Shown here: positions 1-64,000 of the stretch, piece by piece
How the letters are laid out: each line of letters begins with the position of its first letter
Position numbering within the stretch: the stretch's first letter is position 1
DNA from: Escherichia coli
Lineage (GTDB): Bacteria > Pseudomonadota > Gammaproteobacteria > Enterobacterales > Enterobacteriaceae
Strand: one strand, 5' to 3'
Assembly (NCBI RefSeq): GCF_036507355.1
Contig: NZ_AP027877.1
Length of the DNA stretch: 64,000 nt
Program-made: the position numbers and the translations under genes
Notes under the pieces: model-generated
The model's database searches: none
Seen by the model: only the letters and a program-made list of their open reading frames with translations
Told to the model about the DNA's origin: nothing

Positions 1-2045
1 GCTTCTTCGGTATCCTGCTCGATAAACTCAGTAATGCCTTTGACCAACGAGTATTCCAGACGTTTATTCACTTCCCACGAGCGCCACTCCGCCTGCTGGG
101 CGTTAGCGGTGTCGTCGGTTTTGCTGCCGCGATATTTCTCGGCAAGCTCCAGTAAACGCTCGGTGCCATCATCGCGACGGTTGAGGATCACATCCTCCAC
201 CGCGTCGCGCAGTTCAGCGGGCAGGTCGTCGTAAATCGCCAGTTGCCCGGCGTTGACAATCCCCATATCCATGCCGTTGCGGATGGCGTAGTAGAGGAAC
301 ACCGCGTGAATAGCTTCGCGCACCGGATCGTTGCCACGGAACGAGAACGAGACGTTAGAGACGCCGCCGGAAATTAGCGCGTGCGGCAGTTCGCGTTTGA
401 TGTCTTCACACGCGCCGATAAAGTCCTGCGCGTAGTTATTGTGCTCTTCAATGCCGGTGGCAACCGCGAAGATGTTCGGGTCGAAGATGATATCTTCTGG
501 CGGGAAGCCAACCTCTTCGGTGAGGATGTTGTACGCCCGACGGCAAATCTCGATTTTCCGTGCGCGGGTATCGGCCTGCCCCTGTTCGTCAAAGGCCATT
601 ACCACCACTGCCGCACCGTAACGACGCAACAATTTCGCGTGATGGATAAAAGCGTCGACGCCCTCTTTCATCGAGATAGAGTTAACAATGCCTTTGCCCT
701 GGATACACTTCAGACCTTTTTCAATGACATCCCATTTTGAGGAGTCGATCATAATCGGCACGCGAGCGATATCCGGTTCACCGGCAATCAGATTGAGAAA
801 ACGCACCATCGCCGCTTCGGCATCGAGCATCCCTTCATCCATGTTGATATCGATAATCTGCGCGCCGTTTTCCACCTGCTGACGCGCTACATCCAGCGCC
901 TCGCTGTATTTCTCTTCTTTGATCAGGCGCTTGAACTTAGCGGAACCGGTGACGTTGGTGCGTTCACCCACGTTCACAAACAGGCTATCTTCGCCAATGT
1001 TCAGCGGCTCCAGGCCGGACAAACGGCAGGCTACGGGGATTTCCGGCAGTTTGCGCGGCGCTAATCCTTCTACTGCACGACTCATCGCTGCAATATGTTG
1101 TGGCGTGGTGCCACAGCAGCCGCCGACGATATTGAGAAAACCCGCTTGCGCCCATTCACGTATCTGTTTTGCCATCGTGTCGGCGTCGAGATCGTACTCA
1201 CCAAAGGCGTTGGGTAGCCCGGCGTTCGGGTGCGCGGTGACGTAGCATTCCGCAATCCGTGACAGCTCCTGCACGTACTGGCGCAGTTCATCTGGCCCCA
1301 GCGCACAGTTCAGGCCAAAGGTCAGCGCTTCGGCGTGGCGCAATGAGTTGTAAAATGCTTCGGTGGTCTGCCCGGAGAGCGTGCGCCCGGAGGCGTCGGT
1401 GATGGTGCCGGAGATCATAATCGGCAGCTCAACGCCCAGCGCTTCAAACTCCGTTTTCACCGCAAAAACCGCCGCTTTGGCGTTAAGGGTGTCGAAAACG
1501 GTTTCAATCAGGATCAGATCCGCACCACCTTCCACCAGCGCTTTGGTGGATTCGCGATAGGCCGCCACCAGCTGGTCAAAAGTGATGTTGCGGAATGCCG
1601 GATCGTTGACGTCCGGAGAAATAGACGCCGTGCGGTTGGTCGGGCCGAGAACACCGGCAACGTAGCGCGGTTTCTCTGGCGTGCGCGCGGTCCACTCATC
1701 AGCACAGGCGCGCGCCAGTTTCGCCGCCGCAAAGTTGATTTCCGCCGACAGGGATTCCATCTGGTAATCCGCCATCGCAATGGTCGTGGAGTTGAAGGTG
1801 TTGGTTTCGATGATATCCGCACCCGCTTCAAAGTAGGCGTTGTGGATAGCGGCGATCACTTCCGGTTTACTGAGTACCAGCAGGTCGTTGTTGCCTTTGA
1901 GGTCGCATGGCCAGTCGGCAAAGCGTTCACCACGAAAATCGGCTTCGTTCAGTCGATAGCTCTGGATCATGGTGCCCATACCGCCGTCCAGCACCAGAAT
2001 ACGTTCATTTAACTGCGCACGCAGTTGTTCCACTTTGCTGCTCAC
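1..2045 (-). CDS. metH: Methionine synthase (B12-dependent), N-terminal ~680 codons; 3' part lies beyond window start
   Basis: Reverse-complement of window start translates to [39 protein letters not shown]; reverse-complement near 2045 gives [15 protein letters not shown] with GTG start. Open to window edge so absent from ORF track. Confidence 0.88.
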
Positions 2046-2243
2046 ACTTGCTCCCGACACGCTCAACCCAGATTTAATAAAAATTCAACAAACCATACTG
2101 GCATAAACGCATCAGTGGTAAAAGCGACCACCACGCAATATGAGATTTGTTCAACATTAACTCATCGGATCAGTGTGGCAACTATTGCATTACACCACAA
2201 TAAAAATGAAAATGATTTCCACGATACAGAAAAGGAGACTGTC

Positions 2244-3068
2244 ATGGTCGCACCCATTCCCGCAAAACGCGGCAGAAAACCCGCCGTTGCCACCGCACCA
2301 GCGACTGGACAGGTTCAGTCTTTAACGCGTGGGCTGAAATTACTGGAGTGGATTGCCGAATCCAATGGCAGTGTGGCTCTTACGGAACTGGCACAGCAAG
2401 CCGGATTACCTAATTCCACTACTCACCGCCTGCTAACCACGATGCAACAACAGGGCTTTGTCCGTCAGGTTGGTGAACTGGGTCACTGGGCGATCGGCGC
2501 ACATGCTTTTATGGTCGGCAGTAGCTTTCTCCAGAGCCGTAATTTGTTAGCCATTGTCCATCCTATTCTGCGCAATCTGATGGAAGAGTCTGGCGAAACG
2601 GTAAATATGGCAGTGCTGGATCATAGCGATCACGAAGCGATTATTATCGACCAGGTACAGTGTACGCATCTGATGCGTATGTCAGCCCCTATCGGCGGTA
2701 AGTTACCAATGCATGCCTCTGGTGCCGGTAAAGCTTTTTTAGCCCAACTGAGCGAAGAACAGGTGACGAAACTTCTGCATCGCAAAGGCTTACATGCCTA
2801 TACCCACGCGACGCTGGTGTCTCCTGTGCATTTAAAAGAGGACCTCGCCCAGACGCGTAAACGTGGCTATTCATTTGACGATGAAGAACATGCGCTGGGG
2901 CTTCGTTGCCTCGCGGCGTGTATTTTCGATGAACACCGCGAACCATTTGCCGCAATTTCGATTTCCGGGCCGATTTCACGTATTACCGATGATCGCGTAA
3001 CCGAGTTTGGCGCGATGGTGATTAAAGCGGCGAAGGAAGTAACGCTGGCGTATGGCGGAATGCGGTGA
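2244..3068 (+). CDS. iclR: IclR transcriptional repressor of aceBAK (274 aa)
   Basis: ORF 2025..3068 contains MVAPIPAKRGRKPAVATAPATGQVQSLTRGLKLLEWIAE; ATG at 2244 preceded by aaaggag RBS; divergent from metH. Confidence 0.93.
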   Translation: MVAPIPAKRGRKPAVATAPATGQVQSLTRGLKLLEWIAESNGSVALTELAQQAGLPNSTTHRLLTTMQQQGFVRQVGELGHWAIGAHAFMVGSSFLQSRNLLAIVHPILRNLMEESGETVNMAVLDHSDHEAIIIDQVQCTHLMRMSAPIGGKLPMHASGAGKAFLAQLSEEQVTKLLHRKGLHAYTHATLVSPVHLKEDLAQTRKRGYSFDDEEHALGLRCLAACIFDEHREPFAAISISGPISRITDDRVTEFGAMVIKAAKEVTLAYGGMR

Positions 3069-3084
3069 CATTTTCGCCTCTGAT

Positions 3085-4809
<1,725 letters not shown>

Positions 4810-4837
4810 TTAGCGCCCTCATCAGGAGCAGAGAATT

Positions 4838-4969
4838 GCCGGATGCGGCGTAAACGCCTTATCCAGCCTACGTTCGGCAACGGTTGTAGGCATGATAAGA
4901 CGCGCAAGCGTCGCATCAGGCATCGTGCACCGATTGCCGGATGCGGCGTAAATGCCTTATCCGGCCTAC
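4838..4969. repeat. REP/BIME cluster: three REP units (4838-4871, 4886-4921 inverted, 4936-4969) in aceA-aceK intergenic
   Basis: Two copies of gccggatgcggcgtaaa(c/t)gccttatcc(a/g)gcctac flank an inverted gtaggcatgataagacgcgcaagcgtcgcatcaggc unit; classic REP palindromes. Confidence 0.85.
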
Positions 4970-4992
4970 AGTCAGCAACGTTTGTAGGTTGC

Positions 4993-6297
4993 TTAGAACT
5001 GCGATTCTTCAGTGGAGCCGGTCAGCGCGGTGACTGAAGACGTGCCGCCCTGAATAATGGTCGTCACTTTATCGAAGTAACCTGTACCCACTTCCTGCTG
5101 GTGAGATACGAAGGTGTAGCCATCTTTCGCGGCGGCGAATTCCGGCTGCTGCACTTTCTCAACATAGTGCTTCATACCCTCGCCCTGGGCATAGGCGTTT
5201 GCCAGGTCAAACATGTTGAACCACATGCTGTGGATACCTGCCAGGGTGATGAACTGGAACTTGTAGCCCATATCCGACAGCTGCTGCTGGAAGCTGGCAA
5301 TAGTGTTGTCGTCGAGGTTTTTCTGCCAGTTGAACGACGGCGAGCAGTTATAAGCCAGCAGTTTGCCCGGATATTTCGCGTGGATGGCTTGTGCAAAGCG
5401 ACGCGCCAGTTCCAGATCCGGCGTGGAGGTTTCACACCATACCAGGTCAGCATATGGCGCATACGCCAGGCCACGGCTGATCGCTTGCTCAATGCCCGCA
5501 TGAGTACGGAAGAAGCCTTCACTGGTACGCTCGCCGGTAATAAATTCGCTGTCATACGGGTCGCAATCGGAGGTAATCAGATCCGCCGCATCGGCATCGG
5601 TACGAGCAACCAGTAGGGTTGGAACGCCCGTCACGTCAGCTGCCAGACGCGCCGCGACCAGTTTCTGAATAGCTTCTTGAGTTGGCACCAAAACTTTGCC
5701 GCCCATGTGACCGCATTTCTTCACTGACGCCAGCTGATCTTCGAAGTGAACTGCCGCTGCACCGGCTTCAATCATCGCTTTCATCAGTTCAAAGGCATTC
5801 AGGACACCGCCAAAACCGGCTTCCGCATCGGCAACGATCGGCAGGAAGTAATCGACATAGCGCGGATCGCCCGGCTCAATGCCCGCGGACCATTGGATCT
5901 GATCCGCACGGCGGAAAGTATTGTTGATCCGCTCCACCACCGCTGGCACCGAGTTCGCCGGGTAGAGCGACTGATCCGGATACATGCTGGCCGCCAGGTT
6001 AGCGTCCGCCGCTACCTGCCATCCCGACAGATAGACCGCTTCAATACCCGCTTTCGCCTGTTGCAGCGCCTGACCGCCAGTCAATGCACCGAGGCTGTTG
6101 ATGTAGCCTTTTTTCGACTCGCCATGCAGCAGACGCCACATTTTCGCCGCGCCCAGTTGCGCCAGCGTGCATTCAGGATTGACTGAACCGCGTAATTTCA
6201 CCACATCTTCCGCGCTGTATGGGCGAGTAATGCCTTCCCAACGCGGTTGAGTCCACTCTTTCTGTAATTCTTCAATTTGTTGTGTACGGGTTTTCAT
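4993..6297 (-). CDS. aceA: Isocitrate lyase (434 aa)
   Basis: ORF 4993..6312 contains [39 protein letters not shown]; start taken at MKTRTQQ (ATG 6295-6297 minus). Confidence 0.94.
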
Positions 6298-6326
6298 GTG
6301 CAGATGCTCCATAGTTATGTGGTGGT

Positions 6327-7928
6327 TTACGCTAACAGGCGATAGCCTGGCAGGGTCAGGAAATCAATTAACTCATCGGAAGTGGTGATCTGTTCCATCA
6401 AGCGTGCGGCATCGTCAAAACGCCCCTGGGAGAAACGTTCTGCGCCCAGTTCGCTGGCAATGACTTTCATCTCTTCGCCCAGCATCTGGCGGAACAAGGC
6501 TTTAGTTACCGGTTTGCCATTGCTCAACATTTTTTGATGATGGATCCACTGCCAGATCGAGGTACGGGAAATTTCAGCCGTCGCCGCATCTTCCATCAGG
6601 CCATAAATCGGCACACAGCCGTTGCCAGAGATCCACGCTTCGATGTACTGCACGGCTACGCGAATATTTGCGCGCATACCTTCTTCGGTGCGTTCACCGT
6701 CACAAGGTGCCAGTAGCTGATCGGCAGTAATCGGCGCGTCTTGTTCGCGCATCACTTCAAGCTGATTTTTACGGGAGCCGAGAATGTCGTTGAATACCGC
6801 CATTGCCGTATCCGCAAGGCCTGGGTGAGCGATCCATGTGCCATCGTGACCGTTATTGGCTTCCAGCGATTTATCCGCTTTTACTTTGTTGAGCACCTGG
6901 TTATTGTGCTCTTCATCTTTGCTCGGAATAAACGCCGCCATGCCGCCCATCGCAAAAGCACCGCGTTTATGGCAGGTTTTAATCAACAGGCGTGAGTAAG
7001 CATTCAGGAATGGTTTATCCATCGTTACTGCCTGTCTGTCTGGCAGGACGCGATCGGGATAGTTTTTCAACGTTTTGATATAGCTGAAGATGTAATCCCA
7101 ACGACCGCAGTTCAGACCAACAATATGGTCACGCAGCGCGTGAAGGATTTCATCCATCTGGAACACGGCGGGCAGCGTTTCAATCAGCAACGTCGCCTTG
7201 ATGGTGCCGCGCGGCAGATTAAAGCGATCTTCTGCATAGCTGAAGACTTCGCTCCACCAGGCCGCTTCCTGCCAGGACTGGGTTTTCGGCAGATAGAAAT
7301 AGGGACCACTGCCCTTTGCCAACAGTGCCTGATAGTTGTGGAAGAAATAGAGCGCAAAATCAAACAGGCTGCCGGGGATTGCCTCACCACGCCAGGTGAC
7401 ATGTTTTTCCGGCAAGTGCAGACCGCGTACCCGACAAATCAAAACCGCTGGATTGGGCTTGAGCTGGTAAATTTTGCCTGCTTCATTCGTGTAACTGATG
7501 GTGCCGTTAACCGCATCGCGCAGGTTAATTTGCCCGTCGATCACTTTGTTCCAGTCTGGTGCCAGTGAATCTTCGAAATCGGCCATAAAGACTTTCACAT
7601 TGGCGTTCAGTGCGTTGATCACCATCTTGCGCTCAACCGGGCCAGTTATCTCGACTCGACGATCTTGTAAGTCCGCGGGAATACCACGAATTTTCCAGTC
7701 TGTATCGCGAATGGAAGCTGTTTCCGAAATAAAATCAGGCAACGTTCCGTTATCAATATCTTGCTGCTGCTGAATGCGCGCTGCCAGAAGTTTATTGCGT
7801 TGTGGCGTAAAATGCGTCACCAGCTCAGTCAGAAATTCTACCGCTTCGGCAGTAAGAATTTGCTTCTCCTGCTCGCCATACGGCCTTATGAAAGCCAGTT
7901 CATCGGTTGTTGTTGCCTGTTCAGTCAT
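6327..7928 (-). CDS. aceB: Malate synthase A (533 aa)
   Basis: ORF 6327..7946 contains [25 protein letters not shown]; start taken at MTEQ (reverse-complement ATG at 7926-7928). Confidence 0.94.
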
Positions 7929-8100
7929 CGTGCAGCTCCTCGTCATGGATCCGAAAACTTCCCCACTGTGAACGAAGGATCGTTGTGCGCTTTTCGTTCA
8001 GCACAACTAAGACTACTCATTTAAAATGCAAAATCAAAAACAATTTCCATTTTAATTAAAAATACTTGATAACTTATTGATAACAATATGAATAAAATTT
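7929..8100 (-). promoter_or_regulatory. aceBAK promoter/operator region (AT-rich; expected IclR/IHF sites)
   Basis: AT-rich tract directly upstream of aceB start (caaaaacaatttccattttaattaaaaatacttgataac). Individual boxes not resolved; assignment by position only. Confidence 0.4.
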
Positions 8101-8124
8101 ATTCACCTCCTGAGGTGCGTTTCG

Positions 8125-8155
8125 GAAATAAAAAAGGCACCCGAAGGTGCCTGAG
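8125..8155 (-). terminator. Rho-independent terminator downstream of metA
   Basis: Minus-strand transcript has GGCACCTTCGGGTGCC hairpin followed by TTTTTTATTT; sits ~45 bp past metA stop. Confidence 0.7.
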
Positions 8156-8196
8156 GTAAGGTGCTGAATCGCTTAACGATCGACTATCACAGAAGA

Positions 8197-9126
8197 TTAA
8201 TCCAGCGTTGGATTCATGTGCCGTAGATCGTATGGCGTGATCTGATAGACGTAATAGTTGAGCCAGTTGGTAAACAGCAAATTACCGTGACTACGCCAGC
8301 TCGCTCGCGGTGTATTTTGCGGATCATTGTGCGGGAAATAGTTATACGGTACTTCCGGGTCTAGTCCGGCTTCCACATCGCGGAAAAATTCCTGCGCCAG
8401 CGTTTGCGCATCATATTCGGGATGGCCCGTCACAAAGGCAATGCGCTTATCTTTACTGGCAAACAGATATGCATCCCCTTCTTCCGTCTCTGCCAGAATT
8501 TCCAGATCGGTGTAATCACGAATCAACGCTGCCGGAAAGTCAGCATAGCGCGAATGCGGTGCCAGGAATGAATCATCAAAGCCACGCGTCAGAAGCGCAT
8601 GAGGATGGAGAATATGATGCTCGTAAACGCCAGAGAGTTTGTCGGTGCGAGTTTGCTTAGGAATGCCGTAGAGGATATTGAGCGCGGCCTGTACCGCCCA
8701 GCAGACAAACAGCGTCGAGGTGACGTGATCTTTCGACCACTCCAGCACCTGTTTGATCTGCGGCCAGTAAGCAACATCATTAAACTCCACCAGGCCCAGC
8801 GGCGCACCGGTTACAATCAGACCGTCAAAGTTCTGTTCCTGAATATCTTCAAAGTTACAGTAGAAGTTGTTCAGATGCTCTGCGGGCGTGTTGCGCGATT
8901 CACGGGAATCGATGCGCAACAGCTGAATATCGACCTGCAAAGGTGAGTTTGAAAGCAGGCGCAGAAACTGATTTTCAGTTTCAATCTTCTTCGGCATCAG
9001 GTTAAGGATAAGCACCTTTAGCGGACGAATTTCCTGACCAGACGCGCGAGAAGTTGTCATTACAAAGACGTTTTCTTCACGCAAGAAATTGACGGCGGGT
9101 AGCTCGTCCGGCACACGAATCGGCAT
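8197..9126 (-). CDS. metA: Homoserine O-succinyltransferase (309 aa)
   Basis: ORF translation [53 protein letters not shown]. Confidence 0.94.
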
Positions 9127-9282
9127 AACCTGATTACCTCACTACATACGCTTATACGTTTAGACATCCAGATAGCTGAAGATAACCAGAAAATTTGCCA
9201 ATGTCGAGCCTGCATGTTGAAGGTGAGAAAGTTTCAAGGAAAAGACTACGTTAGAATATAAGAATGACTAAAAGGAGAGAAA

Positions 9283-9726
9283 ATGGTTATTAGTATTCGC
9301 CGCTCGCAGCATGAAGAGAGTGAAAAACTGATTGCGATTTGGTGTCGCTCGGTCGATGCCACCCACGATTTTTTGTCCGCAGAGTATCGGGCCGAACTGG
9401 AAGAACTGGTGCGTTCCTTTCTGCCGGAAGCACCGTTGTGGGTCGCGGTTAATGAGCGGGAACAGCCGGTTGGGTTTATGTTGTTAAGTGGGCAGCATAT
9501 GGATGCGCTGTTTATCGATCCTGATGTGCGCGGCTGCGGCGTGGGCCGGATGCTGGTGAAGCATGCGCTCTCAATGGCCCCGGAACTGACAACCAACGTT
9601 AATGAGCAAAATGAGCAGGCGGTTGGGTTCTATAAGAAGGTGGGTTTTAAGGTTACGGGACGCTCTGAGGTGGACGATTTGGGGAAACCGTATCCGTTGC
9701 TGAATCTGGCGTATGTGGGGGCGTAG
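9283..9726 (+). CDS. yjaB: GNAT-family N-acetyltransferase YjaB (147 aa)
   Basis: ORF translation MVISIRRSQHEESEKLIAIWCRSVDATHDFLSAEYRAELEEL...; aaaaggagag RBS upstream; divergent from metA. Confidence 0.9.
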   Translation: MVISIRRSQHEESEKLIAIWCRSVDATHDFLSAEYRAELEELVRSFLPEAPLWVAVNEREQPVGFMLLSGQHMDALFIDPDVRGCGVGRMLVKHALSMAPELTTNVNEQNEQAVGFYKKVGFKVTGRSEVDDLGKPYPLLNLAYVGA

Positions 9727-9789
9727 GTGATTTTTTTCTCATCCCGGTGGGCTGAACTTCAGGTTTCGTACCCACCAATGGTGACACGA

Positions 9790-10173
9790 TTATTTCTGCT
9801 TAAGCATTGCCATGACCGCACTATCACTGAGTACCGCTGATTGCGCATGGATGTGGAACTGGCGATATTTCATTAACGTTGCCCCAGCGACCACTTCATG
9901 GAGAATGCGTTCCTCAACCTGTGACAAACCGCCCTCATTCATTTCCAGCGCGCTCACAACAATATCCATACGTTTTGCTGGCAAAAAAGAATGCCAGGTT
10001 GAACGTGGGTGGAGTTGCAGAACAAGATCTTGCAGAACTTTTTCTGCAACAAAGAAATTGGCGATTAACAGGCGCTGGTTACTGAAGGCAGCGTCTCCTG
10101 ACACTTCACGTTTGCTTTCAAGATCGCGAACAGTAATTTGATTACGACGAATTTGGATATACAGAACTGACAT
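9790..10173 (-). CDS. yjaA: YjaA stress-response protein (127 aa)
   Basis: ORF 9790..10209 contains MSVLYIQIRRNQITVRDLESKREVSGDAAFSNQRLLIANFF; start taken at internal MSVLY (reverse-complement ATG at 10171-10173). Confidence 0.88.
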   Translation of the reverse strand: MSVLYIQIRRNQITVRDLESKREVSGDAAFSNQRLLIANFFVAEKVLQDLVLQLHPRSTWHSFLPAKRMDIVVSALEMNEGGLSQVEERILHEVVAGATLMKYRQFHIHAQSAVLSDSAVMAMLKQK

Positions 10174-10207
10174 GAGATTCCCTTCATCATGCAAATAATT
10201 GATATGC

Positions 10208-10240
10208 AAAAAACCCCGGCCTTATGGACCGGGGTTTTTC
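10208..10240 (-). terminator. rrnE operon terminator
   Basis: Minus-strand AAAAACCCCGGTCCATAAGGCCGGGGTTTTTT immediately 3' of 5S rRNA. Confidence 0.75.
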
Positions 10241-10247
10241 TAATTTG

Positions 10248-10367
10248 ATGCCTGGCAGTTCCCTACTCTCGCATGGGGAGACCCCACACTACCATCGGCG
10301 CTACGGCGTTTCACTTCTGAGTTCGGCATGGGGTCAGGTGGGACCACCGCGCTACGGCCGCCAGGCA
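10248..10367 (-). rRNA. rrfE: 5S ribosomal RNA
   Basis: Reverse-complement is the canonical E. coli 5S sequence (TGCCTGGCGGCCGTAGCGCGGTGGTCCCACCTGACCCCATGCCGAACTCAG...CATGCGAGAGTAGGGAACTGCCAGGCAT), 120 nt. Confidence 0.97.
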
Positions 10368-10460
10368 AATTCTGTTTTATCAGACCGCTTCTGCGTTCTG
10401 ATTTAATCTGTATCAGGCTGAAAATCTTCTCTCAATCCGCCAAAACAGCTTCGGCGTTGT

Positions 10461-13363
<2,903 letters not shown>

Positions 13364-13556
13364 TCACAACCCGAAGATGTTTCTTTCGATTCATCATCGT
13401 GTTGCGAAAATTTGAGAGACTCACGAACAACTCTCGTTGTTCAGTGTTTCAATTTTCAGCTTGATCCAGATTTTTAAAGAGCAAATATCTCAAACATCAC
13501 CCGAAGATGAGTTTTGAGATATTAAGGTCGGCGACTTTCACTCACAAACCAGCAAG

Positions 13557-13632
13557 TGGCGTCCCCTAGGGGATTCGAACCCCTGTTACCGCCGTGAAAG
13601 GGCGGTGTCCTGGGCCTCTAGACGAAGGGGAC
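13557..13632 (-). tRNA. gltV: tRNA-Glu (UUC) in 16S-23S spacer
   Basis: Reverse-complement GTCCCCTTCGTCTAGAGGCCCAGGACACCGCCCTTTCACGGCGGTAACAGGGGTTCGAATCCCCTAGGGGACGCCA, 76 nt. Confidence 0.96.
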
Positions 13633-13717
13633 GTATCAGTCTGCTTCGCAAGACGCCTTGCTTTTCACTTTCTATCAGACAATCTGTGTGAGCACTACAA
13701 AGAACGCTTCTTTAAGG

Positions 13718-15259
<1,542 letters not shown>

Positions 15260-15442
15260 AAAAATTTGATGCTCAAAGAATTAAACTTCGTAATGAATTA
15301 CGTGTTCACTCTTGAGACTTGGTATTCATTTTTCGTCTTGCGACGTTAAGAATCCGTATCTTCGAGTGCCCACACAGATTGTCTGATAAATTGTTAAAGA
15401 GCAGTTGCGACGCGGCTTTCAGCTCACTGTCGCGAGGTGGCG

Positions 15443-15581
15443 TATATTACGCTTTCCTCTTTCAGAGTCAACCCTGAATTTCAGAATTTTTCTCTTCAAC
15501 CGAACCGGCTGTTTATGTGAAGTGATTCACATCCGCCGTGTCGATGGAGGCGCATTATAGGGAGTTCTCCGCAGGCCGCAA
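15443..15581 (-). promoter_or_regulatory. rrnE tandem promoters P1 and P2
   Basis: Minus strand: P1 TTGCGG-N-TATAAT (-35 15576-15581, -10 15554-15559); P2 TTGACT-N-TAATATA (-35 15466-15471, -10 15443-15449). Confidence 0.7.
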
Positions 15582-15752
15582 TAGAAAAATTGCAGAAAAA
15601 TGACTGACTGCTGCATTCCCCAGCAAAAGCCCGCTTTATACCTTTTTACGCACAGAGTTATCCACAATCATCAATGTAATTTCTGTATTTTTCCCACGGT
15701 AACCACTGTCAAAATTGTGATCACCATTGAAAGAGAAAAATTCGCGAGCGTT

Positions 15753-15768
15753 GCGCAAACGTTTTCGT
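15753..15768 (+). promoter_or_regulatory. PurR operator (PUR box) upstream of purHD
   Basis: gcgcaaacgttttcgt matches the PurR consensus aCGCAAACGtTTtCnT; followed by tacaat -10-like hexamer. Confidence 0.7.
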
Positions 15769-15875
15769 TACAATGCGGGCGAAAAATAAGGATGCCCCGT
15801 TAGGGGCGTTAGCTGAGTTTTTCGCGAAAAATTCAGCTAACGCTCTCTGTAATAGTCAAATCCAGGGGATTTACC

Positions 15876-17465
15876 ATGCAACAACGTCGTCCAGTCCGCC
15901 GCGCTCTGCTCAGTGTTTCTGACAAAGCCGGTATCGTCGAATTCGCCCAGGCACTTTCCGCACGCGGTGTGGAGCTGCTGTCTACAGGGGGCACTGCCCG
16001 TCTGTTAGCAGAAAAAGGTCTGCCGGTAACCGAAGTTTCCGATTACACCGGTTTCCCGGAGATGATGGATGGACGCGTGAAGACCCTACATCCGAAAGTA
16101 CATGGTGGCATTCTGGGCCGTCGCGGTCAGGACGATGCCATTATGGAAGAACATCAGATCCAGCCTATCGATATGGTGGTTGTTAACCTGTATCCGTTCG
16201 CCCAGACCGTGGCCCGTGAAGGCTGCTCGCTGGAAGATGCGGTTGAGAACATCGATATCGGCGGCCCGACCATGGTGCGCTCCGCCGCTAAGAACCATAA
16301 AGATGTCGCAATCGTGGTGAAGAGCAGCGACTACGACGCCATTATTAAAGAGATGGATGCCAACGAAGGATCGCTGACGCTTGCAACCCGTTTCGACCTC
16401 GCCATCAAAGCCTTCGAACACACTGCCGCCTACGACAGCATGATTGCCAACTACTTCGGCAGCATGGTTCCGGCTTACCACGGTGAAAGCAAAGAAGCCG
16501 CCGGTCGCTTCCCACGCACGCTGAACCTGAACTTCATTAAGAAGCAGGATATGCGTTACGGCGAGAACAGCCACCAGCAGGCTGCCTTCTATATAGAAGA
16601 GAATGTGAAAGAAGCCTCCGTTGCTACCGCAACCCAGGTTCAGGGTAAAGCCCTCTCTTATAACAACATCGCCGATACCGATGCGGCGCTGGAGTGCGTG
16701 AAAGAGTTCGCCGAGCCGACATGTGTGATTGTGAAGCACGCCAACCCTTGCGGCGTGGCTATCGGCAATTCCATTCTTGATGCTTACGATCGCGCGTACA
16801 AAACCGACCCAACCTCCGCATTCGGCGGCATCATTGCCTTTAACCGCGAGCTGGATGCGGAAACCGCACAGGCCATCATTTCTCGTCAGTTTGTCGAAGT
16901 GATTATTGCGCCTTCCGCCAGCGAAGAAGCCCTGAAAATCACCGCCGCCAAGCAGAACGTACGCGTTCTGACCTGCGGTCAGTGGGGCGAGCGTGTTCCG
17001 GGTCTTGATTTCAAACGCGTGAACGGCGGTCTGCTGGTTCAGGATCGTGACCTGGGGATGGTCGGTGCGGAAGAACTGCGCGTCGTCACCCAACGTCAGC
17101 CGACCGAACAGGAACTGCGTGATGCGCTGTTCTGCTGGAAAGTGGCGAAGTTCGTGAAATCCAATGCTATCGTCTATGCCAAAAACAATATGACCATCGG
17201 TATTGGCGCGGGCCAGATGAGCCGCGTGTACTCCGCGAAAATTGCCGGTATTAAAGCTGCCGATGAAGGTCTGGAAGTGAAAGGTTCCTCTATGGCCTCC
17301 GATGCATTCTTCCCGTTTCGTGACGGTATTGATGCTGCCGCTGCCGCAGGCGTGACCTGTGTGATCCAGCCTGGCGGTTCTATTCGTGATGACGAAGTGA
17401 TTGCCGCTGCCGACGAGCACGGTATTGCAATGCTCTTCACCGATATGCGCCACTTCCGCCATTAA
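15876..17465 (+). CDS. purH: Bifunctional AICAR transformylase / IMP cyclohydrolase (529 aa)
   Basis: ORF translation [54 protein letters not shown]. Confidence 0.95.
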
Positions 17466-17476
17466 TGGAGCGACAG

Positions 17477-18766
17477 ATGAAAGTATTAGTGATTGGTAAC
17501 GGCGGGCGCGAGCACGCGCTGGCCTGGAAAGCGGCCCAGTCGCCGCTCGTTGAAACGGTTTTTGTTGCTCCGGGTAATGCAGGCACTGCACTGGAACCTG
17601 CGCTGCAAAACGTCGCCATCAATGTGACCGATATTCCGGCACTGCTGAGCTTTGCGCAGAATGAAAAAATTGACCTGACCATCGTTGGCCCGGAAGCGCC
17701 ACTGGTGATTGGCGTCGTTGACGCGTTCCGCGCAGCAGGTTTGAAAATATTCGGACCGACTGAGGGCGCCGCGCAACTCGAAGGTTCTAAAGCGTTTACC
17801 AAGGATTTCCTGGCACGCCACCACATCCCAACAGCGGAATACCAGAACTTCACCGAGATTGAGCCTGCGCTGGTGTATCTGCGCGAGAAAGGTGCACCGA
17901 TCGTTATCAAAGCAGACGGTCTGGCGGCGGGTAAAGGCGTAATCGTCGCGATGACACTCGAAGAAGCCGAAGCGGCCGTTCACGACATGCTGGCGGGTAA
18001 CGCTTTTGGCGACGCAGGTCACCGCATTGTTATCGAAGAATTCCTCGATGGCGAGGAAGCGAGCTTTATTGTGATGGTTGACGGCGAACACGTGTTACCG
18101 ATGGCCACCAGTCAGGATCATAAACGCGTGGGTGATAAGGACACCGGGCCAAACACAGGCGGAATGGGCGCTTACTCTCCTGCGCCGGTAGTGACTGATG
18201 AAGTTCATCAGCGCACGATGGAGCGCATCATCTGGCCAACCGTGAAAGGCATGGCAGCGGAAGGTAACACGTATACCGGTTTTCTGTATGCGGGCCTGAT
18301 GATCGACAAACAGGGCAATCCGAAGGTTATCGAATTCAACTGCCGCTTTGGCGATCCGGAAACCCAGCCGATTATGCTGCGCATGAAGTCCGATCTGGTT
18401 GAGCTTTGCCTGGCGGGCTGTGAAGGCAAGCTGGACGAAAAAAAATCCGAGTGGGATGAACGCGCATCGCTAGGTGTGGTGATGGCTGCGGGCGGTTATC
18501 CGGGTGATTATCGCAAGGGCGATGTGATCCACGGCCTGCCGCTGGAAGAAGTGGCAGGCGGCAAAGTGTTCCACGCGGGCACAAAACTGGCGGATGACGA
18601 GCAGGTGGTAACCAGCGGCGGGCGCGTACTGTGCGTCACCGCGCTGGGTCATACCGTGGCAGAAGCGCAGAAACGCGCCTACGCCTTAATGACCGATATC
18701 CACTGGGATGATTGCTTCTGCCGGAAAGATATCGGTTGGCGCGCCATCGAACGCGAGCAGAACTAA
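17477..18766 (+). CDS. purD: Phosphoribosylamine-glycine ligase (429 aa)
   Basis: ORF 17465..18766 contains MKVLVIGNGGREHALAWKAAQSPLVETVFVAPGNAGTA; start taken at MKVLV (ATG 17477), 12 bp after purH stop. Confidence 0.94.
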   Translation: MKVLVIGNGGREHALAWKAAQSPLVETVFVAPGNAGTALEPALQNVAINVTDIPALLSFAQNEKIDLTIVGPEAPLVIGVVDAFRAAGLKIFGPTEGAAQLEGSKAFTKDFLARHHIPTAEYQNFTEIEPALVYLREKGAPIVIKADGLAAGKGVIVAMTLEEAEAAVHDMLAGNAFGDAGHRIVIEEFLDGEEASFIVMVDGEHVLPMATSQDHKRVGDKDTGPNTGGMGAYSPAPVVTDEVHQRTMERIIWPTVKGMAAEGNTYTGFLYAGLMIDKQGNPKVIEFNCRFGDPETQPIMLRMKSDLVELCLAGCEGKLDEKKSEWDERASLGVVMAAGGYPGDYRKGDVIHGLPLEEVAGGKVFHAGTKLADDEQVVTSGGRVLCVTALGHTVAEAQKRAYALMTDIHWDDCFCRKDIGWRAIEREQN

Positions 18767-20088
18767 CGCGACAGTTTTGCCAATAGCGTTTTGCGCGTGA
18801 TCCCTAACTGACGGGCGGCTTCGGTTTTGTTGCCGCCCGTTTTCTCCAGTGCCGCCAGAATCACTTCTTTTTCGACTTCCACCAGCGGCTGAATATCCTG
18901 ACTTTGCCCCAGCGGGATCGGCGTACCGGCAATCGCCAGCGGCAGCTCGCGTTCGGAAATATATTCCCCGGTCAGCAGCACCACCGCCCGTTCCACCGCG
19001 TTTTCCAGTTCACGAATATTTCCCGGCCAGTCGTAGTGGATCAGCAAATCCATCGCCTGTGGCGTAAAGCCTTTTACCGCCTTGCGATTACGCTCGGCAA
19101 AGCGCTGAAGAAAATGGCCAGCCAGCAGAGGGATATCTTCCCTCCGTTGCCGCAGCGATGGTACTTCAATCGCCACCACATTCAGGCGATAGTAGAGATC
19201 CTGGCGAAAACGCCCGGCATTCACCTCTGCGGCAAGATCGCGATGGGTCGCCGCAATCAGCCGGACATCAACCGAGATAGTCTGGTTGCTACCGACACGC
19301 TGAACTTCGCGCTCCTGAATCGCACGCAGCAGACGCACCTGCATCATCGGCGAGATATCGCCAATTTCATCGAGAAACAGCGTGCCGCCGTCCGCCTCAA
19401 CAAAGCGCCCTTCCCGGCGTTTATCGGCTCCGGTAAACGCCCCTTTTTCGTGACCGAACAATTCAGATTCCAGCAAGGATTCGTTAAGTGCCGCACAGTT
19501 GAGCGTTACCAGCGGTTTTTCGCTACGTGCGCTACTGGCGTGAATCGCCTTGGCGACCAGCTCTTTACCGGTGCCGGAATCGCCGTGGATCAGCACCGTG
19601 GCTTCCGATGGCGCGACGAGGGAGATTTCACTGAGCAGGTGTTGCATCGCCGGGCTTTTACCGACCATACCGAACTGGCTGGCAGTCACCGCAGGTGTTT
19701 CAGCATCAATACTGTGTGTATGCGCGAGCGCCTTTTCCAGCGTCGCCTGTAGGTTATCGAAATCCAGCGGCTTGATGAGATAATCCAGCGCCCCAGTTTT
19801 CAGTGCCTCTACCGCCGTCTCGACGCTGGAGTACGCAGTCATAATCAGCACCGGAATTGCCGGGTTTAACGCTTTGATCTCTTTCAGCGTGGCGATGCCG
19901 TCCATCTCCGCCATTCGCACATCGCAAAGCACAAGATCAAAAACCTGTTCCCGCACCTGCTCCAGCGCCTGTCGCCCGCTGTTCGCCAGCGCGACGTTAT
20001 AGCCCCAGCCTCGCAGTAAAGCCTGCAAAATAGTGCAGTGGCTAATGTCATCATCCACCACCAGAATATCGATATTATCGTGCGTCAT
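18763..20088 (-). CDS. zraR: Sigma54-dependent response regulator ZraR/HydG (441 aa)
   Basis: ORF translation [44 protein letters not shown]... with [11 protein letters not shown]+ motif; ATG overlaps zraS stop (ATGA). Confidence 0.94.
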
Positions 20089-20278
20089 CCTTGTGGGTCC
20101 TTACGCGTAATATTGACCGGAAGCCAGAGGGTGAACGTTGCGCCTTTTCCCTTCTGGCTTGCGACCTGAATTGTACCACCGTGTTGTTCAACAATATTAT
20201 GCACGACCGCCAGCCCCAATCCGGTGCCTTCGGCTTTGGTGGTGAAGTACGGAGTGAAGATGGCTTCAAGCTGATCTG
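20085..20278 (-). pseudogene. zraS: zraS 3' fragment (C-terminal ~61 codons of the sensor kinase) separated from the rest by IS1
   Basis: Reverse-complement translates [61 protein letters not shown], carrying the HATPase G2 box GTGLGL; in frame with the 5' part once IS1 and one duplication copy are removed. Confidence 0.85.
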
Positions 20279-20293
20279 GGTAATGACTCCAAC

Positions 20294-20797
20294 TTATTGA
20301 TAGTGTTTTATGTTCAGATAATGCCCGATGACTTTGTCATGCAGCTCCACCGATTTTGAGAACGACAGCGACTTCCGTCCCAGCCGTGCCAGGTGCTGCC
20401 TCAGATTCAGGTTATGCCGCTCAATTCGCTGCGTATATCGCTTGCTGATTACGTGCAGCTTTCCCTTCAGGCGGGATTCATACAGCGGCCAGCCATCCGT
20501 CATCCATATCACCACGTCAAAGGGTGACAGCAGGCTCATAAGACGCCCCAGCGTCGCCATCGTGCGTTCACCGAATACGTGCGCAACAACCGTCTTCCGG
20601 AGCCTGTCATACGCGTAAAACAGCCAGCGCTGGCGCGATTTAGCCCCGACATAGCCCCACTGTTCGTCCATTTCCGCGCAGACGATGACGTCACTGCCCG
20701 GCTGTATGCGCGAGGTTACCGACTGCGGCCTGAGTTTTTTAAGTGACGTAAAATCGTGTTGAGGCCAATGCCCATAATGCGGGCTGTTGCCCGGCAT
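20294..20797 (-). CDS. insB: IS1 transposase InsB (167 aa; expressed as InsAB' fusion by -1 frameshift)
   Basis: ORF translation [64 protein letters not shown]... Confidence 0.93.
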
Positions 20798-20991
20798 CCA
20801 ACGCCATTCATGGCCATATCAATGATTTTCTGGTGCGTACCGGGTTGAGAAGCGGTGTAAGTGAACTGCAGTTGCCATGTTTTACGGCAGTGAGAGCAGA
20901 GATAGCGCTGATGTCCGGCGGTGCTTTTGCCGTTACGCACCACCCCGTCAGTAGCTGAACAGGAGGGACAGCTGATAGAAACAGAAGCCAC
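20716..20991 (-). CDS. insA: IS1 InsA (91 aa)
   Basis: ORF translation [91 protein letters not shown]. Confidence 0.93.
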
Positions 20992-21046
20992 TGGAGCACC
21001 TCAAAAACACCATCATACACTAAATCAGTAAGTTGGCAGCATCACC

Positions 21047-22238
21047 GCTGATCTGCCGCAATTCCCTTACCGCTGTCGGTAACGCTGATTTTCACGCCCG
21101 CGCCGCTTTCGCTGGCCGTCACGCTAATCACGCCATGCTGACCAATCGCCTGAATAGCATTGAGATAGAGATTCAACAGGACCTGAGTCAGCCTGTCCGG
21201 ATCGGCCTGAATTTCCGGTAATGTGTCGTTGGCGGTAAAGCGTAACTGGATCTCCCGGCTGTTTGCATCCTGGCTTACCAGCTGTAATGAGTGGTTAATC
21301 AGAGTGTTGAGGTCCACCGCCTGCAAAGCCAGATGCGTTGGCTTAACCAGTTCCAGCAGCTCGCTTACCACGCGGTTTAATCGGTCAGCTTCTTTCGCCA
21401 TCACCTGCGCCAGTTGATGCGCTTCTCCCCCTGCAGGCGCGCGCTCGGCAAAGTATTTCGCCAGTCCTTTAATCGAGGAAAGTGGGTTACGGATTTCGTG
21501 GGCAACGCCTGCCGCAAGATGCCCCAGCGCCACCAGCTTCTCTTTGCGCTTCATTTCATCTTGTAGAAGCTGGCGCGAGCGCAGATAGCGGCGATACCAG
21601 AAGAATGACAATACGCTTGCCAGCAAGACCGTCGCCAGGGCGAAGAGGATAATCAGGGTGTTTCTCTGCTCACGATCTTCGGCACTCACAATATTACTGG
21701 CGTCGAAAGCGATGAAAATTGCTTGTGGTGTCGCGGCATACTGCTGCATATGGCGCATCCGGTGCATTCCAGCAGCAAACATCGGTTGAAACTGGCGATA
21801 AATTTCCAGAACAGGCTCGCCGTCTGCGCTATCGATCCGCCGCCACACTTCTTCATCTCCCGGATGTAACTGCTGCATTTCCTGCGGGGAATAAAGCTGT
21901 TTTCCCACCATGCCGGAGTTGCTATGCATCACGATTGTTCCTTGTTCATCCGTGACCGCAAACCAACGTACTCCAGGCTGCCCGGCTATTTCTTCCAGTA
22001 AGGCCTGCTGCTGCGCATGATGCATGCGCATCCCCATGCCGACGCGCGAGCCGGATTCAAGAGCGCGAATAAGTACACTGCCTTTTTCCAGCAGCGTTTG
22101 TCTGGCGGCGGCAGTCTCGCGCCCATAATCGCGAATCACCGTCACCGCAAACAACCCTACCAGCCCAACAATGACCACGGGGAGGATCGCGCTTAACCAT
22201 TTAGCTAAGGAGTCTTTAGAACGTTGCATAAAACGCAT
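21047..22238 (-). pseudogene. zraS: zraS 5' portion (397 codons) truncated by IS1; stop codon supplied by IS1 terminal repeat
   Basis: ORF 21042..22238 (MRFMQRSKDSLAKWLSAILPVVIVGL...HEIRNPLSSIKGL...VTDSGKGIAADQR*) ends at a TGA inside the IS1 end; H-box, N-box and G1 box present, G2 box missing. Confidence 0.88.
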
Positions 22239-22269
22239 CTTCTTCTTTGCCTGTTCATCCCTTTTTACC

Positions 22270-22285
22270 AGCAGAAATCATGCCA
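22270..22285 (-). promoter_or_regulatory. Candidate sigma54 promoter for zraSR
   Basis: Minus-strand TGGCATGATTTCTGCT has GG and GC at canonical -24/-12 spacing, ~30 nt upstream of zraS start. Confidence 0.55.
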
Positions 22286-22336
22286 TCTTTTATCGCCACC
22301 GACTCTGCGCTGTAACACAAAGACTTAAGTTTCAAT

Positions 22337-22382
22337 GAGTAAAAATGACTCGCTACCCACAGCAGGCGAGTCATTTTTACTC
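22337..22382. promoter_or_regulatory. 17-bp-arm inverted repeat, probable ZraR enhancer-binding site
   Basis: gagtaaaaatgactcgc-N12-gcgagtcatttttactc, perfect inverted repeat between the divergent zraP and zraS sigma54 promoters. Confidence 0.65.
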
Positions 22383-22424
22383 GTTTATCATGCCAGATTG
22401 CCCGTCATATCAGCGTTTCGTTGT

Positions 22425-22440
22425 TGGCACGGAAGATGCA
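22425..22440 (+). promoter_or_regulatory. Sigma54 promoter for zraP
   Basis: TGGCACGGAAGATGCA matches TGGCACG-N4-TTGCA at -24/-12 spacing, 36 bp upstream of zraP ATG. Confidence 0.7.
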
Positions 22441-22475
22441 ATACCCGAAGTAAGACAACCACTGGAAGATTAACC

Positions 22476-22895
22476 ATGAAACGGAACACGAAAATTGCCC
22501 TGGTGATGATGGCGCTTTCAGCAATGGCGATGGGATCGACATCTGCATTTGCTCACGGCGGACACGGTATGTGGCAGCAAAATGCCGCGCCTTTGACCAG
22601 CGAACAACAGACAGCGTGGCAGAAAATCCATAATGACTTTTACGCTCAAAGCAGCGCACTGCAACAGCAACTGGTGACGAAGCGTTATGAATACAATGCC
22701 CTGTTAGCCGCGAACCCACCGGATAGCAGCAAAATTAACGCGGTCGCCAAAGAGATGGAGAATTTGCGTCAGTCGTTAGATGAGTTACGGGTGAAACGGG
22801 ATATTGCGATGGCTGAAGCGGGTATTCCGCGCGGTACCGGAATGGGTTACGGCGGCTGCGGTGGTGGCGGTCATATGGGTATGGGCCACTGGTAA
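22476..22895 (+). CDS. zraP: Zinc-responsive periplasmic chaperone ZraP (139 aa with signal peptide)
   Basis: ORF 22335..22895 contains MKRNTKIALVMMALSAMAMGSTSAFAHGGHGMWQQ... and Gly/His-rich C-terminus GYGGCGGGGHMGMGHW; start taken at MKRNT. Confidence 0.9.
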   Translation: MKRNTKIALVMMALSAMAMGSTSAFAHGGHGMWQQNAAPLTSEQQTAWQKIHNDFYAQSSALQQQLVTKRYEYNALLAANPPDSSKINAVAKEMENLRQSLDELRVKRDIAMAEAGIPRGTGMGYGGCGGGGHMGMGHW

Positions 22896-22896
22896 A

Positions 22897-23598
22897 TCAG
22901 AACGTTTTCTCGTTGGGTTGCCAGCGACAGAAATCAGAGTTTGCCACTAACAGTAATTGCGAACCTTCGGGCGCTTCCAGCCATGCCATGCTGACATCAA
23001 CAGAAGAGCGGCTCTGGCGGCGCTCGATATGCGCTATCGCCTGCGAATCTAAATCAGGTTTAATGGTTTGCCCTTCGCAGGTGGTCACAGTCTGTTCCAT
23101 CGCATGCCAGCGCCCCTGGCGCAGCACGACTCTCCCCTGACGTAAGGCATCGCTAATCTGGCGGATCTGATCAGCACGATAACGGTATAAATCGATTTGG
23201 TCGTTAGAAAGCTGCTGCTTTTCCCCATCGGATTCGCGTTGCATAAAGCTCAGATCGCCGCGATCGTCAAAACGCGCGCGAATATTCACCGGGGGTTTGC
23301 TGTAAACATTGATATTGATGAGCGTGAGGTTATCGCCCTGCCAGCGATACTCTCGCGTCGTGGTATCGCCACTGCGCCACGGGCTAAACACGGCAAGAAG
23401 ATGCACATTATCGCCGCTGTCTTTTCGCCAGATGCGTACCGCGCCCTGGTCTTCAGCAAATCCACTGGCGGTAAAGGGAGGAAGTGAAGAGTTGTGACTA
23501 CAAGCAGTGAGAAACAGAGCGCCAGCCAGCATCAATGATCGACGCCAGAAAGACAAAAGGGGTGAAACCACCCCTTCGTTAAAACTGTTCACTGCCAC
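22897..23598 (-). CDS. yjaH: DUF3251 protein YjaH (about 231-233 aa, predicted signal peptide)
   Basis: ORF translation MAVNSFNEGVVSPLLSFWRRSLMLAGALFLTACSHNSSLPPFTASGFAEDQG...; position between zraP and hupA. Confidence 0.8.
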   Translation of the reverse strand: MAVNSFNEGVVSPLLSFWRRSLMLAGALFLTACSHNSSLPPFTASGFAEDQGAVRIWRKDSGDNVHLLAVFSPWRSGDTTTREYRWQGDNLTLININVYSKPPVNIRARFDDRGDLSFMQRESDGEKQQLSNDQIDLYRYRADQIRQISDALRQGRVVLRQGRWHAMEQTVTTCEGQTIKPDLDSQAIAHIERRQSRSSVDVSMAWLEAPEGSQLLLVANSDFCRWQPNEKTF

Positions 23599-23604
23599 GC
23601 AATC

Positions 23605-23877
23605 TTACTTAACTGCGTCTTTCAGTGCCTTGCCAGAAACAAATGCCGGTACGTTAGCTGCGGCAATTTTGATTTCTTTACCGGTCTGCGGGTTGCGGCC
23701 AGTACGCTCAGCGCGGTGGTTCACTTTGAAGGTACCGAAACCAACCAGTTGTACAGCATCGCCTTCTTTCAGAGACTCAGTAATTGCAGCCAGAGTGGAC
23801 TCCAGAGCAGCTTTAGCCTGGGTTTTGGACAGTTCTGCTTTCTCTGCAATTACATCAATCAGTTGAGTCTTGTTCAT
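23605..23877 (-). CDS. hupA: DNA-binding protein HU-alpha (90 aa)
   Basis: ORF translation [90 protein letters not shown]. Confidence 0.96.
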
Positions 23878-24063
23878 AAGTTATCCTTACAATGTGTTTA
23901 TCGCTTGCTAAGCATCGAGTGCGACGGAAATGCCAGAATAGCACTCTCCTGCATACACGCACCGATAGCCACTTTTTTTCGCCCCCCAAATGTAGACCAG
24001 ACGGGGGGCGAAAGGGAAGACTCCAGGTACGACAAATCAGGCGTTAAATCACGTTTTCTGGTC

Positions 24064-24654
24064 TTATTGCTGAAAAATTATACCAATATTGCTCTCACCC
24101 GCCTCACGCAGGTCTGCCCTAAGGCCTTTTATCAACTCGATATCGCGTTCTTCGCACTCAGCTAAAAGTCGGAATATTTCCCACTGAATGTCCCATTCTT
24201 GCTCTACAGCTGGGTTTTCTTTGAGCTCTTCATCGCTCATTTCGCGACCAGCCTGAGTCATTTCCAGCATCGCAACGGTCGTGATGGAGGTCTTACTCAC
24301 TTCCACCGCGTGTTCGAGCGTTTCACCACTCAAACGCGAATGGACCAGTTCACTTAACGCCACGCAGGCATCGATTGCCGGATAAACGCCGTACAGATCG
24401 AAATCGTCGGCTGAAGGAATCGCTTCTTCAAATTTCTCCAGTTGGCTGTCGAAATTTACTTTTGCGTCTTTAACGGTCAGCGTTTCCCAGATGAGATCGA
24501 GAATACGACGGTAAATTTGCCCATCACCAAAACCGGTTTGCTGGCAGAACATGGCGTAATTGGGGTACATGCGTTCGCATAAGCAAGCCATGAAAGTGAC
24601 ATGCTGCCAGCTTTCCAGGCGCTCCAGACGCAGATGAATTGGGTTTTGTAACAT
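24064..24654 (-). CDS. yjaG: DUF416 protein YjaG (196 aa)
   Basis: ORF translation MLQNPIHLRLERLESWQHVTFMACLCERMYPNYAMFCQQTGFGDGQIYRRILD... Confidence 0.85.
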   Translation of the reverse strand: MLQNPIHLRLERLESWQHVTFMACLCERMYPNYAMFCQQTGFGDGQIYRRILDLIWETLTVKDAKVNFDSQLEKFEEAIPSADDFDLYGVYPAIDACVALSELVHSRLSGETLEHAVEVSKTSITTVAMLEMTQAGREMSDEELKENPAVEQEWDIQWEIFRLLAECEERDIELIKGLRADLREAGESNIGIIFQQ

Positions 24655-24696
24655 GTTGAGTTCTCAAATACGGAAATTATCCGCAGTTTACCTGAA

Positions 24697-25368
24697 TTAG
24701 GGCTGATTTGCTGTATAGCGCACGAACGCCGGACGTTCCGAGGCCACCGCGTCCGCCCAGCGCGTTGGCTCCGGCAGACGATAGCCTTTCATGCAGCGTT
24801 GTACCCACGCCAGCGCGCTGTCCACGCTGACCCGATGGCCGGTAGCGATAAACAACGGGTTACAGCGCGCTTTGCTGCGCCAGACCCAGGCCAGCTGCTC
24901 GCCTTTATCCATCAGTGGGGCCAGCGCGCCCGGTTCGCTGGAGAGCGGTTCGAATTTACCGCATAGTCGTTTTTTCGCTACGCCAATGGTCGGCACATCC
25001 ACCAGCAAACCAAAATGGCTGGCAACGCCAAGACGGCGAGGATGCGAGATCCCATGACCATCGACAAACACTAAATCCGGCTTTTGTGACAGCATCTCCC
25101 ACGCTGCCAGCAGCGCAGGATATTCGCGGAAGGAAAGAAAACCTGGAATGTAAGGCATGGTGGTGGCGATACGAGCCACTTTATACTCCACCAGCTCAAG
25201 CGAGGGGTATTTCAGCAGCACCATCGCCGCTCGCGTCACTTCTCCGCCCTGCTCAAACCCGACATCGGCTCCGGCGATCAGATCCGGCGGATCCTTATCG
25301 AGTCGATCCTCGCGGATCACAGAAGAAGCCAGTTCGATTTGTTGAGCGCGTAATGACGCGAGATCCAT
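24697..25368 (-). CDS. nfi: Endonuclease V (223 aa)
   Basis: ORF translation [87 protein letters not shown]. Confidence 0.92.
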
Positions 25369-25377
25369 AATCGCTCC

Positions 25378-26442
25378 TTAGCGGTGATACTGTTCAGACA
25401 ATCGATGCACTGCCTCCACGAACACGCCAGCATGTTCTGGCGGCACATCCTGATGAATGCCGTGACCAAGGTTAAAGACATGACCTTCGCCGTGACCGAA
25501 ACCTGCAAGTATAGTCGCTACTTCTTCTTCAATGCGAGCAGGCGGCGCGTACAGCATCGACGGATCCATATTACCCTGCAACGCGACTTTATTGCCCACA
25601 CGGCGGCGCGCATCGGCGATGTCCGTTGTCCAGTCGAGGCCCAGCGCATCGCAACCGGTTTCTGCCATGGCTTCCAGCCACTGTCCGCCGCCTTTGGTAA
25701 ACAGCGTGACCGGTACGCGGCGACCGTCGTTTTCACGCAGTAAACCATCAACAATTTTATGCATGTAATAAAGCGAGAACTGTTGATAATCGCGCCCGGT
25801 AAGCACGCCGCCCCAGGTGTCGAAAATCATCACAGCCTGAGCACCGGCTTTAATCTGCGCATTCAGATACAAAGTGACGCTTTTCGCCAGTTTATCGAGT
25901 AGAGCGTGCAGCGCCTGCGGATCGGCATACATCATTTTTTTGATCACGGTGAACGCTTTGCTGCTGCCGCCTTCCACCATGTAGGTCGCCAGCGTCCACG
26001 GGCTGCCGGAAAAACCAATCAGCGGCACTTCGCCTTTCAGTTCGCGACGAATGGTACGCACCGCGTTCATCACGTACCCCAGTTCATCTTCCGGGTCCGG
26101 AATTGGCAGTTTATCGACGTCGGCTTTGCAGGTGACTGGCGAGGTAAAACGCGGACCTTCTCCGGCTTCAAAATAGAGCCCTAACCCCATCGCGTCCGGC
26201 ACGGTGAGGATATCGGAAAAGAGGATCGCCGCATCCAGCGGGTAGCGACGCAGCGGTTGCAAAGTCACTTCGCACGCCAGCTCGGCGTTTTTGCACAGCG
26301 ACATAAAATCGCCTGCCTGGGCGCGCGTGGCTTTATATTCCGGTAGATAGCGACCCGCCTGGCGCATCATCCATACTGGAGTGACATCAACGGGCTGGCG
26401 CAGCAGCGCCCGCAGATAACGATCGTTTTTAAGTTCGGTCAT
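25378..26442 (-). CDS. hemE: Uroporphyrinogen decarboxylase (354 aa)
   Basis: ORF translation [64 protein letters not shown]. Confidence 0.95.
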
Positions 26443-26481
26443 TTTGGCTGTTCCTTAGTGCGTCAGGCGGTCAGTGTATCA

Positions 26482-27255
26482 TCACTCATACTCTGCCCGA
26501 CACATCGCCACCGTATCTTCTATCAGACGGCGCGCTACGGTGCCGGGCGGCGGGAGTAACGGCAAATCGTCATAGCGATACCAGTTCGCCTCGAGCAATT
26601 CTTTCGGGTCGATCACGATGTCGCCGCTGTCATATTCCGCCATAAACGCGGTCATTAAAGACTGAGGAAACGGCCACGGCTGGGAAGTCACATAACGCAA
26701 GTGTTTAACTTTAATTCCGCTCTCTTCCATCACTTCCCGCGCGACCGCCTGCTCGAGGGTTTCGCCCACTTCGACGAATCCGGCAAGTACAGTATGGACA
26801 CCGTTACGATGGCGGGTATGCTGGGCGAGGAGGATCGAATCATCGCGACGGATGGCAACAATAATGCAGGGGGCGATTTGCGGGTAGTAACGCTCACGGC
26901 AATGGCTGCACAGCATCGCCCATTCGGTTTTGCTTGGATACATTTCATGCCCGCAGTAACCACAGTATTTATGCGATCGGTAAAACTCCGCCAGTTGCAC
27001 GCCACGTCCGGCCAGTTGAAACAGCCCAACATCGAGATCAATGACCTGACGTACCGACCCCATATCGTGACGCCGCTGCTGTTGTATTAACCAAACAGGT
27101 TCCCCCTGCCATTCGCCGATTTGTAGTGCGCGCTGACCCACAAGATCGAAATTTGCCGCTTCGCCATATGGCAATTCTCCCTTCGGCAACCATAATTTTT
27201 GTTCATGGCTGACGACCCACCAGCCGTGATCTAATTTTTCAATTATACGATCCAT
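26482..27255 (-). CDS. nudC: NADH pyrophosphatase / RNA decapping Nudix hydrolase (257 aa)
   Basis: ORF translation [60 protein letters not shown]... with zinc-binding C-x2-C...C-x2-C and Nudix box. Confidence 0.93.
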
Positions 27256-27349
27256 AGCTCTTGCACTACCTTTGCATCACTGGCATGTTTAACATGGTTT
27301 TTACATTTCTCACTGAGCAGTTTTTGAATACAAACTTGCGGAGTCAATC

Positions 27350-27826
27350 ATGCTTAACCAGCTCGATAACCTGACGGAGCGCGTCAGAGGAAGTAACAAA
27401 CTGGTTGATCGCTGGCTACATGTACGTAAGCATCTGCTCGTGGCTTACTACAATCTGGTTGGCATTAAGCCTGGCAAAGAATCGTACATGAGGCTAAACG
27501 AAAAAGCCCTTGATGATTTTTGTCAGAGCCTGGTCGATTACTTGTCTGCCGGGCATTTCAGTATTTATGAGCGCATTCTTCATAAGCTGGAAGGCAACGG
27601 GCAACTCGCGCGCGCCGCGAAGATTTGGCCGCAACTCGAAGCCAATACCCAACAGATTATGGATTACTACGATTCCAGCCTGGAAACCGCCATCGATCAT
27701 GATAATTACCTTGAGTTTCAACAGGTTTTATCTGACATCGGCGAGGCGCTGGAAGCGCGCTTTGTGCTGGAAGATAAGCTGATTCTGCTGGTGCTTGACG
27801 CTGCCCGCGTCAAACATCCTGCTTGA
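27350..27826 (+). CDS. rsd: Regulator of sigma D (anti-sigma70 factor) (158 aa)
   Basis: ORF translation MLNQLDNLTERVRGSNKLVDRWLHVRKHLLVAYYNLVGIKPGKESYMRLNEKALDDFCQSLVDYLSAGHF. Confidence 0.93.
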   Translation: MLNQLDNLTERVRGSNKLVDRWLHVRKHLLVAYYNLVGIKPGKESYMRLNEKALDDFCQSLVDYLSAGHFSIYERILHKLEGNGQLARAAKIWPQLEANTQQIMDYYDSSLETAIDHDNYLEFQQVLSDIGEALEARFVLEDKLILLVLDAARVKHPA

Positions 27827-27879
27827 GTTCTGCGCTGTTAACGCGTAATTTACATTCAACGCCCCGTTTGTGGGGGCTA

Positions 27880-29954
<2,075 letters not shown>

Positions 29955-29955
<1 letters not shown>

Positions 29956-30590
29956 TGTATCAGCCTGATTTTCCTCCTGTACCTTTTCGTTCAGGACTGT
30001 ACCCGGTGGTGGACAGCGTACAGTGGATCGAACGTCTGTTGGATGCAGGCGTACGTACTCTCCAGCTACGCATCAAAGATCGGCGCGATGAAGAGGTGGA
30101 AGCCGATGTCGTGGCGGCAATTGCGCTGGGCCGCCGCTATAACGCGCGATTGTTTATCAACGATTACTGGCGGCTCGCGATCAAGCATCAGGCGTATGGC
30201 GTCCATTTGGGGCAGGAAGATTTGCAAGCCACCGATCTCAATGCCATCCGCGCGGCAGGCCTGCGGCTGGGCATTTCGACACATGACGATATGGAAATCG
30301 ACGTCGCGCTGGCAGCACGCCCCTCTTATATCGCGCTGGGACATGTGTTCCCGACGCAAACCAAACAGATGCCTTCTGCACCGCAGGGGCTGGAACAGCT
30401 GGCACGGCATGTTGAGCGACTGGCGGATTATCCCACCGTGGCGATTGGCGGTATCAGTCTGGCACGCGCGCCTGCGGTGATAGCAACGGGTGTCGGCAGT
30501 ATCGCCGTCGTCAGCGCCATTACTCAAGCCGCAGACTGGCGTTTGGCAACGGCACAGTTTCTGGAAATTGCAGGAGTTGGCGATGAATGA
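29955..30590 (+). CDS. thiE: Thiamine-phosphate synthase (211 aa)
   Basis: ORF contains [42 protein letters not shown]; ATG overlaps thiC stop (ATGA). Confidence 0.93.
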
Positions 30591-31338
30591 CCGTGATTTT
30601 ATGCGTTATAGCCGCCAAATCCTGCTCGACGATATCGCTCTTGACGGGCAGCAAAAACTGCTCGACAGCCAGGTGCTGATTATCGGTCTTGGCGGGCTGG
30701 GTACACCTGCTGCGCTATACCTGGCGGGCGCTGGCGTCGGGACGCTGGTACTGGCAGATGACGACGATGTGCATTTAAGCAATCTGCAACGACAAATCCT
30801 CTTTACCACTGAAGATATCGATCGCCCGAAATCGCAGGTCAGCCATCAGCGACTGACACAGTTGAATCCCGATATTCAACTGAAAGCATTACAACAACGG
30901 TTAACGGGTGAGGCGTTAAAAGATGCGGTTGCACAAGCCGATGTGGTGCTCGACTGTACCGACAATATGGCGACTCGCCAGGAGATTAATGCCGCCTGCG
31001 TGGCACTCAACACGCCGCTTATCACCGCCAGCGCGGTCGGATTTGGCGGTCAGTTGATGGTACTGACGCCGCCCTGGGAGCAGGGGTGTTACCGCTGCCT
31101 GTGGCCAGATAACCAGGAGCCAGAACGCAACTGCCGCACGGCGGGCGTGGTTGGCCCGGTGGTCGGGGTTATGGGCACTTTGCAGGCACTGGAAGCCATT
31201 AAGTTATTAAGCGGTATAGAGACGCCTGCGGGAGAACTCCGACTGTTCGACGGTAAGTCGAGCCAGTGGCGCAGCCTGGCGTTGCGCCGCGCCAGTGGTT
31301 GCCCGGTATGCGGAGGAAGCAATGCAGATCCTGTTTAA
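30583..31338 (+). CDS. thiF: ThiS adenylyltransferase (251 aa)
   Basis: ORF 30490..31338 contains [53 protein letters not shown]; start taken at MNDRD, overlapping thiE end by 8 bp. Confidence 0.93.
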
Positions 31339-31522
31339 CGATCAACCGATGCAGTGCGCCGCCGGGCAAACTGTTCACGAACTACTGGAGCAACTCGACC
31401 AACGACAAGCGGGCGCGGCTCTGGCGATTAATCATCAAATCGTCCCGCGTGAGCAGTGGACGCAACATATCGTGCAGGATGGCGACCAGATCCTGCTTTT
31501 TCAGGTTATTGCAGGGGGTTGA
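31322..31522 (+). CDS. thiS: Sulfur-carrier protein ThiS (66 aa, C-terminal GG)
   Basis: [66 protein letters not shown]; start inside thiF 3' end. Confidence 0.92.
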
Positions 31523-31523
31523 G

Positions 31524-32294
31524 ATGTTACGTATTGCGGACAAAACGTTTGATTCACATCTGTTTACCGGCACAGGGAAATTCGCTTCTTCACAACTGAT
31601 GGTGGAGGCGATCCGCGCTTCCGGCAGCCAGCTGGTGACACTGGCGATGAAACGTGTCGACTTGCGCCAGCACAACGACGCTATCCTCGAACCGCTTATC
31701 GCGGCGGGTGTGACCCTGCTGCCGAATACTTCCGGGGCGAAAACAGCGGAAGAAGCCATTTTCGCCGCCCATCTGGCACGTGAAGCGTTAGGCACAAACT
31801 GGCTAAAATTGGAGATTCACCCTGACGCCCGCTGGCTGTTGCCCGATCCCATCGAAACCCTGAAAGCCGCCGAAACGCTGGTACAACAGGGATTTGTCGT
31901 GCTGCCTTACTGCGGGGCCGATCCGGTATTGTGTAAACGTCTGGAAGAAGTCGGCTGTGCAGCGGTGATGCCGCTCGGCGCGCCGATTGGCTCGAATCAG
32001 GGACTGGAAACCCGTGCCATGCTGGAGATTATTATCCAGCAGGCCACAGTTCCGGTGGTTGTCGATGCTGGCATCGGCGTTCCCAGCCATGCCGCGCAGG
32101 CGCTGGAAATGGGGGCCGACGCGGTGTTAGTGAATACGGCGATTGCCGTCGCGGACGATCCCGTCAACATGGCGAAGGCATTTCGTCTGGCAGTAGAAGC
32201 AGGCCTGCTGGCACGTCAGTCCGGACCGGGCAGCCGCAGTTATTTTGCTCATGCCACCAGCCCGCTGACCGGATTTCTGGAGGCATCGGTATGA
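31524..32294 (+). CDS. thiG: Thiazole synthase (256 aa)
   Basis: ORF 31266..32294 contains [49 protein letters not shown]; start taken at MLRIAD, 1 bp after thiS stop. Confidence 0.93.
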
Positions 32295-33424
32295 AAACCT
32301 TCAGCGATCGCTGGCGACAACTGGACTGGGACGACATCCGCCTGCGTATCAACGGCAAAACGGCTGCTGACGTAGAGCGGGCGCTAAATGCCTCGCAACT
32401 CACCCGCGACGACATGATGGCGCTGTTATCGCCTGCCGCCAGTGGCTATCTGGAACAACTGGCCCAACGGGCGCAGCGTCTGACCCGTCAGCGATTTGGC
32501 AACACAGTTAGTTTCTACGTCCCGCTTTATCTTTCCAATCTTTGCGCTAACGACTGCACGTACTGCGGATTTTCCATGAGTAATCGCATCAAGCGCAAAA
32601 CGCTGGACGAAGCGGATATTGCCAGGGAAAGCGCCGCTATACGGGAGATGGGCTTTGAACATCTGCTTTTAGTCACTGGTGAACATCAGGCGAAAGTGGG
32701 GATGGATTACTTTCGTCGTCATCTCCCTGCCCTGCGTGAACAGTTCTCTTCACTACAGATGGAAGTGCAACCGCTGGCGGAGACGGAATACACCGAGTTA
32801 AAGCAACTTGGTCTGGATGGGGTGATGGTTTATCAGGAGACATATCACGAGGCGACTTATGCCCGCCATCATCTGAAAGGCAAAAAACAGGACTTCTTCT
32901 GGCGGCTGGAAACGCCGGATCGGCTGGGGCGTGCGGGGATTGATAAGATTGGCCTCGGCGCACTAATTGGCCTTTCCGACAACTGGCGAGTTGACTGTTA
33001 TATGGTTGCCGAACATTTGCTATGGCTGCAACAGCATTACTGGCAAAGCCGCTACTCTATCTCCTTCCCGCGCCTGCGCCCATGTACTGGCGGCATTGAG
33101 CCTGCGTCGATTATGGATGAACGCCAGTTAGTGCAAGCCATCTGCGCCTTCCGGCTGCTTGCACCGGAGATTGAACTGTCACTCTCCACGCGGGAATCAC
33201 CGTGGTTTCGCGATCGCGTTATTCCGCTGGCGATCAATAACGTCAGCGCCTTCTCGAAAACGCAGCCAGGTGGCTATGCCGATAATCACCCCGAGTTGGA
33301 ACAGTTCTCACCGCACGACGATCGCAGACCGGAAGCGGTTGCTGCCGCGTTAACCGCTCAGGGTTTGCAGCCGGTATGGAAAGACTGGGACAGCTATCTG
33401 GGACGCGCCTCGCAAAGACTATGA
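32291..33424 (+). CDS. thiH: 2-iminoacetate synthase, radical SAM (377 aa)
   Basis: ORF translation [33 protein letters not shown]... with radical-SAM motif CANDCTYC. Confidence 0.94.
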
Positions 33425-33790
33425 GACGGAATGTAAGGACGTAAATTTATTCCGAGCCGCTACGGAAGATGAAAAACGCAAGGTTGTTGAAAGCGTTGTG
33501 TTTTTTTATGGTAGTGCCGTCAGCAGGAATGTTGTCCAGGGCGAAAAGCTTCTTCCTCGTTTCGCCCTGCCTTTCTTAAAAATTCCGTAATGCAAAGTCT
33601 GAAGCCATCGCCTGTTGAGCAATGAAAGAGATCTGATTGTAAGAGAGTAAATACTCAACTATGATAGAGACGAAAATAAGAACACATGTTCTCATCTTCC
33701 AGGATGCAGCAGACTGAAGAAATTCAGACATCCCGCAACCTGCGATTATCGCAAGGTCAAGGCAAAGTCCGGTAATGGCGTTCTGAATAC

Positions 33791-33840
33791 CAGAGATAAT
33801 TCTCTGGCGAAACCCACCTTAAGGTGGGTTTTGTTATTTT
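33791..33840 (+). terminator. Tandem hairpins with plus-strand intrinsic-terminator signature at 3' end of thiH-htrC intergenic
   Basis: ccagagataattctctgg hairpin followed by aaacccaccttaaggtgggttttgttatttt (stem plus T-run on plus strand); overlaps htrC stop on the opposite strand. Confidence 0.5.
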
Positions 33841-34373
33841 GAGGGCTGAGGAAGCTGCTTATTTCTCAATAAGTTGTAGGCAATGGTGAAAAATTTCACT
33901 GATTTACCTTTCTGTTTTTCAGAAATGGGATAAGCGCTAGTTACATGCAAACGAAGTTTTTTCTTTTCCCTGAAAGCCCTGAACGCAACAAAGTAAAATG
34001 CCTTGTCTCCTCCGTTTAAATCCACTTCAATCACGGCATAGCTACCATACCCAGCATGAATAACGTTGCTTTCTGGCAGCGCCAAAATGGTTCTTTTTAA
34101 GTGTATGCGCGCTAAGTTATAACGGTGCTGGCAGAAGGGACGAGATTCTTTAGGCGCGTGGTACATTAACGATTGTTTTTCTTCGTTAGTCTGATGTTCA
34201 TAATCTTTTGTGAAGCAGTGAAGAGAGTAGGTAACCCAGAAGCGATACTCTAAAGGCTCTTTGCCCTCATGATGCTGAACGTAGACAGCCTGATGAGCAT
34301 CAAGAAATGATAAATCACGAATATCACCATCCGGATGTCCAAAAGGTCGCCACTTCTCCACTTCCTGTTTCAT
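33834..34373 (-). CDS. htrC: Heat-shock protein HtrC / YjaZ (179 aa)
   Basis: ORF translation MKQEVEKWRPFGHPDGDIRDLSFLDAHQAVYVQHHEGKEPLEYRFWVTYSLHCFTKDYEHQTNEEKQ...; immediately downstream of rpoC. Confidence 0.85.
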   Translation of the reverse strand: MKQEVEKWRPFGHPDGDIRDLSFLDAHQAVYVQHHEGKEPLEYRFWVTYSLHCFTKDYEHQTNEEKQSLMYHAPKESRPFCQHRYNLARIHLKRTILALPESNVIHAGYGSYAVIEVDLNGGDKAFYFVAFRAFREKKKLRLHVTSAYPISEKQKGKSVKFFTIAYNLLRNKQLPQPSK

Positions 34374-34537
34374 TCTCGTTCCTTAAGAAAGTCACACAGG
34401 AATAGTATCGAATTCTTGCCGAGCTTGACTCAATTAGTTCAGTCAGTTTCAGGATATTAGTCATCTCTACATTGATTATGAGTATCCAGAAATTCATTAA
34501 ATATTCTGACAAATGCTCTTTCCCTAAACTCCCCCCA

Positions 34538-34566
34538 TAAAAAAACCCGCCGAAGCGGGTTTTTAC
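34538..34566 (-). terminator. rpoBC operon terminator
   Basis: Minus-strand AAACCCGCTTCGGCGGGTTTTTTTATGG, 20 bp past rpoC stop. Confidence 0.8.
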
Positions 34567-34585
34567 GTTATTTGCGGATTAACGA

Positions 34586-37500
34586 TTACTCGTTATCAGA
34601 ACCGCCCAGACCTGCGTTCAGCAGTTCTGCCAGGCTGGCAGATGCGTCTTCTGCAGTCACCTGCGGTGCAGCCGGAGCTTCACCCGCAGCACGGCGACGC
34701 ATACGATCCTGGTGGTACGCGTAACCGGTACCTGCCGGGATCAGACGACCCACGATAACGTTCTCTTTCAGGCCGCGCAGTTCGTCGCGTTTGCCCGCAA
34801 CGGCTGCTTCGGTCAGCACGCGAGTGGTCTCCTGGAACGATGCCGCGGAGATGAAGGACTCGGTTGCCAGAGACGCTTTGGTGATACCCAGCAGATCGCG
34901 GGAGTAAGTTGCACCCACTTTGCCGTTCGCTTCCAGTTCGCGGTTTGCGATCTTGACGCGAGAGTATTCAACCTGTTCGCCTTCCAGGAAGTCGGAGCTG
35001 CCCGCGTTAACGATGGTAGCTTTACGCAGCATCTGACGAACGATAACTTCGATGTGTTTATCGTTAATCTTAACGCCCTGCAGACGGTATACGTCCTGTA
35101 CTTCGTTAACGATGTAACGAGTCACAGCATGAACACCACGCAGACGCAGAATGTCGTGCGGCGCTTCCGGACCGTCGGAAATTACGTCACCACGTTCTAC
35201 ACGTTCACCTTCGAACACGTTGAGCTGACGCCATTTCGGAATCATCTCTTCGTACGGATCGCTACCGTCTACCGGGGTGATAACCAGACGACGTTTACCT
35301 TTGGTTTCTTTACCGAAGGAAACGATACCGCTGATTTCAGCCAGGATTGCCGGCTCTTTCGGACGACGTGCTTCGAACAGGTCCGCAACGCGCGGCAGAC
35401 CACCGGTGATGTCCTTGGTACCGCCGGATTCCTGCGGAATACGCGCCAGGGTGTCACCAGAGCTGATCTGTACGCCATCTTCCAGCTGAACAATCGCTTT
35501 ACCCGGCAGGAAGTACTGCGCAGGCATATCGGTACCAGGGATCAGAACGTCGTTACCCTGAGCATCAACGATTTTCAGTGCCGGACGCAGATCTTTACCA
35601 CCTGCGGTACGTTCTGCGGAATCCAGAACCACCAGCGAAGACAGACCGGTCAATTCGTCGGTCTGACGCGTAATGGTCTGGCCGTCGATCATGTCAGTAA
35701 AGCGTACAAAACCGCTTACTTCGGTGATAACCGGCATGGTGTGCGGGTCCCAGTTTGCAACGGTTTCGCCGCCAGCAACCTGTTCGCCATCGCCTTTTGC
35801 CAGTACCGCACCGTAAGGTACTTTGTAGCTTTCTTTGGTACGACCGAATTCGTCGATCAGTTTCAGTTCGGTGTTACGGGAAGTGATAACCAGTTTACCG
35901 CTGGAGTTCACAACCGACTTCACGTTGCTGAGCTTGATGCTACCTTTGTTTTTCACCTGGATGCTGGATTCAGCAGCCGCACGAGATGCCGCACCACCGA
36001 TGTGGAACGTACGCATGGTCAGCTGTGTACCCGGTTCACCGATGGACTGTGCCGCGATAACACCGATTGCTTCACCCTTGTTGATGATGTGGCCACGCGC
36101 CAGGTCACGACCGTAGCAGTGCGCACATACACCAAAGTCGGTGTCACAAGATACAACAGAACGTACTTTAACCGCGTCGACAGAGTTCTCTTCCAGCAGG
36201 TCACACCACTGTTCGTGCAGCAGCGTGTTGCGCGGAACGAGGATATCAGCAGTACCCGGCTTCAGAACGTCTTCAGCAGTTACACGACCCAGTACGCGAT
36301 CGCGCAGCGGCTCTTTAACGTCACCACCCTCGATAACCGGAGTCATCATGATACCTTCATGGGTACCACAATCGTCTTCGGTAACCACCAGGTCCTGCGC
36401 CACGTCAACCAGACGACGAGTCAGGTAACCGGAGTTCGCAGTTTTCAGTGCGGTATCCGCCAGACCTTTACGAGCACCGTGGGTGGAGATGAAGTACTGG
36501 AGTACGTTCAGACCTTCACGGAAGTTCGCGGTGATTGGCGTTTCGATGATGGAGCCATCCGGCTTCGCCATCAGACCACGCATACCAGCAAGCTGACGAA
36601 TCTGTGCCGCAGAACCACGCGCACCGGAGTCGGCCATCATGTAGATGCTGTTGAAGGAAACCTGCTTCTCTTCCTGACCGTCACGGTTAATAACGGTTTC
36701 AGTTTGCAGATTATCCATCATCGCTTTGGATACACGATCGTTCGCCGCAGCCCAGATATCGATAACTTTGTTATAACGTTCGCCCGCAGTTACCAGACCA
36801 GACTGGAACTGCTCCTGAATTTCAGCAACTTCTGCTTCTGCCTCGGAGATGATTTCGTGTTTCTTCTCCGGGATGACCATGTCATCGATACCAACAGATG
36901 CACCAGAACGCGCTGCATATGCAAAGCCGGTGTACATGATCTGGTCCGCAAAAATAACGGTCGGTTTCAGACCGAGAATGCGGTAGCAGGTGTTCAGCAT
37001 TTTGGAGATTGCTTTTTTACCCAGCGCCTGGTTGACGATGGAGTAAGGCAGACCTTTCGGTACAATCATCCACAGAATGGCACGGCCAACGGTCGTGTCT
37101 TTCAGGCTGGTTTTCGCTACTAATTCACCGTTAGCATCTTTTTCATACTCGGTGATACGCACTTTAACGCGCGCATGCAGAGAAGCCAGACCAGAGCGAT
37201 ACAGACGTTCTGCTTCTTTCGGGCCAGTCAGCACCATGCCTTCGCCTTTGGCGTTAACACAGTCACGGGTCATGTAGTACAGACCCAGTACAACGTCCTG
37301 AGACGGAACGATGATTGGTTCGCCGTTCGCCGGGGACAGGATGTTGTTGGTAGACATCATCAGCGCACGCGCTTCCAGCTGGGCTTCCAGCGTCAGCGGT
37401 ACGTGAACAGCCATCTGGTCACCATCGAAGTCGGCGTTATATGCCGCACAAACCAGCGGGTGCAGCTGGATAGCTTTACCTTCGATCAGTACCGGTTCAA

Positions 37501-38809
37501 ATGCCTGGATACCCAGACGGTGCAGAGTCGGTGCACGGTTCAGCAGTACCGGGTGTTCGCGGATAACTTCGTCCAGGATATCCCAAACGACAGCTTCTTC
37601 GCGCTCAACCATTTTCTTCGCAGCTTTAATGGTGGTAGCAAGACCACGCAGTTCAAGCTTGCCGTAGATGAATGGTTTGAACAGCTCCAGCGCCATTTTC
37701 TTCGGCAGACCGCACTGATGCAGACGCAGGTATGGACCTACGGTGATTACAGAACGACCGGAGTAGTCAACACGCTTACCGAGCAGGTTCTGACGGAAAC
37801 GACCCTGTTTACCTTTGATCATGTCGGCCAAAGATTTCAGAGGACGCTTGTTAGAACCGGTGATCGCACGACCGCGACGACCGTTATCCAGCAGAGCGTC
37901 TACCGCTTCCTGCAGCATACGTTTTTCGTTACGTACGATGATGTCCGGCGCAGCCAGATCCAGCAGACGTTTCAGACGGTTGTTACGGTTAATGACGCGA
38001 CGATACAGATCGTTCAGGTCAGAAGTCGCGAAACGACCACCATCCAGCGGAACCAACGGACGCAGATCTGGCGGCAGTACCGGCAGAACGGTCAGGATCA
38101 TCCACTCTGGTTTGTTACCAGACTGAACGAACGCTTCCAGCAGTTTGATACGCTTGGTCAGCTTTTTACGCTTAGTTTCGGAGTTGGTTTCGTTCAGCTC
38201 TTCACGCAGCTGTTCGCACTCTTGCTCCAGATCCATGCTCTTCAGCAGAGCCTGGATTGCTTCCGCACCCATCTTCGCGTCGAATTCGTCACCGAACTCT
38301 TCCAGCGCGTCCAGATACTGCTCTTCAGTCAGGATCTGCTGGCGTTCCAGGTTGGTCATACCGCCTTCAATAACCACATAGGATTCGAAGTACAGTACGC
38401 GTTCAATATCGCGCAGCGGCATATCGAGCAGTAGGCCGATACGGGACGGCAGCGATTTCAGGAACCAGATGTGCGCAGTCGGGGAAGCCAGTTCGATGTG
38501 GCCCATACGCTCACGGCGTACTTTAGTCTGGGTCACTTCAACGCCACACTTCTCACAGATGACGCCACGGTGTTTCAGGCGCTTGTACTTACCGCACAGG
38601 CACTCGTAATCTTTTACCGGCCCAAAGATACGGGCGCAGAAAAGGCCGTCACGTTCTGGTTTGAACGTACGGTAGTTGATGGTTTCCGGCTTTTTAACTT
38701 CACCGAAAGACCATGAACGGATCATGTCTGGCGAAGCCAGAGCAATTTTGATCGCATCAAACTCTTCGGTTTTAGTCTGCGCTTTCAGAAACTTTAATAA
38801 ATCTTTCAC
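34586..38809 (-). CDS. rpoC: RNA polymerase beta' subunit (1407 aa)
   Basis: ORF translation [82 protein letters not shown]... Confidence 0.98.
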
Positions 38810-38885
38810 GGATTTGCTCCCGTCGGAGTTAGCACAATCCGCTGCCGGGTTTTACCCCGACAGCAGTGACCTGTTTGAGCGAGAA

Positions 38886-41800
38886 TTACTCGTCTTCCAG
38901 TTCGATGTTGATACCCAGCGAACGAATCTCTTTCAACAATACGTTGAAGGATTCTGGCATGCCCGGCTCCATCTGATGGTTGCCGTCCACGATGTTTTTA
39001 TACATCTTAGTACGACCGTTCACGTCATCAGACTTAACGGTGAGCATTTCCTGCAGGGTGTATGCTGCGCCGTATGCTTCCAGCGCCCACACTTCCATCT
39101 CCCCGAAACGCTGACCACCGAACTGTGCCTTACCACCCAGCGGCTGCTGAGTAACCAGGCTGTAAGAACCGGTGGAACGCGCGTGCATCTTGTCGTCGAC
39201 CAGGTGGTTCAGTTTCAGCATGTACATGTAACCAACGGTTACCGGACGTTCGAACTGTTCACCAGTGCGGCCGTCGTACAGGCGGATCTGACCAGAAGTC
39301 GGCAGGTCGCCAAGTTTCAGCAGCTCTTTAATTTCTGCTTCTTTCGCACCGTCGAACACCGGCGTTGCGATTGGCATACCTTTGCGCAGGTTTTCAGCCA
39401 GACGCATAACTTCTTCATCGCTGAAGGTACTCAGGTCAACTTTCTGACGAACGTCAGCGCCCAGATCGTACGCACGCTGGATGAATTCGCGCAGTTTCGC
39501 GACTTCCTGCTGCTGTTTCAGCATGGCGTTGATCTTGTCGCCGATACCTTTCGCAGCCATACCCAGGTGGGTTTCGAGGATCTGACCGATGTTCATACGA
39601 GACGGTACGCCCAGCGGGTTCAGTACGATGTCTACCGGCGTACCGTTTTCATCGTAAGGCATATCTTCGATCGGGTTGATCTTAGAAATTACACCTTTGT
39701 TACCGTGACGACCTGCCATCTTGTCACCAGGCTGGATACGGCGTTTAACCGCCAGATATACCTTAACAATCTTCAGCACGCCCGGTGCCAGATCGTCGCC
39801 CTGGGTGATTTTGCGGCGTTTCGCTTCGAGTTTCTTCTCGAACTCGTGTTTCAGTTCGTCATACTGCTCAGCCAGCTGTTCCAGCTGATTTTGTTTCTCT
39901 TCGTCGGTCAGGCCCAGCTCCAGCCAGCGATCGCGCGGCAGTTTGTCGAGCTTCTCAGCTTCAACGCCACCGGCTACCAGCACAGCACGGATACGGCTGA
40001 ACAGACCCGCTTCGAGGATCTGCAGTTCTTCAGACAGGTCTTTCTTCGCCTGTTTGAGCTGCATTTCTTCGATTTCCAGCGCACGTTTGTCTTTTTCTAC
40101 GCCATCGCGAGTAAAGACCTGAACGTCGATAACCGTACCGGATACACCGTTTGGTACGCGCAGAGAAGAGTCTTTAACGTCAGAGGCTTTCTCACCGAAG
40201 ATCGCACGCAGCAGTTTTTCTTCTGGGGTCAGCTGAGTTTCACCTTTCGGCGTTACCTTACCAACCAGAATGTCGCCACCGGTCACTTCCGCACCAATGT
40301 AAACGATACCGGATTCATCCAGTTTGGAGAGCGCAGCTTCACCCACGTTCGGGATGTCAGCGGTGATCTCTTCCGGCCCCAGCTTGGTGTCACGGGACAC
40401 ACACGCCAGTTCCTGAATGTGGATGGTGGTGAAACGGTCTTCCTGAACAACACGCTCGGATACGAGGATGGAGTCTTCGAAGTTGTAACCATTCCACGGC
40501 ATGAACGCTACGCGCATGTTCTGACCAAGCGCCAGTTCACCGAGGTCGGTGGACGGACCGTCTGCCAGCACGTCGCCACGTTCAACCGGTTCACCCAGAG
40601 ACACACACGGCATCTGGTTGATACAGGTGTTCTGGTTAGAACGGGTGTATTTGGTCAGGTTGTAGATGTCGATACCAGCTTCGCCCGGATACATCTCGTC
40701 TTCGTTAACTTTGATAACGATACGGGAAGCATCCACGTACTGAACAACACCACCACGTTTAGCTACCGCAGTTACACCGGAGTCAACGGCAACAGCACGT
40801 TCCATACCAGTACCAACCAGCGGCTTATCAGCACGCAGAGTCGGAACGGCCTGACGTTGCATGTTCGCACCCATCAATGCACGGTTGGCGTCATCGTGTT
40901 CCAGGAACGGGATCAGGGACGCACCGACGGATACCACCTGCTGGGTGGATACGTCCATGTAGTCAACCTGGTCGCGGCTGAACAAGCTGGATTCGCCTTT
41001 GCTACGGCAAGTTACCAGGTCTTCTACGAAGTGGCCTTCTTCATCCAGGTTGGAGTTCGCCTGGGCGATAACGTAGTTGCCTTCTTCGATAGCAGACAGG
41101 TAGTGAATTTCGTCAGTTACAACACCGTCGGTCACTTTACGATACGGAGTCTCAAGGAAGCCGTATTCGTTAGTCTGTGCGTACACGGACAGAGAGTTGA
41201 TCAGACCGATGTTCGGACCTTCAGGAGTTTCGATTGGACATACGCGACCGTAGTGAGTCGGGTGTACGTCTCGAACTTCGAAGCCTGCACGTTCACGGGT
41301 CAGACCGCCTGGGCCGAGTGCGGAGATACGACGTTTGTGCGTAATCTCAGACAGCGGGTTGTTCTGGTCCATAAACTGAGACAGCTGGCTGGAACCGAAG
41401 AACTCTTTCACTGCTGCGGAAATCGGCTTGGCGTTGATCATATCCTGAGGCATCAGGGTATCCAGATCGCCCAGAGACAGACGCTCTTTCACCGCACGCT
41501 CTACACGTACCAGGCCAACACGGAACTGGTTTTCCGCCATTTCGCCAACGGAACGGATACGACGGTTGCCGAGGTGGTCGATATCATCGACTTCGCCTTT
41601 ACCGTTACGGATATCGATGAGCTTTTTCATAACATCAATGATGTCGTCTTTGCTCAGGATACCGGAACCTTCGATTTCTTCGCGCAGCAGAGAACGGTTG
41701 AACTTCATACGACCAACCGCAGACAAGTCATAGCGATCTTCGGAGAAGAACAGGTTCTCAAACAGGCTTTCAGCTGCTTCACGAGTCGGCGGCTCGCCAG

Positions 41801-42914
41801 GGCGCATCATACGGTAGATTTCTACCAGTGCGCTCAGACGGTCGTTAGTTGGGTCGACACGTAAGGTTTCAGAGATATATGGGCCGTGATCCAGATCATT
41901 GGTGAACAGCGTTTCGATACGCTTGTGACCAGACTGGCTCAGCTTAGCCAGCAGATCCAGGCTCAGCTCCATGTTCGCTGCGCAGATCAGCTCGCCGGTA
42001 GACTCATCAATATAGTCTTTAGCAACCACTTTACCTGCGATGTACTCAACCGGGACTTCGATCAGTTTGACGTCGTCTTTTTCCAGCTGGCGAATGTGGC
42101 GCGCAGTAATACGGCGGCCTTTTTCTACGTACACTTTACCGTTAGCTTCGATGTCAAAAGATGCGGTTTCACCACGCAGGCGTTCCGGCACCAGTTCCAT
42201 CTGCAGCTTGTTATCACGGATTTCAAAGATAACTTTTTCAAAGAACAGGTCGAGGATCTGCTCTGTGGTGTAGTTCAGGGCACGCAGAATGATGGTCGCA
42301 GGCAGTTTACGGCGACGGTCGATACGTACGAACAGGTTGTCCTTCGGATCGAATTCGAAGTCCAGCCAGGAACCACGGTAAGGGATGATGCGCGCGTTAT
42401 ACAGCACTTTACCCGAAGAGTGGGTTTTACCTTTGTCGGAGTCAAAGAAGACGCCCGGACTACGGTGCAGCTGGGAAACGATAACACGCTCAGTACCGTT
42501 GATAACAAAGGTACCGTTGTCTGTCATGAGCGGAATTTCGCCCATGTAGACTTCTTGTTCTTTAATGTCTTTTACGGTGCCTTCCGGCGCTTCGCGCTCA
42601 TAGATCACCAGACGCAGTTTAACGCGCAGCGGTGCGGAATAGGTCACGCCACGGATTTGACATTCCTGGACGTCAAACACCGGTTCGCCAAGGCGGTAGC
42701 TGACGTATTGCAGCTCGGAATTACCGCTGTAGCTCTGAATCGGGAATACGGAACGGAAAGCAGCTTCCAGACCATACTGCCCTTCAGGATCTTGCTCGAT
42801 AAATTTCTGAAACGAGTCAAGCTGGATAGAAAGGAGATAAGGTACATCCAGAACTTGTGGACGTTTACCAAAATCCTTACGAATACGTTTTTTCTCGGTA
42901 TAGGAGTAAACCAT
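38886..42914 (-). CDS. rpoB: RNA polymerase beta subunit (1342 aa); rifampicin-resistance cluster is wild type
   Basis: ORF 38886..42947 contains [38 protein letters not shown]; cluster I reads [32 protein letters not shown] (D516, H526, S531 intact). Confidence 0.98.
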
Positions 42915-43160
42915 AGGGTTCCTCAGCTCGCTGACAAGTCGACCCATCTGTCCATTGAGCGGACAGTTTGTGCAACACTATTTTGTTGACCGGAAAATGG
43001 AACACTTTCCGCAATGCCTGTTGCTATCACGCTTAAACCATTTCATTGCGATTTACACAGAACGGACGTCCTGTCGCAGTATATTAAGTCGTCGATAGAA
43101 ACAAGCATTGAAAGGCACAGCAGTAGTCAAACAGTGTGAAACGCTACTGGCGCCTTACAG

Positions 43161-43194
43161 CGCAAAAAGGCTGGTGACTAAAAAGTCACCAGCC
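43161..43194 (-). terminator. rplL-rpoB intergenic attenuator hairpin
   Basis: Minus-strand GCTGGTGACTTTTTAGTCACCAGCCTTTTTGCG; a second hairpin cagcctgatttctcaggctg lies at 43196-43215, just after rplL. Confidence 0.7.
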
Positions 43195-43233
43195 ATCAGC
43201 CTGATTTCTCAGGCTGCAACCGGAAGGGTTGGC

Positions 43234-43599
<366 letters not shown>

Positions 43600-43665
43600 T
43601 TAAATTGTTCCTGAATATCAGAATAAGTTTATACGTAAGCGAATGCGTTAAAAAGATAACTGCGA

Positions 43666-44163
43666 TTAAGCAGCTTCTTTCGCATCGCGTACAGCAGCCA
43701 GAGTACGAACCAGTTTGCCAGCCGAAGCTTCTTTCATGGTTGCCATCAGGCGTGCAATTGCTTCTTCGTAGGTCGGCAGAGTTGCCAGGCGGTCGATCTG
43801 AGACGCCGGGATCAGCTCACCTTCAAAGGCAGCGGCTTTGACCTCAAATTTTGCATTCGCTTTCGCGAACTCTTTGAACAGACGAGCAGCAGCGCCCGGG
43901 TGTTCCATAGAGTATGCAATCAGGGTCGGACCAACAAACGCGTCTTTCAGGCACTCGAACGGAGTACCTTCAACAGCACGGCGCAGCAGGGTGTTACGAA
44001 CAACACGCATGTATACGCCAGCTTCGCGACCTGCTTTACGCAGTTCAGTCATTTTATCTACAGTTACGCCACGGGAATCCGCAACTACTGCAGACAGCGC
44101 GCCTTTGGCTACTTCGCTGACTTCAGCAACAATCGCTTGTTTGTCTTGAAGATTTAAAGCCAT
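43666..44163 (-). CDS. rplJ: 50S ribosomal protein L10 (165 aa)
   Basis: ORF translation [165 protein letters not shown]. Confidence 0.98.
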
Positions 44164-44454
44164 TAGCTTTGCTCCTGGATGTTTGCCAGAGAAAATCTCT
44201 GGAACTCACTTCACTCCTCCAAACGGAGAGAGCGTCTTAATTACGGTGAGCAGAAACAAGCCAGAATATAAAAGAATAATCTTAGCGTTCTGTCACCGTC
44301 TACGCAGGGGATTAAGTTTCTTGCGAAACTCCTGCGGTCTTCGACGGAGGCCTGGATAGGCCAGGCTCCAACGAACAAATCTTTTTAGCTGCTAACTTTC
44401 GTTAGCATACGTGGGGCTAAGATTGTAGACAAAATCACCGCCCACGTAAAGGCA
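44164..44454 (-). promoter_or_regulatory. rplJL promoter and L10 autoregulatory leader region
   Basis: 291-bp untranslated region between rplA stop and rplJ start. Assigned by position and known operon architecture; structure not modelled. Confidence 0.5.
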
Positions 44455-45654
<1,200 letters not shown>

Positions 45655-45749
45655 TTACGGGCAAGACCCATAAAAACAAAAGGCGCGAAATTGTATTCCA
45701 ATCTCGCGCCTTGTGCAACGATTAAATCGCCGCTTTTTTGATCGCTGGG

Positions 45750-46295
45750 TTAGGCTTTTTCAACCTGGCTGAAGTCCAGCTCTACCGGGGTCGCACGACC
45801 GAAGATAGAAACAGACACTTTCAGACGAGATTTCTCGTAATCCACTTCTTCAACAACACCGTTGAAGTCAGCGAACGGACCATCATTAACACGGACCATT
45901 TCACCCGGTTCAAACAGCGTTTTCGGTCGCGGCTTATCACCAACCTGCTGCAGGCGGTTCATAATCGCATCGACTTCTTTATCGCTGATTGGCGCAGGAC
46001 GATCGGAAGTACCGCCGATGAAGCCCATCACACGCGGTACGCTGCGCACCAGGTGCCAGCTCGCGTCGTTCATCACCATCTGAACGAGGACGTAGCCAGG
46101 GAAGAATTTACGTTCGCTTTTGCGACGCTGACCGCCACGGATTTCAACCACTTCTTCGGTTGGTACCATGACTTCACCAAACAAATCTTCCATGTTGTGT
46201 AATTTGATATGCTCACGCAGCGACGTTGCTACGCGGCCTTCAAAACCGGAAAACGCCTGAACGACGTACCAGCGCTTTTTAGGAGCTTCAGACAT
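45750..46295 (-). CDS. nusG: Transcription antitermination factor NusG (181 aa)
   Basis: ORF translation [181 protein letters not shown]. Confidence 0.98.
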
Positions 46296-46296
46296 C

Positions 46297-46680
46297 TCAG
46301 AACCTCAGGCCAGTGATAAAGGATACCAGGCGAACCAGAATACCATCCAGTCCCCACAGGATCAGTGACATTACTGCGGTAACCGCAGCCACAATCAGCG
46401 TGGTGTGCAATGTTTCCTGGCGAGTCGGCCAAATGACCTTACGGACTTCGGTACGCGCTTCACGGGCAAAAGCAACGGTAGCTTTACCTTTTGTCGTTAA
46501 CAGCGCGACACCACCCGCTGCAGCAATCAGAATTACTACGGCCAGCGCACGCAGCGGCAGCATAATGTCGCGATAAAGGTAGTTGCCGACAATCGCCACC
46601 AGGAGCAATGCCACCACAACGACCCACTTCATCGCTTCCAGGCCGCGCCCGCCTCCTTGAGCTTCGGTATTCGCACTCAT
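46297..46680 (-). CDS. secE: Preprotein translocase subunit SecE (127 aa)
   Basis: ORF translation [127 protein letters not shown]. Confidence 0.97.
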
Positions 46681-46851
46681 AAACCAACCTGTCAGAAGTA
46701 TTCTACAAACATTTTCACCCCGCGATCGCGAGGCAAACCAAATCGAAACGCGTATTAGCTTTTCGGATTATACGCCCTCAACAGAGCCTGTCTCAGCAAT
46801 GATTATGACAAAGAAAATCACTGATGAGCCAGGTTCTGGTACGAAAGCGTG

Positions 46852-46880
46852 CAAAAAGGGCATCAAATGATGCCCTTTTA
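46852..46880 (-). terminator. tufB terminator
   Basis: Minus-strand AAAAGGGCATCATTTGATGCCCTTTTTGC, 30 bp past tufB stop. Confidence 0.75.
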
Positions 46881-46909
46881 GTGCGCATTGCGTCAAATGT
46901 TATCGGCAA

Positions 46910-48130
<1,221 letters not shown>

Positions 48131-48208
48131 TCACCACATCAACCAGGCAACATGCCCGACTTGTTGAATGCAATAAACAGAAGGAAAAAACAGGGAGGAG
48201 AAAAGAAG

Positions 48209-48284
48209 TGGTGCTGATAGGCAGATTCGAACTGCCGACCTCACCCTTACCAAGGGTGCGCTCTACCAACTGAGCTATATCAGC
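48209..48284 (-). tRNA. thrT: tRNA-Thr (GGU)
   Basis: Reverse-complement GCTGATATAGCTCAGTTGGTAGAGCGCACCCTTGGTAAGGGTGAGGTCGGCAGTTCGAATCTGCCTATCAGCACCA. Confidence 0.95.
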
Positions 48285-48290
48285 ACATCT

Positions 48291-48365
<75 letters not shown>

Positions 48366-48481
48366 ATCCTGGAACTCGGCTACCTGATTTTCATTCTGCA
48401 CTGAATATCGAGAGAAGCTCTCTTTATTCGAGCCGGTAAGCGAACTTATCGTCTCGGGCTACGCCATCGCGTGGCCGAAAT

Positions 48482-48566
<85 letters not shown>

Positions 48567-48574
48567 GGACTTGA

Positions 48575-48650
<76 letters not shown>

Positions 48651-49011
48651 ATCAAGTAGCGCGCATTCTATGGAGACATGCGAGTTCATGCAACTAAAAA
48701 ATTGCATAATTTGTTTTATTGGTCACATTTTATGCGACACGATGAAGAAACAGCCGAATGGAGGGCAGATTAGCACACTTTTTCAACATCATTGTGCTCA
48801 ACAATGCGCTCCTGCTAAACCATAATTCTTTTTATCAGATGGAATATCTGTCACATTGCTTTTCAACGATAGCTTCCTGGGAGAGATTTTTTCTTATTAT
48901 TCCTCCCCATCTGGTGTTACCCTCCTGCCCATTAACCCATTCAACAGAACTGTGACGCGCCATGGCAAATATCGCTTTGCCGATAGAGCTATGACCGCCA
49001 GAAACATGCTT

Positions 49012-49962
49012 ATGAGTATAAAAGAGCAAACGTTAATGACGCCTTACCTACAGTTTGACCGCAACCAGTGGGCAGCTCTGCGTGATTCCGTACCTATGAC
49101 GTTATCGGAAGATGAGATCGCCCGTCTCAAAGGTATTAATGAAGATCTCTCGTTAGAAGAAGTTGCCGAGATCTATTTACCTCTGTCACGTTTGCTGAAC
49201 TTCTATATAAGCTCGAATCTGCGCCGTCAGGCAGTTCTGGAACAGTTTCTTGGTACCAACGGGCAACGCATTCCTTACATTATCAGTATTGCTGGTAGTG
49301 TCGCGGTGGGGAAAAGTACAACCGCCCGTGTATTGCAGGCACTATTAAGCCGTTGGCCGGAACATCGTCGTGTTGAACTGATCACTACAGATGGCTTCCT
49401 TCACCCTAATCAGGTTCTGAAAGAACGTGGTCTGATGAAGAAGAAAGGCTTCCCGGAATCGTATGATATGCATCGCCTGGTGAAGTTTGTTTCCGATCTC
49501 AAGTCCGGCGTGCCAAACGTTACAGCCCCTGTTTACTCGCATCTTATTTATGATGTGATCCCGGATGGAGATAAAACTGTTGTTCAGCCTGATATTTTAA
49601 TTCTTGAAGGGTTAAATGTCTTACAGAGCGGGATGGATTATCCACACGATCCACATCATGTATTTGTTTCTGATTTTGTCGATTTTTCGATATATGTTGA
49701 TGCACCGGAAGACTTACTTCAGACATGGTATATCAACCGTTTTCTGAAATTCCGCGAAGGGGCTTTTACAGACCCGGATTCCTATTTTCATAACTACGCG
49801 AAATTAACTAAAGAAGAAGCTATTAAGACTGCCATGACGTTGTGGAAAGAGATCAACTGGCTGAACTTAAAGCAAAATATTCTACCTACTCGCGAGCGCG
49901 CCAGTTTAATCCTGACGAAAAGTGCTAATCATGCGGTAGAAGAGGTCAGACTACGCAAATAA
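49012..49962 (+). CDS. coaA: Pantothenate kinase (316 aa)
   Basis: ORF 48856..49962 contains [61 protein letters not shown] and P-loop GSVAVGKST; start taken at MSIKEQ. Confidence 0.93.
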
Positions 49963-49965
49963 TTT

Positions 49966-49998
49966 GCAGGGGAGCTAATGCTCCCCTTTCTTATTTTT
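49966..49998. terminator. Hairpin between convergent coaA and birA (terminator for coaA; overlaps birA stop)
   Basis: caggggagctaatgctcccctttcttattttt: 8-bp GC-rich stem plus T-run on plus strand. Confidence 0.65.
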
Positions 49999-50956
49999 CT
50001 GCACTACGCAGGGATATTTCACCGCCCATCCAGGGTTTTATTATTCCATCCTGCTCAAGCAATAAAGCGCCCTGTTTGTCTATTCCGCGTGAAATGCCAA
50101 ATATTTCTTTATCACCAATGATAAGTTTCACTGGGCGATTAATAAAATTATCCAGCTTTTCCCAGCGCGAAAGATAAGGTGCCAATCCTTCTTGTTCGAA
50201 GAGTTCCAGCGCCGCGCGTAATTCACGTATTAGCATGGCCGCCAACGTATTACGATCGAGATTGATCCCCGCTTCCTGCAGCGTGATCCACCCCTGATTA
50301 ACGACACTCTCTTCAACACGACGCATTGCCATGTTGATCCCGGCTCCAATGACTATTTGCGCCGCATCGCCGGTTTTACCAGTCAGCTCCACAAGAATGC
50401 CTGCCAGCTTGCGATCCTGCAGATAGAGGTCATTAGGCCATTTGACACGAACTTTATCTGCTCCCAGCTTGCGTAATACTTCCGCCATCACGATACCGAT
50501 AACCAGACTTAAACCAATCGCCGCCGCCGGGCCTTGTTCCAGACGCCAGAACATCGACAAATATAAGTTTGCGCCAAAAGGCGAAAACCATTTCCGCCCC
50601 CGGCGACCACGGCCAGCCTGCTGGTATTCTGCAACGCAGGCATCGCCCGATTTAAGCTCTCCGATACGATCAAGAAGGTACTGATTCGTGGAGTCAATAA
50701 CTGGCAGCACGGCTACACTACCGCCATCCAGCTGACCCAATATCTGTTCAGCATTAAGTAACTGGATGGGCTCAGGCAGGCTGTATCCTTTACCCGGAAC
50801 GGTAAAGACATCAACGCCCCAGTCACGCAGTGTCTGAATGTGTTTATTAATAGCCGCCCGGCTCATTCCCAGCGTTTCACCCAACTGCTCGCCAGAGTGA
50901 AATTCACCGTTCGCTAACAGGGCAATCAATTTCAGTGGCACGGTGTTATCCTTCAT
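49991..50956 (-). CDS. birA: Biotin-protein ligase / bio operon repressor (321 aa)
   Basis: ORF translation [79 protein letters not shown]... Confidence 0.95.
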
Positions 50957-51981
50957 GAAATTGTCTCCACTGCGCTCACTTCACCTGATGCACCAATAAA
51001 GCGGACTTCAGGCTCAAGCCAGACATTAAATTTTTCACCCACTTTTTGTCTTACATGGTGTGCCAGTTGCACCACATCTTCGCTTTTTGCATTGTCTTCA
51101 TTAATGAGAACTAACGCCTGTTGACGGTGCACCGCAGCCCCACCCATTTGCATCCCTTTTAGCTGGCACTGATCGATAAGCCAACCTGCTGCCAGTTTTA
51201 CTGAACCATCCGCCTGGGGGTAATTTGGTGCTGTTGGAAATTGTGACAGTAATGCTTTAGCCGTTTCGGCAGATACAACAGGGTTTTTGAAGAAACTACC
51301 GGCATTGCCATTCACTTTTGGATCAGGGAGTTTGGTGGTGCGCATATGACACACCGCATTAAATACTTGCTGTGGCGTTACTGTTGTAGGCTCCAGACGA
51401 GTTAAGTCACCATACGTTAGTACAGGTTGCCACTCTTTTGGCAGACGCAGACCTACGGCTACAATGGCGAAGCGGTCCTGGTATTCATGTTTAAAAATAC
51501 TGTCGCGATAGCCAAAACGGCACTCTTTGGCAGTTAAGCGCACTTGCTTGCCTGTCGCCAGTTCAACACAATCAACATAAGCGCAAACTCGCTGTAATTC
51601 TACGCCATAAGCACCAATATTCTGGATAGGTGATGAGCCGACACAACCAGGAATTAATGCCAGATTTTCCAGACCAGGCATACCTTCCTGCAAAGTGTAT
51701 TTTACCAGGCGATGCCAGTTTTCTCCGGCTCCTACATGTAAATACCACGCATCAGGTTCATCATGAATTTCGATACCTTTGATCCGGTTGATGATCACCG
51801 TGCCGCGATAGTCTTCCAGAAAAAGTACATTACTTCCTTCACCCAGAATAAGAACGGGTTGCCCTTCTGCGGTTGCATGCTGCCAGGCATTGAGTAGTTG
51901 TTGTTCGTCTTCGGCACATACAATGTGCTGAGCATTATGATCAATGCCAAATGTGTTCCAGGGTTTTAAGGAGTGGTTCAT
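50953..51981 (-). CDS. murB: UDP-N-acetylenolpyruvoylglucosamine reductase (342 aa)
   Basis: ORF translation [71 protein letters not shown]...; overlaps birA start by 4 bp. Confidence 0.95.
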
Positions 51982-52069
51982 AGCTGCTTTCCTGATGCAA
52001 AAACGAGGCTAGTTTACCGTATCTGTGGGGGGATGGCTTGTAGTTATGACGACAGGGAGAGTTTGTAGA

Positions 52070-52102
52070 AACGCAAAAAGGCCCAGTCTTCCGACCGGGC
52101 CT
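52070..52102 (-). terminator. Single intrinsic terminator hairpin immediately 3' of rrfB
   Basis: Minus-strand AAATTAAGCAGAAGGCCCGGTCGGAAGACTGGGCCTTTTTGCGTTTCT (stem GGCCCGGTC/GACTGGGCC, T-run); only hairpin in the 134-bp rrfB-murB gap. Confidence 0.75.
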
Positions 52103-52115
52103 TCTGCTTAATTTG

Positions 52116-52235
52116 ATGCCTGGCAGTTCCCTACTCTCGCATGGGGAGACCCCACACTACCATCGGCGCTACGGCGTTTCACTTCTGAGTTCGGCATGGG
52201 ATCAGGTGGGACCACCGCGCTACGGCCGCCAGGCA
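52116..52235 (-). rRNA. rrfB: 5S ribosomal RNA
   Basis: Canonical 5S sequence on minus strand; differs from the rrfE copy at one position (gggatcagg here, ggggtcagg in rrfE). Confidence 0.97.
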
Positions 52236-52328
52236 AATTCTGTTTTATCAGACCGCTTCTGCGTTCTGATTTAATCTGTATCAGGCTGAAAATCTTCTCT
52301 CAATCCGCCAAAACAGCTTCGGCGTTGT

Positions 52329-55231
<2,903 letters not shown>

Positions 55232-55424
55232 TCACAACCCGAAGATGTTTCTTTCGATTCATCATCGTGTTGCGAAAATTTGAGAGACTCACGAACAACT
55301 CTCGTTGTTCAGTGTTTCAATTTTCAGCTTGATCCAGATTTTTAAAGAGCAAATATCTCAAACATCACCCGAAGATGAGTTTTGAGATATTAAGGTCGGC
55401 GACTTTCACTCACAAACCAGCAAG

Positions 55425-55500
55425 TGGCGTCCCCTAGGGGATTCGAACCCCTGTTACCGCCGTGAAAGGGCGGTGTCCTGGGCCTCTAGACGAAGGGGAC
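55425..55500 (-). tRNA. gltT: tRNA-Glu (UUC) in 16S-23S spacer
   Basis: Same 76-nt tRNA-Glu sequence as in rrnE. Confidence 0.96.
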
Positions 55501-55585
55501 GTATCAGTCTGCTTCGCAAGACGCCTTGCTTTTCACTTTCTATCAGACAATCTGTGTGAGCACTACAAAGAACGCTTCTTTAAGG

Positions 55586-57127
<1,542 letters not shown>

Positions 57128-57308
57128 AAAAGTTTGATGCTCAAAGAATTAAACTTCGTAATGAATTACGTGTTCACTCTTGAGACTTGGTATTCATTTT
57201 TCGTCTTGCGACGTTAAGAATCCGTATCTTCGAGTGCCCACACAGATTGTCTGATAAATTGTTAAAGAGCAGTGCCGCTTCGCTTTTTCTCAGCGGCGCG
57301 GGGTGTGC

Positions 57309-57455
57309 ATAATACACTTTCCCACTACAGAGTCAAGCATTTATTTTTGCTTTCTCTGCCGGAATTCTCAGGAGAACCCCGCTGACCCGGCGGCGTGTTT
57401 GCCGTTGTTCCGTGTCAGTGGTGGCGCATTATAGGGAGTTATTCCGGCCTGACAA
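57309..57455 (-). promoter_or_regulatory. rrnB tandem promoters P1 and P2
   Basis: Minus strand: P1 TTGTCAGGCCGGAATAACTCCCTATAATGCGCCACCACTG (-35 57450-57455, -10 57428-57433); P2 TTGACT...TATTATG (-35 57331-57336, -10 57309-57314); AT-rich UP/Fis-type sequence upstream. Confidence 0.85.
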
Positions 57456-57500
57456 GAGGAAATTTAAAATAATTTTCCGACCGCGCAACATTCAACCAAA

Positions 57501-58358
57501 TCAGCCTAAAACTGCCAGTTTTTCGAGCGTTTCGAAGCCGTAACGCTGTAAAACGGGCAATAATTGTTCAGCTTCTGGCGTCATTGCCATACAAAAGGCA
57601 ATATTCGCATCGGCAGATTTTGCATCCGGGGCTTCATGTTCTAACAACCAGGCCGTTCGGCGAGCAATCGCTGCGCCAGAATCCACCAGCCGGGTTCCCT
57701 CTGGCAGCACTTGTAACAGTTCTTCTTGTAGTAGAGGGAAATGGGTGCAACCCAATACAACGGTATCTGGCGGCTCTTTCATTCTTAACCACGGGCGTAG
57801 GATACGTTTTAGTGCATCCAGAGAAACATCTTCGCCATGCAGCTTCGCTTCAGCCAACTCAACCATCTCTGCCGAGCCCAGCATTTCTATCTGGCATTCA
57901 TTAGCGAAACGCGCGATCAGCTCATGAGTATAAGAACGTTTAACTGTTCCGCGGGTTGCCAGTAATCCGACAATGCCATTTGCCGTCAGACGTGCAGCAG
58001 GTTTAATCGCCGGCACGACACCAACAACCGGGAAGTCGAACTTTTCGCGTAATGCAGGAAGTGAAACGGTACTGGCGGTGTTGCAAGCGACCACAGCCAG
58101 CGCAAGGGGATAACGTTCTTGCACCGCGGTGACAATTGCCACCACTCGCTCAACAATAAACGCTTCGCTTTTTTCGCCATACGGGAAAGCGACGTTATCG
58201 AAAGCATAAATGTAATGGAGATCCGGTAAGAGATGCCGGATCTCGTCATAGACCGACAACCCACCGACGCCGGAGTCAAACACCAGCACGGTGGGACGTG
58301 GTTCAGAAGGTGTAGCTGCCAGACAAGGTGTATTTCCGTCCTGCAGTTTGGTAGCCAT
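57501..58358 (-). CDS. murI: Glutamate racemase (285 aa)
   Basis: ORF 57501..58370 contains [65 protein letters not shown]; start taken at MATKL, overlapping btuB 3' end by 56 bp. Confidence 0.93.
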
Positions 58359-60147
58359 AGACTGTCTCATAATCTTTGTCGAACAGGTTGGCTATTTTAC
58401 CACGAACTGTCAGATGAGAGGTGACCGGATACGCAACCGCAAGATCCCACAAGCTCACACCGCCCATTTTAACGGTTTGATAAGGATAAGATGAGTAATC
58501 CTTATCATAGCGAGTGCCTAAATACTGATAAGTAATACCCCAGTCGAAGTCATACAACTGCCAGTCGAGCTGGTATTTCACCTGCTGTTTAGCACGGCGT
58601 AACAACGGCGTGTCGGTAATCGCATTGCGCGCATCGACATAATCATAACTCACAGTATGCGTCAGTGGTCCGGTATCAAAATTGGCGGTCGCCTCGACGC
58701 CCTTAATCCGCGCTTTCCCTTCGTTGTAATATTTCAGGGTGTGATCATCATAATCGATCAAGTCACTGACATCGTTACGATATCCGGAAATACGCCAGTT
58801 CACCCCAGCGGTTAAGCCTTCAAACGCGCCTTCCCACTGTTTGCTTTTCTCCGGGTCCAGATTTGGATTTCCGTAGAAGCCATACAGTTGCCCCAGATTT
58901 GGTGCCTTATAAGATGTCCCGTAGGAAGCAATGAAGCGATAACCTTCGATGAATTCCCAACCGGCGCTGGTTTGCCAGGTTCCATGACGACCAAACTGTG
59001 AGTTATCGTCGCTGCGTGCTGCGCCTTCAAAGGTAAAATCGCCGACTTGTTGCAGCCCGGTCAGATAGATGCCGGTATTACGTTGATCATATCCATCCTC
59101 AACATAACCTGTACCCGGCGTCGTAGTCTGTTTCTGCCAGTCGACACCCGCACCAATACTACCGTGACCAACGATGACATTGTTTGCCCACTGGACGGTG
59201 TATTGCTTCATCTCATCGAGCGTCGCCGACGAATCATAACGACCATAATGGGGATCGTAGTTGTAATCTTTGCTATGGCTATAGCTGGTAATGAGTTGTG
59301 ATTTAATCAGTTCGCCGTTATAGCGCAGCCCGGCGTCCCAACTTTGGCTATAGAGTTTACGGGTATCGACCAACGGTGAACCGGGAGAATAATACGCGTC
59401 ATAATTGGTACGGTTATCATAGCCATAGCCGCGCACAAAGCCGCTCCAGGCATCAGTAAAGTTATGCTCCAGCGCGCCATAAAGCGTTTTACTTAAAAAA
59501 CCATCGTTATCTGTCTGCGCTTGCGTTCCGGTATTACCATAGGCAACAACATCATAACCATGAGTATGGGCATAATCGCCCAACAACGTTACTCGTGTCT
59601 TATCACCCAGTTGTTGCTGTGTAGAGACATCATAGTTTTGATAACTATTGCTTCCCCACCCTGCTGAAATTTCCGTTCCGGGTTCATCGCGCGTCGTGAT
59701 GATATTCACCACCCCGCCTATTGCATCGGAACCATAAACGGCGGAGCGCGGCCCACGGATATATTCAACACGCTGGACAAGCGCAATCGGGAACTGGCTA
59801 AGGTCGGCAGAACCACTCACCCCCGCCAGATTCAGGCGTACGCCATCAATTAACACCAACACATGACTGGCATTTGTACCGCGAATAAAAATAGATGAGA
59901 GCTGACCTGAACCGCCGTTTTGGGTGATATCGACGCCCGGAAGACGGCGCAGCACATCATTAACCGAGGTCGACTGCCAGCGGTCGATATCCTGACGCGT
60001 CACAACGGTGGTTGGTGCAAGCACAGTGCTGCGCGGCTGTTCAAAACGGTTAGCAGTAACGACGAGAGTATCCGGGCTGGTATCCTGTGCCCAAGCGGAA
60101 AAGGCTGTGACAGAACACGCCGTCAGCAGCGAAGCTTTTTTAATCAT
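58303..60147 (-). CDS. btuB: TonB-dependent vitamin B12 outer-membrane transporter (614 aa)
   Basis: ORF 58303..60192 contains [58 protein letters not shown] (TonB box DTLVVTA) and C-terminal F; start taken at MIKKAS. Confidence 0.95.
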
Positions 60148-60149
60148 TG

Positions 60150-60390
60150 TAAAGCATCCACAATAGAAGAAGGATGCCGCAGGTTTCATCAATATTACGC
60201 GATGATGAGAACCAGATGCGACGTTGGCCGGCAGGTCTTCGGGCTTGGAGGGGTATCTAAGATACTAAGAGATGATGACTTCCCACCGAATGGCAGTGTC
60301 CGCATAACGCAATCATCGCACCTTTCCTTACCGCTGCGCGTCAGCTCCAGATTCGCACTGGATTCCCTATTAACTCACAGGACCGGCAAG
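60150..60390 (-). promoter_or_regulatory. Cobalamin (AdoCbl) riboswitch in btuB leader
   Basis: Minus-strand leader contains the B12-box AAGCCCGAAGACCTGCCGGCC and upstream GGTGCGATGATTGCGTTATGCGGACACTGCCATTCGGTGGGAAGTCATCATC elements ahead of the btuB start. Confidence 0.85.
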
Positions 60391-60515
60391 TGGATGCTAC
60401 AGGTTGTAACAAGTTACTGTCCAGACGTAGCTCACAAATAGGAATTCATCAAGATCTGGACATCTGATGAGCAATCCCTACAATCGCCGCGTACTTTAAT
60501 TTTTCAGGATACATC

Positions 60516-61616
60516 ATGACCCCCGAACACCTTCCAACAGAACAGTATGAAGCGCAGTTAGCCGAAAAAGTGGTACGTTTGCAAAGTATGATGGCACCGT
60601 TTTCTGACCTGGTTCCGGAAGTGTTTCGCTCGCCGGTCAGTCATTACCGGATGCGTGCGGAGTTCCGCATCTGGCACGATGGCGATGACCTGTATCACAT
60701 CATTTTCGATCAACAAACCAAAAGCCGTATCCGCGTGGATAGCTTCCCCGCCGCCAGTGAACTCATCAACCAGTTGATGACGGCGATGATTGCGGGTGTG
60801 CGTAATAATCCCGTTCTGCGCCACAAGTTGTTCCAGATTGATTACCTCACCACGCTGAGTAATCAGGCGGTGGTTTCCTTGCTGTACCATAAAAAGCTGG
60901 ATGATGAGTGGCGTCAGGAAGCGGAAGCCCTGCGCGATGCACTGCGAGCACAGAATCTGAATGTGCATCTGATTGGTCGGGCAACGAAAACCAAAATCGC
61001 GCTGGATCAAGATTACATCGACGAACGTCTGCCGGTCGCAGGGAAAGAGATGATCTACCGTCAGGTAGAAAACAGCTTTACCCAGCCGAACGCGGCGATG
61101 AATATTCAGATGCTGGAATGGGCGCTGGACGTAACCAAAGGCTCAAAAGGCGATTTACTGGAGCTGTACTGCGGCAACGGTAACTTCTCATTAGCCCTGG
61201 CGCGCAATTTTGATCGGGTATTAGCCACCGAAATCGCCAAGCCGTCAGTCGCTGCCGCGCAATACAATATTGCCGCTAACCATATTGATAACGTACAAAT
61301 TATTCGTATGGCGGCAGAAGAATTTACTCAGGCGATGAATGGCGTGCGCGAGTTTAACCGCCTGCAAGGGATCGACTTAAAGAGCTATCAGTGCGAAACC
61401 ATTTTTGTCGACCCGCCGCGCAGCGGTCTGGACAGTGAAACCGAGAAAATGGTGCAGGCGTATCCACGTATTCTGTATATCTCCTGCAATCCGGAAACGT
61501 TATGCAAGAATCTGGAAACATTAAGCCAGACGCACAAGGTCGAACGTCTGGCTCTGTTTGATCAGTTCCCCTACACGCACCATATGGAGTGCGGCGTATT
61601 ACTGACCGCGAAGTAA
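60516..61616 (+). CDS. trmA: tRNA (uracil54-C5)-methyltransferase (366 aa)
   Basis: ORF translation [88 protein letters not shown]... Confidence 0.95.
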
Positions 61617-61621
61617 AACCC

Positions 61622-61647
61622 ATGCCGGATGCGCCAGCATCCGGCAT
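61622..61647. terminator. 11-bp-stem hairpin between convergent trmA and yijD
   Basis: atgccggatgc-gcca-gcatccggcat perfect palindrome; lacks a strong T-run on either side, so terminator function is uncertain. Confidence 0.45.
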
Positions 61648-61655
61648 GATACCGA

Positions 61656-62015
61656 TTACTCAGCAACTTCCTGCTTACGGTTACGCATCTTCGCGCCAAT
61701 CCAGAACACCATAATGACGGAGAGTACTGCCGGGAAGAAGTTAGAGCCGATATCCGGATATTCCGCACGAACTACCGTGCTGTACAGCAGTACGCCGAGA
61801 ATAAAACAGGCAGCTGCCAGACCCGGCAAGCCTACCGGCATGGTGCGATTAAGATAACGTTGATGCAGGCAGTAAACCGTCAGCACCAGGGAAATAATCG
61901 GGAATACAGAAAATGGCACAATGGAGCTAAACAGCGCTGCGAAAGTACCATTAATCGATAAGCCAGCAACCAACGCCAGCAGCAGCGTACCTCTATCTTG
62001 ATTTGCTTGTTTCAT
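61656..62015 (-). CDS. yijD: Inner-membrane protein YijD (119 aa)
   Basis: ORF translation [119 protein letters not shown]; ATG shares one nucleotide with fabR stop. Confidence 0.9.
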
Positions 62016-62662
62016 TACTCGTCCTTCACATTTCCCGGAATAATTGCGGTTTTCTCTTGTTCACGGCGATACCAGTAATAAGCCCCTTTCGAAATCATTC
62101 GCAGTTGCAGTACCAGTCGCTCTTCTAATTGCCGACGTTGTTCGACGCCGACGTCCAACGCCTCGGCACCCGCACTGAAGACAATTGTCACCATTGCTTC
62201 GGCTTGCGCTTCAGTAAACGCACGCGGCATATGGTTTTCGAGTTCCAGATAGTCCGCAAGTTCCGCAATGAAGTGCTGAATTTCACGCGCAACGGCGGCA
62301 CGAAACGCAGCGGAGGTGCCGGAGCGTTCCCGCAATAATAACCGGAAGGCGTTAGGATTATTACCGATGAACTCCATAAATGTGGAGACCGAGGTGCGGA
62401 TCACACTCCCGCCTTTGGCGATACGCTGACGCGCCTGGCGCATGAGTTGGCGTAGCATTAAACCGCTCTCATCAACCATGGTCAGACCCAGTTCGTCTAC
62501 GTCGCGGAAATGCCGATAAAAAGAGGTGGGAGCAATGCCCGCTTCACGCGCCACTTCACGCAAACTCAGGCTGGCGAAGCTGCGTTCAGCACTTAATTGG
62601 CTAAATGCGGCTTCCACCAGCGAACGGCGGGTTTTTTCTTTTTGTTGCGCTCTTACGCCCAT
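62015..62662 (-). CDS. fabR: TetR-family repressor of unsaturated fatty-acid biosynthesis (215 aa)
   Basis: ORF 62015..62758 contains [68 protein letters not shown]; start taken at MGVRAQ (reverse-complement ATG at 62660-62662). Confidence 0.9.
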
Positions 62663-62768
62663 CACGATGTCTGAATCCTTGCCAAAAGTACTGCTGGCAC
62701 TATACCAGAGAATGAACATACTGGATTGCTCCAGTATTGTGAATGAACGGTAACGCAATAAAACATAT

Positions 62769-64000
62769 TTACTGCAATTCTTTGGCCGGTTCTTTTACGT
62801 ACAACAACGCCAACATCGACAGCAACGTGCCTCCACCCAGATACCACGCCGGAGCCGTCAAACTATCCAGCAACACGATGGATTGCGTAGCGAAATATTG
62901 AGCAAAACCGCCAAAGATTGCCACACCAATGCTATAAACCAGCGCAAAACCCAATGCCCGAATCCGTTTCGGCAACAGTTCAGAGATCAACAACATCACT
63001 GGCACACCGCCAAGCGTGGTAAAGCTGACCATCACGAAAACCACCGTCAGCAACATGCCAGGGCTTGGGTAATTCACCAACAGCCAGAATGACGGCCAGC
63101 TACAGATCAGCACCATCACACGGGAGATTAAAATCAGCTTTTTACGCCCGACCGAATCGCACAACATCCCCACAAGCAGCGCACCCACAAACGTAATAAC
63201 GCCCGCCAGTAACATCGCTGCATGAGAATAATGTTGAGGCATCGCCAGATACTTCGCCGCCCAGGTGCCGTAATAAAAGAGGGAGATATAGGTTGCGACC
63301 GTGCTACCAATAGCGAGTAAAACGCCATTAACGATAGTCGCCTTATGTTGCAGGAGCAGAGAAAACGCGCTTTCGCTGGTAGCAGCTTTTTTATTGCGCA
63401 CAGGCTCAGGTACGTCATTTTCCAGACTCAAACGCAACCAACAGCCGACAGGCGCTAATAACACGCCAATAAAAAACGGCACACGCCAGCCCCATTCAGC
63501 CATGACGGTTTCTGAACCGGTCGCAAAGGGCAGCCATGCACTTAAACCTAAAGCGACAACACCTCCAAAAGTTGTTGCCAGGCCTTGAGTCGCCAGTGAC
63601 CAACTGCTGTAAAAACCGCGACGATTTGCCGGAGCTGATTCAACCAACAAAGACATTGAGGCACCGACTTCGCCTCCTGCCGCAACGCCCTGAATTAGAC
63701 GCGCTAGCACCAGCGTCGCGGTTCCCCAATAGCCCGCCGTCGCATACGTCGGCGCAATGCCAATCATCAACGTGCCGAGGCTCATCAGGGCAATAGTGAA
63801 CACCATCGCGGGTTTGCGTCCGAAACGATCGGCCCAGGCCCCGACGATAATTCCACCAAGCGGGCGCATAAAAAAACTCACGCCAAACGTTGCAAATGCC
63901 AGTAACAGCGCGACATTGTGATCAGCGCTGGGTGGGAAGAAAAGCGTACTGATATAGACCACAAAAAAGTTGTAAACGCCAAAATCAAAAAATTCGAGCG
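62769..64000 (-). CDS. MFS transporter, metabolite:H+ symporter (MHS)-like, 5' end beyond window (more than 410 codons present)
   Basis: ORF 62769..63962 is open to the window edge (upstream reads ...[19 protein letters not shown]); contains ...[88 protein letters not shown]..., typical of KgtP/ShiA/ProP-type MFS proteins; multiple hydrophobic segments. Confidence 0.8.

Follow-up and report, generated by a model that had tools for sequence, protein, structure and literature searches.

Genes at the window edge and their arrangement in relatives

The stretch of Escherichia coli DNA analyzed here (the window, 64,000 nt) ends inside a gene for an MFS permease. Its final 6 kb contains, in order, btuB (minus strand), a cobalamin riboswitch, trmA (plus strand) and then yijD, fabR and the permease ORF (all minus strand); the features near the edge are listed in Table 1. 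An earlier note on this DNA had described an MFS transporter gene that lies on the minus strand, is co-directional with fabR and runs off the window, and the ORF list, the sequence and the Pfam matches confirmed this description. The TAA stop codon is at 62771-62769, the reading frame is open up to base 64000, and the 5' 85 nt of the gene lie beyond the window edge. In relatives the full-length permease has 438 aa (strain PE164, L001:9170-10486), and the window protein is 99.5% identical to it across residues 30-438. The 397-aa ORF that the earlier note had taken as the protein begins at an internal GTG, not at the true start of the permease.

Table 1. Features mapped at the permease end of the window
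Feature	Position	Strand	Basis or remark
MFS permease gene, 3' 1232 nt (codons 30-438 + stop)	62769..64000	-	ORF list and sequence, Pfam/NCBIfam matches
Last 11 codons + stop of permease gene, 35 bp	62769..62803	-	Unchanged in K-12; left edge of deletion
Permease-fabR spacer, 103 bp	62666..62768	-	Likely fabR promoter and 5' UTR
Sigma-70-like candidate promoter, TTCACA-17 nt-TATGTT	62715..62743	-	Consensus scan, 9/12 matches
fabR, 216-aa form, HTH-type repressor of unsaturated fatty acid synthesis	62015..62665	-	100% aa identity to FabR WP_001309117.1
yijD	61656..62015	-	1-base overlap with fabR stop; 100% identity to annotated YijD; downstream member of fabR-yijD unit

Pfam scores well above the cut-offs for MFS_1 (109.9 bits; cut-off, 33.4) and Sugar_tr (110.2 bits; cut-off, 22.3) place the permease in the MFS. 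Its top NCBIfam match was TIGR00883 (metabolite/H+ symporter; E = 1.8e-96, model positions 1-392 of 400), in agreement with the MHS type assigned to it earlier; the score was 323.7 bits against a curated cut-off of 443.45, and no NCBIfam subfamily or equivalog model was matched at its curated threshold. After this general family model, the best subfamily match was NF011656 TcuC (tricarballylate/proton symporter; 286 bits, E = 4e-85; cut-off, 445). Motif A of the MFS (G-x-x-x-D-R-x-G-R-K/R between TM2 and TM3, with a repeat in the second half) occurs at residue 82 of the full-length orthologue, and the second-half repeat, DSVGRK, occurs at residue 310. A crude hydropathy scan of this orthologue fits about 12 helices but is not decisive. 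Elsewhere the gene is called 'citrate-proton symporter' (PGAP) or 'MFS transporter' (Sakai ECs4893).

The permease gene lies directly upstream of fabR, as had been noted, but at a distance of 103 bp rather than 106 bp. The fabR ATG is at 62665, and the encoded protein matches the FabR that PGAP annotates in E. coli PE164, O157:H7 and K-12 with 100% identity. In E. albertii, an additional T interrupts the frame of the longer, 234-aa FabR annotated in K-12, within its putative N-terminal extension, which supports the 216-aa start. The spacer between the two genes is 100% identical among the window, K-12, O157 and PE164, and the identity between the window and K-12 continues for 35 bp past it, so that the same 138 bp stand upstream of the fabR ATG in both. 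The proximal ~80 bp are near-invariant across Escherichia species and more conserved than the adjacent synonymous sites (alignment A1). The sigma-70-like match (62743-62715) was the sole hit in the region; it is identical in K-12, is found at the same site in PE164 and falls in columns that are conserved across alignment A1. The proposal that the fabR promoter had been compressed into about 100 bp is thus contradicted: the fabR-proximal upstream region is equal with or without the permease gene, and fabR would keep its own promoter within the unchanged spacer.

We found no canonical terminator between the permease gene and fabR; hairpins in the spacer were weak and without a U-run (fold z-score, -2.4), and an Rfam scan of positions 58000-64000 returned the btuB cobalamin riboswitch only, with no match in the spacer. 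The lack of a canonical terminator in the spacer makes read-through from the upstream operon into fabR possible, as far as can be predicted from the nucleotide sequence.

The window ends before the genes that adjoin the permease gene on its 5' side, and the closest relatives, at 98.3-99.6% identity, were used to infer their arrangement. PE164, O157:H7 and an APEC O2:K1:H5 strain all show the order fabR (minus strand), permease (minus), M20 aminoacylase (minus) and sthA (plus). In PE164, the best match, fabR is followed by genes annotated as a 'citrate-proton symporter' (438 aa) and an 'M20 aminoacylase family protein' (388 aa) and then by divergent sthA, oxyR and argH. In strains with this two-gene cassette sthA remains divergent, 2.96 kb further on. 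The gap between the M20 stop codon and the permease start is 43 nt long, contains an AAGGAA ribosome-binding site and lacks a terminator, indicating that the two genes form an operon; the region upstream of the amidohydrolase gene is AT-rich (32% GC). The genome that the window comes from is predicted to continue past base 64000 with the missing 85 nt of the permease gene, the 43-nt gap, a 1167-nt M20D gene and an AT-rich spacer of about 329 bp that leads to sthA on the plus strand. The gene at the window edge is the distal member of this two-gene operon, in which a gene for an M20D amidohydrolase precedes that for the MFS permease.

Deletion of the gene pair in K-12 and distribution in Escherichia

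In K-12, fabR is preceded by the divergent sthA, as the earlier note had stated; the sthA ATG and the ATG of the 216-aa fabR are 330 bp apart. The minus strand of the K-12 locus reads ttactgcaattctttggccggttcttttacgtaca, which is identical to window positions 62769-62803, and then continues into unrelated DNA. Beyond this 35-bp remnant lies a 73-bp filler that is found nowhere in the cassette, and homology resumes ~119 bp upstream of the sthA ATG. The tail encoded by the 35 bp is VKEPAKELQ; its Budviciaceae counterpart, FKDPKNLED, has the same length and shares the K-[DE]-P core. Since the tail is homologous in Budviciaceae orthologues from unrelated contexts, it is an original part of the gene rather than the product of an insertion. 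K-12 therefore holds a native remnant of the permease gene, and its locus is a deletion, i.e., the derived state. The direction of change is the reverse of that proposed in the earlier note, which had read the transporter gene here as strain-specific content or a rearrangement. A single old deletion of about 2.7 kb removed both genes and left 35 bp of the permease gene plus the 73-bp filler. At this locus the reference strain K-12 represents the derived state and carries a 35-bp permease fossil.

The origin of the filler was considered separately. In no allele did it align with the AT-rich sequence that precedes the M20 gene. At 19-20 of 23 positions, the first 23 nt of the filler agree with M20 codons 117-124 in inverted orientation; the shuffle p-value for this match was only 0.003-0.02.

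Among 5426 complete E. coli genomes, 1505-1507 (~28%) carry the gene pair; a megablast search with positions 62600-64000 recovered the whole of this segment from 1507. Full-length matches to a 171-bp probe that spans the K-12-type junction were obtained in 3918 genomes (~72%). These two classes account for 5425 of the 5426 genomes, indicating that the locus is biallelic with a single deletion junction. The transporter gene is thus missing in K-12 and varies in presence among E. coli strains, as had been proposed. Labelled examples among the matches listed were O157:H7, O55:H7, O2:K1 and O2:K2 strains and CFT073 for presence of the cassette, and K-12, TG1, O104:H4 and O121 for its absence. The deletion allele is now that of ~72% of sequenced E. 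coli, including K-12, and the window represents the undeleted allele.

In E. albertii, E. whittamii and three further divergent lineages (Escherichia sp. E1V33, MOD1-EC7003 and E. coli E69) the pair likewise lies between sthA and fabR. The 90% protein clusters of both proteins include entries labelled E. fergusonii, E. ruysiae and Shigella dysenteriae/boydii, and the 90% cluster of FabR contains only Escherichia and Shigella plus one Rouxiella. Outside these genera, an M20-permease pair with 68-79% aa identity is also present in Leminorella, Pragia, Budvicia, Enterobacillus and one Enterobacteriaceae MAG. The neighbourhoods of these pairs differ from that in Escherichia and vary among themselves, and the maintenance of the pair in such varied surroundings identifies it as a functional unit. 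Some related pairs are disrupted, with a split permease gene in Budvicia and a truncated M20 gene in Limnobaculum. From a sequence comparison that covered Escherichia lineages and Budviciaceae orthologues, we conclude that the amidohydrolase-permease arrangement between sthA and fabR is ancestral in the genus Escherichia. The idea of strain-specific content or a rearrangement does not fit a pair that is present in ~28% of E. coli and in the same slot across the genus, with sthA still divergent. The earlier note had named a core gene or a known conserved neighbour of fabR as findings that would speak against its reading; the latter holds genus-wide, but the former does not, since the gene is missing from 72% of sequenced E. 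coli.

Both genes are under strong purifying selection. The dN/dS ratio of the permease gene was 0.011-0.054 among Escherichia alleles (0.014-0.059 for the window permease against eight alleles) and that of the M20 gene was 0.015-0.075, with dS reaching 0.67; both ORFs were intact in all eight Escherichia alleles examined. The window allele showed 93-94% DNA identity to the O157 and B2 alleles, and the difference was almost wholly synonymous. The dN of the partial permease gene in the window was 0.014 against the O157 allele and 0.004 against the B2 allele, and the full-length PE164 permease was 97.3% and 99.5% identical in amino acid sequence to those of O157 and B2, respectively. The window allele was 98.3% identical to that of the nearest complete genome, and the wider 22.7-kb background was 99.5% identical at best, indicating that the source strain is absent from the complete-genome collection.

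The synonymous divergence of the cassette within E. coli was high (dS of 0.26-0.46 for the permease gene and 0.11-0.16 for the M20 gene, versus 0.009-0.07 for sthA and 0.007-0.08 for fabR). It was also patchy: some 200-bp blocks differed by 10-17%, and one M20 block of a B2 strain was identical to that of E. albertii. The patchy, high dS and the E. albertii-identical block point to allele exchange among Escherichia lineages.

Proposed function and alternative explanations

In the relatives, the partner enzyme scored 359 bits against TIGR01891 (cut-off, 153.75), which places it in the M20D amidohydrolase subfamily, and Pfam assignments PF01546 and PF07687 were precomputed for the M20 orthologues. 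It scored below every equivalog cut-off (e.g., CpsA, 336 vs 500 bits; DoeB2, 322 vs 550), so the sequence does not place it with HipO or any other named equivalog. The motifs HACGHD (residue 98), QPAEE (131), GMHN (159) and VHNP (360) align with those of 1ysj, 1xmb, 6slf and 4ewt; we take the Cys and His of HACGHD, the Glu of PAEE and two further His to be the metal-binding and catalytic residues, by analogy with published structures. A search for homologues of the M20 enzyme was filled by near-identical E. coli entries with automated names only. The names 'citrate symporter' and 'hippuricase' are likewise automated labels that the curated thresholds do not support.

We agree with the earlier note that the substrate of the transporter cannot be read from the sequence. 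In what we infer about substrate class, transport direction and regulation, the permease would import an anionic amide-linked carboxylate through proton symport, most likely an N-acyl-L-amino acid and possibly a dipeptide-like compound. The metal-dependent M20D enzyme would then split the amide bond in the cytoplasm, yielding an amino acid and an acid that the cell could use as nutrients. In ordinary culture the operon would probably be silent, with its expression driven from the AT-rich sequence that precedes the amidohydrolase gene. We are highly confident of the identity and history of the gene pair and give the uptake-and-hydrolysis mechanism about an even chance; a single judgement over identity, history and mechanism makes this explanation, as a whole, a likely one. 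Distant homologues of the permease have neighbourhoods that give themes, not a substrate: those in Pseudomonas (37-38% identity) adjoin an Amidase-family gene, an OprD porin gene and a LysR regulator gene, and the neighbourhood of a Cupriavidus homologue includes urocanase.

This history has to be weighed against acquisition, in which the pair would be strain-specific accessory DNA that entered the sthA-fabR interval of some E. coli lineages by horizontal transfer. The absence of the pair from K-12 and from 72% of complete genomes would fit such an event, as would the fact that the nearest orthologues outside Escherichia are in Budviciaceae and not in close relatives such as Salmonella; the mosaic and unusually high synonymous divergence of the cassette in E. 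coli also means that imported segments exist. However, the K-12 junction retains a permease tail that is native to the gene family, the same slot is occupied in every other Escherichia lineage examined, and one deletion junction is shared by all 3918 genomes. The usual marks of an island are also missing. The GC content of the two genes (50-56%) is like that of the flanks, no integrase, transposase or tRNA gene is annotated between fabR and sthA in the PE164, O157:H7 and APEC loci, no repeats were seen flanking the pair in the PE164 locus, and no plasmid-borne relative of the permease exceeded 46% aa identity. We consider acquisition within E. coli extremely unlikely; the pair may have been acquired at the base of the genus instead. 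Nor is it credible, except at the very margin, that the genes are decaying remnants without a current function whose loss K-12 has completed. Loss from 72% of genomes, the disrupted pairs of Budvicia and Limnobaculum and an expression level that seems low unless TosR is overproduced would all be expected of decay, but the ORFs are intact in the eight Escherichia alleles, dN/dS is 0.01-0.075 at dS values up to 0.67, and the catalytic and MFS motifs are retained.

Two other explanations concern function. If the permease were a true citrate or tricarballylate:H+ symporter that acts independently of the amidohydrolase, its PGAP name, the listing of c4924-c4926 under 'citrate metabolism' (PMC2831201) and the rank of TcuC as the best NCBIfam subfamily match would be accounted for. 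The TcuC score, however, is far below its cut-off, so that the sequence does not qualify as a CitA/TcuC-type transporter, and no plasmid-encoded transporter is more than 46% identical to the permease. The permease gene is always paired with the M20D gene, both in Escherichia and in the 68-79% identical orthologues of another family, and it has no adjacent citrate-catabolic genes. O157:H7 and B2 E. coli are, moreover, citrate-negative aerobically. A citrate symporter is accordingly very unlikely. Unlikely as well, but to a lesser degree, is a role in glutathione or gamma-glutamyl/dipeptide salvage with the M20D enzyme as a dipeptidase, e.g., for Cys-Gly. The Budviciaceae pair lies near a gamma-glutamyltranspeptidase (GGT) gene (by Pfam at one locus, L009, and inferred from 578-579-aa ORFs at L010 and L015) and near an OPT-family oligopeptide transporter gene (confirmed at L014 and inferred from similar ORFs at L010 and L015), and among the structural relatives SAPEP (4ewt) is recorded as an M20 peptidase. 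Yet these GGT and OPT neighbours are on other strands or separated from the pair by other genes, GGT is absent from the neighbourhood in Pragia and Budvicia and such neighbours are absent in Enterobacillus and Escherichia, and the linkage may stem from the common descent of a few related genera. MHS-type permeases, for their part, mostly carry organic anions or osmolytes.

A more far-reaching form of the uptake-and-hydrolysis proposal is unlikely but can be outlined. The operon would be a normally silenced, genus-old scavenging system whose substrate, an N-acyl amino acid of host origin, might for example be hippurate or phenylacetylglutamine in urine or the gut; its retention in O157 and B2 and its loss in K-12-type lineages would contribute to niche differences, its induction could raise FabR and YijD through read-through, as no terminator lies between the operon and fabR, and the patchy dS would record repeated inter-species allele exchange at a selected locus. 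If this were true, read-through would link nutrient scavenging to membrane-lipid control.

Earlier records of the locus and comparison with known systems

The feature itself is ordinary: it is a presence/absence polymorphism that is already annotated in thousands of genomes, and the genes have been listed before as absent from K-12 (PMC2831201; PMC2241611). Sakai ECs4892/ECs4893 and CFT073 c4924-c4926 are orthologues of the pair in the same sthA-fabR slot. A synteny study from 2010 recorded c4924-c4926 as a cluster absent from K-12, filed it under 'citrate metabolism' and scored it as present in the B2 strains F11, 536, UTI89 and E2348 and as negative in O157 (PMC2831201). The negative score conflicts with the genomes searched here, in which O157:H7 carries the pair; the likely cause is that the rule of that study demanded all three ORFs, and the scores for O42 and SMS-3-5 in its table are unreliable.

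With regard to expression, c4924 of CFT073, a 'putative hippuricase', ranked with the genes that responded most strongly when TosR was overexpressed (up by log2FC 6.6), and a TosR site was predicted 78 bp upstream of it (PMC5956150); we placed this predicted site in the 32%-GC spacer (L001:11766-11794). ECs4893 was up 2.09-fold at a growth transition (PMC2241611). Our literature search found no biochemical, genetic or functional study of these genes, and the pair is one of many conserved E. coli operons that are missing from K-12.

A parallel in K-12 is abgABT, judged by analogy. This system combines an M20-family p-aminobenzoyl-glutamate hydrolase of two subunits with a dedicated importer of the AbgT family and is controlled by a LysR regulator. 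As proposed for the present pair, a permease imports an amide-linked acid that an M20-family metallo-amidohydrolase cleaves in the cytoplasm, and the PDB entry 3io1, an 'aminobenzoyl-glutamate utilization protein', matches the M20 enzyme (E = 1.7e-35). Unlike abg, however, the present locus combines a single M20D gene with an MFS permease gene, and no regulator gene adjoins them.

The enzyme also matches characterised M20D aminoacylases, namely YxeP of B. subtilis (1ysj), ILL2 of Arabidopsis (1xmb), the Corynebacterium N-alpha-acyl-glutamine aminoacylase AgaA (6slf) and SAPEP of S. aureus (4ewt), to which it aligns over its full length (E values of 1e-64 to 1e-71) with the HACGHD, QPAEE, GMHN and HNP motifs kept; it has no equivalog-level match, however, and their substrates are not transferable to it. 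For the C. jejuni hippuricase HipO, also in this group, the link is the automated name 'hippuricase'. The permease, in turn, resembles the MHS carboxylate:H+ symporters (TC 2.A.1.6: TcuC, CitA/CitH, KgtP, ShiA and ProP) in its whole-length matches, which were weaker for ProP and ShiA, and in motif A. It differs from them in that its scores are below their cut-offs and in that it is fixed in an operon with an amidohydrolase gene.

Divergence of the cassette within E. coli

Cassette orthologues (the M20D amidohydrolase gene, M20, and the MFS permease gene) were compared between the E. coli PE164 locus (L001:9170-11696) and the Escherichia loci L003, L004, L006-L008, L011 and L012, together with window 62769-64000. 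Within E. coli, dS was 0.26-0.46 for the permease gene and 0.11-0.16 for M20, whereas the values for the flanking genes were far lower (sthA, 0.009-0.07; fabR, 0.007-0.08). The divergence was mosaic; some 200-bp blocks differed by 10-17%, and one M20 block of a B2 strain was identical to that of E. albertii. This high and mosaic divergence relative to the flanks suggests inter-lineage recombination in the cassette.

The K-12 junction, FabR start and insertions

No clear source was found for the filler that occupies the junction of the K-12 deletion. Over its first 23 nt, 19-20 positions agreed with codons 117-124 of M20, the gene lost from K-12, but the segment is inverted relative to that gene (shuffle p of 0.003-0.02); it may be a relic of a complex deletion event.

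The K-12 FabR record with the additional N-terminal stretch is NP_418398.3 (234 aa). Alignment of the fabR upstream region (A1) revealed that E. albertii carries an extra T within that stretch (window 62666-62719), which breaks the 234-aa frame; the conserved FabR start is thus that of the 216-aa form, at window 62665.

The K-12-type fabR-sthA intergenic region of E. coli IAL7254 is interrupted by a transposase gene of the IS481 family. The end of this gene is separated from the sthA start codon by 18 bp, and the sthA promoter has therefore probably been displaced. Separately, the insert in Escherichia sp. MOD1-EC7003 was not present in the seven other alleles, and it resembles the consensus of an ERIC/IRU intergenic repeat.

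Features of the Escherichia and Budviciaceae loci
Feature	Coordinates	Remarks
Filler DNA, K-12	L002:2911-2983	73 bp; sthA-fabR intergenic region
IS481-family transposase gene, IAL7254	L005:2822-3913	
Region with insert, MOD1-EC7003	L011:4334-4786	insert of 124 bp, directly upstream of M20
Permease, Budvicia aquatica	L016:6001-9988	split by ~2.6-kb insert
M20, Limnobaculum allomyrinae	L015:5494-5907	only residues 250-387 left
Gamma-glutamyltranspeptidase gene	L009:1919-3655	Pfam confirmed
Gamma-glutamyltranspeptidase gene	L010:1275-3014; L015:3493-5229	from similar ORFs
OPT-family oligopeptide transporter gene	L014:7660-9843	Pfam confirmed
OPT-family oligopeptide transporter gene	L010:8154-10238; L015:8723-10864	from similar ORFs
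Cobalamin riboswitch RF00174	window 60213-60402 (-)	87 bits; btuB leader

Orthologous pair and known elements

The orthologous M20-permease pair is decaying in some Budviciaceae. Gamma-glutamyltranspeptidase and OPT-family transporter genes near the pair in this family may hint that it serves peptide or gamma-glutamyl metabolism. The cobalamin riboswitch of the btuB leader is a known element at its expected location.
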